A DNA stretch of 64,000 bases from Vitrella brassicaformis CCMP3155. Its lineage: Eukaryota > Protista > Chromerida. Shown here one piece after another: positions 1 to 64,000 of the stretch. Each line of letters starts with the position of its first letter. Within the stretch, counting starts at the first letter, position 1. Below the pieces are notes generated by a model. It was not told the DNA's origin and searched no databases. It saw only the letters and a program-made list of their open reading frames with translations. The DNA lies in assembly GCA_001179505.1 (NCBI GenBank), contig CDMY01000061.1:1-64000 (forward strand). Direction: 5' to 3'. Made by a program: the position numbers and the translations under genes.

Positions 1-1
1 A

Positions 2-88
2 CCCAGTCAGTTTGATGGTGAGTATGACTTGATATATGAGTTGCATGAGATGGAGCAGTGGGTGCTTGACGCTGACTTCTCAGACTAG
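2..88 (+). CDS. possible 3' end of an upstream gene (PSQFDGEYDLIYELHEMEQWVLDADFSD*)
   Basis: Frame open from the window edge to TAG at 86-88 with protein-like acidic composition; nothing else supports it. Confidence 0.3.
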   Translation, partial: PSQFDGEYDLIYELHEMEQWVLDADFSD

Positions 89-268
89 CAGCTACATGGG
101 TTCCATGGGAAGGGCAGATAGGCCTTGTGCATGCATTCTGCATGTGCCTGTTGCCTGTTTGGTGTGTGCTGTGGACAGAGAAGATGCCTGGTTGCGCCGG
201 AAGGTAGCGCCGGGCTTAGGGACAGGTGTCTCGTCAAACCCTTAACCGACCGACCGACCGACCCTTCA

Positions 269-1375
269 ATGCTTCGCCGCCCTCGCACTGCCCTGTTGAC
301 ATCGTTGGTCCCCCCGAGTCCATCGAATGCGTCATCTCCACCGCCATCTGCCCCCGTCCTCCCCAGATGTGTGTTGGCCATCGGCGGGCAGCGGTGGTAC
401 AACCGCAACATCGATGTGAGGCGACGCACGCAAGACAAGGAGGTCCTCAACAGGCGGGCATACTGGTGGTCGGAGTTCTACCCAAGAAGGTCAGGTAGAG
501 CGGGTGGGTGGCACAGATCTGCACATCTATCTGGCCAAGCCGAGTACTCTTGTGTTGTCTTTTGTGTGTGTGTGTGCAGGCGGACGGTGGTGGACATGTG
601 TCTGAACCAACCGTACCTGAAGCGGTTTGGCGCCCTCCTCCGGCACCCCGAGATGATGCCCGTCCTACACGAGCTCTCACTGCCCGGCCCCTACACACTC
701 TTCGCACCCACCGACGACGCACTCGCAAAGGTAGGCTGGGCGAGAGACCAAGTGATGCAACCCACTATCTCGTCCGAGTATCGTATCGCTGTGCGCGTTT
801 CTTCCGGTGCGTTCGTTATGCGCTGACAACACCACATCAGGTGGAGGACAGATCTATCGAGAGGCTTGTCAACGACACCGAAAGCTTGGCGCTGTTCCTG
901 CGGCACCACGCCGTTAGACAGCGATGGCTGCTCAGGTGAGAGAGAGGGACGCACACACCGGGATGTGAGGGCGGCGCCAGAGTGCGTAGCGTATGTTGTG
1001 TGGTCTTGGTTGTTCCGTCCAGGGATTTGGTGGGCAGTGACTATCAGCCTTGGAAGGAATACAACGCCCCGAGGGAAGCGCCCGAGGAGCTGGAAACGCT
1101 CGGAGGACAGGTGACAACCCCTGGGGAGACGCACCACACGAACCGGCACGGACACATTGCCTGCGAACCGCTTTCCTCCCCTCCCCTTTTTCTGTCCTTC
1201 TGTCGCTCTGTAGGTGGTGTCGGTGAGCACCGCTGGTTCCCTCAGAGACCTGACCCGCCGCGTCCACATCGGTTCATCGACCATCCTGCCACACAAGATC
1301 GACTTCCGCTGCCACAACGGGGTGGTGCACTGCATCGACACGCCACTCATACCCGACTTCCATGCACTTGTCTGA
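269..1375 (+). CDS. single FAS1 (fasciclin) domain protein, spliced, with Arg/Ser/Pro-rich N-terminal extension
   Basis: FAS1 hallmark motifs in successive exons: H1 YTLFAPTDDALAK (~690-730), LFLRHHAV (~890-915), H2 CHNGVVHCIDTPLIP (~1310-1355), stop TGA 1373-1375. GT-AG introns between them. Start ATG 269 (MLRRPRTALL) inferred. Confidence 0.8.
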
Positions 1376-1432
1376 TATATGACTGACTGAATACTGACTG
1401 ACTGACTCAAGGGGGCGAGGGAGAGAAGGGGG

Positions 1433-1732
1433 NNNNNNNNNNNNNNNNNNNNNNNNNNNNNNNNNNNNNNNNNNNNNNNNNNNNNNNNNNNNNNNNNNNN
1501 NNNNNNNNNNNNNNNNNNNNNNNNNNNNNNNNNNNNNNNNNNNNNNNNNNNNNNNNNNNNNNNNNNNNNNNNNNNNNNNNNNNNNNNNNNNNNNNNNNNN
1601 NNNNNNNNNNNNNNNNNNNNNNNNNNNNNNNNNNNNNNNNNNNNNNNNNNNNNNNNNNNNNNNNNNNNNNNNNNNNNNNNNNNNNNNNNNNNNNNNNNNN
1701 NNNNNNNNNNNNNNNNNNNNNNNNNNNNNNNN
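1433..1732. other. assembly gap (300 N)
   Basis: Run of N flanked by purine/G-rich simple repeats. Confidence 0.99.
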
Positions 1733-1791
1733 GGGGAGGGAGGGAGGGAGGGAACGAGGCGATGCGATGCGATGTGTATATCGTGCCCTGT

Positions 1792-2783
1792 CTAGTACGT
1801 AAATCGTGGTGCACAGGCGCGTACGAGGGGCCGGCTCATCGGGTTTTGTCCATCTGCAGAGATCATGGCCGCGCGTGTCTGGTGGTCGCGTCTGCTGGCC
1901 TCCTTCGCAAGCTCCTACAGATGCAGCAGCACATCTGGTGGAGTGTGTGAAGGGAGTCTTGGACGTGATTTACAGACGTGCACGAGTGAGGACAGCGACC
2001 ACTACATCATAAGTGAAGGCAGTCAGTACACATGTGGCAAGGCCTCCTTCCTGTCTTGCTCTCACATCGCCTGACCGTCTGTTTCTCTCTGTCTCGTGTC
2101 TGTCTGTCTGTCTGTCTGTCCGGGGTAGTCAGTCAGTTGATTCTCAGCGTCCGTGCGAAGAGGCTGCAAGGTCTCTTTGGTCAACAGGCTGGGGGGAAAG
2201 TCCCCGTGCACTGGGGCAGAGAGTGCCGCTGCGGCGGCAGGGACCCCTCGACCACTGGGGAACTCTGTCGTAAGACCGAGTGCCCCTGAGACCCACGCGC
2301 TTTCGTTCGCGAAGGTGTGTGGAGAGGAGGGGATCTCCTTGGTGGCGAGGGCAATGGCACGGCACCTCCTTGGGGGGTGTCTTTCTGCTGCTTGAGTGAA
2401 TTCAGCTGGTGCGATGTCCTTCCCCGGGCACACGCACTTACTCGATGGGGCTTATGCCTGAACTACCCCCAACGCACACAGACACAGACAGACAGACAGA
2501 CAGACGAGCGAGGGAGGGAGGGAGGGAGGGACGGGGTAGAGGCAAGGACCCTCGTGTTTCCGTGCTTGTCTGTGTGGCTTGCATGTCTACATACACCTTT
2601 GTTGTCGGCTTTCCCATGTACTGGGCTTCCTGGTGCTTGCAATTCCAGTTGCAACGCCGATAAGCAGTGTGTGGATGCGCACTGCTTGTCTCCGTTGCAG
2701 CAGGCCTCGCGACACGGGAAACACAGCAGAGAGGATGGGGAGCAGAGAGGCCGGAGCGTTCTGTATGGGATATATAGAGACAT
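1792..2783 (-). CDS. possible small spliced hypothetical protein
   Basis: Protein-like minus-strand segments (EFTQAAERHPPRRCRAIALATKE..., last exon after ctgtag: ELAKEASRRDHQTRAAMISADGQNPMSRPLVRACAPRFTY*). Exon chain and strand not secure; no recognisable domain. Confidence 0.3.
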
Positions 2784-3052
2784 TTGATGGCTGTCGACGT
2801 GTCAGTCAGTAAAGTGAAGTCTCATTGACCATGATGGATTCAAACGCACCAATCACGCACACACTGCAAGGAACAGACATGAAGTATGGCATTGCCACAC
2901 AACAAAGATTACGTGACACACGACACAACTTTCGTCGAAAACATCTAATAACGCCTGCACTCCCGCACACACCGCACAAGGGTGACGACTTAAGCAGATG
3001 AGCAACTACGGACGGCCTGTGACCCGCTCCTACTGCGTTCACCACCCACCCA

Positions 3053-6000
3053 TCACACAGACGGGGAAGGCGCGTCGTCAAAAGCGGCGTCCCTGTCTCT
3101 CCTTCCCTGACCGCCCGGCTGCAGCCCCCCTGATGACCTACGGCCACCGGCTATCCGGCCCCTCTCCCTGTCTATCGCCTCCCTATTAGGATCGCGCACT
3201 TCTCGGTCCTCCGGCGCCCCTCGCGGCCGCTGGCTGTACTGGTGTTGCTGCTGCTGCTGGCGCTGCTGTGAGTAGGAGCCGCGTATCATCTCTGTTGGCG
3301 GTGCGCTGTCGGTGTAGTCGCTGGCATAGTCGGATGAGCCATGTCTCGGTTGCCGGGTCTGTTGGGGGTAGTTCATGCGGCTCACGGACGTCAAGCCGCC
3401 CATCGACGTGACGTCCGACCCACCCGGCGACACGTCTGCCACACTTGGCGGCAAGTATTGGGACGTGGCTGTTTGGTGGAGGCTCACACCTTCGATCAGC
3501 GGCCGGGCCTGCGTCTGGGGGCCGTATGTTGGCTGTGTGAAGGACGAACTTGACATCGTCGGCGACCGCGAAGCTCCCGACATAGAAGGGTCAGATGATG
3601 GTGGGATGGCTCCCTCCCTGGCCAGCCTCTTACGGGCTTCCTTCTCCTCCCTCTGTCGCTGTTTCTCGTCAAAGTAGGGCCTTACGAGCTTCTGGTAGAG
3701 TATGGGCGAGGTCATGAGGAAGACCAGAAACCCTGTGCCGACGAGACATATGATAACGATCGCCCACACAGGGAACTCCTGCGCTTTGGGCGGCTTGGCG
3801 TCGGGCACGCTCCGGACCGCACATGTGATGTCCGGCTTTTCCTGTGGACAGGAGGTCCGTCCAGGAGCACACTCCGGCACCCAGGCCCCGTCGGTGCACA
3901 CAAATGTCTGCGACGAGATCGATCCCTTGGTGGGAGCATATCCCGACGCACAACGTACTGTCCGCGAATTCGTGTCGCTGCCCAAGACAGAGTAGTTGCC
4001 GTACTGGGCGATGATGGGCTCCAGGGCGAGACAGCCCCCGCCAAATTGACACGTCAACGTCGGCGCGGGCCACACTCCGTTATCGCACACCAGTGTCTCC
4101 GGGTCAGGCCCACCAGTTCGTTCAAAGCCTTCGATGCAAGAGACAGTTCGACTGTTCCCGTGCCGCTCGCCAAAGCCGCTAGTCTGGTAACTGGTGGAGG
4201 TGTAGGGGTCGGAACCGCACGGCAGCCTGCAGAAGAGGAGGTACTCTCCCCTCGGCGGAAGCCACTTGCCGTTGCTGCAGGTGACGACTTGTGGGGATGT
4301 GCCTTCGATGGCGTCATAGCCCGGCTGGCAGGCCACTGTGCGGGTCGATCCATCTGCGGTGCCTTGGCCGCTGATGGCGTAGGGGAGACTCGCCTAACAA
4401 CATCATGCAGGCGTAGGGAACACACAGACCGCATGTGTTTGTGTGTGCTCACTCTCACCGATTCAGGGATATCGAGGGGGACCATTACGGGGCAGTCCTC
4501 TTTGATGAGCGAATTCTCGAGCCCCTCCATGCCGAGGGTGCCCACATAAGGCATTGGAGGGGCCTGCAAACTGGACGCTCGCGGACTCTCGCGCTGAACA
4601 GCGCTTGTGTAGATAGTCGCTGAGTCGACCGTTATTGGGGCCCGGCCGTCGATAAGAGCGGCTCTGAACGGTGTCTTGTCTGCGAGGGCCGCTTCAATGG
4701 CCTTCCTGAGTTCGCTACTTTCATGAAGGGCCTTCAGTTGCTGCATGGAGAATGCAGTTTTCAATGTGAGTGACTGAGAATGCCTTTCTGCCTCTCCTGC
4801 TTACAGTTTTGGCCCTCCTGGCTTGTCCGCCCACATCGACAGCCACTTCCAGGCGAACGCTTCCAGGCCACATGCGGACCTCCGTCACATCCGATGGCAG
4901 CACACCCAACAGGTCAGCCAATGTCGCCTTCAGAATTGCTTGCAGCTCCCTCGCCCCACTGTCACGCTCTGTCAATGTCGAGTTCCAGCCGGGCGTGAGG
5001 CGGTCGAAGTTGATGTTGTCGAGCTCAAATCCAGCGCGAACCACCTGTCTTGGCAGACCTTGTGCGCATGCGCGGTCGAGGGAGATGCCACATTTCTGTT
5101 CGACCCACGCAAGAGACCGGTCGAGCCTCCACTCTGGCATGGTCAGCCGGGGGTGGACGGCATCGATGCGAAGGGCCTCGCGTAGCACCTCCCAGAGAGG
5201 GGAGAGACAGCAGCCCTTGTCATCCAGCTCAACTGCAGACACAGAGACATGACACACACTGGCCGGCATGTGCTGGGCGTGTGTGTTCAAACCGTCGATC
5301 GCTTTTTTGCAGTCGAAGGTTGCTTCCGTGCGGCTGCAATTGAAGGAGGGGTGGAATGGAGAGCACAGAGCCGTGTGCGCCCCGACGCTTGGCCCCTCCG
5401 TGAAGAGTTCCTCAATGGAAGGGTTGCTCCCCAGAGACTGAGGGAAACAGCCATCACGAAGAACGAGACACGCAAACGACGTGTTCGTGTCGCAGCATGC
5501 ATATTGTTGTTGGCACTTACCGCTGCGAGCGTCTCGAGCTTGCTGATGTGTGTTAGCCGGTCATCGACATTTGGGAACATGCTGCGGAAGAAGCAGTCAT
5601 CTCCGTCCCAGCCACACGCCTCATTGAAGCAAGACACGTCGCACTCGCCGTCTGCCCGAACATCAAACGGACGGACAGACAGACAGACAGATAGACAGAC
5701 AAGCAGACAAAAAGGTTGAAAGATGAAGTGCCATTGACCTAAAGACACGTCGCCCGTCACGACTCACCTCCGATGTATCCAACGGGACATTCGCAGTTTG
5801 GGTAGCTGCTGCTCGCCACCGGGCTGTATTCGATGCTGTTGCGCCTCCTGCGGTATTGGAATATGTACTCGCCGCAGTATCGCCGGTTGCGGTTCTGCTG
5901 GCAGAAGAAACGGCCGTAGGATATCAACAGCGCACCCATGGCGGTGTCGTAGGGGTCCTGGCGCTCCTCGCCGCGGCCAGACACAATCTGAGGATCGACA

Positions 6001-9000
6001 GCAGATCACGTGTATGTCTGCCTGACACACCACGATCTGTTTGGGTACCTGTCCGAGCGTTCTTGCTACGATTGTGATGCACTGGCCCTTGCACGGATCC
6101 ACCGGTACGCCGCCTTCACGAGGCGCGGCAACGACGGGGTTGTACGTAGCGATCTGCTGCACCGCCGACGCACAATAAGCAGATCCAGTCTCAGGGTCCT
6201 CTCTGCAGCGAAAGAGATACGTATTAGGACAGACACGCATCGAGCGAATTGCGTAATTTGTACTTACTTGAGGCACATAATGTCGACTGTCTGGGCGGTG
6301 AAGCCACCGAGGTAGTCGTCCACCTTAGCCATCAGCCGCCGTCGAGTCTCCGCTCCCACAGCGGCGAAGTCCAGCACGGGGTGCACCAGCCGATCGACCA
6401 ACCCATCCAGAGACCTGCCGCCACCACTGATGCTCCGTGCTGCAGTCATGTCTCTCGCCACCCGTCTCGCCACGCCTCCCTGCGTATGCAGATCACCCCG
6501 GAAGTCGGCGCCCTCCAGCGGTGCGTCGATGGACAGCATTCGTGTGTCTGGCCGGCCGCCCGGCTGTCGCATGGCCAGCCGGTGGAGGCTTTCGTAGTAG
6601 TCGAGGTTGGACCTGAAGCAAGAATTTGGCTGGCAGTCGACGTCCAGCTGCTGCGACTGCTTGAGGGCAAATCGGTCGATGGCGAAGTTGCGCTTGTCGC
6701 TGCCTGCCTGGGCGAAGCAGTACTGGCCGCTGGGCCTAGCGCACCAGTCATCTATGAGGGACCTGATGTTAACGAGACAAGACGCATCAGCGCGGGTGCC
6801 CACCACACAAGCCTCCTTTGCTCCTGACCGTGCAATCGTGACGTCCTCGCATCCAGGCCCACTTGACCCGGCGAAGGACTCCACCACGGCCTCCATCTGC
6901 CTCACACAGGGAGTGCCCCCCGAGCCCTCACAGAAAGTCCTTATATCCTCCTGGGTCTCGCCGTAAAGCCACGTTCCACACTCGCCCAGCAACACATTGA
7001 AGAACTCAGGCAAGAAGGCGCAGCAGCCCTCCGCATCCACACGGTTCGTGCACTCGGCAGGCGGCTTGACCACTGCGGGAGCTGCAAACGACGGGCCGCC
7101 TTCGGGTGGGGCGAGGGGGTCCCTCTCGCAGCGGATGACAGAGCGGACGGGTGGTTCAAACTGGCCGTCAAGGCAGGTGACCTGAGCAGGCTGGTCGAAG
7201 GGAGGGCCATAGGCCCGCCGTGCGTTGGAGAGGCAGTCAACCATGCGCACGTCGCCGTGACTGTAGCCATTCACGCTGCCGAATGTGACGTTAATCTAAC
7301 AGAGCAGGACAGAGGCAGGAGGTCAGAGAGTGGGGTGGGTCTTCAGGCGCGTGCTCTCACTTGGTAAAGGTCTCGGTCAATGAGCTTGAAGTCTCCCTCA
7401 CTGCAGATCCGACACGGCCGGCACTCAGGACCACCGCAGTCGATGCCCTAAACCAAGAGACACGCACATTAAGACAGAAGTGTCGTGTATCTTGTGCGAT
7501 GAGGAACGCTTCTCTCTACTTGTTCCACTCCGTTTTGGATTCCATCGTTGCATGAGATACATGCATTTGGGCAGCTGCCGCCACAGTCCACACCGACCTC
7601 ATCCCCATCAGCATACCCGTCGGTGCACGTCGGAACTGCGCACACACACACACGCACACACACACACACACGAGAGAGAGAGAGAGAGAGAGAGATACGT
7701 GCACGTGCCCGCCACTGCCATCTTTCATACGTATGCACGTGAGTCGCAGCCCCGATGAGTCATAAATCCCATTTCGACACTCGATTGGGGCCGTCTGGCA
7801 CAGCTCGACCGCGCTCTTGGCGTTCTCAGTCACCTGGTAGGCGCCCTCTCTGCACTTGACGTCGATTTTCCGCCCGTGTGGCACAGTCGTTGTGTCGGAT
7901 ATGACCTCATATGCCGCAGAGAGAATCGGCAGGCCGATGCAGCTTTGGCAGGCAGGGCAGGAGCCTCCGCAGTCGATGTCCTGCTCGTCGCCATTCTTGA
8001 TGCCGTCTGTGCATGAGGGGCATGAGGAAGCCGGACATGGGCCGCCGCAGTCGACGCTGGTCTCGCCGCCTGCCACGAGACGAAAAGACACAGAGACACA
8101 TGATGAGGCATGCTCTAGTTGACCGCGACTGTAACCGTTTCTGATGCCGTCAGTGCATGTCGGTTCGCACATTACGCGACACACGATGCCACAATCCACG
8201 CCATCCTCACCGCCGTTCTGCACCCCATCAGAGCTGGAGAAGACGACATGAGTGTGCAAGCCGCGATGCATCTATCTATCCGTTAGGTGTGTCTCCCCTT
8301 ACCAGGTCGGGCAGGACGCCTCACACGACCCGCCACAGTCAACACCCTCCTCGTCGCCATTCTGAAGCCCGTCGGTGCAGCTCGGGACTGACCGACAAGC
8401 AAATACATAGACAGAGTGAAGATCCACGATCGCATTCATCCATTCGTCTATCTGTGTAGCTCCTCGCCCGCCAGCATACAGGTGCATATGGTGGCGGGTT
8501 TGTCGAATCGTCCGTTTGTGCATGTGATTGTTGACTCGCCGGGGCCGCATATCTGCAGGGCTGTCGGCTTGCACTTGAGTGTCCGCTCTGCCATGTACCG
8601 GAAGTCGCTGCTGCCTGGCGGGGAGATGATGTAGGCACCCTTGTACTGCAGCAGCTGGTCTTCATTGCACCGAGCTGCATGCAGGAAAAAGAGAGAGCGA
8701 TGGATGGGTTTGCGTGTTGTGTCTTCGGGTCACTGCGTCCCGCTGCCCACCTCTGCAAGTGAGGTTTGCTTGGCCGTCCCATTCTCCGTCGTAGCACTGG
8801 ATCAGCTGCTTCACCTTGTCTGAACGTCGCGCACGTCACATGCAAACATGCACACATCCATCTTGTTCATTCACTGACTCACTCCACTCACCCATGGGGT
8901 CATATCCATCGGCACACCGCACCTCCCTGGTGCTCAGGTGGGTCGTACCGGAGCCCAGCACATCATACTGTAGCGGCGCCATAAACTCGCTGCAGCGCCC

Positions 9001-12000
9001 TGACAGCAACCACCACACCAGACACAACACAACATTCACGTGTACATGATGGATGGATGTGCTGCCGCTGGCTCACTGAAGCAACCGAGAGGCACGGTCT
9101 CGCCCTGCAGCCACACGCCATCGTTGCACACGACAGCTGACGGCTCCACCCCGGTGTATGCCGCTGCTCCCGGCGCGCACTGTATCGAGGCGATGGCGCC
9201 CTGGCCGAAGCTGGTTAGGTATGATCGGTAATCGTAAGACCGGCCGAACTGATCCGTTGGCACGTTGCAGGGCGCTGCAGGCACGGAAGAGTGAGTGAGG
9301 AAGGAAGAGTGAGTGAGGAAGAGTGATTGTCTCTGTCTGCCTGTCTGGCTGTCTGTGTGTCTGTGTGTCTGTCTGTCTGTCTGTCGATGTGTGTGGCAGT
9401 AGCACTCACACACGAAAGCAAGGGCTCACTCACCCCTGCAGATGAGTTGCTTGAGTGTCCACGCGCCCGACTCCCTGCATGTGACAATCTCCCCGTCGGT
9501 GCCAGCCTCCCTGGTGGCGTTGGGGAGGCAGCTGACGGTGATGCTGTCACCCGTCCACTTCTGAGAACCCCGGATATCATACCCATTGCCGCCAGGATTG
9601 TAGTCGCCGCATGACGCTGACAGGAGACAGACATACAGACAGACGATGGACCCATATGGTCGACCTTCCTCCCTCCTGCCGTGCTTGCCTACGTTCGCAA
9701 TTGAGCTGCTGTTGGAGCACCTGAGCCTGGGTCAGGCCGTCAGACGTGGTCCAGATGCCATCGGTGCAGATCGCCGTGGTGCTGTCGTAATTGCGAGAGG
9801 CGTAACCTCTGGCACAGTCGACTGTGTAGACAGTCCCGTGCTTGCGCCCGAGCCCCCGGGCAGAGATCTTGGAGCCCAGAGAGGGAAACTCACCGCACGG
9901 ACCTGGCATGAGTGACCATGACCAACATACAAGCAGACAGATGACAAAAAACAATGGGAATGCTCTTGTCTCACCCTTGCACTCGATATTGTACTCAGTC
10001 CACCTGAGCGGGCTTCCCCTGCATTGAGAGGCCTGCGGCTGAGCGCCGGCGGTTAAGACAGAGTCTTCCCTACACCTGAGAACCCGCTGGGTTCCCTCTG
10101 TAGTGCCGTCGCCTTCGATCGAGTAGGCGATGCCCAGGGAGGGGAAGGGGCCGCACGAGGGACCGCATCGGAGGTCAAAGCCGCCCCACTTCCCTGCAAC
10201 ACCAGACACACAGGAAAGAGGCAGGCCGAATCTGTTGTCCCTGTGTTGGTCCGCTTGTATGCGCAGCGTTCGTTACCTACCGTCGTTGCATTCGACTTCT
10301 TCAAAGTCAGCGCCGGCTGACACGCCAAAGCCCTCCGCGCACGTCACATTGACGACGGCTCCGTGCTCCACACCTGTGCCCTCGAGCGCAAATTGAGGGC
10401 CCAGCTGCTGAAACGGACCGCAGTCGGCTGGGATAGAGTAACAAGGACACGTGGCGGCCAGGGAGATGACACATGGATGGAAAGTCGATCGGTCAATCAC
10501 CCGTCTCTTCCACCTTTGCATTCGATGGTTTTGGGTGTAAAGTTTTCGTTGTCGCACACGACGATCTCCGTCTGGTTGGGGCCGTCCACACTGAAGTTGG
10601 GTGCACACGCGACCTCCCGCTCCGTCAGGTGCTTGACGGCCGGCCATTCGCCGTATTCCCTGCCTGATATGACGTACTGGGGACCGAGATTGCCGTACTC
10701 AAGACAGGGAACTGCGCAGACACGCACGCACATTTATGTGACTGAGGGATAGACAGCGAGAGGCGCGAAATGCTGGAGACGTGCGTACCTCCGTATGCCT
10801 GGAAGACGAGTGTCTCCTTCTGGACCCAGGGGTTGTAGGCAAGGTCGGTAATGGCGCCTAGACTGACATCGATATAGTAGACCTCGCCGTACGTGAAGGG
10901 CTCCCCTGGCTTCAACACGATCTTCGCCGTCTGGTCCGAGACGATCCACTTGCCGCGCATGCCCTCATCGGAATCCGGGACAATCGTCTGCTTCCCACCC
11001 CAGAGGTCTCCTGAGTCATGAACATATACATGCATTCACGCCGAGCTGTCCCTGTTTGTCTCTTCCTTCACTGACCGACCTGCGAATACAATTTCGGCAG
11101 GCTGGTCTGGGCGTGAGTGTCCGTAAGTAACTGGTTCATTGAACGTCAGGACCACCTCGGAGTCGATGGGGACGTCGTAAGACGCTATTTCAGGTGACAT
11201 GCCGATGAGGACCGGGCCGGTCCTGTCTGGCGCCTTGCTGCACAGCACGTGGACATCGGGCTGGTCCTCCCATTTGTCGACGAACTTGTACCACAGGCCC
11301 GACATCGGGAGGTCGGGGTTGGCTGCAGAGGCCATCAGCTCAGGGCTGGTGCCCGCTAATACCTGGTCGGGGTCCAAATCGTTGTCAATGATCCACGCCG
11401 CCGCAGTTTCTGCATGCACAACATATATGTATATAGGTATACACATCGATTTGTGGCAGTACATCCAGTCCCGCGGACGAGACACGGGCGGCCACACCCG
11501 TCGTGTACCCACCCACCTCCTCGTTCCGGTGTCCAGTAGAGGAAGAATTCGGCAATATCTCCGCCCTTCCAGACGGGGTGGCCCCTCTCGGGCTCGATGG
11601 GCCTGTACAGCCCATTAGGGTTCCCCCTAAGGTGGTAAAAGCCTGCCAAACGGGGAATGAGGTGTGTATCGGTTGTGTCTGTGCGTATGCAGTGCAACCG
11701 ACCGGTGATGTATATGTATGGACATCCACCGTCTTTGCGGATTGAGAAGTCGTAATCCACTTTGCCCTGATTCCAATTGCCTGCAGATCAATGCGTGACA
11801 ACCCACACACTCATCGTCTCGCCTCCTCTCTCCTTTGGTGGGCATTTACCTACCCTGCAAGTCGGCCACGATGCCGGCGTCAAAGCCCACTAAGTAGTCG
11901 CCCTCGGGCAAAGACGCGGCATTCGGCTCCGGGACGAACGTCAGTTCCAGGCCAGATACCGTCACGCTGGTGCTACCTAAGTGAATCACACATATTTCAG

Positions 12001-15000
12001 GCGCGCAGACACGCACACACCTATGAAGCAAGGATGTTGGTTGGCTGGATTGATGCTGTCTCTTGGCTTACTCATCCTGACTTCCCATTGTGCGCCTTCG
12101 ACTGCGGTGTTGATCAGGATGATCCTGGCATCCGCCTTGGCCTTCGTGACCGACTCGCTGAAGAAGAACTTGATCTCCTTGACGGGAGGCACCGCATTCG
12201 AGCCTTTGGCGGGCTTGTACTCCTCCACGAAGGGAGGTGAGCTGTCTGCCTGTCGGCCGCAGCAGAGACATACAGAATCAATTCGGGTGTGTACACGTGT
12301 ACGTGTGTTCAGGCACATACTTGGCATGTGCCTTCGATACAGAACTCGTTCTCCTCACACTCATTCGACATGATGCACTCAGCTGCACTCATGCACACAC
12401 AGACAAACAAAGAGACCGGGAGGGACGAATGGAAGATATCATAAGACGGGGACGAAGGATGGATGGTACAGTGCTTCCCTGCTTTGTCTGCTTACCGACT
12501 GAGAGAATGCCCAGGTCAGCATCGAAGTCCTCAGGCTGGTTGCAGGGGATCCCGTCGCCACCGTTGTCCTGACCAGCGCACCCACACAGCCGGTTGGTCG
12601 CTGCACGCCCGAATGGTTGGCAGAAGCACGACGCAGCACCACCCCAAAGAGACACACCCAACACACACGAGCATAGACTGAAACGAACGAGCCAATCAGA
12701 CGTGTTTGGTCACCCACGTACCTCCGGGGATCGCGTCGGTGCCGATGTTGATTTTGCAGTTTTCGTCAGTGTCGACGTCGAAGGCGCACGGCAGTGCCTC
12801 GTCGTCGATTGCGTCGGGGTCGAGAGCCACTTCGGCACCGCACTGCTGCTCTATGGCCAATGGCAGCACCTTGAACGCCTCTCCTATTGCCTGAGTGAAT
12901 CAATCAGTCACCCAACATACAAAACAACACAACACACGCATGTGCCATGTGGAGTGTCAGATGTCCACTCATCCATCCATGTACTGACTCACGCTAGATG
13001 CGAGTGCGGGCAGGCTGCAGGCGTCTTGTATGAGGCAGAAGTATGTCTCAGCGCCGGCCTCGACGGCCGTCTCGACGAAGCCCCCGCAGTAGGGGTTCAG
13101 GCCCGTCTGGGGGTCATACAGGCAGTAGGCCAGCACGTTGTCGGTGCAATGCTTGTTCGTGGTGCACTCTTGCGTAACCACGATACCTGATAGATAATCA
13201 ACTCACACACACACGCGGAAGGCGAATGAGTCCCAGCCAAATGGGTCATATTGATAGCCGCAGTCTGTATTCTGTTTGCCCGCGCCTGGCCTGTTTGTAC
13301 GAGTACCTACCGAGTGGCACAGTGAAGTCCTCAGGCCCGTCGCATTTCCTGTTGGAGTCCCCCCGTGCGATGCCGGGGCACCCGCACAGACGGACGCCAT
13401 CTTGGCCTCGGATGGTGGTGTTGCGCCGGAAAGGGACACCCAGGTTGACCTGGCAGCCGTCGGGCTCATCCGCATCGCACGTAAACGTATTCTTCGTGAA
13501 AATCGACTCTGCAAACAGAGCACGCACACACAGAGAAGGCCGCCCGGCGTGATTGACGTGCCGGTCATCCATCCATTCATTGGTTCGCTTCCCCTCTCCG
13601 CATCTTTGTGTGTGCGTATGTTTTGTGTATGCATGTGCGCACCGGAGGCTGTGAGTATCTCGCTGCCACAGTCCGATAGGAAGTCGACGGTCGCCAGCTT
13701 GAAAGTGTCGTCCACCCCGGCGCCCGGCAGGTCAGTCACGTCCATCTGACAAAAGTAGCCGTCGACGCACACCTTGGTGCGGTCGATCCCGGGCTCAAAC
13801 CCAGTGCACTGCCCGTCTCGGCACACGCCATAGCCCTCGAAGCACTCCCCGTCTACCGTGCACTCCCCACCGCCCGTTGTCTGCAACCGACGGGGCGACA
13901 CCACACCGGCGCTGCTCACGAGGGGATGCACGGCGTCGGCGTGCAGCGGGACTGTCGAGGCAGCTTTGACGGTCAGCCTGCCGAGATTGGTAGTGAAATC
14001 CTTGGCCTCGTCACAGTTGTTGACGCCGGCGCATCCACAAATTGTGGCGTCGATGGCGTCGCCGCCCATGACGCCCAGATTGACACCACAATTGATCTCA
14101 TCGGATGAAGCGGATGCGAGACATGGGAACGAGAGGACATGTGGGGAAGATGCTGACGGTTGGGGGCTGCTGGAGAGGGCAGCGGTGCTCTGATTGGCGC
14201 GGTTGAGCTCTGGGCCGATGAGGAATCCCTCCTGTCGCTTGGGGGGAGGGGAGGGCGTCGGCATTGCCATTTCCACAGAGTCTGTGGACGGAATGATGAG
14301 CAACCTGCGGAAGGCAAATGGATGGATGAGTGTTGCGCCATGTCCTCCTTTCCTTGGTGCGCACCGCACCCGTGCCCACCCTGGAGTGTCTGAGTCGCCG
14401 CATCGAGGCTGTGGGCCCCTCATCGGGTCAGGATGGATGATGAGCGTGACTTTATAGTCTGGGTTGATGCCCATGCCTTTGATGCCCCACAGAAAGCACA
14501 TCTCATACGCCTTGCACACGTGCTGCGGCGGCGCCGACAGGCTGGTGGGGGCGAAGCCGTGGGCCTTCAGAGATCCCACAGGGGCCAGAAAGTCTATGGC
14601 CTGATTGCAGGGGATCCCATCACCTGCACAGACACAGACACAGACACATGCATATGTAGCATTCACGTCGAGACATACCTCCTATGTCCACATTTGGGCA
14701 CCCGCACAGGTTGTAAGAGCCCAGCAGATCCGATCTCTCTATCGTCACGTCACAGCTCTTCTCATCCCTGGGCAGGCATGCCGCCGTGGCCACGGCCGCC
14801 CTCTCGCTCGCGCCGCAGGGCTGGTCGTCAGCGCGCACCTCGAGACGGTAGCTTTCCGCAGGGTTCTTGTCAAAGTGCCCCGGGATGCCACGCACAACGC
14901 CTCCGGGGCCTGTCCCACATTTGTACGTGGAATGACCCGACCCAGCAAAACCTGACACACACACACGGGCGCCGTACTCCGGTGTGCCCCTCGCCAGGCC

Positions 15001-15334
15001 ACACGGCCCACGCATCAATCAGATCTCACCCGTGCATTTGCCGTTGAGGCATGTGCGTCCCTTGCCGCATTGTCGGTCCGTTTGGCATGCACGCAGCTCA
15101 GCAAGTGCGCCCTCGTCCGGCAGCTTCCTGTGTTTGTGCGCAAGGACCTCCGAGTTGGACACATCCTGGACCGCCACTACCTGCATCAACTCACGCAAAC
15201 CATTGAGATCTCAATGCGTCTCAATGGCTCTTTTCCTTCATTCGCCAATTCGCCATTCGTACCGTGTCATCAGGGAATGCGCCCGCCGCGAGGAAGACAA
15301 GGACGGCCGCCACGAGTATGAATGCAGTCCTCAT
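3053..15334 (-). CDS. giant multi-exon type I transmembrane adhesin/receptor-like protein (signal peptide; Cys-rich CGC modules; 2 SbsA/Big-like Ig domains; ~12 Sushi/CCP-like domains; 6 CxDG..DCGG repeats; Cys-rich helical region; LNR; SEA-like; TM; cytoplasmic tail)
   Basis: Exon 1 15263-15334 encodes MRTAFILVAAVLVFLAAGAFPDDT (signal peptide) followed by a GT donor. More than 30 GT-AG-bounded exons of extracellular Cys-rich modules run without a gene-sized gap down to the last large exon containing Sushi repeats, the hydrophobic WAIVIICLVGTGFLVFLMTSPILY (~3690-3765), a basic stop-transfer stretch and a Ser/Gln/Tyr-rich tail ending at TGA 3053-3055. A single signal peptide and a single TM suggest one gene, but a split into two genes cannot be excluded. 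Confidence 0.8.
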
Positions 15335-15490
15335 CTTTCGTTGGTGTGCGCCAGGAACATGTGAAGGGTTGTCGTGTGATCCCTTTAGGTCGACGGTGGC
15401 GCGTCGGCGGGAAAGGGAGGGAGGGAAAGGTGAGACGGCCCCCACGTTCGCGAGCTCTAGCTCGCAACAGTGCAAAAAGGCCGTGCAAAC
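15335..15490. promoter_or_regulatory. putative bidirectional promoter/5'UTRs (adhesin <- -> kinesin)
   Basis: Only 156 bp separate divergent start codons at 15334 (-) and 15491 (+). Confidence 0.6.
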
Positions 15491-17331
15491 ATGTCGGACC
15501 GCAACGTCCGCGTCATCTGCCGCATCCGGCCGATGAACGAGAAGGAACTCAAGAGCGGAGGCCGCTGCTGTGTGTCAGTGGCACCGCCTCAGACCGTCTC
15601 AGTAGTCGCAGCCAATGAAAGGGCGTCAGCGGACGACCGCACATTCATATTCGACAGAGCGTTCAGCGAGAACTCGACGCAACAGGAGCTCTTCGAGGTG
15701 GCGGCCAAGCCAGTCGTCGACTCGGTGCTTGAGGGCTTCAATGGCACTGTGTTCGCGTATGGGCAGACATCATCAGGTACGATGGTCGTATGGGTGAGGC
15801 CACTGCACTGCGCTATTGTGTGTGTTGCCCTGCATGAATGCATTCAATGCATTGCAGGCAAGACACACACGATGGAAGGCGTGGCTGACGACACTGAGCT
15901 GCGGGGGATCATCCCGCGTATGGTGCAGCACGTCTTCGACGTAGTCGGTGCTGCTGACAAACACATCCAGTACACACTCAAGGTACATCAAACGACATCA
16001 TGACCAAACGATGAGCGCACACACAGACATCCTGAACCAGAAGTGGCCCCCCCTCCCTCTCTCTCTAGGTGTCGATCTTCGAAATCTATATGGAGAAAGT
16101 GCGCGACCTGCTCACCGCCGCCACCAGCGGCATACCCGACATCCGCATTTCCGAAGAAGGCAAGGGCAAAGGCATTGTCCTCAAGGGGCTGTCGGAGCAT
16201 GCCGTGGCCACGGGGGAAGAGGTGTGGGCGCTCATGGTGCGCGGGAGAGAGAACCGCTCTGTCGCAGTCACCAACATGAACGCGCATTCGTCGCGCAGTC
16301 ATATGCTCTTCTGCCTCACTGTCCACAAGAGGGACATCAGAGAGTTCAAATCGTCGGTAAGCACAGCACAGCACCCAAGACGGGAAGGGCAGCACGGCGG
16401 GGGCAGCAACCGAACCGTCCTGTATGCATATGTGCGTTTGTTCGTTTGTGTGGGTTGGGTGTGTGTCAGGTTGGCAAGCTGTATTTGGTCGATCTGGCCG
16501 GCAGCGAGAGGGTCCAGAAGAGCGGCGCAGAGGGAACCACCCTCGACGAGGCAAAGAAGATCAACCTCTCCCTTCTCACACTTGGTACGCCCTGTATGCG
16601 CCACCACCATCACCACCTCTGCCTCATTCTCTGCCTTTGGTGCATTAGCCAACCAGGCAACGTGATCAACGCCCTGACGGACGCCTCTTCCCGGCACGTG
16701 CCCTACCGCGACAGCAAGCTCACTCGAGTGCTGCAGGACTCATTGGGCGGCAACGCCAAGACGACCCTCATCATCACCGCCAGCCCCTCCACCTACAACG
16801 AAGCTGAGACCCTCAGCACACTGCGGTTTGGCCAGCGGGCCAGGGCCATCAAGAACGACGCACGCGTCAATCAGGAGTACACAGTGGAGGAACTCAAGGC
16901 CCTCCTGGTGAGTGAGAGAGAGAGAGAGAAAGCGAGCATCCGCTTTATACGCCTGCAAGCCCATGAGCATAATGCACCCCCATGAATGCGTGTGTGTGTG
17001 TGTGCAGGCCAAGGCAGAGAAGACGATAGCGAGGCAGGCCCGCGAGATTGAGGAGCTGGAGCGGCTGGTCAAGCGTCTGGGCGGCACCAAGCGGCTGTCG
17101 CAGGTGCGCGACGCCGTCGCCATGGCCACAGCCGACAGCGACACGAGCGAAGACGGTGCCACCAAGGCCACACGCCACGCCGCCGTTGCTGCTGGTGGTG
17201 GGAAGGGGACGGGTATGCGGTGGTACCAGCGATTGTGGCTGTGTCCGCCCTTCGCGCCCCTGAGCACCAAGAGGGACGAGCTGCGGGTGGTGCCTGTCAC
17301 CAGCGACGCCAGCTCATACACGGCCGAGTAG
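15491..17331 (+). CDS. kinesin-1 (kinesin heavy chain)-type motor with very short stalk/tail, 6 exons
   Basis: [18 protein letters not shown]-loop FAYGQTSSG|KT (the GQTSSGKT form typical of kinesin-1), [11 protein letters not shown], switch I NAHSSRSH, switch [33 protein letters not shown], neck [19 protein letters not shown], stop TAG at 17329-17331. Confidence 0.95.
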
Positions 17332-17799
17332 AGTGAGTAGGTGGGAGTGTGTACGTGAGTGCGTTCGTGTGGGATTTGCTGAAGGAGAGGTTCATCGAAG
17401 GAGAGGTTTATCGTACCTACCTGGTCTGATTGATTGATTGCACGCCGAGAGGCAGGTGTAGCGTTGCGCTGTCTGCAGTTTTTTTCAAAGTGGTCTTTCA
17501 TTAGAAAGCTCATCTTCACTCGCAGGTGTAGTTAGATGCATGCTGGGTGGGTGGCCGCGCCTGGCTTCCCACGTCTCTCTATGTCTACATATGTTACCGT
17601 ATGGCGGTATGGTGACAATCTGGTGTGGTGTGTGTACTGGTTCCGGGAAGGTGTGCTGCATGAAGGCTTTCATTCGTGTGTGCGCGAACTTGCCTTTGTT
17701 CTTTCCGTTGACTGACTAGTGCCATTCGTTCCCACATACATACGATTGTCAACCAGCGTCCCTCCCCCTGTTTCCTTCTTCCTTCCCTGGCCCATTCCA

Positions 17800-20700
17800 T
17801 TTCCTCACACACGTGTGAGCCCTTCGCAATCAGTCAATCAGTCAATGAAGCGACCAATCTGCGCAGTGAGTGATACTAGCGTCCCGCACCAACAGACAAA
17901 ACCCTTCACACACACACATGCGCCCCGCCCCTCGTCTCTCCCTCTCTGTCGTGCGCTCCGTTGATTCTCGATAAGCGAGTGGGTCGAAAAAGATTTAAAG
18001 AGTTGTGGGAATCGTCTCTCTGTCAGTGCTTGAGCCACTCTTAGCGTCCGATCGGGTCGAAACGGATCGGCACATCCCTGAGTGACTCACTCACTCACGC
18101 ACTGACGTCTCTCTCTCTCTCTCTCTCACTGTTTCCGTCTCTCTGTCCGTCCGTATAGAGAAATAGAAAGATGGACACGGGTGGGGCTGATGGAAGGGAT
18201 GGGTGCATTCGCATATAGACACACACACACAGTCAGGCAGATAGATAGATAGATAGATGAGATGCACACAAGTACTTAGGCAGCCAGCCCAGCCAGGCTA
18301 ACAGACTGACACAGATGAAGGAAGGAAGGATGCACGCACGCACACGCACGGATGGATCGACCAACCCTCAAACACACACACACACATACACATACACATC
18401 CACACACACAGCCAGTCAGCCACCCACATGCATAGGAATCACCCAACTAACCGTCAGGCAGCAAGAGAGACAGACGGACAGGGGGCTGGGCTGCAGACAA
18501 CGTATGTCGTTAATTATGTCAAGGCCTCCCACTCAAGAGAATGTGTCGTGGGGGGGCTTGATTGAGAACATACAACACACACAGATAGACAGACTAGATG
18601 AAATGAGGTGAGGTGAGGTGAGATGGTCAGACACTCGCATGATGTATGTGTGTGTATGCCCGTACCCGTACGCACATATGCACGGTCACAGCACACCTGC
18701 CTCCCTGCCTCCCTGCCCGCCTGCCTGTCAGCATTCATTCCATCGACCTTTCTGCAATCAGTCCGCACTGTCTGTCTGTTCCCTTCCTTAAGTGTCTGGC
18801 CACCAAACAGACATCAGAACCACACGCCATACACGTGCTTAATACCTCTCTCTCGCCCCCGGCCCACACGCACACACACGCACACGCACCTATCAAGTAC
18901 GTACGTACGTATTATATAGATGGGGTATACAAATACGAAATGAAATGAATAGGTCCTGTCCTTCACCCGGGCAGGCAGACGGGCAGGCAGCCAGGCGGCT
19001 TACAAAGGCAGTTGATTCGCAGCCAGGCTGCTTACAGGAGCCATATAGAGAAAGAGAGGAAGGGATAAATAGCTACCTACCTACATATATATGTAGTGTA
19101 GAGAGAGCGAGAGACACACATGTATGTAAGTACACAATCTATAGAGCGCACACACAGACATGCACATGCACATGCAGTGCAATACAGACACGTACAACAC
19201 ACACACACACGAAAGGGTTAGGACGAGGTCTTATGGGCTATTACTAGCTAGCTATACCGGGACCCCGCCACTACACGCACCTGACTGGAAATAGGCAGAC
19301 AGATAGGCGGGGCGGGATGGATGGATGGACGGACGGAGGGGTGGGCGACTCGCCTTGTCGGCCAGCCATCGACCCGACACACAGACAGACAGACAGACAG
19401 TACACAACACGCGTCACGAGTCAGTCGTCAGGGATTGCGTGGATAATGGGCTGAATGCAGGTACGCATGTTTGAGTGTGGCGTGGATGGATGGATGGATG
19501 GCATGTATCGGGAAAATGGATAAAGAGTTCCGTAAACACACACCTACCATACACACACACCCCTGCCTCTCTCCGTGAGTGAGTGAACCAAAGACCGTAT
19601 GGACCAACCAACCAACCAAAGAACCAACCAACCAAAACCCGACACTTCATCCATCGCCTTTCTTCTTTCTTCATAACAACCTCGAATCGATATCCATCCC
19701 CCGCCAGGCCAGGCCACACCTGCCCTGCCCTGTCCTGCTCGCCTCCATTCTGATGCGAGCGAGGCATGCATGCTTCGCGCGAGAAGGATCGATACATTGG
19801 GTATATATATACTGAAGGTACATAGGATCAATTGCATCTCGCGCTCTCTCTCTCTCTGGCTGCCGGCCGGCCGGCTGGCCGTCTGACTGACTGACACACC
19901 ACAGCCGAGTGAGCTGAGAGCTGAGCGAGTCGAGATGACGGTAAAGCGTTGCTTGGAGTTATTGACCATCCCTCCCCTCCCTCCCCTCCCATCCAGTCCA
20001 CCAAGAGGGAAGCGACTGACTAAAGTAGACAGAGAGACGAGCCAGCCCTCGCCCGTCACCCCCCGTACGCACAGCTCACACACACGACACGATGGACGCA
20101 GACGAATGAACGAAGGGATTAATGTATGTAATGGCGGGGATCGTTGAATGAGTCAAGAATGAAATGTATCCATGAAAAGACCGACCCGACCCGACCAGCT
20201 ATCTACTGCATTGCGTAGGTAGGTGCAAGCCAAGCAAGTAGGCAAGTGTGTCGTGTCCTGTCCATCCGCACACCCACCCCACGCCATGGACCCAAACATG
20301 CACATATATCGGACATGAAGCCAATATGCCCCTCCCACCCCACCCCACCCCACCCCAAGCACGTCCCGCATCTCTCTTTCTCCCCGTCTGTGGACAGACG
20401 GGTCAGTCGGTGCATTCAGTCAACGCATTGCATGCCACGCAAGGAAAGGACAGTCGCCAGCAGCCCGTCCCGCTATGAATGAATGGATGGCCAAGCAAGC
20501 GAAGACCGACGCGAGAAGCCCGGTCCGCCCGTCATCCCCCACCAGACAAGTAGACAAGTGACAGACACCACAGGATGCCCGCCTCCCTCAGCTAAATAGA
20601 GACCGATAGATACACCGGCCCTTCCCTCCCTCCCTCCCTCTGCGTGCTGTCTGCCAATTTCATAAATTCCTCGCCGACCGACCGACCGCATCTCTGTCGC

Positions 20701-23139
20701 ATGTGTGTGTGTGTCTAGGTACTTCCTTCCTGTGTAGGTAGGTACTGAGTGGTGTGTAATGAAATGTAATTAATGCATGTAGGGTCATGACCTGTGGCAT
20801 GGTGGGTGCATAATTCTCCAGCTGCGTATGGTATGGATGGAAGGCCTAAAAACCGAGCAGAGCAAGCGACTGATGAGAGTACACACACACACCTAGCTGC
20901 CTGCCTGTCTTTCTCCCTCCCTCCCTCCCTCCCTGCCTGTGTGCTTAGCCGCCCGGCCCGCATCATGTGCCCGTGTGCTATCTGCCCGCCCTGTATGTGT
21001 CGGCTACATCGCTGTGTGTGTGTGTGCACGTAGGTAGAATTGCCCTCACCTTTGTGAGGGATACATCTGTGTGCGTATGTATGTGGATGTCCGCGTTGGC
21101 CCAGAGAGAGCGAGAGGGTGGGCGGAGAGGCAGTGGGTCGCAGAAACCATACATGCTACAGACAGCAAGTGAACGAACGGCAGCAGGCCCAGCCAGCACA
21201 ATGAAAAAGCACAGAGACCGACCGACCGACCTGACCGACCGAGTGGGCAAAAGCTGTCTGTGTGTGGCGGTGCTGTGCGATGGATGGCAAGTGAACAGAG
21301 GGATGGATGGCTGTGTGGCAGACACGGCACGTAAGCCTTATTTATTTACCAGCAGAAAGTAAGTGATTCATAGGCAGGCCGAACAGCAAAAAACAGAAAA
21401 CAACACAGACCGCAAGCGCATTGCATTCTTGGGTGGCCATGCGTGTGTGTGTGTGTGTGTACGGGTGAGTGGGTATGCACTGCATGTCGTGCGTGGCATA
21501 TGCATGGCATGTCGTGCGAGCATGAATCAATAATCAACATGTGTCTTCTGTGCGCGGTGCGTGGCGGAAAGAAAAACCGTGTACACACAAAACACACAAA
21601 CCAAGATACATATGTCTCTGTCCCTCTCTGCAGTTAACTAACGGACCCCCCCCCTCCCATTCCCCCACCCACCCACGCCATGACGCACGCACTTGAGTGC
21701 ACAGAGGGGTGACCGACAAGGTGAGGTCAGGTGAGCGATGGATGGATGGATGGATGGTGGAAAGAAGGCAAAAGACCTCGACCGACCGACCGACCGATCA
21801 AAAGAAAGCATGGAAACCACACATGCACACACACGCGCAGCGCAGCGCAGCGCAGCGCAGCGCACAGGACCGCACCGACTGACTGAAACAAACAGAAAAC
21901 AAACATGACCGACACACATGAATGAATGACATCAGCAGGAAGGCAGTGAGTCAAATGCGTTCAAAAAGACTATAAGACGAAAACCGTGCAATAAACAAAC
22001 AACAAGCAGACAGACAGACCTCAGGCAGACAAACAGGCAGGCAGGCAGGCAGGCGGTGCTCGCCTCGTCTGCCCGACTGGCTGGCTGGCTGATAGGTCAA
22101 TCAACAGGTTCACAAAAACTGCGGAGCGGCGCTCGTGACCAAAGACAGACAGACAGACAGACAGCCATCCATCGATCCAATCAGTCTACCAACCAACCAA
22201 AAGATAAGACAACAAGACGACGAGACGACAGCATCCATCATCAGACAGGCACATGATGCAGCCAGCAAGACAACACACAAACACGACACACCGTTGATGT
22301 GTGTGTACTTGAAAGAAAGCAAGACAGCGAGGGACGGACACCGAGCGACTGACCGACCGACCGACCGACCCAGCAGGTGACTGAGGCAAGAGCCAGTAAG
22401 TGTCACTGAGTGAGAGACACTACAAAAACAAAGCAAGGCGACGAGACAGACGCAGCAAGCCAGAAGGCGGGCGGGTCGGTTGGGCGGGCTGGGGGTGCGG
22501 TGTTTTGAGCCAGATGGATGGATGGATGGATGGGCACCAGCCAAGTAAGTCGATGGATCGATGAGATGAGATGAGATGGGATTGTGTCAGGTATGAGCAA
22601 GTGACAGACAGAGGCGACTCTCCCTTGTGGAGGGGTGTGTGTGTGTGCGTGTGCGTGTGTGTGGCCACCACAAGGATATCTCTTCACTCACTCAGTGTCA
22701 GGTCAGTCAGGAAGCCGCTATACATCCCGCCCTGCCGCCCTGCCTGCCCAGCAAGCGCCTCACTCAGGCCACCACAGCAAAACCACCGACCGGCATTCAT
22801 CCCTGCATTCATCGAGCAATCGATGAGACAGTAGATAGATAGACATTCCCCGTCCGTTCGTCCGTCCATTTTGCTTCTTCTCATTCATCGTCTCGTTAAC
22901 TCCTCTCTCTACGTGTCTTTGAGCACCACACACATGAATGCATGCAGCACACACCACTCAGCACATCCAGCTGGGTACAGCCTTGATGGGGGGCCCCTCA
23001 CCTCTCCTGAGCAGCCCCCCAACAAGGGCAAACAACAGCGACATGGTCCAGCAGCAGCACACCCACACCCACACGTCCTTGAGCAAGTCTTCCTGCTGTC
23101 TGTCTGTCAAATCACGAGCGAGCAAAGAGCGACCCGACG

Positions 23140-23175
<36 letters not shown>

Positions 23176-24050
23176 AGGGGACAGAAAGCAATCGGTCGAT
23201 TGACCGACAGAAGACGTATGCACGCACGAACGGAGCACCCAGCACGCACCCATCCATCCATCGGTCCACGAACGCATCGCATCAAGTGTGGTGTGGTGTG
23301 GTGAGTGGTGGCACGCATGAGCAAGTAGGAATTAGAGTGTACGAAACGCACGGTTACGTAAGTAATGCGTGTGATGTGATGTGGGTTGGTTGGTTGGAGT
23401 GCCTGATTCACAGTGGGGTGACTGCTGGCGGGCGGGCGGGCGGGCTGACTTACTGCATGCACCCACCACATCCATCCATCCATCAAAGCAGAGTGGAGCG
23501 GGGCGAGGGGAAACTGGAGGCAGGGGCAACTAGGGAGTGAGGGCAAGGGGGAGCAAGCAACCAAGACGGGACGGGCAGACAGGAGGGCACACACACCCGC
23601 ACAGCACACACACGGAAAGCAGCGAAAGCCGACCGACAGACAGAGGACCAAAGGCACACACGACGCTCCTCAACTCATTCAGAGGCACTCTCTCACTCTC
23701 ACACGTGTGAGGCCGCCCACTGGCTAGATTTAGTAAGTAGCAAGTCAGTTAGAATCACCAGAACCACCCACCGCACAGCATTCAATCACCCCTGACAGGC
23801 AGACAGACAGACACCCACACGATGGCAAAATGATAGCAACATTGCAACCACACACAACACAACACACCAAAGCAAAGAGAACGCAGTGAGTGAGGCAGGC
23901 AGGCAGGCAGTGACCTTCCTTCTGCAGGAACCAAACCGTCCCTGCAGGTAATGCGCTTGACGGCACCTTCAGGCCACCCGACCAGCCGACACATCACGAC
24001 AAACAACCTGCACACACGCACATATTGACATACACACACAATGACGGCAG
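17800..24050. repeat. long mosaic of simple-sequence repeats with no recognisable coding exon
   Basis: Dense (CA)n, (GACA)n, (GGAT)n, (GACC)n, (GATA)n, (GCAGC)n, (GGCA)n and (CT)n tracts; the ORFs listed here are translations of microsatellites. Confidence 0.75.
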
Positions 24051-24141
24051 ACTTAACACGTGAAGCCTTCCTTCTCCCGCTCTCTGCCGGCGCACCTTAC
24101 CTTTTTCTCCTCGACAACTAGCTGGCTTGGTTGCTTAGTGG

Positions 24142-27100
24142 CTATGAGGCGGTGGCGGCGCCGCCCTCCTTGTCCCTCTGGTTCCATATGTAGACACCGC
24201 TCGACGCCTCCAGCCGCAGCCCGCGACGCCCAAACGCACAGTCCAAACTCTTCACCAAAGCCGGCAGACCAGCACCAGCACCACCACCACCACCAGCACC
24301 ACCACCCTCACACAAACCGACACCAGCACCAGCAGGTGCGGGGGGGTACGCCACACTGCCGGTGGTGCTCTCGGCCGGCCGGGTGCGAATGTACGGTGGC
24401 CGCCCGGAGGCCGCGTTGATCGCGGGGGGCAGTCTGACAGGGTCGGGCAGCAGCAGGTTGGGGGTGTGGCGCGTCCGCGAGGCTGACGAGAACACGCGAC
24501 GGGCGTGTGGCGGCGGCTGTTGGTGTGTGGGTACTGCGGGGGCGACGGGTGAGGGTGAGGGTGAGGGAGTGGGCAGGGGCGGGGAGGGGGGCAGCGGCAT
24601 CGGCGCGTCCTCGTCGTGGACTGTCACGTAGTACAGCCCCACCTGTGTGAGGCTGGGGCACTTCTTGACCAGCTGCTGCGCCGCCACACGCCCCACCCAC
24701 GCAGCCATCGACGCACCCAAAGGCGCGCCCTTGCCGGGGGAGAGGGCGCTGGCCACAGCGACGGACGGGCCGCTGCCGTCGCTGCCGCACACAATGTGGA
24801 GACGCTGCAGCCGACACTGGTCGTGGTCCTCCTGGCTCTCCGGCGGTGTGTGTGATGTGGGGAATGGCGTGCTGATGTCGGTGGTCGGGGCGGTGCTGCT
24901 GGCGAGTGCCAGGTGTGTGAGGATGGGCGACGGGAAGTGTGGGACGGCCAGCACCAGGGACTCCAGGCCTCTCAACGTCGACGGACGGAGACCTGTTCGA
25001 TCGACACCATCCATATGTACATATCCGCCATCCATTTTGCCCTGCCCATCTGATCTGCGTACATACCTCTGATGAGCCACAGTGGCCAGTCGAAGTCCCC
25101 CTCCCCGCCCTCTTGCGTGAGTGACAGGTGCCTCAGAGAGGCATGCAGGCGCCTAACCCACCCCATGTGGACCTCCAGGGTGTCGCCGCTCGTGTGGCGG
25201 AACAGCCTGTAGGCCATGGCGGTCTGCGGGATGGGCTCGCTCTGCTCGAGCATCTCCAGCTCCTGCAGGTCGTCACACGTGAAGCCCGGCGCCATCAGCA
25301 GGAAGGGCGGCACCTGGCAACGCGCAATCCAACGCAGAGTGCGGAGGGAGGGGAATGGGAGGGAGGGCAGGGCCGGGGAGGGGTGCGGCGAGGGCTGCAG
25401 AGAGAGAGCACAGGCAGAGAGGCGTCGCGTGGGTGTCTTGTGTTGTGTGGCTGTCTGGTCTGTCTGACTGACTGACCGAGAGAATGTCGCATCCCAGCGT
25501 GACGTCCGTCAGCGTGAGATGGTGCTGGCTCAGCAGCTGATGCACGCCCTCCACAGCCATCGGCAGGCGCGACAGCCGACACACACGCAGCTGCTGCCGC
25601 CGCATCGCTCCCACCAGCCCGCCCACGTTCAGCGTCCCCGCAGCGTCATTCAAATCCAGCTGGAGCTCACTCAGGCTCGGCAGCGACAAACACGGCTGCT
25701 CGCACTGCTGCCGCTGCTGCAGCTGCTGCTTCGGCCGCCTGTGGAAGCACCTGTGCGGGCCGACAAAGCGGAAAGCGGCATAGCGATCGAAGTGCACCGA
25801 GTGCGGGTGCGGGAGCTGTCGCAGCCTGAGTGAGTGGAGGGCGGGGAAGGCGACCGACGGGAAGGCCGGGAGGGGCTGGGGGTGATGGTGCTGAGGGTGA
25901 TGGTTAAGGTGGCTGTGGGGGTGTGCGGCGCAGAGGTTTGGTGATGCGAGGCTGATGTCTTTGAGTGTGGCGGCGTTGGCGGGGTCGGCCAGCCAGGAGA
26001 AGACCACCGTCAGGTCCAACACGGCCTCCAGGTGAACCACCTGCGGTCAACAACACAACACAGCACAGCCCAACACCAGTCAATCGCCGACCTAATGATA
26101 TGATGCAGAGCGGGGCGGCCCGCTCTCTCGTGTGTCTATCTGTCTGTCTGACGCGGCGCACCGCACCTTACCTGTAGGGATCTGAAGTGGACTTGTTGGA
26201 AGTTGACGGTGATGAGTCGCGGCGGGCACAGCGCCGATCGCGCCGCACCCGCCTTGAGCAGCTGGCTGCCGCTACTGGCACCTCCCTCGTCAAGGCCCTG
26301 GTGGTAGTGGTGGTGTTGGGTGCGATCCACGCCTCCGATCTGCAGGTGGGTCAGCTTGACGCAGCTGAGCCCCGAGTGCATCACCACCACCGCACCACTA
26401 CTCGACGATGCCGACTGCGATTGCGATCCGCCGTATGCAGCGGTGGCTCCCGGCATGTCGTGGTTGGTCACGGTGAGTCGCTCCAGCATGGGCAGCGGCA
26501 GGCCGGGCAGATGCAGCACCACACCCTTCCCTACCGCCTTGCTGGTGGTGGCGGTAGTCCTGCTCACTGTGTGTGGTGGTGCTGTCGTCGCACTGTTGTT
26601 GGCGCTGATGCCTGCTGTGGCAGGATCGCGCCGCAGGGAGAGCACCACGCGCACGTCGCGCAGGCTGCGTGCGTTCTGCTCGATGATCTTCTCGATGAGG
26701 GATGGCGGCAGCGGGGCGCACACGGACAGCACCTCCAGTCGCACAAAGCTGCCCAAAGTCGCATACAGTGCTGGCAGGGCGGGGGCGGGGAGGGGTAACA
26801 GGGCGGCTGTGCTGGTGCTGGTGCTGGCCTTGGTGGTCTGGTGCGATGGAGATGTGTCGGATGGGGGTTTCTCCGTTGTTGTCAGGAGCTCGTGTGTGCC
26901 CCCGATCTGCAGGCTGGTAGTGGCGATGGCTCGTGAGACGGGTCGGAGTGCAGGAGTGGGTGAGGTAGAGGGTGAGAATGAGCATGGCGCAGGTGAGTGT
27001 CGGTAGTAGGTGACGGGTGGGCGGAAGATGAACCGTCTGGCCAGGGGCAGCCGGGCGGTGAAGCGGCTCAGGGCACTCGACGACGGCACGTGCAGACTCG

Positions 27101-27412
27101 GCGACTGCACGCAACACTCATCCCAGTACCTGACAGACACATGACATGAGAGACCCGGCCCGAACACACACCATATCGACGTCTGTGTATTCCGTTTGTC
27201 TGTCGTTTTGCCTCTCTCTCCCACCTGTTGACGCGGCAGAGGTTGAGCGTGTCTTGAGAGGACAGGAAGGGCAGAAGCTCGTGACTGAAGAGGGCTGGTG
27301 GGATCGCCGACAGCGCACTCACGCCCTCGCCGACGCTCACACCGGGCTCGGCGAAGCTCACGGGCACGGGACACTGCTGCTGCTGCTGCTGATATTGCTG
27401 CTGGCGGCTCAT
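24142..27412 (-). CDS. F-box / leucine-rich-repeat (RNI-like) protein with low-complexity inserts
   Basis: N-terminal F-box-like LSAIPPALFSHELLPFLSSQDTLNLCRVNR|YW, then LRR-like units (LGSFVRLEVLSV, ARSLRDVRV, LPMLERLTV, CVKLTHLQI, FPALHSLRL, LPSLSELQL, CPSLTQVGL). ATG 27412, stop TAG 24142-24144. Confidence 0.75.
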
Positions 27413-27656
27413 GCGTTGAAGGGGAAGATTACCTCTCTTCTGCTCCGATTCGCATGGCGCCCTCCGTCGCTCTCTCGGGACCATTTCTGCTTCTCCAAGG
27501 TCTCCAAGTCAACCAGAACAGAGCCGTTAGCCGCGCCTTATTTCCTCTCGTCAGTCAGTGCAGTGCCATTGTCGTCACACGAGAGAGCCGAGATGAGATA
27601 GCAGGTTGAATGAATGCAGCGAGAGGGAAGGCCAGGTCAGAGACGGACAAGGAAGA

Positions 27657-28579
27657 ATGCAGGCGGTGAGGGGGTGCGGGCGGTGCGCGAGGCTGCTGAC
27701 ACTCAGATCTGTTCTGCATCCCCGTTTGGTGGCATTACCAAAGGCCGATGTGGGGGAGAACAGCGTGAGAACGCCCGCACCACTGCGAGCTTAGGGGAGA
27801 GGTCTCGAGAGGTGAGCTCGCGCATGCGCGAGGGCTGTGCGTGACAAGGTAACGGTGTAACGGCATTCTTCACATCACTTTGTCTACATGCATTCATCAC
27901 GCACATGTGTGGTGTCTGCCTCAGGTCCTTCGTAACTCAAGCGGGAGATCTCGCACGTCAAGCAGCGGCGGGTCGGGTGAATCAGATGCCTTCATACTCA
28001 AAGCTCTTCACGGGCTTCTTCCGTCGCCTCGATTTCTATGAGTTTGCTCAACAGGCAAGTACCGTGCGCAGACAAACCATGCCGCGCGAGTACCTAATCC
28101 CTCTCTATCTGCCCGTCCGTATGCAGGAGCGTCGCGTAGCGCGAGCCATTGCGTATCAGAAGCCGCCGACTTCCATGCTCACAGGTATGTTTGTTTGTTT
28201 GTTTGTTTGGCCGATCCATCTTCTTGACGGACGAGTGATTTAGGCTGTCTGTCCGTTCGGCCATCTTGTCTGTCTGCTTTGTTTGTCACGTGGACTCATT
28301 CATTCATTCATTCATCAGGGTGGCAGACCTTCTATCGTCAGGGAGAGAGGGCCATCGAGAAGGCGGAACGGGTGAGAGAGCTTGGGAGGTGCACACATTG
28401 GGAGGTGCACACATGACATGTGACGTGCACAGTGTTGTGTGCCGTGTGTTGTCGTCTGTGTGTGGGGACAGTCGTATGTGTACCGGCCACCAGTTGAGCG
28501 TGAGATGAAGTCGGCGGTGCTCATGAAGCTCAAGTACAAGCAGTACCCATACACACCCGCTGCAGCCGGGAAGAAGTAG
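27657..28579 (+). CDS. small basic hypothetical protein, possibly mitochondrial; 5' exons uncertain
   Basis: Exons splice in frame to ...MPSYSKLFTGFFRRLDFYEFAQQ|ERRVARAIAYQKPPTSMLT|GWQTFYRQGERAIEKAER|SYVYRPPVEREMKSAVLMKLKYKQYPYTPAAAGKK* (TAG 28577-28579). The link to the candidate start (MQAVRGCGRCARLLTLRS, 27657) could not be closed. Confidence 0.6.
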
Positions 28580-29473
28580 CTGCGATGAGTGCAGTGGGTG
28601 TGATGCTCATTTCCTTCCTTTCCTTGCCTGCCTTGTCTGACTTGTGAGCAGCAGTTTTGTCTCCCTCTGTCTGTCTGTCTGTCTGTCTGTCCTTTTTTCT
28701 GTCGGTCGGTCACTCTGTTACTTAGAAGTGAAGGGGTGGAAGAGAGAGTCGATTTGCGATGTGGGTTGGTCTGTATTGTATACCTTCCTGGATCGGCCGA
28801 TGGCTGGATGTGAGTGATGTACCATAGCTATCTATCTGTCAACCATCAGCAACTGTATGTATGTATGTCTGTATGTATTTGTATACTTACGTGTACGTAT
28901 GCATTAGTATGTTTATATAGACTGTGGATGGATGGATGGATGGATGGCCTGGACACAGTCAGAATGCTCTAGCTAGCGCTCATGACATACATGACGCAGT
29001 GAGTGAATCAACTGACGAATGAAATGCTTATTCATTCGTCGTGGGGGGGGGGAGGGGGGCGGCCGTGTCTCTTTTTGTACGGTGGGTGCCTGAGTGTGTG
29101 TGTGTTTGTGAATCTGTATGTCTGGTGTTCGTTCGCATGGTGTGCAATGGGTGGATTGACATCCGTTTATATACATACATACATGCATACATGTTGAAGC
29201 ACTGTCTGTCTGTCTGACGTACAGAGGTAGTACTAGTATCGATCGAAGTCCCCCCGCCATGCCCCTTCCCGAGGGTGTCTACTGTCCGTCCTTCCGTCCG
29301 TCAGCCAGCCAGCCAGCCAGCCAGCCAAAAACACGAGTCAGCCGATCTACACATACATACACACGGCAAGTGTGACTCAGAGACACAATTAATTAAACAT
29401 GTATGTATACCGGAGTAGCCACATCCATCTGCACACGTGGGGGACGTACGTTCATGTGACTACCGATCAGCGG

Positions 29474-30313
29474 CTACGATACAGACACACCGAGGAGGGG
29501 CACCTCGCACTTGGTGCGGGACCAGCCACGTTGCATGTCCGCCCACTCCGCCCCGCAGTAATCCCCCCACACCTTGCCCTTCTGCATAGTGCCGGGGAAG
29601 TACTCGTATCCGGCCTACACGCACACACGAGTCACACACGCGCACACACCCCAGGCGATGCAGCGTGCCGTGTGCAGTGGCTCACCGCATAGGAGCCGGT
29701 GCTGGTGGACATGGCGGGAAACAGACAACAGCAGTTGTCAAGGGGGCAGTTGCAGGTTGCTTTAATGGGGCCGCTGTCGATTGACGAGGCCATTGTGTGC
29801 TGGCCAATCTCGGGATACTCGCTGGGCGAGTAGGGCTGGGGGAAAACCTCATCCCCCGCCTTCAAATAACACACTGCAACGCATACACACACACACATTC
29901 TCCCATACTGCGCTCTCTCTGTCTGTGCCTTGCTCACGATATCCCCCCATGAAGGGACCTGCCATGCGCACGCGCACACACACACACACACACACACACA
30001 TGCACACAGCTCAGAATGCACCTAGCTCCGCTTCCCTCTGCACTGTCCACTGTCTCAGTTTGGTTACCTTCCAGGTTTGTGTTGTGAGCTTTGGTGGCCT
30101 TGTCCTCCACAAAGGAGGTGCTGCAAGCCCCTGCAGCACAGCAAAGGCGGGAGGAGAGCGGAGATCTGCCTTCTTGTTTGTGTCGGACCTACCATTGCTG
30201 TCTATCTCGGACGGCGTGTTACAGCATGCCCCCATGCCCGCATCGCGGATGCATTCACCTGCGGCCCCGCTCAAAGCAGCGGAGAGGACGAGCGCAGCCG
30301 CAAATGCCAACAT
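29474..30313 (-). CDS. small secreted cysteine-rich hypothetical protein
   Basis: Signal-peptide-like MLAFAAALVLSAALSGA then CIRDAGMGACC; later exons CNCPLDNCCC and AGYEYFPGTMQKGKVWGDYCGAEWADMQRGWSRTKCEVPLLGVSVS*. One splice phase was not resolved by eye. Confidence 0.55.
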
Positions 30314-30724
30314 GATGACGATTCCCCCCTCGTATATCCTGGCCACATGCAAACTGGGGGCTGTGGGCCTGCCCGACTTGGGTCTTTTCTTCAGAGTCGT
30401 AGCCATGTTTGGCGGTGGCCTGTTGTGCCGTCCACCTCCACTGCAGCACGGCCCTTTATTGCCCGCCCCGCCTCCCCCCAGGCGGACAACCCTCTTCACA
30501 CCCAGGCGAACTCCCACAAGTGCCACGCCTCACCGTGGCCGCATCAATGGGGAGAGAAGTGCCACGGTGCATATGGTGCCACTGAGATCAGCCTGGCCAT
30601 TGGGGATGTCGACGTCAGCGCCGCCGCGGCCGCAAATCATGACTGGTCAGTCTCTTCAGAATCCTGCTCGTTTGCATGGGCATGTGTGTGTGTGTGTGCA
30701 GGAGGGTCGGAGAAGTGCATTACG

Positions 30725-33323
30725 ATGCCTTGTCACGCTTCAGTCGCCTTCGCTGCTGCTGCTGCTTCCCATTTCGGTCACCCGCATCGGGCCTTCGCCC
30801 CTGTTGCAACGCGCCCCTCCCCCATGAACCCCCGAGCGACTCTCCCACGGCCTCCGCCTCCATCGCCGCCGCCCCCTCCCCCACCCCCTGCAGTGGTGCA
30901 CGTCACCCCTCCAGCACAACACGACCCCGACCAAGGCTGCCCCACCTCTGTCACACAGATATACGCAACCAGGGTATCTCGTCACGTCTCCGGCCCTTCG
31001 CAGCCATCAGCTCCCGCCGCGCAGACCTCTAGTATGTCTGTGGACTGCGAGCGGACCAAGAAGGACAAGGACGATGGCAGGGGGCTGGGAGTCTCGGAGA
31101 TATCCACGAGTATGCGTGGGTCTGATAGGAGCAGCGCGCCGCCGCCGTATGTGTCTCTGGAGGGTGCGGGGAGTGGTCCACATGGTGTTCTTGGGGGTGG
31201 CGATGAGGCGGGTCTGCCGTCGAGGGACGTGGAAGATCTGATGGAGAGGTTAAGGGGGCAGGGGCGGGTGGTGTGGACGGAAGAGCTCGTCGGACACCTC
31301 GGTATGTCCGCATACCACCACTCGGCACATTGATCTCTTCCTGCTCTGTTGTGTGCTCAGAGCGGCTGTTCGAGTCAGTGCGATGCCTCGAGACCGCCTG
31401 TGTGGAGGAAATGAAAGGCACGGACACCAGTGTTGGGCCACTGCAGCATGCACAACATTCGCCCTTCTCCCCTTGTGTTGTGCAGGTCGTCAGAAGGCGC
31501 AGACTGAGGTGGAGAACCTGACGCGATCCGTCACCCACCTCATCGAAGAGAACCAACGTAATTTACAACGCACGCCCCTGGCCATCCCTACATTGGTGCA
31601 CTATCCCTTCGTCTGCGTCTCTGTCTCTTCAGAGATCCGTTTCCTTTACACGAACCTCTACGACCAGTTCCAGTCAATGGGCGGCATCTTATCCAACCTC
31701 AGCAGCAACAACAACAACAACAGCAACAACACATCGTCACCATCACACCAACAGCAAGACGTCCCCAGACAGCAAGAGCTTGACCATGGCCATGACCATG
31801 ATGACGGGGAGCATCCTGGCGGTCGTGGCTTCCAGTGGTCCCGCATCTCCCGTGACACCCTCCCCGCCCCTGACAACCCCATCCCAGCCATGCCTGACAT
31901 CCACGTCATCACAGAGGCCGCCGTGGAGGAAGAGACACACGAAATGGCCCATCGCCCGCCTCAGCAGGAGCCGCCCATCACTGATGCCAACAAGACGCCA
32001 GTGGTGCCGGTGGGCCGGGCAATGCCTGAGCCCGACACCAATGAGGGAGAGGGAGAGGAACAGGGCGAGGGGGAGGGGGCCCCTGGTGGCAAGGAGATGG
32101 GAGGGGAGACAGACATGGACAGTGGAGTCAGGGCTGCGGTGCAGGCAAGCAAAGGGCGAGTGAATGGGCGGGCTGGTGTGAGTGTGTGTGTGTGTGTGTC
32201 TCTGTGTGTGTGTGTGTGTTTGGCACTGCAGGTGTTGCAGTCTGCTCGGCAGGGTTTGGTCTGGGTGCGCGACAAGGATGTCAAGGCCTTGGGAGACACG
32301 CAGGACCCACCCTTCCCTCTGTGCCTGCTCATACAAGTCAGTGTGTGGCTGCCAAGAGGCACATTTTTTTCATGTCGGTGTGAATGCCTGTCTGCTCTTC
32401 TTATGTGTGCAGGCGATATGTTTGTTGCTCAACAGCCAGATGAAGGGCCGCCGCGCGAGGCTCCCCAGGATGCAGCTCACAGACACACCATTCCACGCCA
32501 GAGTCAGCCACCCCACCCCACCCACCTACCGGCACACACATCAGGCCGATCCGATCGATCCACTCCATGGCCATGGTTGTCTGTAGCACGTGTGGCTGAT
32601 GCCGTGGGTGCGTGCGTGGAGGCACATGATGCAGGCGCGCACCTCGCCCTTCTCTGACACTCTGCTCGCTGTCAATGCGGTCAGTCAGGAAGGCAGTGAC
32701 CCAGGAAACACGACACACATCACACGCATCCTTTGCTTGAGATAGTGGATGTAATTATTGTATGTATTATGCATGCATGCAGGATGTGATTGACACCGCG
32801 CTGGCGCAAAAGGTAGACAGGCTGGTCGGCAAGGCCGCCAAACTGTCACAGGCAAGCTGAGCCGAGGCCCTGGGGGTGAATGGAGATCGAATGTTCCTTC
32901 AACCACCCATCGTGTCTCGCCCGCCTCATCTGTGTCTCTCTCTGTCTGTGCATTCCTTTTTTTGCAGCAATGGCGTGACTTGCCCATATGTGCCACGCGC
33001 CTCGGCAGATGGGCGCAGTAAGTAGCACGTACAACACTAACCACACATGTCAGTCAGTCAACACACGAACCTTCTTTGCGTGTGTCTTGCGTGTGTACTC
33101 ATACAGGGCCGTGGTTAACTACCGCCTGAGCACCACAGGCGGCAGGGGCCCCCCTGCCCCGCCACCGACGCTCTCTGCTGCGGCTGCCGTCGCACCCGTG
33201 CCATCAGCGGGTGGCCCACTGCTGACCGACCGCCCCACGTCGAGGGCGAGGAGACCACCACCGCTACCACACACGAAGGACACAGCAGCGAGGGGCGTCG
33301 GTGTGCCACTGTCGGCACGCTAA
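30725..33323 (+). CDS. hypothetical low-complexity protein with short coiled-coil; ends uncertain
   Basis: Long Pro-rich exon, then ERLFESVRCLETACVEEMK, RQKAQTEVENLTRSVTHLIEENQ and EIRFLYTNLYDQFQSM (heptad-like) exons with GT-AG borders. The last exon at 33108-33323 is only tentatively linked. Confidence 0.5.
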
Positions 33324-33810
33324 ATAGACGGATAGATAGAGATGGATAGAGTAGATAGATGCTAACATGGCTTAGGCAGGGAGGGGAGGGATGGGCGGCA
33401 GATCGATGAGACGAATGGGAGAGAAAGGGTCCGGGTGTGTGTGGCTATATGTAGTGAGTGTGTGTGGCTGGGATACACACAATTTGTGTTGACGCATGCG
33501 CATGGCGCACGGACCTGTGTGTGTGTGTGTGTGTGTGTATGGGCGTTGAATTAATTGTCATACCGTCGAGGGACCAAGCCGGCCCATGCATCCATCCATC
33601 TGAGCAATGGGTCCCTCCCTCCGAGCTGAGCTCCCTTTCCCATCTATCTGTCTGTCTACGGACGTCTGTCAATCGGCCGAGCAAGCTAGCTAGATGTACA
33701 CTCCCGCACACACAACGGGAAAATACGATAGATACGTCATGAGTGCACACAGCAGGGGAGTGCATGTGCAGCATGCTGCACTCCTCTGCACTGCACACCC
33801 TCCATCATCC

Positions 33811-36796
33811 TCAATCATCTGTGTCCATCTCCACCGCCTCCTCTCCTCCCCACCGGCGGTTGGTGCTCGTGGCCGCCGCCACCTTGCCCTTGAGCTTCCC
33901 CACGCCCCTCATGCTGCTGCCGTGCCCCCCGCCGCCGCCCTTGCGCTTGGACACCGATGGCAGCACCATGCGATGCTCGCCGTCAGTGCTGGAGCTGGTG
34001 CTGTTGTTGTTGTTGTTGTTGAGTTTGGCCATGAGTGCCTTGATGTTGGCGGTGCGATTGCTGGGCGGCTGCGGGAAGTAGGCCATCGAGCGCAGGGAGC
34101 GGGGCTGGTTGAGAGGACAGACAGACAGACAGATATAATGCAGAAAGGTGTGTATGTGTATGTGTGTGTGTGCGTGGATTGGATGGTGTTGTGGTGTGTT
34201 GTCGCGTCAGTCAGTCATTCCCCCACCCACCTTTGTGCTGGTGTGCGTGTGCGGGGCAGCAGGTGGCGACTCGAGGTCCATCAGACGGTGGGGCCTGCAC
34301 AACATACATAACCCAACAAAGCACATACATACCCATCCATCATGGGCCACCTACCGTTTGGGCGAGTTCTGGTGGTGCTGTTCTCCTCTGTCGGAGGGGA
34401 CGCCGCTGTCCACCCGCACGACACAGGCCTCCACCACGCCCACAGTGCCGTCGACGTGCAGCGGCTCACTCACAGGCACACCCTCACACAGAGCACCCTC
34501 ACACACACTCCCAGCACCTGATTGATTGCAGACAGACATCCAGACGTACGTACCAGCATTCACGTGGATGAGCTGAGTGAGTGGGAGCTATCTATCGGTG
34601 TGTCTGTCTGTTTGTGCTCTTGCTGCTCTTGCTTGCGGTTGGCTGACCATCTTGCGCCGATCCCACGTCCGCCATTTGGTCGTCACCGTCGTCAGTATCG
34701 GGCGACTTGAGCTTCCCCTCCACACCGTCGGCACCCCTGCTCAGCACCACACACCGCACACAGAGCAAACGGATACATCCCTGCCTGCCTCCGTCTGTGT
34801 TCACAGCAAGGCTTACTTGTCCTTCTTGCTGCGATTTTCTCTTCCTTTGCCTTTGCCTTTGCCCTTGCCCTTGCCCCTTCTGTTCATCAGGACGCCCCTG
34901 CCGGTGTCCCGTCGAGTCTTGCTGATCGTCCGCTGCATCACCTGACGGTACGTCTCGCCCAGCGGCGGCTCGTCGTCATACCCGTCCCGCATCATGTCGG
35001 TCTGGGAGGGCATGTCAATCTGCGGCTGCGGCAGCTCGGCAGCTGAGGGGTCCAGGGGGGGAGGGAGGGGGAGATCCGCACTCACCGAGGCCACGATGGC
35101 GCACACAACCGTGACTGACAGACAGACCGACATACCGACAGAGGGGAGGTGAGAGAGAGCCATTCATGAGCATGGCTCCTTCCATTTGTGTATCATCTCT
35201 CCCTCCCTCCTTCCCTCCCTCCCTCCCTCCCTTGCTCTGTTTAAGCCTTTTCCTTACTGTCATCGATTTTGCCGCCCTGCTGCTTGAAGTTCCTGAGCCG
35301 GTGTGCGGGCAGCTCCTCTCTGCCTTTGTCGCGGAACGGCGTGCGGAAGAAGGGGCACACACTCGACACGAAGGCGGCATGGCAGATCTTCTGGGCGTAG
35401 TCCGCCGGGCTGCCAGGGGCAGGCGTCTCCATGTGATCCATGCGGGCGACCGAGTTGATGAGAGACGTGACCTCGCGCTCGTAGAGGTTGTCCCACACGC
35501 CGTCGGACGCTGCCACGATGATGTCTCCCTCCTGCAGGGGGATGTCCTCACGACTGACGTAGCGGTGGAGCCCCTCGAGGGTGCGGGGGGAGACTGCACC
35601 GACACACACACACACACACACATCCATTCACAGGATCGTGTGTGTGGTGTGGTGTGGTGTGAAGTGGTGCGTTCCTCGCTTACAGAGCATGGGTTGGTCG
35701 AGGACTAGGTCATCGTCCTCATCGACGTCGTAGAGCCTGCCTATCTGATGGGGAGTGTTGAACCTGTCCACCGCACGCACACACACACAGGAATTGTGCC
35801 CGCCCCACTGCCCCCCTTCATCCATATATATTTTTGTGTGCTGCATTGCATGCTCTCTCTCACCCACCCACCCGCTGCAGCCGGCTGGCGAGAGGTAGAT
35901 GAGGTTGTATCTGTCTTGGTCCTTGCCGTTGCCGCGACGCCACACGCCGATGAGGGAGTCGCCACACACACACACGCTCAGGATGTTGGGATGAACCAAC
36001 GCGCCGATCACTGCATATATCAAAGAACAGCAGACAAAAGGACAAAGGGACGACAGACAAGAAACATGAGTGACAGAGGGCATATGTGTGTGTGCGTGTC
36101 TTGGTGCCTGTGTCATCTACCGGCCGTGGAGGCGCCCTTCTTGTCCGTCGAGCGCGTCAACATCTGTTCCCACCCACCCTCCAACACCCTGCATGACGAC
36201 CACACAGCACACACACAGAACACCCACACAACACACACACACACACCAGGAATACCCTTTGTATGAGTGATTTTCTCGTTCTGTGACTCACTTGAGCGCG
36301 CGATGGTGTGTGCTGTCGTCTATGTGCTGTGTTTCCGCCATGCAGTGTTGCGCCAGACACCGGGCAAACGCCTGAGAGTCACACGGACCTCTCACACCAC
36401 CTGCACACACAAGCAGCCAACAAACATGCAACACATTGAATGCATTGCAACAAACAAACACCCGAGCAGCCAGCCCCATTGACTCGCCCGCCTCACATGC
36501 ATCTGCCCATGCATGCAGCTAGCTTCTCCCATCCATCCCTGGCCGTGTATGGTCTGCTTACCAACACCGTCGAAGACGCCCAGCCCATCACACCGTCCAT
36601 AGAATGCATCCTGGCAGCTTACATAGCCGTTTTTGGACAGCTGCCGCGCCGCTGTGTTGAATTGGAGTCGTGTTTTCCCGACGGAGGGAGGCGGCGGCAG
36701 GGTGGGCGATGGGTCTGACGGCTGGGCTGGCGAACTGGCATCAGGGTGGTGGCGCTGCGCCTCGGATGAGGACGCGTGCAGTGCACACTGCGGCAT
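33811..36796 (-). CDS. PP2C/PPM phosphatase, PTC7-like, with long disordered C-terminal extension
   Basis: SCQDAFY..LGVFDGVG, GDSLIGV, FNTPHQIG, GDIIVAASDGVWDNL, GGKIDD|xTVVCAIV: the ordered PTC7-type motif set. The tail has (GK)n and poly-N tracts; stop at 33811-33813. Confidence 0.88.
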
Positions 36797-36941
36797 TCAG
36801 ACGGAAGGCTATCTCACAGAGTGTGTGTAACGATGAATGCGGCTCTGCGGAGTGGAATGGCAGAACCGAACGACGGCTGCCGTTTCCTCTTCACCGCGAG
36901 CTTTTCACGCAGATCTGGGACACGATGGATGTGGTCTCCAA
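36797..36941. promoter_or_regulatory. putative bidirectional promoter (PP2C <- -> UbiA)
   Basis: 145 bp between divergent ATGs at 36796 and 36942. Confidence 0.55.
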
Positions 36942-37740
36942 ATGAAGCTCTTAGTCGTCCTTCTCGTTTCATCGGTCTTTCTATCAACGTCTGCACTCCC
37001 ACCCCCCTCACTGCGCCGCTCCTCCCTTCCCTCGCCGCGAACCATGACCGTCCCTGTGCGGCGCACCGCCCCGACCAAACAACCGTCCACGGCCACCCCT
37101 GTTCCAGCGGACGATCAGAAATGCTCTTCCCCACCGCCTCCAACGCCGACGGGGCAGGTCGCGGCTCACTACGTGATAGAGGCCTTCCGCCCCTGGTCGC
37201 TCAGCCCGACGTTGTGCACGTCTGCTCTGGGTGCTGCGGTGGCGTGGCGCTCGGAGGACATGTTCAGCCTGCCGGTGTTTCTGCTGCAGTTGGCCGTGTG
37301 TGTGGGGCTGCAGAGCGTTGCCAACCTGCTGAACACGTACTTCGACCACAAGAAGGGCTTCGACACCAGGGAGCACAACGCCGACCCGACGCTCGCTGAG
37401 GATAGGCTCACTGTCAAACAGGTGTGGATCGCGATAGGATGGAGGGAGGAATGCAACACACATAGCCTGCCTGGTTGTCTGTGTGTGTGTGTCTGTGTGT
37501 GTGTGTCAGGTTCTCATCCTGATGGCTGGCTCGTGGTTGGTCAGCGGCATTGCCGGCGTGCAGCTGGCCCGCCTGGCGCCGGCAGGAGTGGACCCCCTCA
37601 CCCTGCTGCTCTTCATCGCCGGAGGGGCCTTGATCGCGTCCATCTATTCGGCCCCTCCTGGCCTCAAGTACATTGGCCTGGGCGACGTGGGTGTGTTCGC
37701 CGCCTGGAGCCTCCAGACCCTCTTCTCATTCTTCGTGCAG

Positions 37741-37771
<31 letters not shown>

Positions 37772-38534
37772 ACAACGAGAGAACGAAAGGCACAGCGTCA
37801 GGATGGGTGTCAGTCAGGTGATATGGATGGATGGTTTTGGGGTGTCTGTGGTGCGTTGGTTTGGTGTGTCAGACGGGCAAGCTGTCGCTGCTGCCTATTT
37901 GGCGTGCACTGCCTCTGGTCCTGCACACGGTGGCCATCCTCCACGCCAACAACACGCGGGACATCAACAACGATCTCAGTAAAGAGGGATGCGCACACAG
38001 AACACACACCCGACCGACACCCATCACACGACTCCACATCACATCACATCACACCACACAGCCTTGTCGGGCTGTCTTGTCTTGTGTTGTGTTGTGTTGT
38101 GTTGTGTGCAGATGCGGGCGGGAGGACGTTGGCGGCGGTGGTTGGCTTAGACGCGTCGGTGTGGCTGTACAAGGCGCTGGTGATCGTGCCTTACGGACTG
38201 GCGATGGTCCGGGTACTGATGACCAACCTCTGGTACGCCCTGCCACTCATCACTATGCCCATCGCCAAGGGACTCGTCAAAAGGTATCCATCCATCCAGC
38301 CATCCATGACGACACACACGCACATGTCATGTTGGTGTGTGTACGTGCGTGTGTAGGTTTGAGGGTCGTCACTTCAAGAGTGGTGTTGTGGAGGACACGG
38401 CCAAGATGCAGCTGCTGTTCGGCGCCCTCACCTGCATAGCCGAGGCCAACAAGCCTATGATACCCCTACACGCCGTCGTCATAGTCGTCATGAAACAAAT
38501 GGCCGAACGGATGGTCGAGAAGCAGCAGCAGTGA
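36942..38534 (+). CDS. UBIAD1: UbiA-family prenyltransferase, UBIAD1/MenA (DHNA prenyltransferase)-like, with bipartite targeting sequence
   Basis: RPWSL, NLLNTYFDHKKGFD, YSAPPGLKYIGLGD, ILHANNTRDINND|AGGRTLA, EDTAKMQLLFG: the UBIAD1/MenA motif series with multiple TM helices. N-terminus MKLLVVLLVSSVFLSTSA plus an S/P/T/R-rich segment. Stop TGA 38532-38534. Confidence 0.9.
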
Positions 38535-39008
38535 CGGGACGGCCGGTGTGATGTGTGTCACTCACGTCACTCACGTGTGTGTACGGGCTGGCTGGCTGCA
38601 CTCACTGCATGTCATGTGATGTGATTGGGTGGGTTGAGGGGTCCTCTCGTGTGGTTCGTGTGGTTTGTCTGGTGGTTAGTTCTCATGCAGCAGCCGATGC
38701 TCTCTTTTATCGCTCATGCCAATGGTCAGGTGGGTGCGGTGCATTGAGGGCTCTGTCAATCGAGATGAGCATAGCATGGTGTGAGTGATGTATGTGGGCC
38801 TGGCGTGTGTGTCACTGCGTTCTTGCCGGTGAGCACAATTGTGTGCGTGTGTGTGTGTGGTGGAGACAGGATCTGTCTGCCTGTATCTATAATATGCGGG
38901 AACGAACACGGTAATCGTTGGTTGCAATGAGTCCCGCCACGAGGGCATAAACCCTTGACCCCAACCCTTTCACCCAAAACCCTCCCGCGCAGCCCACAGG
39001 TCCCTATT

Positions 39009-40582
39009 ATGTCCATGCGCAGCGTTCTGGCGGAGTTCCGATCCCTTTCGCACAGGATCTTCCCGAGGTGCACACAAGACAGACAGACGCACACGCACAC
39101 AGTCAGATCTACGAATGTGTGTTGCGGTGCCGATGATTGTCTTTGTCTGGATGTCCCTCTTTGCCTGTCTTTGTGTGCACTGCCAGGTGGCGCGAGCACA
39201 TGGTATCGCGTGCAGATCTCGCACACATGAAAATGGACGCACTGAGGTGGGGATTCGTGGAGCAGGACCGAGTGCGGCAGCTGCTGTCGCAGCTCAACTC
39301 GAAGCTGCTGGAGCGGCAGAAGGCGCAGCGGGCCGAGGGGCGGGAGGTGAGCGACGACGAGCTCACGGACGAGCAGAACCAGGCACTCACAGACATGGGT
39401 ATCACTGCAGAGGAACTGAAAGGTGGGTGGGAAGTGGACAGACGTGTGTGTGTCTGCGTGTTTGTGTTTTCTGCTGTCCATCCACCTGTCGTGTCGTTCA
39501 TTGACTGCTTGGTGCAGAGGGCATGAAGACAGCGTACGAGTGTGTAGCACAGCTGTACGTTGACGCCACCTCCCCGGACCCCGCTGTCCGCGCAGCGGCC
39601 CGTCAGCGGTTCGGCGAGATCCTCACACCATCCCTCAAACACTTCCTGATGGAGGTCCTGGACACCTACGCCAAACACCAGCTGAAACCGTACCTAGTCG
39701 TCGAGGTGAACTGCTGAGAGGGAGGGAGGGAGGGAGGGAGGGAGGTTGGGTTGACTGGCACGGCTCGCCGGCTGGGTGTTCATGTGTGTGGATGGATGAT
39801 CCAGGAGGTTCATCCGAGGGTGTTGGATGTGCGCGTCGAGAAGGGCTCGGGCGAGAGCGAGCTGGGCATCCTCGGTCGAATGGACCAGAGAGAAGCCCTC
39901 TACCACTTCTTCTCTGGTCGGCGGCAGGCAAACACATACCCATACACACATCATGATGCAAGTTTTGCCTTCCTTCTGGCCGTCTGCATGGCATGCAGGT
40001 GTGCTCGGCCCCGAGGGCGCCCTATCTCGCGACATCCAGCACCCATCAGGTGTCCCGAGGCGGATCGTCGTTGACGTGGAGCTGGCAGCGAGGGAGAAGT
40101 TCAGACTGCTGCCAGAGCAGCCGCCGACCCCCAAGGACGATGACATGCCCCCCTTGGCATACGTCGGACCAGCGCCTCGACATTCCAAGGTGCCCTGGCA
40201 TGTAAGCACGGCACGCACCAAGCACGCCACTCATACCAGGGGACAGACACATGTATGTATGACAGACACATGTATGTATGTATGTATCCTTGTCCAGCCG
40301 GCTGACATGCAGGGCGTGTCTGAGCCGCCCTCCCCGGAGACCCCGCGAGAAGAGCAGCGTGAGCCCGAGGGCCCCCCGCCGTGGTCGTCTGCGGGCCTCG
40401 AGAGCACCCCCTCACAGACGGTCCTGTGGCTGTGGACGTTTGAGCGAAGCCTTCTCAGGAACGATGATGAACGAGGCGGTGGCGGTGCGTCATCGGCGTC
40501 GTGGAAAGTGAGAAACATCAATGAAGGTAGGTGGGGCGGACGGGCGGGATGGTTCGGCAGTGGGCCAGTGAGGGCTGATTGA
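39009..40582 (+). CDS. Tim44-like domain protein (Tim44/MRPL45/Mba1 superfamily), probable
   Basis: Helical exons (AYECVAQLY, RFGEILTPSLKHFL) followed by beta-like RIVVDVELAAREKF and terminal WLWTFERSL...WKVRNIN, which resembles the WxFER..W.L..I end of Tim44-like domains. The N-terminus MSMRSVLAEFRSLSHRIFPR is presequence-like. Confidence 0.55.
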
Positions 40583-40975
40583 TGTGTTTGTGTGTGTATT
40601 TTGTTGTTTGTTGTGTTTTTTGTCAGCTATCCGTCCATACTGACGACTGACTGACTGACTGCCGGGGTCGGTCGAGCCATTCATTCATCGATCGACTGTG
40701 TCGGTCTGTGCAAAGTGAATGAGACTTGAGTGATGCTTCTCTGTTATTGAGTTTTTGGTTGTGTCTGGGGGTGGGGGGGTGGTCACCACATCCGGGATTT
40801 GCGCGAGTGTGAAGACGTGTCAATGGACAGACCTTTCGGGCCGTTAGAGGCAGATGACGTACGGGGAGGTCAGCAGGCCCTGGGCTCGGGGCAGACACGC
40901 CCAGAGGCCCTCGCAGCTGTGCCTTTCCTGCCCAACGGCCGAGTCAACGGCGGATGAAATAATGAGCCCTGCGGC

Positions 40976-42614
40976 ATGGAACGCTCTCGCCTCGCCGCAT
41001 CCCCCCTTCTCTCCGCCCATCTGCTGTTCGCCGCCGTATGTGTCATCGCCATCTTCTCTCTCACTTTCATCGCTACTGGGTTCGGTTCCGCCGGGCGGCC
41101 AAGAGCAGCTTCGCTCATCGACAGTGCCATTCCAGACACCGCAGCGTGCTCTCTGGAGGCTGATTTGGACCGATTCAGGGAGGGGAATCTCCTGCCATTG
41201 ATCAAGACCAACACGTCATCCTCTCAGCAATTCCACTGCGTTCGGGCGTCAAGCCCACCTGTGGCTGTCAGGGGGTGCGGCGATTGCAGTGGCCCGCCAA
41301 GTGTTGCTTTCCTCTTCCTGGTGAAAAACAACGTGCCGCTGGCTGCCCTTTGGGAAGAATGGCTCGCTTTGTCGATGGACAGGCGTCGTTTCACAGTCTA
41401 CTTGCACATACAGGAGGGCACCGGTGCGAGTGAGCCGCCCAGCAGCCTTAGAGGAGCTATATCAGTCGAGAGAGTCAAGACGAGCTATGGCAACTTTGTC
41501 CTCGCGGAGAACGCCTTGTTGAAGGCCGCCCTTCGTGATCCGTGCAACCAGATGATGGTGCTGGTGACTGTCTCGCACATTCCAGTGAGCCATCCTGATG
41601 TGGCGTATGACGTCCTCTTCCAACACAGAGTGCCCGAGACCGGCGGGCAGCCCACAAGCCGATTCTGGTATGGGTGTGTACACAGAATATGGTGCTGAGA
41701 AAGACAGACGAGGCGAAACATACGTGCTCATTGCTTGTCTGTCTCTGTGCGCTTGCAGTTATGCGAAGGCCAAGCCGTTCGAAAGGTATGCAGCGTGCAC
41801 GTACCGTCCATTCCATTCCTGTCTCCTATGCTAAACTACGTCCATCAGGTCAACACACAAGGGCATGGGAAACATGGACTTGGACCGCACCCCAGCAGAC
41901 ACAGCAAGCCCTTCTCCGTCTTGTCAAGATGCGGAGAGCACTATCGGATACGGTAGGCACTATCCGACGGAAACATGGATATTCATGCGCGCATTTCTGC
42001 TACGCACCTTTCTTTGTGCAGATCTCAAGCACCACCAGTGGCGGGCGTGGAACCGGTACCACGCCTCGATCGTCGTCGCACAGGGCCTTACTTATCCGTA
42101 CGACGGCCTTCCTTGGAACCGTGGCCATGGCCCGTACGCAGACCCGAGTGAGTGGTTTGGACATCACGTGCTTAGGAGGGCACTTGGGAATGGTGCCGTA
42201 TGGAAGCAGGTAGTGTACGGGACAGCAGCATTGGCCAAATTATCACATCGACGGCATGTCATGTGTGGCTGGCTGCCCATCCAGGTGAACGGTGGCCTGC
42301 AAACCAATCACACCGACCGGTGTGATGACAAAATCCTCACCGAATTCTGCGATACTAAAACCTGCTGGAGCGCCGACGCCTGCGGCTACGGCATGGGGCG
42401 CTCCTGTTCTCCCAGCGGCCCGCTTTGCTTCTCTTCTCTTAATCTGACCAAACTGACGGAGACTATCTCTTCCAGGCACCCGCTCTTTTTCAGGAAAGTC
42501 CCGCCAGATGCAACGCTTTTTGATGAGGGTGGAAGAGAGGTGGGTAGGGTGACTGACTTGCTAATACCACTCATTCGAAACTACAGCAGGCCTGTGTTAG
42601 TCACGAGTATATGA
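40976..42614 (+). CDS. type II membrane glycosyltransferase, core-2/I-branching enzyme (GT14/DUF266, BC10-like) family
   Basis: N-terminal TM (LLFAAVCVIAIFSLTFIATG), VAFLFLV..PLAALWEEW, FTVYLH, AENALLKAALRDPCNQMMVLVT.SHIP, KHHQWRAWNRYHA, later CDD..: matches the DUF266 motif order. Confidence 0.8.
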
Positions 42615-43044
42615 ATCAGTATGTGTGTGTTGTCTCCTGTCTCTTTTTCCGTCGTACCGGCTATAGCATTCCCTTGCACAGACTGTCCTGGGTGGTTGAT
42701 TCGTCGTATGTCTGATTGTATATTTGACGTGATTTACACAGTACAGTAGGCCTCTGTGTCGTAATAATAGTAGTACACACATCAATCCACTTTATTGAGT
42801 GTGTGTGTGGATTATACTTTCTGATATATGTGTGACAATGGCGGCATGTATGCCAGCCACATGGGCTTCATGGCCATTCATGGACTTACGTGACGTAAGT
42901 GGCTCATTCATCTGCACCCTATGTGGGTCAGTCACCCCTTACACACTAGCAGCTTCCTTGGTCAACCAACGGACATCTAAACAGCGGCTCACCCTCGACT
43001 CTCTCCCACACTGGCTGGCTACGGCTGGCTGGCTGGCTGGCTGC

Positions 43045-44483
43045 CTATGGGTGCTTCGGCAGCCCCACTGATGGCTCGACTTCCCTAAAGACGTTGCTCC
43101 GGTAGAACTTCAGCTCTTCAATGCTCTCGCGAATGTCCTCCTGCACACACAGCACAACACAGCCACACAGACAGACAGACAGACGTGTACAGGCCTGTGG
43201 CACATCTGGTGGTGGGTGCGTAGCATATGTACCAGTGCTCTGTGTCGGCCTTTCTTCAGAGGTGGAGTCAGGGCTGCTTATTGACGGACAAACCAGCGAG
43301 CGACACACAGAGACCGGCCATGGCAGCGCAGCGCACCGCACACGAACATCAGAGCCCTCTGTGTGTACCTGCCTGCATACCTGGGTACCACCTCCTGCAG
43401 AGCTCCTTCACCGTGCTCACGTCGACAATCCTGCAGCAAAGCAAGACGCAAACAAAGAAACAGACGAACCGAACGAGCCATGACATACCCCTGCCTTGCA
43501 AGGTAAGCATCCAGCCGGCCGGCTCGCTTGGTGCATCTGTATGTATGTATGTATGTCTGTCGGTCCCTCCCTCACCCCCCCAGGTGACCTGTAGTGTAGG
43601 TATCGTTCCAGCTTGGGCATGTCCTTCACCAGGAACCTTCTGTCCACATGCACACTGTTGCCCGCCTGCACACACACAAACCAACAGCAGCAAGCCACAG
43701 AGAGACCAGACAGACCATTCAGCAGCCAGCCGCCGATGCCCTCCCTCCCCATCTGCCCACCGCACGCACCAGCGGCGCCTCTCTCTCCTGGGCGTGCTGT
43801 CGGATGAAGGCAAGAATCTGCTCCTCGGCGTCTGAAAGGCTCATGGTCGACCTGCGCACTTTGTCAGTCAGACCTGCCATGAGTGCCATCCATTCCAGCA
43901 ACAGCAACAGCAGCAGCATGGTGGTTGGTGCACTCCCTGGCTGTGCTGTGCTGTGCTTCGCCAATCAATTCACCTGACTCGCCATGGTGCTTGGTGCACC
44001 ACTCGTCCATGGAGTCCAGGAGCGAGTCAGGGGCATAAATGACCAGATCTGGCCCCTGTGACATCGAACGAACGAACAAACAAACCCACACACAACGCGA
44101 CGCACACATTAATTACATCAGCCTCCTCGGCTCCTTGGTTGTTAGTCATGCCATCCATGTACAGTGTGCACCTCGATGACTCGTTCGAGCTGCCCATCCG
44201 TCACCACAACAGCCGCCTCAATTATCATGTCCTTCGCCGTATCCAGGCCCGTCATCTCGAGATCTATCCACACCAAGGGCGACTCCAGCCGCTCCGAAGA
44301 ACCCTGGCCCGTGTTCATCTGCAGGCCTTGAGAGGGTATCGCTGTGCTGCTGCTGCTGCTGCTGCAGAGCAGCGTCCTGAGTTTGCTGATCAGCTTGCCG
44401 GTGCGGCAGGCAACGGGAATGAGTCGCGGGAAGGCCAGCACAACGGAGTGGCACAGGATACAGAGGAAGATGCTCAGAGGCAT
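43045..44483 (-). CDS. REXO2: oligoribonuclease (Orn/REXO2, DEDDh 3'-5' exoribonuclease) with N-terminal targeting extension
   Basis: [58 protein letters not shown]|[24 protein letters not shown]|[14 protein letters not shown]: the complete Orn signature across 7 exons. Confidence 0.95.
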
Positions 44484-44705
44484 AGATCTGTCGACCTCCA
44501 CCTGCACCTGCGAGCTAAGCGGCGAGGCTTCTCTTCCTGTGCATTTGTCCTTTTGGAGCGGCCAAATGTCTGTCAGTGGCCGTGAGCTCAGTAGGAGCAG
44601 AGTGAAGCGACGTTTAGACGAGGATCCGTCCAGCTGGCAGGGATGCCGAGGAGATGGTGAGGAGCGCCGCGTGGCCAGGTGAGAAGATGATGGTCTGCTG
44701 ATGGG

Positions 44706-44893
44706 ATGGCAGATCTGCCCACCAGACGGGAGATCCCGGTTGTGTTGTTGGCTTTGGTGCAGATGCCGACCCACCTCCCACCGAAGCGGCCGCGCTGTGG
44801 GTGGCAGGGACACGTTAACCAAGACGGCGGCAGAGGGGCGGGGCGGAGAGCGGCAGAGCCAGCACATGACGGATGGTGAGAGATGGCAGACTG

Positions 44894-44924
<31 letters not shown>

Positions 44925-47126
44925 ACAGGCATCCATTCACTTCTTTGTACGTCATGTGTGTATGCAGGCACCGCCAGCACCCTGCCGCCTACTCTCGCCT
45001 CCGGCAGTGACCACAACGTTGCACCAGCGGCCACCAAGACCAACTCCCTCCAGCTGCCCCCCACGGACAACGACGGTCCGACCATGCCCATGCCCCTGGT
45101 AGAGATCAAGACAGAGCTGGACCCCTCGAGGCCCACCAGGATCATCAACAAACTCAACAAACACACACACAACACCGACGTCCAACAGCAAGACCCCCTT
45201 CACCAGCACCAGCAGTCGGTGCAGGGGTGTGGCAGTGGGGACACACCGGGGTCGTGGCTGTTTTCGGTGGGTCCTGGGGTGGGCGATGAGCAGGTGCGGC
45301 AGATATTGGGGTTCTCTGTCGACGTGACCCGCACCATCGACGCGGCCGGCTGGACGTGCGAGAAGGACATGTGGCGCAGCGTTGTGCAGATCGGATCACC
45401 AGGTGGATGGGTGTGAGGGTGAAAAGGGGGGTTGGGGGTGGGCGGCAGGAGATGCCGTGGGTTTCTGTGTCCCCCACAGCTTTGCTGGGTTTCTTTGACG
45501 CTGTCAACTATGAGGATAGCTCTAGCGCTCGGGATCTCGTCAGGACGGCCGGTAGGCTCGGACGGCAGGGCGGCAGGCACGTAACACAATCAATGCCTGC
45601 ATACGACACGATCTGCCTGTCTACCTGCTGTCAGTTGACCGTTTGGTTCGTCGCGAGACCCTGCTGCTGGTGGTAGACCATGTGCCGGGCAAGGACGAGG
45701 CACTCAGCGCCGTGGACAACGCAGAAACCGTCAAATTAGTTGGTATACAAAGATGCATTGACGCGCGCACACGTCACTGTCTGCCTGGACGTCTGTGTGT
45801 GTGTATGTGTGTGTGTGTGTGTGTGTGTGGACACACAGCGATATTAATCGACTCGATACTGGAGGCCTGGCAGTTGCAGAAGCGCGTCAACCCCGGTCTG
45901 CTTGCCCGCACCGCTGTCGTACTCAGGGGTGAGTGAACACGGACCCACACACATACACTCACCAGACAGAGAGACACAGATGTGTCCACGCACCAGGTCG
46001 CGGTGTGGGTCGCAAGATGCGCGCGGGAGTCCACAGGGTGCGCATCCAGCCCCTCGAGGCCAGCCAGTCATCCTAGAGTATGCCGGCCGCCCAGCCCTCC
46101 TCGGATCAATCACCGAAGTGTATGTGAGACGGCGGCAGTGGTGTAGACAGGCAGATCATGATGCGGGGGTTGGTGGGTTGGTGGGGAAGTAGATGACAGT
46201 CGCGGTCTTTGGGCCATGTGTGGTGGTGCAGACAGAAGAGACATAGGACGCTTCCAATATGCATTTGCATCTTTCATTCATCAACGTGTCCCTCATGAAA
46301 GGTCACACCCACACCCACACCCACACGGTCCCATCTTTCTCCTCCTCCACAGACTACCACAGACTACCACACACGCACGATGTCTCACTACACACACATG
46401 ACGCTGCGGCAATTCGACGCGCGAGAAGGCCACCAGCTGCCGATTCGTGTCGCAGATCAGTGAGCCCAGTTGCCGATTCGGATTGTGTGCGGATTGGCGG
46501 CTTTGACAGACGCACCACACATGATGCAGACGGACAGACGGACAGACACAGACAGACAGACAGACAGACAGCCGATGATGAGGGATAGATAGACGGGTTC
46601 ACTCATGCATCACTCACTCGTGCTGCACCGACGCACTCGTGTGCCTGGTGCAGACACCATGAAGCTGAGAATGACTGGTGGGTGGGAGAGACACACAGAC
46701 GTACACACACACACACACACACACACACAAATGACTGTGTCTTGTGTGTCGCAGAACCTGCCACTTGCTTCCGCGCTGTGTGTGTTGCAGGTTGGCCGAG
46801 TTCGAGAAAACCATGGTGCCTGTGGACGAGAGGCTGCAACACTGGGAGTGGCATACCTACGACAAAGCGCTCCAGATGGTACCGTCAAAGTGCTGCACAC
46901 ACACGTGCCACGTATATGTGAGCGTGTACTCATTTTCTCTCTGTGCAGGTCAGTCAAGGTCGGCAGCAGCCGTACACAGCGGTCGAGTTCGAGATTGGCA
47001 TTCGCCGCCTGAGCCAGAACCCCCGTCACCTCCGTACACACCTCGACCAGACCAACTGCTACCTCATGTGTGTACGCACACCCGCACACAGACACACACA
47101 CACACACACGCAGTGCGCGCATCTCC

Positions 47127-47165
<39 letters not shown>

Positions 47166-47216
47166 TGTGTCAGAGACGAAGACAACAAGAGGTTGGTCGT
47201 GGCCAAAGCCGAGTGA
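44706..47216 (+). CDS. hypothetical multi-exon protein; 5' end and internal linkage uncertain
   Basis: Protein-like exons ([48 protein letters not shown]). The last three exons splice in frame to [28 protein letters not shown]|[21 protein letters not shown]...CYL|[14 protein letters not shown] (TGA 47214-47216). This could be two genes. Confidence 0.5.
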
Positions 47217-47478
47217 CTGTCTCAGCCAGTGTGTCCGGGACTGACTTCTTCGTGTGTGTGTGTGTGTGTGTCTGCCGTGACGTGCATGAGTGGACGAACG
47301 AGGCGTGCACTGTGGAACACAAACGTATGGTCAGAACACGAATCGTCATCCATTCATCGCCGTGTCCCGCATGAAAGGTCACACCCACACCACCATCACC
47401 ATCACCCACACGCATGCCTGTCTGTCATCCATCCATCCATCCCCACGCAGTGCAGTCAATTGCACGTGTGTCGATCAT

Positions 47479-50400
47479 TCATGTGCCGTACTGTTTCCTC
47501 TCAAAGGCCGCCCGCTGCCTCTCACGCAGCTCCTCACGGTCCCTCTCGCACTCAACTATCAGCAGCCGACCGCACCACACACCTTGCCCCTCCTCTCTCT
47601 CTTGCCCTTGCGCTTGCTGCGCCTCTCCTTCCACTCCCTCTCCCTCTCCCTCTCCCTCGCCCTCACCGCCTGATGTTGCCATGGCAACATCGCCGCCCTG
47701 TTGATCTTCCTCTCTTTGCTCGATGTCTATCGTGTCCTGCCCCTCCTCCCCATCTGTGATCATGGCAGCATCGCCCTTGGCCTCCCGTATGGCCCGCCGC
47801 ATCCACTGCAGCAGGCTCTGCTGCCGACGCCGCCTCCTGCTGCCCGACCCACTGCCGCCGTCACGAAAGGACTGCCACTTGGACACGTCGCGGACCGCAA
47901 TGATGGGCCGGTGGCGAGAGACATACAGCACCCGGTAGGGCGGGGTACGGCGGGACCTTCGTTGAGGCTGCCGTCCACCGTAGGGGCCGTGTGTGGTGCC
48001 GGCAGGTAGCGTATCAAGCAGCGTGGGTGGGGCGAGGGTGGGTGCGAAGAATGGGCCTTGGGGGAGGTCGTTGTGGGTGAGGGCGGAGACCGCCAGACGC
48101 TGGCTCTCGGTGAGGTCGTCGGCCCTGCCGGCTCCCGCCTCGTCGGCTGCGTCATCATCGGTGTCTGTGTCTTCCTCAGCCTCGGGAGTGTCCTCCGGCG
48201 CACCATCCATACCGTTCTCCATCATGTCGACATTGTCATTGTCTTCCAGCGCATCCCCTTGCCCGTCGTAGTCGATCTCATTACTCTCGCTCTCGTCACT
48301 CTCATCGCTCATCGCCTCCTCATCGTCTGAATCATCCTGGGCGTTCTTGTCGAAGTCCCGCTTCCACTGCTTGCGGTCGAACCAGGCCGACATGTTGACG
48401 GCGAGGGGCAGGTTGACCGACAGGACTGCCCTTGAGGTGTGGGCGATGAGTGCGTCTTTGGGGCCGATGGATGAGAGGCCTGGTGGGGGCTGGGATGTGT
48501 ACTTGCGGGTGGGTGAGAGCCACAGGAGGCCGCGGACGGCGGTGGGGCTGCTCAGGCGGAATGAGGACAGATCGGAGGGGAACTGAATATGTATATATGG
48601 AGAGAGATGCAAGTGCTGGGTATGGTACGTACGGCCACGAACTCACTGACCGACTGACCTTGAGGATCGGGCTTGCCCTCGGTATCATGGTCATCAGTTT
48701 CCTCTCGTTCTTCACCAAGTCGTCCATGTGCTTCTGGGTCTTGTTTCTCTTGTTTCTCCCTCTGCCCCTCCTCCTCTCCCTCTGCAGCCTCCGCAGCCTC
48801 CGCACAATCTGCACCTCCATCCCCATCTTAATCATTCTCGACGACAGCGGGTGGATCATCCGCTGCTGCTCTATGTGGTACAGGTAGTACGTGCCAACCG
48901 ACGACGCTACCGCCACAGCAGACCCTGCACACCATTACACATCCATCCATCCATCCATTCATCCACTCATCGATGGCTGTATTCATGTAGTAATTATTGC
49001 GTTGACCGATCGACTGACCTCTGGGGTTGAATGTGATTGCGCATGCGACGGCGGGGGCCTCGAATGACGGCAGCACACAGTGGAGCTGTTGTGTGTCGAG
49101 GTTGTAGAGGGTGATGCGGCCGTGGGTCTCCATGGCAGCCAGGAAGTCGCCACGGGGGGACACCGACAGATGACACACCGCTGCAAGCAAGAACATCCAT
49201 CCCATCACAGAATGAGTGCAGCCAAGTTTGATTGACCTCGGCTGTGTGGGCTCTTACGTGAGGTATGGCCAGAGAAGCGGTGGATCTCCCTGACAAACAG
49301 ACAGACACAGGTCATGACCAGAGACACCATGTGTTGGTCGTTGGTCCTGCTGGCAGCCTCGTGTGTGCCGAAGGTAGGCAGGTAGCTAGGTAGGTGGCTT
49401 GGCTACCTTCCTGTGTTGATGTCGACGAGTACCACAGCGCATGGCGGCCGGGGCTTGTCTGTCGACGTGCTGGGGGACGTAGGCACACCCGCAGCCAACA
49501 CGTTGGGACTCACAAACAGCATACTGCACACAGCACAGCACAGCGACCTGATTGAATGAAGCAACCAGGGGTGCCGTCCTCCAACAGGTAGGCACCGTAC
49601 CGTACCTGTGAACTAGCCTTTCCTCCAGACATGGGATGTCCAGACACTCAGTCTCAAGCTGCAGATAGATCAGACACATACAACACACACCAATGATTGG
49701 GGAGCGGTCCGTGGGGTCGGTCAGGCAGGTCAGCCGCTGCCACCCCTACCTACTCGTCCATCCAGGTACTCACCTCGTCGCTTGTGAATTTGAAGACTCG
49801 TGTGCCTGACGAGTTGCTGGCGGCGAATATGGTAGCGTCGTGCGCCATGGCTGAGGCCACGATGGTGCCCTTGGACTGCAACCTGGTCTTGGAGAGGAAG
49901 GTCAACTCGGGCGGAGACTAACACACGGACGGACACAGACAAACAAGTGCGTGCAAGGGGGTTGTGTTGAGGGGAGCTGTGTGTGGGGCGTGTGCCTTCC
50001 TTACGTCCTGTGAGAGGTCGGCGTCAGCTCTGATGTGCCACATGTCCACCGTGGGCCGGTACTGCAACAAAGTGAAGCCCTCACCGCTTCCCACCTGCAC
50101 CACACAGCAGGCAGGAGTTATCAAATCAAGCAGACAGACCATGAGGGTGCGTGTGCAGCATCCATCCATCCTTACGTGTACATGTCTGGCGGCATGCTCC
50201 GGCAGGTGGCCAAGGGTCACAAACCTCTGCAGCGACTGATGGATGGATGGACACCAAGACACACAGCCAGGCCAGGCGAGCGACACGACACATGTACGTA
50301 CAACGAAAGGTGCGGTGCGCAGCACGGCACGGCACGGAGCTCTCTTATGAGCCACATACCTACCAACCTACCTGTTGGCTTCTGGCCTTGGGGTAGATGT

Positions 50401-52366
50401 TAACGTGCCAATCGTGGCTGCCACTCGCCAACGCACCTGCACAGCACAGCACAGCAATTCGATTCATTCGTGTGTGCGTATGTTTGCACACGACAGACAC
50501 CGGGATGGGATGACCCCGCCTGCCTAGGCTGCCTGGGTACCTACCGACCGTGTTTAGCGACGGCCAGGCAGGTGACGTCATGGGAGTGGGGATACAGACC
50601 GCCAGCTGACCTCCAATCCTCCTGATGGATGGATTAACAACATACATAGGTGCGGGTATTCGGTGCATGCCATGCGCATCGGTCATCCATCGACACGCAC
50701 CGCACACACACCTACCTACCGGTGAGGGCAGGGTCTCGTCCACGGCGGACGGCAGGGCGATGGCGTGGTTCTTCTGCTGTGGGAGGTAGGCCAGCAGGCC
50801 GATCCTCTGGTCCACGCCTGCCGTGTAGATGATGCTCTCGTCAGCTGACACTGCCAGGGCATTCACCAACCCTTGGTGACCACCCTGACGCTGACAGAGG
50901 GCATCAAGGCAGGCAGCAACATGTGGCCTGGCCCCTGTTCTGTCTGTCATTCGTGTGCTCTCTGTGTGTGTTGCGTTAGGTACGTTAGTGAATGTCGTCA
51001 GGAGTGTGCATGATGTGGTGTCCCAGAGCGACACGTTGCCCACCGAGTCCCCGCTGACCAGCAGACGCTGCGACCTCACCGCCTCCAGGGCCCACACGTT
51101 GGGCGCCTCACCCCCTGCAGGCAGAACACAATATATTGACACACACGGAGGATACATACTATGATGTGTGTTCGTTCTTCATAGTATCCTCCGTGCTCAC
51201 TTGGTTGCCTCCCTCCTGCTCCTGCTGCCGTTGCTGCTGCTGTGGCTGCCTTGTCGGGGTTGCGCCTCTCGAGCAGCATCTTGCTGTCGCTGCGCCAGTG
51301 GTCGCCATGCTTGGTCCACCGCAGGATCACACACACCGACCCCGCAAACAGCATCGTGTCGGAATACACACAGATGCTGAACAGATGATCTGCAGACACC
51401 ACACCAACACACACAGCAGGCGAGCCATGCATGGACTGCATCCACTCGCTGCATGTGTGTGTTTTGTTTGTGTGCATACTCACGGGAGTGTTTGGTCAAT
51501 GATCTGGTGGTGCTTTGGTCGGCATCAAGCCAGGGCGACTCGTCCAGTATGTTAAAGAACCGGACGCTGCCGTTGTGGCAGGCCGCCACAATCGACTGCC
51601 GGTCGGCCGAGAGGGCCGACGACCACACCGCACCACCACCAGACGCAACGGCAATCTGACACACACAGATGAGATACGAACAGAAGAGTGTGGCGCAGCT
51701 CAGTCAGGTTGGTTAAGATGTGTATTGTCATGCCGTCCATGTCATGCCATGCACACCTTCTTCATGCCCCTCTGCAAGTCGAACTCGTTAACGAGACCAT
51801 CAATACCTGGCACCACACACACACATGCACGTGGACATGGGCGCGTCCATAGCTACCCGGGCCGGGCACTCCACTCACCGGTCGTGAATAACCGATAGTT
51901 GGCGAGGGGATCTTTCTGCTGCTGTCTGTCCTTCTGCTTCTGCCCCTTGGGCAGTGCTCTCATGACGAAGTGAATAGTGCGGTTGGAGCGGTCAAAACCT
52001 CCAGGCAACCTCTGACAAACCATAGACAGACAGACAGATTATTGCACACACCACACGCATGCAGATCAGATCTCTCTTCCTTTTGAAGTCTGCAGGCCAT
52101 TTTTGTTTGACACCTACCATTCTGAGATGGTTGGTGGTGGTGTCGTAGATGGCGAGTTCGCCCCACTCCCCCGCACCGCGCCCAACGGCGAGCCACAGCC
52201 CGTCGTCGGAGAAGGCGAGCGACTCGATGGACAGCGGCTGGTGGTCATACATCCTGTGGACACACACATACACACGGAAAGGCTTGGTGCTCATGTGGGT
52301 GAATGAATGCACCTCTGTCTGCGAATGATAAACTCACTTGCATCGAATCAGGTCCACAGTCGCCAT
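47479..52366 (-). CDS. UTP4: U3 snoRNA-associated protein 4 (UTP4/cirhin), WD40 repeat
   Basis: N-terminus MATVDLIRC|xMYDHQPLSIESLAFSDDGLWLAVGR matches the UTP4 start pattern. WD40 exons (VWSSALS, NVWALEAV..LVSGDSVGNVSLWD, HQGLVNALAVSADESIIYTAGVD, LASGSHD), an acidic insert and the characteristic C-terminus AFERKQYGT*. Confidence 0.9.
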
Positions 52367-52482
52367 GGGTTCTTCTTTGTTGAGATCTGCTGGCAACACC
52401 TGTTCGAGAGCTTATCACGGGGGAGACCAGGCGAACAATTTCATTGCGAGCTTTTTTCGCTAAGCTCGCAGACGTCCGCGGA
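52367..52482. promoter_or_regulatory. putative bidirectional promoter (UTP4 <- -> PCD)
   Basis: 116 bp between divergent ATGs at 52366 and 52483. Confidence 0.55.
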
Positions 52483-52931
52483 ATGAAGCTTGATGCGTCC
52501 AAGCTGCCTGCCTTGCTGCAGCAGCACATTCCAAAATGGAAGGTGCTGAGCGAGCCGACGCGGCTGCAGCGATCGTACGCATTCAAAGACTTCAACGAGG
52601 TGAGCCGACCGCAGCAGCATGCACAGCGAGCGGGACTTCCATTTGCAAGAGATCTGAGACTCATCCGGCATTCATGACATGAATCACATGTGTGTGCGTC
52701 GGTTCTCTGCTCGTGTGATGTCTGACTGCCGGTGCGGTGCAGGCGTGGGGCTTCATGTCGCGTGTGGCGCTTCACGCTGAGAAGGCCGACCACCACCCCA
52801 ACTGGTACAACGTATACAACCGCGTGGATGTGGAACTGTCGACGCACGATGCGGGCGGCGTCACACAGAAGGACATCGACCTCGCCACCAAGATGGAGAA
52901 AATCGCACATGACATGGGGCAGGACAAGTGA
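52483..52931 (+). CDS. PCBD: pterin-4-alpha-carbinolamine dehydratase (PCD/DCoH), 2 exons
   Basis: [12 protein letters not shown]|[48 protein letters not shown], including the catalytic HHP and STH motifs; GT-AG intron 52600-52742. Confidence 0.95.
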
Positions 52932-53421
52932 ATGACGCAGAATGAATGAATGAATGAATGGGATGGGCGGGCTGGGGGGTCGACCAGAAAGGGTGAGGGT
53001 GGGTGTAATGCATGGTGATGCGGCTGCGCTCTGGGTGGGTGGGAGGGTGTACTAAGGCTTCTTTTCTCGTAAGGCAGGCCTAGGCAGGTAGTTAGCATTT
53101 TCTTAGTTGGCGTTCAGGCCAGATGCTAAGCGCCTTTTGTGACGACTTTTGTGTGTGCGTGTAAGATGATCGACGGCTCTCTGCAGACAGACACATGCAA
53201 TGGATGCGGGCATGAGTCAACGACAGAGTCCGTGGAAAAAATGAGGGCCGCATACATACATATCAATTCAATTAGTCCAGTGAAAAAAGACAGATAATCA
53301 CATTCATCCATTCGATCACCCCCCCACATCATATCATATACCCTCACACAACACAACACAACACAACACAACACACCGAACTCAGCTCTCAACCCCATAT
53401 ATAATGCGGTCAGCCAGCCAG

Positions 53422-56400
53422 CTAGGGGTGCAGTGCCACCTGCATCTCGTGTGTCTGCACCTCACACACGTCCAGTGGCCGGAAGGACGCACCACCCAGG
53501 GCATGCCGCCCAACCCACTCCTTGATCTCCTGTGGGCTGCCCGCAGCCACCAGACCCATGGCTGATGAGGCCTCGATGGTCACTTGACCCTGGCTGCCTC
53601 GTCGCAAGCTCCTTTGCGGTGACGGCGAGTCGGACACCTGCACTCACTCATCCATGGGGGGGAGAGGGAGACAAGAGAGAGTCTGTGAGTGAATGTGTGA
53701 ATGGCCGCGTCTCTTTGGCGGTGTCGTGCGTTGGTGCATGCCGATGGTTGAAAGTGGCTTGGGGTTCCCTCGGTCAGGTTGTCTGGCCTGGACAAGAGCA
53801 CCCACATCTTGGCGCACACGTCATCGAACAGTTCACGGAGCGACGCGGGATCGCTGCAGCAGACCACGGCGAGACAAACAGGTATACGCAGTCGGTTTCA
53901 CACACATCTGCACACACGTTGACTCATTGTCTGACCTCTGCTGCGGCTTTGGCAGCGATGCGAGCCGCTGCTTCCAAGCGCCGACAATCGTCTAAGCAGA
54001 TAAGATACACACAGCCCGTTGCGCCACACCACGCTTCACATGCATGCCTTTCCTTGTTGTCAAGCACCTGTCTAACGTCAGGGTCGGCGAGCACACTCGG
54101 CAGCATCCTCAGCCCCGAAGGACCACCAACGGGCGCCACAAACCCACCCATGGGCAACAGAGGGCCCTGCGGCACAGCCGCCTGCTGCTGCTGCTGTCTG
54201 GCCTTCCTGGTTGCCGTGGGACTGACGGACGATGTGAGCCCCAGTGATGCCCGCGTGCTGTTTAGGTTGGGGGGCGGCGCGGCACCTGAGTGCTCTGCAA
54301 CGCTGTGGCACCCTGCGTGACGTGACCGCGACACAGAGAGATGGATGCATGATCGATTACATGTGGCTTGGCTGTCGTGTACAGAACATACATGCGAGAT
54401 GGAATTGGTGCATAAGTGGCAGGACGACCCGTGGAATGACTCCGAAGGGCGGGAGTGTGATCGCCGCCAGGCTGGCCATCGCCTCTGCCCCAAGCCGGGC
54501 CTCGGGCACCGCATCCACCGTCAGCCTACACGATACGACCATCAACCAACACGACACCGTGGTGACCAGCAGCAACTGCGTCCCTCTTCCCTTGTCTGTC
54601 CTAACGTTGATTTCAGCAGGGGTGCGTGGGGGCTTCCCGTGGTTGCAGATGCCGTGACCTGCCCGCCCACGGCCCCCACAGGCAGCAAGACGCTCAAGCC
54701 CCTCCGCTGCGACCCCTGCAGACGGGGAATGCTCTGCGCGTCCAGCCCCACTGTGTGCTCGACTGTGCCGCCCTGCAGAGAAATCTCGTGCTTTTGTTGT
54801 TGCAGCTGCTGGGGGCTGGAGGGCGCCTTGCCTGCCCCTGCACGAGACAGCGGAAGGCTTGACAGGGGCAGCTTCGCCCAACCGCAGGCAATCTGGTGAT
54901 AAATGAAGCTGGTGCATCATTGTGTGTGAATGCTAGTGTGGGCGAATGAGACTCGCCCACCTGAACGGGCAGCGGGGAGGAGCCGCCGTTGTGGTCTGCT
55001 GGCCTGTCAGGTGCTGGAGCTGCCGGGATGGCGGGCTTCAGGAGGTGCTTGACGACCCGCAGCGATGCTTCGAAGAGCAGCGAGCAGCAGTCGATGAGCC
55101 TCCTGTCCTCGCCGGTGGATGGCAGGTGGAGGATGGCCATGCTGTCGTCAGTGCGGCCTGATGCGCCACTGCTGCGGAATGACCAAGTGTCGGGCGACTG
55201 CGGAGACACGCTCGCTCCGAACACGCAACTGCCACTCTGTCACAAACACACATCGCATACACATAACTAACATACATGCCCCCACGCATTGCATTGCATT
55301 GACAGGCGTGCCGTGCCGTGCCCCCCCACCTGGTATTGCCTGGTGTGCTCGTTGTACACGGTGATCCGCAGCTGTCTCCCGCAGACCTGCCACGTCCCAT
55401 CGATGGGCTCCGCCACGGGCCGCCCTTCCACGTCTCGAAAGGGCGACGGTACGCCCCTCATGCTCTCCAGCACTAGCCCCACAAACACCCCCACATCCCG
55501 CCTCTTGGACTTCTCCTTGGGCTTGCCACGACACAAGCCGCGTCTCTCCGCTTTAGGGACAATGCGGTTGGGAAAGAGGTGTGTGTGGATGAGGGGGTGG
55601 GCCGTGAGGAGACCGCTGCTGTCCGAGGCGGCCGTGGGTGGCAGCGCTGAGGGGCGGGGGACGGCGGGAAGGCGGCGGAAATGAGGCGGCAGGCCGACCA
55701 GCGCCCCGACGTATGCGTCCAAACGGAGCCGGCGAGAGTGGCTGAATGAAGGGACGATCAGGATCCATCTATACATTCGTTCTGTCGTGTCTGTCTCTGT
55801 GGCGTGGCGCCAGAGCCCACCTAAATTTGAGGAGCGCGGCAGCGGTAGCCACATCTTGGACCGCCTCGGTGTCTCTGGCTTCCTCCTCTTGAATGAGGGA
55901 CATGAACTCGTCTATGTCAACCGTCGCATTTCTGTCACGGTCGGCGGCGTTGAATATCGCCGATGTCTCCGCATCAGTGAGGGACACGTTGCACCGCTTC
56001 AGAGCGGTCGACAGCTCCTCGCGCGTCAGCCGACCGTTCTTGTCCAGATCCGCTGCGTCAAACGCCTCCCGAGCCTGTTACACACACACACACACACACA
56101 CACGAACGAGCATTCGATTGGCGCGCTTCTCTTTTCTCTTTAGCTGTGCTGTACCTGTTGGTAGAAGTCTTGGTCCTGTTTAAGTGCCTGCTGCACGTAT
56201 GGGGTCATCAGTGCCCGAATCTCAGCGGCGTCGAGCCGTCCGTTGCCGTCCCGATCGGCCGCTGCGATGAGTCTCTCCACTTCCCATTGAGGCACCTCAC
56301 AACCTGGACACGGCCCAAGCAAGCGTCTCGTGTGTGGATGAGTTAAGTCCGCCTTTCTGTGTCTCCCCCACCGAGGGATAGCAAGGCGAGGCGCAGCTCA

Positions 56401-59400
56401 CTGCTGTCGATGGCGCCGTCATTGTTGGTATCAAAATGTCGAAAGACCACCCTGTGTATCTCTGCGTCCATCTGCTGCTCCAGCCGCAACTGGGCCGCCA
56501 CACGCCGCAGGGTAAAGGCAAACTTCTCAGCTGGTACTTGATCACGACAGCCACCAGTTGTTCGACACAGGAAGGCCACGATCTCCGAGCAATCACTGAG
56601 ATGGATCTCCGCCTTGTGGTGAGACGACAGTCGATGCAGCCCATCGGCTCTGAGCATTCTCTGCGGGGACGATGGCTGGCTTATGGCGTGCTGCTCGCAG
56701 GCCTCGAGCGTTCTTGCAAAAGACCAGCCATCAAAGTGCTGTGCCAGAGGCCGCAGAGCCCGCAGCGCATCCTCATAAGCGTCACGGAGGTACTGCTCGA
56801 ACACAGCCAGGTCGATGTACCGATCGTATTCCGACCGGCCGTCTGCCGCACGACCGCCGATCTGCAGGAACGCCACTGCATCCTGCACCTTTCGCGTCGC
56901 CTCCTGGTCCACTCCCACCGAAATGCTGAAGTAAGACCTCAGAACTTCCTGAAGCTGGTCGGCTGCCATCATGCGGCTCGAGAGCGTCGCAGCTGCAGCT
57001 GCGTGTCTCTCCGGCGAGACTTCAGCCTGAACCTGCATTTGGAAGGGTGCGATGGCACCTTCCACCGACGGCACCCTCGTCTTGATTTGTCGACACAGCC
57101 AGATGACGGCGGCCTGCCCCCGGACCTGCCAGTCTGGCTGTTCGCCGAAGTGTGGTGATGGGAGTGTATGAGCGGCGTCGGCAGGTTGGCGGGGCGGCGG
57201 GACAACTTGGAAGGGCGGGGAAGGGGTCCGGGGAGGTGCAGGGGGGAGGGATGAGGGAGCAGGCACGAGGGCGTCAAGCAGATGTGTGGAGATCCATCCA
57301 GAGCAGCTGGGATCCAGGTACCTGCAGCACGTGATGAGGGGGGGGGCGTGTTGAATGCTACCTTCTTGTCATTGCTCACTGCTGCATGGCACGGATCTCG
57401 AAGGCTTCGAAGTCGAATCCAAGCTCCATCCACAAAGACGCAATCTCACGCCTACAGAAGTGACGACAACGCCTCAGGTCAGATAAGCAGCACACACGCA
57501 GATGGGGCCGCTGCGCTTACGTCATGAGTGCATCTCCTGAGGGTGTCGCCATGCCTCTCCGTGCAGCCGTTTGGCCCATCGCCTGGCTCAACGTCATCTG
57601 GTCCTGCTCCAACAAATCTCGCTGCGCACTGAGGAGCAGTTCTCGCACGCCCCGCACTGTTTGGCTGGACATGACGCCCAGCAACCCAAACCCATCGCGG
57701 ATGTCTGGTTGACGGAGGTGGGTGCCGAGGGCCTTCAGGTGCTTTGATGCAGCCGAGGCAATGGCGTCAGGGCCTTCACGGTCCGGCAGGAAGGCCGCCA
57801 CGTCCGGTGACCGTCCGATGATTGCCTGGACGTGAGATTGGATCGCGTCGACAGGCATGGGGGGCTGAAACGAGGCCGTGAGAAGGCCATGCAGCTGTTT
57901 CAGGGAATAAGGGAGAGACAGGTTGGTCAGGAGTGCGTGAAGAGCAGCATAGGTAAGGGGCAGATCCAGTGCGCCTTGGAAGCCTTGCCATGTGACCGAT
58001 GGCTGACCGAGGTCGCGGGCGTAGTCGAAGAAGCTCTGCGTCTCTTCCTTGCTGAAGGTGGAAGACAGTGGGCTCGCCCGCACGGCCTCCTCCAGAGTGC
58101 TTATATTCTTGAACAGCACTGCTGACGGCGAGCTCACGAGAGGCACCTGCAGCTGAAGTCGTCGCATTTTCATGGACGCCTCGAGTATCTGGAAAGGGAG
58201 CTCACAGCTCAGCGCGCGAACCGCAGCGTCGATACCGGCAGTGTCAGGGCGGCCGTGTCTCTGTGTCGCCGAGGATTGGTCGAGCAGGGCCATGGTGAAC
58301 AGGCCGGAAGCCACTTGCATGAGCGACTTCGTGTCGCTTGCAGAATCGCTCATCATGTCCCTTGTTGGATCGCTCAACAATGACTCGGTCATGCTCAACC
58401 AGCTGGTTCGAGTCAGCTCCCGAGATGGTCCCAAATGCACTCGAAGCCATTCACGCACCACTTCAGCACTGCTCTCCTCGCCGACCCGAGGGCTCATGCG
58501 GGAAGAGCTGAGCTGGGCGAGCTCAATCTCCCCTCTCAGCTTCGACACTGCAGTGTTGTTTGCAGCCAACAGACAGTCGCGAAGCGCCAAGGGAGACGCG
58601 GCACCAACCTTCGTCAGCAGATGGGCGACGATAGGGCCCTCGAGGATTGCCGGGGTCCGCGTGCGTAAGAAGTCCATGAGGTCGGCTTCATTCCACTGTG
58701 CTGTCGCTTTCTCCTTCTCTGCCTCTTCACATTCTTGACTGAACCGCCGAATAGCCGCCTCCTCTCTCTCCCCGTGGCGCCTTGCGTGAAGGATGAGTCT
58801 CATGCGCACAACCCACAGCACCGAAGAGCCAGCCAGAATACCCCCGAGAAGGATATCGGTGCCGACGTCTGGTAATGGGGCAGGAGGAACGGGTGTCGGG
58901 GGTATGGGTGGCTGGATCGCGGGAGGCGACGGCTCAGAAATAGGCGGTGGCTGCGGCTGTGGATGTGGCGGGACTTCCCTTTCTGGGGCGAGGTCGTGCA
59001 GTGCTTTTCGGAGCTCTCTGAGTGCGATAGTGTTGCTGCCGTCGCGATCGAGATACCCGAAGAGCTTCTGGCCACTGATCGACGACACACGTATCTCCCT
59101 GCACAGCCTCAGAAACTCCTCTCTGTCCAGCGTCCGGCTGCCGTTCTCATCAAGATGATCAAATGCACTCTTGACGCTGCCATAGCACTCGATGAGGCGC
59201 CCTCTGAACTCCTGCATGGCTTCTCTCCGTTCTGAGTCCTCGTCAGACTCAATGGCACTCAGTGATTGGACGTCGTCGGGGCTGCCGCTCATCGATGTGG
59301 ATTGCTGCGGCGGCTGTGGTGCCGCCATCTCCTGCGGTGGCTGCACCCTTATCTGAGGGGCCGAGGGAGGGGGAGGGGCTAGTGCTTCCTGCCGCGGCTT

Positions 59401-62400
59401 GACAGCATCGGTGTCCAGTGGGGCTTGCTGTAAGAGGTCCATGACCTGCTCGAGAGTAATCACACCGTCCTGCTCTTCGTCAACGAGGATGAAGATAAGT
59501 CGAGCCACGACACTGCGAAGGTCTGCCTCGCTGGCCCCTTCCACGTCAACCAGGGCTTCCATGTCCATGAACAGCGACGACGCGTCCACCCCAACGGTTA
59601 ACATCGCAAACGCCTGTGCCAGGAGGTTGGAGCTCAGGAGGGTGGTGGGGGTGACCTCTGCCCTCATGACCGTTGACAGCGCGTCCTCCAGGGCCGACAT
59701 CACTCGGCTTCCGTAGTGCTCGTCGAGACACAGCGCGAAACGAGTGACGAGCTTGCCGTAGTCGACTCTCATCGCGATGGCCCAGTCAGGGTGTGACTGC
59801 GCAAAAGGGAGCATCACACGCTGATTGAAGATGCGCAGGACGGCAGCAAAAGGCGTCGGAGCCGACAGAAGCCTTTCTCGTGACGACGCCCTCTCCGGCC
59901 GTTTCTTCCTAAGGGCAGTCTGCAGCTCGTCGGCTGTGATGCAGTTGTCCCTCTTGCTGTCGATGAGAGAGAACAGGGTCATGGCGTCACCAATGCTGAT
60001 ACCCATTAGCATCAAGCGATCGACCACGTCGCCCAAGCCAAGCTTTGTCCCAGTTGTCTTCGGGGGAGCGCCGCCGTATGTGGATGTTCGCACATGGGCA
60101 CGCTCAGCGGCCTCGAATGCATCCCTTAGTGAGGCGTAGTGCTGCAGCACAAGGTCACGCAGCTTGTTGACCAGCGCTGCTCTCTCCTCCACTGAGGGCC
60201 TCCGTTCGAGGTCGAACGACGTCTCCGAGGAGAACGAGGACGCCCCTGCATCAACACAACACAGTAGACCAGAACAGGATTGTTGAATGATTGCTTACAC
60301 TGGGCGCAGGCGATGAGATGTCGAGCTTGGTCTCTCGTCAGCTCTCCCTTGCCTTCAACATCCAGTGCTCTGAACACGGTACTGAAACAGCTGTCCGTCG
60401 TCCGTGCGAACACGTTGCAGCGCCTCAGCCACCGATCAATTTCAGCCGAACTGACGGTAGCTGGCGATGTGTCGAGCGAATCAAAGGCCTTTTGGAGCGT
60501 GCCGAATCGGTCAAGCAGCCGACGCCGCAGACAGACAATCACAGCCGACTCTACAGACAGAAGCAACAAATCAACCAACCAACATCGATGGCCTTCGCCC
60601 TATTTGGTCCATGTTGTTGTCGTGTTGTACCTTCACTCTTTGGATCAGGAAAGACAGCCTGCACTCTGCTGTGACTGTCCCCCTTCAGCTGCAAGTCTAG
60701 CAGGTCGTGTAACTCACCCCAGTCACCGATCGCCGCCCACCCAGCGTCAGCCGGGCGGTACACGTACGTATAGCGAGACGCTCTGCGGCCGCTATCGTCA
60801 CCTCTTCGGCCGTTGGTTGGCACAGAGGCTGCCTTTGCTGATGCTATTTGGGTCTGGCGAGGCGCTGATCCGCCCGCGAGCGACTCGAACAGGTCATCTG
60901 CAGGGCTGGTCCCATGCGTGTCTATATGAAGCATTTCAACCCGCACGCCCCACAGCTGCAGAGCGCGGGAGATGGTGGCTGGCGACACGGGAGAGCGGGG
61001 CTGTACGTCCGTTCCAGCATACAACATTCGAAATGCCTCATCAAGGGAGAAGAAACGCACCAGAATGGCCTCTCTCAAAGCTTCCAACGCAGTGCCTGCG
61101 ACGACGCCAGCAAGAAAGGCGCACCCGTAGTGTCTCTAGTCTATGATTGTGTGTCGCCAGACCTTGCGGCAGGATTGCTGACGTCCTGCGCATCGCTTGT
61201 ACAAGCTGGTCGACTGTGACAAGTCCAGAGCGGGAGTCATCCAGGGCCGCCATCAGGTCGGCCACGTCCGCGTCTCCTCGCTTGAAGAGGGCAATGGAGA
61301 GTCGCTGGAGACCCTCAATGGGCATGGGATCATCAACACCGTAGCCAAAGTCTGGTGGGTGGATGTCGACAAGGGAATGTGTGCAATGCATAGACACGGC
61401 GATCAGCCTGCATTCCTGACCTTGAGCGGTGCGTTCAAGTACCGAGGAGGGCTCGCTCGTGGTCAACGTGCTTAGCGAATACTTGAAGCGACGAAGGGAA
61501 GTGGCAGCGCTACCTGATCCGAGAGACGACGTCACACGACGTCAAGAGAATGTCGGCCTGAATCCGTTACCTTCTGAAATCCTATCGCCAGCCGCCTCCC
61601 TGTGGGCCCACAGGGCCCACCGCACCTCGTTCACACTGACACTGCCCTCACTGCCCCGCTGCGCAAGAGCACTCCGCAGCGGCTCAAAGCATCGCGGGAC
61701 AGCCTGTCGTCTCCTCATCTCACTCAGCAGGCTTATGACCGCCCAGCACAATGCATCACGGTCCCATTCTGCCTCTGGCACCTGATCGAGACTTGGGAAG
61801 TAGAGGTGTGGGAGCAAGCCCGACCACTGAGTGCCGTCAATCGGCGCAGACTGCACGCATGTGACAAGATGCCGGCGAGTGGTTGATGAATGCACCATGT
61901 ACCTTTCTGCATCACTTACTGGTTGGAGTCTCGTTTTTGTCTGCAGGTGCTGCATGGCAGCCTCAATGGTGGGATGCCGCTGCAGGATGCGACGACGCAA
62001 CCCCCGCAGCCAAGACACTCCTGGCGTTGTCACACAGACAGACAGACAGACGATTGTGTCTCACGCGCAAGGGCGAGAGTGTGCGTGGGCCCACCTACCT
62101 TGTGAGTGTGTCATTATCCGTGTCTCGCGCACCGGCGGGGCTTCGGCAGCTGCCTGTGCTGCGGGAGGCTCGGCCTTCACGGCCCTGCTAATGCCCCGTC
62201 GTAACTCATCGAAAGTCACAACACCGTTCTGCTTGACATCAAGCTCTCTGAAGAGGCTCGATGCCGCTGCATCGTCGATGTCTCTGTCGAGGTCCAATCG
62301 CTGGAGAGATCGGCAGAACTCTAGCCGCGTCAGCCTGTGGGCAGACGAGCGCCATGACATACGCATGGCATCATCTCTGTCTGGTTCATTCCCTTTCCTC

Positions 62401-63276
62401 TTTGACTCACCGGTCATCAAAGTTCTCATCCATGCGAAGAAACGCCTTGTCGAGTGTGCCGAACCGACGCACAAGAACATCACGCAGCTCGACCAGAGAC
62501 AGAGGAGGGGCTGCAGATGGCGGCTGAGGAGCAGCGACAGGCGAGACGGCAGCTGAGACTGCCGGCGTCTCTCTCGGACGAATGACCCCCTGCTGCTGTG
62601 CCATGGCTTGAGCCCTCTCAAACTGAGACGCCATGTCCTGCTCGCCCCTCCCCCTCGCCGGCACATCATATTGTGGCTCCCCATCTCTGTCCCGGCCCTC
62701 GTCGTGACGATCCACCTCCCCAGCACGCCGACGTGCCCCCACGTCCTCATAGCTCTGGGTGGCCTCCTTACGGAAGGTCATGGGCGCCTCAGGCATTGGG
62801 TGGTAGGGTTCAGATGGCTGTGTTGCGAGGGGCGGCGGGTGAAGCGGCATCTGATAAAGTGGCTGTTGTTGCTGTGCTGGATATGGCTGTTCGTCTGCTG
62901 CTGTGAGTGAGTATGTGGCCTGCGGGGAGTAGGGGGGCGGGGCGGGACCCATGGCTGGGGCAGCGTACGCGGTTGGGGAAGGGAGAGGGGCAGATGGAGG
63001 AACGGGCGGGGGCTGCGAGGGAGGGGGATAAACCGAAGGCTGTATGAGAACAATGTAGAATGACGTTGATGTTGCATCGTGCTCACCACCGCTCACCTGC
63101 ACATCGTGACGGCCTGGGTGGGCGGAGACCGGCCGTCCGTGTGTAGGGGGTGCGGGTCGACCATAAATCTCCCACATGTCCCCCTCGAGGTCCCCCTCGT
63201 CGGCTGAGTCGTCCCACACCTCCGCGATGTCCTCGGGGATGTCGTCCTCAAAATCGTTGTCATACTCACCGGACAT
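53422..63276 (-). CDS. giant multi-EF-hand protein with C-terminal nephrocystin-1 (NPHP1)-like domain
   Basis: Start MSGEYDNDFEDD (63276), a Pro/Gln-rich region, then many EF-hand-like loops (LDVKQNGVVTFDEL, LDDSRSGLVTVDQL, LDVEGKGELTRDQA, IDSKRDNCITADEL, VDEEQDGVITLEQV, LDENGSRTLDREEF, LDRDGSNTIALREL, FDTNNDGAIDSSEL, ADRDGNGRLDAAEI, ADRDRNATVDIDEF) in exons with GT-AG borders. Exons 55560->53422 carry the NPHP1-like motif series (see findings). Confidence 0.75.
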
Positions 63277-63857
63277 GCCGAGCCGGGACTACCAGAAGTA
63301 TAACAGAGAAACAAGCCAAGCAGATCAGGGAAAGTCGTAGACGCTCTTTGAGACAAACACACCCAGATCACTTGACAGTCTCAGAAGTTTGACGTCCAAG
63401 GCAGCTGTTTCAGCGTCTCGTCACGAACACACCTCGAAACACCCAAGGAACACCCTCTTTCTCCTGTGCGTAGAACACTTCATCAATGTTCTTGTTGTGT
63501 AACACTGTTGTGTAACTGTTGCCGCCAAACAGGTTAGTACCTGGATTTGGTGCTTGTTACCTGGATTCGCTGCTTGTTTTGCGGCTGCGAGCGGGGATCC
63601 AGATCCAGTTCAGCTCACTGCGTGGCACACTTTTGCCAGTGCCACAGCGGGTGACGTGGGGGCCGCCTGAGGGCCCCCACCCAGTCTCCAAGTCCGAGTC
63701 GGAAACGCACACGGGAGGACAGAACAGTTCTCAGGGGCCCACGGAGAACCCAGTCTCTTACCCAACAGTCTGTCTGGACCGCCGGCCACTGCAGTAAACG
63801 AAGTCTTCTGTAAGCAAGAGTCTCGAGTCGATGCAGGCAGTTGAGCGTCCTCCCAGC
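63277..63857. promoter_or_regulatory. putative shared promoter region of two divergent ciliary genes
   Basis: 581 bp between divergent ATGs; contains a tandem TGTTGTGTAAC repeat at ~63491-63517. Confidence 0.45.
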
Positions 63858-64000
63858 ATGGTGCCGACGCACCCTCCCCACCTGCCCTTCCTGCCCGGCA
63901 CGTCCTTCAGCGACCCGCGCAAGACCCACCACCCCAAGACACAGACACTCGTCTACTGCACTGACAGCCGGGCCGACAACATCAAGGCTGAGAACATCGC
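63858..64000 (+). CDS. EFHC1: EFHC1/Rib72 (DM10-domain axonemal microtubule inner protein), 5' end only
   Basis: MVPTHPPHLPFLPGTSFSDPRKTHHPKTQTLVY matches the conserved EFHC1/Rib72 N-terminal LPFLPG.SF.D..KT.F.(R/K)(S/T)QTL.Y motif. The frame runs off the window edge, so the DM10 domains are not visible. Confidence 0.8.
   Translation, partial: MVPTHPPHLPFLPGTSFSDPRKTHHPKTQTLVYCTDSRADNIKAENI

What the first reader, a model, noticed from the sequence alone, without database searches (positions are those of the whole stretch)
4500..5850. Notch-like LNR + SEA module with an intact PG-SV autoproteolysis-type motif in a protist receptor
Seen: CECPVGYIG..GECDVSCFNEACGWDGDDC (5770-5800 joined to ~5590-5660) is a Lin-12/Notch repeat. 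Shortly downstream lies a SEA-like alpha/beta segment (VVRAGFELDNINFDRL...ELQAILKATLADLLGVLPSDVTEVRMWPGSVRLEVAV) with G-S-V at 4856-4864. Known: MUC1-type SEA domains self-cleave at G|SVVV (FRPG|SVVV), and the Notch negative regulatory region pairs LNR repeats with a SEA-like heterodimerisation domain as a force-gated proteolytic switch. Inference: this membrane-proximal unit could be an autocleaved, mechanosensitive shedding switch assembled independently in an alveolate.
Basis: partly seen in the sequence, partly recalled or inferred. Interest (0 to 1): 0.75.

Follow-up and report, generated by a model that had tools for sequence, protein, structure and literature searches.

The report
LNR plus SEA-like self-cleavage candidate
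A giant surface protein of the alga Vitrella, a free-living cousin of Toxoplasma and Cryptosporidium, has a true Notch-type repeat followed by a domain predicted to fold like the self-cutting SEA domain of mucins; the Gly-Ser cut-site residues are kept in every orthologue examined, so it may be a built-in breakpoint, but cutting is untested.

Summary
The window is from Vitrella brassicaformis. The region lies in the last exons of a 3033-aa type I membrane protein (CEL92240.1) on the minus strand, 15334..3053.

- **LNR.** A six-cysteine LNR split by an intron passes Pfam's threshold.
- **SEA-like domain.** About 130 residues downstream, AlphaFold2 (pLDDT 83-86) gives a beta-alpha-beta-beta-alpha-beta domain. 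G2474-S2475-V2476 (window 4864-4856) sits in the beta2-beta3 hairpin.
- **Fold matches.** The best ones are SEA and SEA-like ectodomains (EpCAM/Trop2, IA-2, MUC16, TMPRSS6, dystroglycan). Z is only 6-8, mixed with other ferredoxin-like folds. Pfam SEA does not match.
- **Conserved cassette.** LNR, cysteine-stapled helices, SEA-like domain, three sushi repeats, TM and tail recur across chromerids and Apicomplexa.
- **Gly-Ser conservation.** Gly-Ser is invariant in 23 of 23 sequences of this protein's type (Vitrella, Chromera, Toxoplasma and kin, eight Cryptosporidium species, Cardiosporidium). A paralogous clade (13 sequences) lacks the Ser and has a hairpin two residues longer.

So SEA-type autoproteolysis is plausible (about 0.45) but unproven. 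Three points of the interpretation fail or stay open: three sushi repeats separate the domain from the membrane, a Notch-NRR-like clamp is not supported, and the module is family-wide, not Vitrella-specific. The scan had noted this gene only on this same window, not on other DNA.

The parts
5768..5795 (-). LNR, first half (P0001 C2250..G2258 plus the first base of D2259); the exon ends at 5768
   Evidence: Exon model, identical to deposited protein P0001. A loose end of a spliced contig at 5768 continues into the next exon.
5593..5651 (-). LNR, second half (D2259..C2278: GECDVSCFNEACGWDGDDC)
   Evidence: Pfam PF00066, 30.6 bits, E 4.7e-7. Six cysteines at P0001 2250, 2252, 2262, 2266, 2271 and 2278. 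The family profile hits GNPTAB and Notch LNRs.
5066..5592 (-). Cysteine-stapled helical linker (P0001 2279-2406). It is encoded by 5592-5521, 5437-5293 and 5232-5066, with introns 5520-5438 and 5292-5233. It includes a disordered loop, a 31-residue helix carrying the invariant G-C-C, and the E-Q-x-C / D-R-x-C motifs.
   Evidence: AF2 model m005bebcba80c has helices 106-136 and 152-159. Invariant columns are C119, C120, C159, D164 and C167. A contig loose end supports the junction 5293|5232.
4805..5065 (-). SEA-like domain, N-terminal three quarters (P0001 2407-2493): beta1, alpha1, beta2, hairpin, beta3
   Evidence: AF2 full model and domain model, pLDDT 83 and 86. Fold matches to EpCAM, IA-2, MUC16 SEA and TMPRSS6 SEA at Z 6-8. 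A spliced-run contig covers 4818-5098.
4859..4864 (-). Candidate scissile pair G2474-S2475 in the beta2-beta3 hairpin (W-P-G-S-V)
   Evidence: DSSP on both models puts it in the turn between beta2 and beta3. G-S is invariant in 23 of 23 GS-type sequences. The paralogue clade has no Ser and a longer loop.
4567..4740 (-). SEA-like domain, C-terminal part (P0001 2494-2551): alpha2 (three helical segments) and beta4, after intron 4804-4741
   Evidence: It is Cys-free together with the rest of the core.
3869..4494 (-). Three sushi-type repeats (P0001 C2576..C2762), with intron 4458-4394 inside the first
   Evidence: Pfam Sushi E 2.7e-7 on the raw ORF. BLASTP to the protein's own sushi array 1060-1580 gives E 7e-16. 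The intron is seen as a joint in run X7.
3695..3775 (-). Single transmembrane helix (P0001 about 2794-2820)
   Evidence: Hydropathy scan: mean Kyte-Doolittle score 2.69 over 2796-2814.
3053..3694 (-). Cytoplasmic tail of about 213 aa, and the stop codon
   Evidence: ORF 3053..4336; C-terminus of P0001.

Best explanation
The region encodes the conserved C-terminal ectodomain cassette of a giant modular type I surface protein of Vitrella brassicaformis. The order is one calcium-type LNR, a helical subdomain stapled by conserved cysteines, a Cys-free SEA-like ferredoxin-fold domain, three sushi repeats, a TM helix and a tail. The family is shared by chromerids and Apicomplexa; it includes the Toxoplasma/Besnoitia 'sushi domain (scr repeat)' protein and the Cryptosporidium 'gigantic extracellular protein'. 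Shown or predicted here: the gene model, the LNR, the fold, the hairpin position of Gly-Ser and its conservation. Inferred: in this protein's type, the tight W-P-G-S-V hairpin self-cleaves between G2474 and S2475. The mechanism would be the strain-driven N-to-O acyl shift known from MUC1-type SEA domains. Cleavage would leave the roughly 2470-residue adhesive part held to the membrane stub (beta3, alpha2, beta4, sushi x3, TM) only by the shared beta-sheet. Pulling force could then separate the two, acting as a mechanical breakpoint or shedding device. The paralogue clade, with a longer Ser-less hairpin, would be the uncleaved version.
For: - Gene model: all splice sites are canonical, four introns are seen as joints in spliced contigs, and the model is identical to P0001.
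- LNR: passes the Pfam threshold.
- Fold: AF2 gives pLDDT 83 (pTM 0.81) for the module and 86 for the domain. The order is beta1, alpha1, beta2, [P-G-S-V], beta3, alpha2, beta4.
- Fold matches: known SEA/SEA-like ectodomains fill about half of the top rows. EpCAM Z 8.0; IA-2 7.5 (rmsd 2.6-3.3 over about 85 of 88 residues); Trop2 7.4; MUC16 SEA5 7.1; TMPRSS6 SEA 6.7; dystroglycan residues 597-710 Z 5.9. Foldseek gives phogrin a probability of 1.00.
- Constraint: Gly-Ser is invariant in 23 of 23 GS-type sequences across Vitrella, Chromera, Cardiosporidium, five sarcocystids and eight Cryptosporidium species, while mean column identity is 22%. Only about 20 columns are at least 90% conserved in that group, and W2472, G2474 and S2475 are the only ones specific to it.
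- Paralogue clade: 13 sequences, one branch with support 97/93. It has no Ser and a hairpin two residues longer. This parallels the published finding that glycine insertions next to the site relax strain and block SEA and SEAL cleavage (PMC10556640).
- No bridging disulfide: the SEA-like core is the longest Cys-free stretch (169 aa) in an ectodomain with 159 cysteines, and it is Cys-free in all members, so no disulfide could bridge a cut.
Against: - No sequence-level link to SEA: Pfam PF01390 is absent even at E 10 in all 25 members, and a profile search of PDB sequences finds nothing beyond the LNR.
- Fold scores are middling: Z is at most 8 and no Foldseek E-value reaches 0.001. Unrelated ferredoxin-like folds (IS200-type transposases, Thg1, TRADD-N, helicase-primase) score the same.
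- A Gly followed by a small polar residue in a tight beta-turn can be conserved for geometry alone.
- The Ser-versus-no-Ser split is one event on the tree, so the link with loop length is a single observation.
- The Cys-free core is shared by the Ser-less clade, so it is not specific to cleavage.
- No proteomic or biochemical data were available.
- The domain is not juxtamembrane, unlike most cleaving SEA domains.
Confidence: 0.45

Rival explanations
1. The same cassette and the same SEA-like fold, but with no self-cleavage. The domain is a rigid spacer or interaction module like IA-2, EpCAM or MUC16 SEA domains. W-P-G-S is then conserved because a two-residue beta-turn needs Gly and a small hydrogen-bonding residue.
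For: - The closest structural matches (IA-2, phogrin, EpCAM/Trop2, MUC16 SEA5) are, to my knowledge, non-autocleaving SEA-like domains.
- No SEA sequence signal.
- The paralogue clade works without the Ser.
- MUC16's DSVLV site, analogous to GSVVV, is reported as not the cleavage site (PMC4456727). This shows that a motif resemblance is not sufficient.
Against: - Ser is invariant in 23 of 23 sequences across very deep divergence, where Thr, Asn, Asp or Gly would serve a turn equally well.
- The loss of Ser coincides with loop lengthening.
Confidence: 0.35
2. A Notch-NRR-like protease-gated switch. The LNR and the helical subdomain pack on the SEA-like domain and hide a site for a separate sheddase (or regulate rhomboid cleavage in the TM helix). 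Force exposes the site, and Gly-Ser is incidental.
For: - The LNR directly precedes the module in about 20 homologues.
- The whole 341-residue model has pTM 0.81, which suggests one compact unit.
- SEA-like domains with a structured N-terminal neighbour behave as force-gated proteolytic switches (PMC6586460).
- Cryptosporidium relatives have been listed as candidate rhomboid substrates (PMC13095730).
Against: - Only one LNR is present, and a 125-residue helical subdomain lies between it and the domain.
- Foldseek to Notch1 NRR 7abv gives probability 0.21, TM 0.17-0.23 and rmsd 17.8.
- Notch NRR is absent from the top 50 rows of every VIA-align list.
- No Atlas model resembles the whole module.
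- C. felis lacks the LNR.
- Three sushi repeats separate the module from the membrane, so a membrane-anchored sheddase would have to reach far.
- Inter-domain contacts could not be read from the model with these tools.
Confidence: 0.12
3. The fold prediction is misleading: the segment is a family-specific domain unrelated to SEA in structure, and the G-S-V resemblance is chance.
For: - The alignment behind the models has only 25 sequences.
- No significant Foldseek E-value was obtained.
Against: - Two independent AF2 runs agree, with pLDDT above 90 over most of the core.
- The secondary-structure order is exactly beta-alpha-beta-beta-alpha-beta.
- Conservation of the hairpin motif is far above background.
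Confidence: 0.05

Closest known systems
MUC1-type autoproteolytic SEA domain (Pfam PF01390; cleavage at G|SVVV)
   Same: - Predicted beta-alpha-beta-beta-alpha-beta fold.
- Gly-Ser-Val at the beta2-beta3 hairpin, preceded by Pro, with alternating hydrophobic residues after it.
- Extracellular part of a type I membrane protein.
- No disulfide across the site.
   Different: - No detectable sequence homology (Pfam SEA absent at E 10).
- Alpha2 is longer (three helical segments).
- The domain is fused N-terminally to a cysteine-stapled helical subdomain and an LNR.
- It lies about 245 residues (three sushi repeats) from the membrane.
- Cleavage is not shown.
Notch negative regulatory region (three LNRs plus the SEA-like heterodimerisation domain)
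   Same: An LNR and a SEA-like fold in one ectodomain unit of a single-pass receptor; the LNR keeps the six cysteines and the D/N positions of the Pfam consensus.
   Different: - One LNR, closer by profile to GNPTAB-type LNRs (1.4e-11) than to Notch's (3e-5).
- A helical subdomain intervenes.
- No structural match to NRR as a whole.
- Not juxtamembrane.
- No EGF or ANK domains.
- Notch's domain lacks the autoproteolytic site (PMC6586460) and, to my knowledge, is cut by furin.
Dystroglycan proteolysis domain (Ig-like plus SEA-like; to my knowledge autocleaved at Gly-Ser into alpha and beta chains)
   Same: A SEA-like domain with a structured N-terminal neighbour in a large adhesion receptor that links the outside to the cell. 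It matches the model at Z 5.9, rmsd 3.3 over 106 residues (8yt8_O 597-710).
   Different: The neighbour there is a cadherin/Ig-like domain, not an LNR plus helices. Sequence identity is 14%, and the similarity is at fold level only.
Non-cleaving SEA-like ectodomains: IA-2/phogrin, EpCAM/Trop2 C-domain, PCDH15 MAD12, MUC16 SEA
   Same: These are the best structural matches (Z 6-8; IA-2 rmsd 2.6-3.3 over nearly its whole length).
   Different: To my knowledge they lack a Gly-Ser hairpin site. They are juxtamembrane.
Bacterial SEAL domains of RsgI anti-sigma factors (PMC10556640)
   Same: A precedent that a SEA-like fold with no sequence similarity to SEA self-cleaves in a short strained beta-hairpin, stays associated through the sheet, and is blocked by loop lengthening.
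   Different: Bacterial; cleaves at Asn-Pro, not Gly-Ser; different strand connectivity; directly juxtamembrane.
LNR-plus-sushi proteins outside Notch (PAPP-A; GNPTAB Notch repeats)
   Same: An LNR used as a calcium-binding module in non-Notch proteins. PAPP-A also combines CCP/sushi repeats with an LNR.
   Different: No metzincin or phosphotransferase domain here; the domain order and context differ.

Membership tests
LNR / Notch domain (Pfam PF00066) | Profile match above the curated threshold | tested here: met
   30.6 bits on the raw ORF and 27.6 bits on the spliced protein, against a cut-off of 21.2. The family profile hits PDB LNRs at E 1.4e-11.
LNR / Notch domain (Pfam PF00066) | Six cysteines and the conserved D/N positions of the C-x-W-D-G-x-D-C end | tested here: met
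   Cysteines at P0001 2250, 2252, 2262, 2266, 2271 and 2278. The alignment to GNPTAB LNRs shows DG-CD..C.N..C.WDG.DC kept.
SEA domain (Pfam PF01390) | Sequence-profile match | tested here: not met
   No SEA hit at E up to 10 on P0001, on the cut-out domain, or on any of the 25 family members. A profile search of PDB sequences gives nothing. The language-model look-alike list has a SEA cluster only at rank 7, score 0.82.
SEA / SEA-like fold | Ferredoxin-like beta-alpha-beta-beta-alpha-beta sandwich | tested here: met
   AF2 domain model, pLDDT 86: E14-24, H44-61, E68-74, E79-85, H87-123, E132-145. The same order appears in the 341-residue model. This is a prediction, not an experimental structure.
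SEA / SEA-like fold | Structural similarity to solved SEA domains standing above other ferredoxin-like folds | tested here: inconclusive
   EpCAM Z 8.0, IA-2 7.5, MUC16 SEA5 7.1 and TMPRSS6 SEA 6.7, but transposases, TRADD-N and helicase-primase score 7-7.6. No Foldseek E-value reaches 0.001.
Autoproteolytic SEA (MUC1 type) | Gly-Ser (G|S-V/I-V-V type) in the short beta2-beta3 hairpin | tested here: met
   W-P-G-S-V lies between beta2 and beta3 in both models. G-S is invariant in 23 of 23 orthologues.
Autoproteolytic SEA (MUC1 type) | Actual cleavage, with the fragments remaining associated | not testable with these tools
   This needs expression or proteomics. Only contigs, not peptides, were available.
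Autoproteolytic SEA (MUC1 type) | Position next to the membrane | tested here: not met
   245 residues (three sushi repeats) lie between the end of the domain and the TM helix. The gap is 236-404 aa in all 16 homologues with a TM helix.
Notch negative regulatory region | Three LNRs wrapped around the SEA-like HD domain | tested here: not met
   There is one LNR, then a 125-residue helical linker. Foldseek to 7abv gives probability 0.21. NRR is not in any VIA-align top 50. The LNR is missing in C. felis.
Notch receptor | EGF repeats outside and ANK repeats inside | tested here: not met
   Pfam on the whole of P0001 finds Big_5 and Notch and, in parts, Sushi, but no EGF or ANK. The tail is low-complexity.
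Sushi / CCP repeat | Four-Cys, one-Trp module matching PF00084 | tested here: met
   E 2.7e-7 on ORF 3053..4336. The cut-out 2560-2775 gave no Pfam row but aligns to the protein's own sushi array (Pfam 2.1e-14) at BLASTP E 7e-16.

The most novel reading that the evidence does not exclude
Chromerids and Apicomplexa share an ancient, undescribed autoproteolytic SEA-type module, built independently of animal SEA and Notch NRR and coupled to an LNR and a disulfide-stapled helical clamp. It would turn giant adhesins (the Toxoplasma TGME49_223480-like protein, the Cryptosporidium 'gigantic extracellular protein', two Vitrella paralogues) into two-chain, force-separable receptors. A sister clade (TSP1-rich proteins of Eimeria, Cyclospora and gregarines) would have lost the cut by lengthening the hairpin.
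Probability: 0.3. Interest if true: 0.78.

Novelty: new variant of a known kind. Interest (0 to 1): 0.6.

Why it matters
SEA and SEA-like domains are the core of several animal force-sensing and shedding systems (mucins, Notch, dystroglycan, protocadherin-15). Bacterial look-alikes were recently shown to self-cleave.

I found no paper, in a library search limited to open-access text, that describes such a module in alveolates.

This family includes very large, experimentally uncharacterised surface proteins of Toxoplasma and Cryptosporidium. The likely T. gondii counterpart, TGME49_223480, has a reported fitness score of -3.9 (PMC9218915).

A conserved built-in breakpoint would give a concrete, cheap test: an S-to-A mutant and a loop insertion. 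It would also give a mechanistic handle on how these adhesins are processed or released. Its presence in free-living Vitrella and Chromera would show that the device predates parasitism.

If the domain does not cleave, the result is still a clean annotation of a conserved cassette that the databases leave unnamed.

Tried and rejected
1. **Direct LNR-to-SEA exon join.** Joining the LNR exon straight to the SEA-like exon broke the reading frame. A loose end of a spliced contig revealed the missing 145-nt exon 5437..5293.
2. **Pfam SEA.** I searched the raw ORFs, the spliced protein, the cut-out domain and all 25 members. There is no SEA hit. Only a sub-threshold recurring match to PF23398 FAZ1_cons appears (6 of 25 members, best E 0.0045).
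3. **PDB sequence search.** The module profile matches only through the LNR, and the domain profile matches nothing meaningful.
4. **Foldseek against PDB.** No E-value reached 0.001 with either model.
5. **ESM Atlas.** By shape, the domain gives generic matches including EpCAM-like and TRADD-N, and the whole module has no look-alike (TM at most 0.37). By language-model features, only weak leads.
6. **Rhoptry-discharge idea.** I asked whether the family is MIC15/TSP1 (RDF1/2). I rejected this: the architecture in PMC9218915 Table 1 that fits is TGME49_223480 (TSP1 x16, sushi, Notch), not MIC15. The link to TGME49_223480 rests on annotation and architecture and was not tested by alignment to that accession.
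7. **Word search with P0001.** This found only three proteins. The exhaustive phmmer search was needed to see the family.
8. **Sequencing runs.** No run is on record as RNA. Two runs behave as spliced cDNA contigs, so they show exon joints but no level, ends or strand.
9. **Pfam Sushi on cut-out 2560-2775.** This gave nothing although the raw ORF scores. I resolved it by BLASTP to the internal sushi array.
10. **Not done.** HHpred-type comparison with a SEA profile was not possible, because no SEA sequence came from a tool.
Full report
**What is there.** The finding lies in a multi-exon gene on the minus strand. ORF listing and reading of the strand suggested exons with short introns. Contigs of two public runs that behave like cDNA carry four intron-less joints with CT..AC ends (4394-4458, 5988-6048, 6203-6267, 8675-8750). 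Their loose ends prove the junctions 5768|5651 and 5293|5232. With these I built the last seven exons: 6202-6049, 5987-5768, 5651-5521, 5437-5293, 5232-4805, 4740-4459 and 4393-3053. All have AG..GT borders and one open frame of 899 codons.

An exhaustive phmmer search with the exon that holds G-S-V returned a 3033-aa database protein, P0001, at 100% identity. Its last 899 residues equal my model. It is CEL92240.1 / A0A0G4E9W8 of Vitrella brassicaformis CCMP3155, named only 'Sushi domain-containing protein'. The gene runs from 15334 to 3053. This agrees with the scan's other note on this window.

**The observation.** Joined, they give six cysteines and the C-G-W-D-G-D-D-C end. Pfam PF00066 scores 30.6 bits on the raw ORF and 27.6 on the spliced protein, against a threshold of 21.2. 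G2474-S2475-V2476 is encoded at 4864-4856, exactly as stated.

**Architecture.**
- Signal peptide.
- Cysteine-rich N-terminal modules.
- Two Big_5 domains (E 2e-20).
- A sushi array (E 2e-14).
- About eight short C-x-D-G-x-x-N-G...D-C-G-G-x-C repeats.
- A cysteine-rich region.
- The LNR (2250-2278).
- A helical linker (2279-2406).
- The alpha/beta domain (2407-2551).
- Three sushi-type repeats (2576-2762). Pfam scores them E 2.7e-7 on the ORF, and BLASTP to the internal array gives 7e-16.
- One TM helix (about 2794-2820).
- A 213-aa tail.

These rest. So the domain is in the C-terminal cassette but not next to the membrane.

**Fold.** With a 25-sequence alignment (A1), AlphaFold2 models residues 2240-2580 at mean pLDDT 83.2 and pTM 0.81. 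The model contains:
- the LNR;
- short helices and a disordered loop (model residues 59-84);
- a 31-residue helix (106-136) and a short helix (152-159);
- then beta 172-186, alpha 203-220, beta 227-233, a turn, beta 236-243, helices 246-282 and beta 298-305.

The domain alone (A2, residues 2399-2551) gives pLDDT 85.9 with the same order. P-G-S-V (domain-model residues 75-78) is the loop between beta2 and beta3. This is the SEA / ferredoxin-like topology, and Gly-Ser is in the hairpin where MUC1-type SEA domains cut.

**Fold searches.** These agree in kind but not in strength.
- Foldseek finds no match with an E-value at or below 0.001. Its best extracellular rows are phogrin/IA-2 (probability 1.00, TM 0.56 by target, rmsd 3.5), EpCAM/Trop2, MUC16 SEA and TMPRSS6.
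- VIA-align on the domain gives EpCAM Z 8.0, SorCS2 7.6, IA-2 7.5, Trop2 7.4, MUC16 SEA5 7.1, TMPRSS6 SEA 6.7 and PCDH15 MAD12 6.0.
- The dystroglycan 597-710 domain gives Z 5.9 against the full model.
- IS200-type transposases, TRADD-N, a helicase-primase domain and the S6-like domain of alpha-dystroglycan score the same.
- The tool's own note says that Z below 8 may reflect only a common arrangement.

Pfam SEA is absent at E 10 in all 25 members, and PDB sequences give nothing beyond the LNR. I therefore call the domain SEA-like by predicted fold and context, not a demonstrated member of the SEA family.

**Family and conservation.** Only 24 proteins in 1.84 billion representatives match at E 0.001 or better. 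They come from Vitrella (a 59% paralogue), Chromera, gregarine transcriptomes (Selenidium and others), Cardiosporidium, Cryptosporidium, Besnoitia, Cyclospora and, by word search, Eimeria.

The LNR, the helical linker and the alpha/beta domain align as one unit in about 20 of them. The distance from the domain's end to the TM helix is 236-404 residues, mostly 245-260, in all 16 with a TM helix. The cassette is therefore old and fixed.

Invariant or near-invariant positions are the G-C-C on the long helix, D-R-S, E-Q-x-C, D-R-x-C-x-x-G-x-x-R, a D before beta2, and D-x-G after beta3.

At the hairpin the family splits in two.
- **GS type.** Twelve sequences have W-[PRST]-G-S-[VYL] (Chromera has E-G-S-L).
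- **Ser-less type.** Thirteen have a loop two residues longer (three in P0016). It ends in G followed by L, V, I or T, and none has Ser there.

On a maximum-likelihood tree the Ser-less set is one clade (support 97/93). All chromerid sequences are of the GS type, and Cardiosporidium and one gregarine transcriptome carry both types. These are therefore old paralogues, and the difference is one event.

Two further word searches added Hammondia, Toxoplasma, Neospora and Cystoisospora (M-R-L-W-R-G-S-[VI]-D-V) and seven more Cryptosporidium species (W-P-G-S-Y). This brings Gly-Ser to 23 of 23. Within the GS group only about 20 columns are at least 90% conserved, and W2472, G2474 and S2475 are the only ones not shared with the other clade.

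The core from C2406 to C2576 is the longest Cys-free stretch (169 aa) of an ectodomain that holds 159 cysteines. It is Cys-free in all full-length members, so no disulfide would hold the two halves together after a cut.

**Mechanism.** Published work states three things:
- Eukaryotic SEA autoproteolysis is driven mainly by strain in the short scissile hairpin.
- Glycine insertions beside the site block it.
- Bacterial SEA-like domains with no sequence similarity do the same (PMC10556640).

The MUC1 site is GSVVV (PMC4456727).

The Vitrella hairpin has the right residues, the right place and strong constraint, and its paralogues look like natural loop-relaxed versions. I therefore take self-cleavage at G2474|S2475 as the single most likely reading, at about 0.45. 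Its consequence would be a two-chain receptor in which force can pull off the 2470-residue adhesive part.

The main rival, at 0.35, is an uncleaved SEA-like spacer. The closest structural matches are, to my knowledge, non-cleaving domains, and a turn can conserve Gly-Ser for geometry.

A Notch-like clamp over a sheddase site gets 0.12.
- Against it: there is one LNR, a large helical insert and no structural match to the NRR (Foldseek probability 0.21). The LNR is absent in C. felis, and the module lies far from the membrane.
- For it: SEA-like domains with structured neighbours do act as switches (PMC6586460).

**Comparison and novelty.** The unit works like, or at least looks like, a MUC1- or dystroglycan-type SEA module. 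It fails the sequence test for SEA membership and the architecture test for a Notch NRR. The LNR is closer by profile to GNPTAB-type LNRs (1.4e-11) than to Notch's (3e-5). This fits independent assembly.

I found no paper describing a SEA-like or autoproteolytic module in this family. The Toxoplasma protein with the matching architecture (TGME49_223480: 16 TSP1, sushi, Notch domain, fitness score -3.9) is listed as uncharacterised (PMC9218915). That equivalence rests on annotation and architecture only.

I rate the finding as a new variant of a known kind, with interest 0.6. It is a sound, testable prediction on a conserved but unnamed cassette of parasite-relevant proteins, and the key claim is still unproven.

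**Limits.**
- The models rest on 25 sequences.
- I could not read coordinates or PAE, so LNR contacts and hairpin geometry are unknown.
- The exhaustive search used one sequence, so absence from Plasmodium, ciliates or dinoflagellates is not established.
- The runs used for splicing are contigs whose RNA nature is a guess. They support exon joints only.

Noticed in passing
window 7480-8570 (minus strand; P0001 about 1583-1800): There are about eight tandem 22-25-aa cysteine repeats of the form C-[TSN]-D-G-x-x-N-G-x-E-x-x-x-D-C-G-G-x-C, with one sushi-like module interleaved. Pfam gives no match at E 0.1.
   Followed up: partly
window about 12400-14730 (minus strand; P0001 about 150-690): Four or five copies of an N-terminal module share C-G-C-x-G ... 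G-D-G-I-P-C-N-Q-x-x-D-F ... L-G. Only faint Pfam hints appear (DUF7107, Dickkopf_N, EB) at the very N-terminus.
   Followed up: partly
P0001 2444-2496 (window about 4954-4805 and 4740-4732): A sub-threshold but recurring match to Pfam PF23398 (FAZ1 conserved domain) covers alpha1-beta2-beta3, including the G-S hairpin. It appears in 6 of 25 family members, best E 0.0045. It may mean a similar alpha-beta-beta unit exists in kinetoplastid FAZ1. I did not examine it further.
   Followed up: no
P0011 (Cryptosporidium felis) about 2300-2360: The LNR that precedes the module in other members is missing in the C. felis protein, while the flanking conserved segments are kept. This could be a real loss or a gene-model error.
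   Followed up: partly
window 1433-1732: A run of 300 N, i.e. an assembly gap. It causes the GC dip in the composition profile.
   Followed up: yes
window 5660-5709 and 7635-7721: Introns hold (GTCT)n and (CA)n/(GA)n microsatellites. Assemblies of the DNA runs break there. Introns of this gene are very short (60-116 nt).
   Followed up: partly
window 15470-17000 (plus strand): A kinesin-motor-like gene is transcribed divergently from the giant receptor gene. I recognised the motor motifs by eye in the ORF translations.
   Followed up: no
P0001 2560-2775: Pfam Sushi scores E 2.7e-7 on the raw 427-aa ORF but gives no row on the 216-aa cut-out of the same repeats. This is a reminder that hmmscan filters can drop weak multi-repeat hits.
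   Followed up: yes

What the first reader, a model, noticed from the sequence alone, without database searches (positions are those of the whole stretch)
53422..55560. Nephrocystin-1 (NPHP1)-like domain at the C-terminus of a giant EF-hand protein
Seen, in order across seven exons: VFVGLVLESMRGVPSP...QVCGRQLRITVYNE; SCVFGASVSPQSPDTWSF; LLFEASLRVV; IACGWAKLPL...KHEISLQGGTVE...PLLKSTL; LPPFGVIPRVVLPLMHQFHLA; LRMLPSVLADPDVRQVL; SLRELFDDVCAKMWVLL; SFRPLDVCEV. From memory these parallel the human NPHP1 C-terminal domain (..IPLPG...VLSRHVRLCLFD; NIHTVRATW.PK.PKTWTF; ILFELGISYI; ELSCGWVFLKL...TYELFLNGGTP...PQLLVKL; LPETLIG..SIHLLIFYRQIL; LATFPMLLEQPDVMDAL; FLKSTFLLVYHD.VLPLL; HEPFDLSE). Known: NPHP1 is a ciliary transition-zone gate protein with a coiled-coil + SH3 N-terminus in animals, and the NPHP module is generally regarded as absent from apicomplexans. 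Inference: a previously undescribed Ca2+-sensing NPHP1 variant in which a very long EF-hand array replaces the SH3 region, i.e. a calcium-regulated flagellar gate in a close free-living relative of apicomplexans.
Basis: partly seen in the sequence, partly recalled or inferred. Interest (0 to 1): 0.82.

Follow-up and report, generated by a model that had tools for sequence, protein, structure and literature searches.

The report
EF-hand type nephrocystin-1-like gene in Vitrella
A 2789-residue calcium-binding (EF-hand) protein of the alga Vitrella brassicaformis ends in a domain that probably matches the C2-plus-helical core of the ciliary gate protein nephrocystin-1. This EF-hand architecture was already described for protists in 2012, so it is a likely new member of a known kind.

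Summary
All eight quoted peptides lie on the minus strand at 53422-55560. A spliced 8.5-kb transcript contig shows they belong to one open reading frame with the upstream EF-hand exons. That frame equals the database protein P0001 (2789 aa, Vitrella brassicaformis, named only "EF-hand domain-containing protein").

A 56-nt micro-exon was missed, and one intron is GC-AG.

The nephrocystin-1 (NPHP1) reading is supported only indirectly:
- Language-model neighbours of the C-terminal 505 aa are nephrocystin-named clusters and C2-type clusters (scores 0.89-0.91).
- The layout (N-terminal EF-hands, one C2-like region, then a helix-rich tail) matches the "EF-hand + NPHP1-C2 + alpha-helical" variant of Zhang & Aravind 2012.
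- The gene is single-copy, and the genome also encodes MKS-module transition-zone proteins.

No HMMER-level match was obtained. No real NPHP1 sequence could be obtained, and the single-sequence fold was useless. Membership is therefore probable (about 0.65), not shown.

"Previously undescribed" is wrong, because EF-hand NPHP1 variants are published. Interest is modest: an unannotated chromerid NPHP1 candidate, at odds with surveys that call NPHP1 opisthokont- or metazoan-specific.

The parts
53422..63276 (-). Coding sequence of the whole gene (P0001, 2789 aa), from the ATG at 63276 to the stop at 53422-53424
   Evidence: P0001 starts MSGEYDNDFEDD, which is the ORF 62407..63276. The stop position follows. 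The transcript contig length of 8503 nt equals 59 nt of 5'UTR, 8370 nt of CDS and about 74 nt of 3'UTR.
56372..57321 (-). Exon ending in the first EF-hand of the last four-EF-hand module (loop DTNNDGAIDSSE, P0001 2057)
   Evidence: Joints, phases, Pfam EF-hand_6 at 6e-07, loop pattern.
56155..56303 (-). EF-hand exon (loop DRDGNGRLDAAE, P0001 2093)
   Evidence: The downstream intron 56075-56154 carries a (TG)n run; its joint was dropped by the reads tool and is inferred from the contig arithmetic and from P0001.
55821..56074 (-). EF-hand pair exon (loops at P0001 2135 and 2171). Its last two bases plus the first base of the next exon form a Ser codon.
   Evidence: Pfam EF-hand_7 at 1.5e-12; junction 55821|55741.
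55330..55741 (-). Pro-rich and basic linker, then the start of the C2-like region (VGVFVGLVLES...RITVYNEHTRQYQ)
   Evidence: P0001 2211-2348.
54961..55236 (-). C2-like region, second exon (SGSCVFGASVSPQSPDTWSF...LLFEASLRVV)
54606..54892 (-). C2-like region, third exon (IACGWAKLPL...KHEISLQGGTVE...PLLKS)
   Evidence: 100% identity to P0001 2441-2535.
54392..54525 (-). Exon LTVDAVPEARLG...LPPFGVIPRVVLPLMHQFHLA (start of the helix-rich tail)
54068..54312 (-). Exon with a low-complexity stretch, then GLRMLPSVLADPDVRQ
53936..53991 (-).
   Evidence: Joints 53991|54068 and 53853|53936; present in P0001.
53742..53853 (-). Exon DPASLRELFDDVCAKMWVLLSRPDNLTEGTPSHFQPS
53638..53741 (-). GC-AG intron (non-canonical donor)
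   Evidence: The joint 53636|53741 may shift by 1 nt, which gives GC..AG. The frame is kept, and P0001 has ...SHFQPS|VSDSPSP.
53389..53637 (-). Last exon: VSDSPSP...SFRPLDVCEVQTHEMQVALHP, stop at 53422-53424, then 3'UTR

Best explanation
The stretch is the 3' third of a single minus-strand gene of Vitrella brassicaformis. The gene encodes a 2789-aa cytosolic protein.

Its first ~2200 residues carry scattered EF-hand pairs and end in a calmodulin-like module of four canonical EF-hands (loops at 2057, 2093, 2135 and 2171). A ~90-residue Pro-rich and basic linker follows. The last ~500 residues are most likely the conserved core of nephrocystin-1: an NPHP1-type C2 beta-sandwich (about 2290-2540, with low-complexity inserts) followed by a helix-rich tail (about 2540-2789).

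This would make it the protist 'EF-hand + NPHP1-C2 + alpha-helical' form of NPHP1 that Zhang & Aravind described in 2012.

Inferred mechanism, not shown here: the C2/helical core places the protein at the flagellar transition zone of the zoospore, at the membrane end of the Y-links alongside the MKS module. The EF-hands would make its conformation or its partners respond to Ca2+.

Shown: gene structure, transcription, single ORF, EF-hands, single copy, and presence of MKS-module genes in the genome. Inferred: NPHP1 homology, transition-zone location, Ca2+ regulation.
For: One ORF and one transcript:
- A spliced 8503-nt contig of run X4 covers the stretch.
- The introns are consensus and the frame is unbroken.
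- The product matches P0001 at the junctions compared, and the UTR arithmetic fits.

EF-hands: Pfam EF-hand_7, EF-hand_1 and EF-hand_6 score from 1e-12 to 1e-36, far above their cut-offs. Four canonical loops lie just upstream of the domain.

C-terminal domain:
- ESM Atlas feature search of P0001:2285-2789 gave 'hypothetical protein' 0.91 first, then 'putative Nephrocystin 4' 0.91, 'SH3 domain-containing protein (Fragment)' of chordates 0.90, Nephrocystin-4 with PF28126 NPHP4_C2_2nd 0.89, and Aida_C2 0.84.
- The DSSP pattern of the low-confidence model is strand-rich first and helix-rich after.

Architecture: N-terminal EF-hands, one C2-like region and a helical tail equal the NPHP1 variant in PMC3495828. 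That paper gives 'SH3+NPHP1-C2+alpha-helical domain' for human NPHP1 and says other clades 'show EF-hand domains'.

Genomic context: no paralogue in the genome. Elsewhere in the genome lie B9-C2 at three loci, Meckelin and TMEM231.

From memory only (a lead, not a test): the human NPHP1 C-terminus aligns colinearly with the Vitrella peptides.
Against: There is no statistically significant sequence match to any NPHP1.
- Pfam was blank.
- The PDB sequence search was blank.
- The exhaustive phmmer search with the 95-aa exon found only the protein itself and one repetitive false hit.
- Three word-based searches covering candidate lengths of 278-4880 aa found only the protein itself.
- The metagenome scan was blank.

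The Atlas 'recognition' value was low (1495 against the usual 2300), so high scores there are weak evidence. The neighbours also do not separate NPHP1-C2 from NPHP4-C2. The helical half alone gave only chance-level ELMO_CED12 hits at 0.79-0.81. The AF2 model had mean pLDDT 36.7, so the fold is not established.
Confidence: 0.65

Rival explanations
1. The C-terminal domain is a ciliary C2-type domain of another family (NPHP4-type, or a further divergent C2 such as the Aida/NT-C2 kind) fused to EF-hands. On this reading it is not an NPHP1 orthologue.
For: Atlas neighbours include 'putative Nephrocystin 4' at 0.91 and NPHP4_C2_2nd clusters at 0.89, as high as the presumed NPHP1 fragment cluster, plus Aida_C2 and several DUF C2-like families. 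Zhang & Aravind also report NPHP4 versions with EF-hands.
Against: In the published NPHP4 variant the EF-hands are C-terminal and there are two C2 domains. Here the EF-hands are N-terminal, there is only one C2-like region, and a helix-rich tail follows, as in NPHP1. The colinear motif resemblance to the NPHP1 helical tail also argues against this, but that rests on memory only.
Confidence: 0.15
2. The C-terminal ~500 aa is a lineage-specific, partly disordered region with no real relation to nephrocystins. The motif resemblance and the language-model neighbours are chance.
For: All HMMER-level searches were blank. The Atlas recognition value was low, and the tool states that shuffled proteins reach 0.9 in 4-10% of cases. 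The region has long low-complexity inserts. The model has pLDDT 36.7.
Against: The architecture also coincides with a published NPHP1 variant.
Confidence: 0.15
3. The EF-hand part and the C-terminal part are two genes, and the single contig or gene model is a chimera.
For: The reads tool warns that a contig across two genes does not prove one transcript.
Against: The frame stays open across every junction, including 55821|55741, with no stop or plausible start between the parts. The contig length equals the CDS plus short UTRs. An independent database gene model is the same at the exon junctions compared.
Confidence: 0.03

Closest known systems
Protist 'EF-hand + NPHP1-C2 + alpha-helical' form of nephrocystin-1 (Zhang & Aravind 2012, PMC3495828)
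   Same: N-terminal EF-hands instead of SH3, a single C2-like region, a helical tail, and a predicted Ca2+-responsive transition-zone role.
   Different: Membership is not shown by a significant alignment here. The Vitrella protein is very long (2789 aa), with about 2200 residues of EF-hand-bearing sequence. The lengths and species of the published examples could not be read, because the figure and supplement are not held.
Animal nephrocystin-1 (NPHP1: coiled coil + SH3 + nephrocystin homology domain)
   Same: The presumed C2 + helical core, and a colinear motif resemblance (from memory, untested).
   Different: No SH3 domain was found by Pfam anywhere in P0001, and coiled coils were not examined. 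EF-hands are present instead, and the C2-like region has large low-complexity inserts.
Nephrocystin-4 (NPHP4N-C2 + NPHP4C-C2 + Ig/ASH domains, or EF-hands in some protists)
   Same: A ciliary C2-type domain. It has the same top Atlas neighbour score, and EF-hand fusions are known.
   Different: The domain order and number differ: here there is one C2-like region at the C-terminus, after the EF-hands.
Paramecium RPGRIP1L with C-terminal EF-hands (PMC7093003)
   Same: A transition-zone C2 protein that has gained EF-hands in an alveolate.
   Different: It belongs to a different C2 family and has a different domain order. In Paramecium the EF-hands were dispensable for Ca2+-triggered deciliation.

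Membership tests
Nephrocystin-1 (NPHP1-C2 + alpha-helical core) | Significant sequence or profile match of the core to NPHP1 family members | tested here: inconclusive
   The exhaustive phmmer search could be run with one 95-aa exon only, and it found the protein itself and nothing else real. Word searches found no relatives. No NPHP1 model matched in the Pfam copy. Atlas neighbours are nephrocystin-named at 0.89-0.91, but the recognition value is low. No NPHP1 sequence was available by reference, so the direct comparison was left out.
Nephrocystin-1 (NPHP1-C2 + alpha-helical core) | C2-type beta-sandwich followed by an alpha-helical domain | tested here: inconclusive
   Single-sequence AF2 gave mean pLDDT 36.7. 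Its DSSP shows strands at residues 37-101 of the piece and helices from 266 to 480. This is consistent with the feature but not reliable.
Nephrocystin-1 (NPHP1-C2 + alpha-helical core) | Variable N-terminal region carrying SH3 or EF-hand domains (PMC3495828) | tested here: met
   EF-hand Pfam families score far above their cut-offs upstream of the core, and no SH3 is found. Four canonical loops lie at 2057-2182.
Nephrocystin-1 (NPHP1-C2 + alpha-helical core) | Localisation at the transition zone and binding to NPHP4/RPGRIP1L | not testable with these tools
   This needs tagging in zoospores and interaction assays. NPHP4 could not be surveyed because PF28126 is not in the library.
Animal-type NPHP1 architecture | N-terminal coiled coil and SH3 domain | tested here: not met
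   No SH3 family reached E<=1 in any third of P0001. Coiled coils were not examined.
Nephrocystin-4 | Two C2 domains (N-terminal and central), then Ig/ASH or EF-hand domains at the C-terminus | tested here: not met
   The EF-hands are N-terminal, and only one C2-like stretch lies at the C-terminus. The Atlas score of 0.89-0.91 to NPHP4 clusters shows C2 likeness only.
EF-hand superfamily | Helix-loop-helix Ca2+-binding motifs matching Pfam EF-hand models, with canonical 12-residue loops | tested here: met
   EF-hand_7 5.4e-36, EF-hand_1 1e-35 and EF-hand_6 2.9e-35 on P0001:1001-2210, with further hits on 1-1000. Canonical loops were found.

The most novel reading that the evidence does not exclude
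The chromerid lineage kept an NPHP1-type transition-zone protein that apicomplexans later lost. In Vitrella it grew into a giant multi-EF-hand Ca2+ switch, for example one coupling Ca2+ transients to gate opening or to flagellar shedding when zoospores settle. Alternatively, the C-terminal domain is a new, so far unclassified ciliary C2 family.
Probability: 0.2. Interest if true: 0.6.

Novelty: new member of a known kind. Interest (0 to 1): 0.33.

Why it matters
Standard surveys treat NPHP1 as restricted to opisthokonts (PMC4092220) or specific to metazoans (PMC5850483). They list it as absent from Paramecium (PMC7093003) and report that apicomplexans lack almost all transition-zone proteins.

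[quoted passage not shown] It would date the loss of the NPHP module within Myzozoa. It would also give a tractable candidate for Ca2+ control at the flagellar base.

The gain is incremental: this is an annotation and a phyletic data point, not a new kind of system.

Tried and rejected
Searches and folds that gave nothing:
- Pfam on open segments, on exact exons and on P0001:2210-2789 was blank apart from EF-hands. DUF4726 at E=0.12 was dismissed as chance.
- The PDB sequence search was blank at E<=10.
- The exhaustive representative search had to be spent on a single exon, because no full-length reference existed yet. It returned the protein itself (P0001) and a repetitive false positive (P0002).
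- The word searches were blank apart from P0001 itself. The whole C-terminus was searched against candidates of 278-884 aa and of 1534-4880 aa. A region with less low-complexity sequence was searched against candidates of 545-1732 aa. The first two were probably swamped by low-complexity words, so a blank is weak evidence.
- The metagenome scan matched 423 patterns, and none was confirmed.
- The single-sequence AF2 model had pLDDT 36.7, so no fold search was run on it.
- The Atlas search on the helical half gave ELMO_CED12 at 0.79-0.81, which is chance level with no Pfam support.

Side checks:
- PF23564, listed for P0001, is EF-hand_FSTL1 and is irrelevant.
- PF28126 (NPHP4_C2_2nd) is not in the library.
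- CC2D2AN-C2, C2-C2_1 and TCTN were not detected exon-wise in the genome. That is no proof of absence.
- No transmembrane segment was found in P0001.

The tool-returned P0001 served instead.
The direct alignment and its shuffle test were therefore not done.

Full report
**What is in the sequence.**
The window has about 58-60% G+C and a multi-exon eukaryotic gene structure.

**Transcript evidence.**
Of the public runs that hold this stretch, X4 contains one 8503-nt contig. It lies on the minus strand from 53389 to beyond 59200 and skips eleven short segments of 58-104 nt. Their ends read CT..AC on the plus strand, which is GT..AG on the minus strand. X2 is colinear with the genome, so X4 behaves as cDNA although it is not on record as RNA.

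A twelfth intron (56075-56154) contains a (TG)n run. Its joint was dropped by the tool but follows from the contig arithmetic.

Translating each exon in its phase gives one uninterrupted frame. It runs from the 890-aa exon (60192-57521), through the EF-hand exons and across the junction 55821|55741 (…AAALLKF-S-HSRRLRL…), to the stop at 53422-53424.

**The protein.**
An exhaustive phmmer search with the exon 54608-54892 returned P0001, 2789 aa, 100% identical over residues 2441-2535. The sources name it 'unnamed protein product [Vitrella brassicaformis CCMP3155]' and 'EF-hand domain-containing protein'.

The contig length fits 59 nt of 5'UTR, 8370 nt of CDS and about 74 nt of 3'UTR. So the EF-hand part and the C-terminal part are one gene and one ORF. 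I used P0001, which a tool returned.

**Anatomy.**
Pfam finds EF-hand families far above their cut-offs in residues 1-2210, for example EF-hand_7 at 5.4e-36, and nothing else of note. In particular there is no SH3.

Canonical 12-residue loops lie at 283, 1193 and 1227. Four more lie in a row at 2057, 2093, 2135 and 2171. These four form a calmodulin-like module about 90 residues upstream of the C-terminal domain.

The last ~500 residues (2290-2789) have no Pfam match. They contain several low-complexity inserts, have no paralogue in the 72.7-Mb genome and show no transmembrane segment.

**Is the C-terminus NPHP1-like?**
Everything at HMMER level was blank: PDB sequences, the single-exon exhaustive search, three word-based searches covering candidate lengths of 278-4880 aa and a metagenome scan.

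These blanks are weak evidence. The exhaustive search could be given only 95 residues. The word index needs shared exact 5-mers, and it was swamped by low-complexity words in two of the three runs.

A single-sequence AF2 model was unusable, with mean pLDDT 36.7. Its secondary-structure pattern is strand-rich first and helix-rich later.

The one remote-homology signal came from the ESM Atlas feature search of residues 2285-2789. After a 'hypothetical protein' cluster at 0.91, the leading neighbours were:
- 'putative Nephrocystin 4' at 0.91;
- a chordate 'SH3 domain-containing protein (Fragment)' cluster without a common Pfam domain at 0.90, plausibly NPHP1 C-terminal fragments;
- Nephrocystin-4 with NPHP4_C2_2nd at 0.89;
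- Aida_C2 at 0.84.

The tool's own recognition value was low, so this is a lead. The helical half alone gave only chance-level ELMO hits. The signal therefore sits in the C2-like half and cannot by itself separate NPHP1-C2 from NPHP4-C2.

**Literature.**
Zhang & Aravind 2012 (PMC3495828) dissected NPHP1 as SH3 + NPHP1-C2 + alpha-helical domain and traced NPHP1-C2 to basal eukaryotes. [quoted passage not shown] From this they infer Ca2+ responsiveness.

The Vitrella protein has exactly this order: EF-hands, one C2-like region, a helical tail. The NPHP4 variant with EF-hands has them at the C-terminus, after two C2 domains.

This raises the odds of NPHP1 membership and removes most of the claimed novelty. 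Mainstream surveys, by contrast, call NPHP1 restricted to opisthokonts (PMC4092220) or specific to metazoans (PMC5850483), and mark it absent in Paramecium (PMC7093003). No paper in the library links Vitrella or Chromera to nephrocystins.

**Context.**
The Vitrella genome encodes B9-C2 domains at three loci, Meckelin and TMEM231. The MKS module of the transition zone is therefore present, and an NPHP1-type partner is biologically plausible. CC2D2AN-C2, the RPGRIP1 C2 and Tectonic were not picked up exon-wise, which proves nothing. NPHP4 could not be surveyed.

**Mechanism, with odds.**
- One gene, transcribed: about 0.95, shown.
- Ca2+ binding by at least the four canonical C-proximal EF-hands: about 0.8, from motif conservation.
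- C-terminal domain is the NPHP1-C2 + helical core: about 0.65, from indirect evidence.
- Location at the zoospore transition zone, with the EF-hands modulating it in response to Ca2+: about 0.5 and about 0.35, inference from family knowledge.

The Paramecium result that the RPGRIP1L EF-hands are dispensable for deciliation warns against assuming a role.

**What was left out.**
Typed or remembered letters were not to be used. From memory, the human NPHP1 C-terminus does align colinearly with the Vitrella sequence, including the micro-exon segment. That is a lead, not evidence.

**Verdict.**
This is probably a chromerid member of the already described EF-hand form of NPHP1, unannotated in the databases and unusually large. 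It is a new member of a known kind and of modest interest.

Noticed in passing
window 52444-52931 (+): A two-exon pterin-4a-carbinolamine dehydratase (PCD/DCoH) gene converges on the 3' end of the EF-hand/NPHP1-like gene. Pfam Pterin_4a scores 2.8e-23 on the second exon and 7.6e-4 on the first.
   Followed up: partly
window 53638-53741 (-): The last intron of the gene uses a GC-AG boundary, whereas the other ten listed introns are GT-AG. It is supported by the transcript contig and by the database protein.
   Followed up: yes
window 56073-56115: A (TG)n/(CA)n microsatellite lies inside the 80-nt intron between two EF-hand exons. The reads tool skipped it as a repeat and dropped the joint there.
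   Followed up: partly
run X4: A run listed as kind '?' holds a fully spliced 8.5-kb contig, so it behaves as a cDNA/transcriptome run. X6, guessed to be RNA, holds nothing of this gene.
   Followed up: partly
G000 contigs C284:117233-117400, C476:18940-19068, C562:227910-228197, C787:7838-11813, C405:324026-325027: Transition-zone MKS-module genes occur elsewhere in the genome: three B9-C2 loci, Meckelin (TMEM67) and TMEM231.
   Followed up: partly
window 18000-24000: This region has a strong positive AT skew (up to 0.31) and lower G+C (0.53-0.56), with only short AC/ACCA/ACCAGC microsatellites. The cause was not examined.
   Followed up: no
P0002: A 1267-aa protein made of ~60-residue tandem repeats was the only other 'hit' (E=5.4e-4, no aligned stretch reported). 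It is a compositional false positive.
   Followed up: yes
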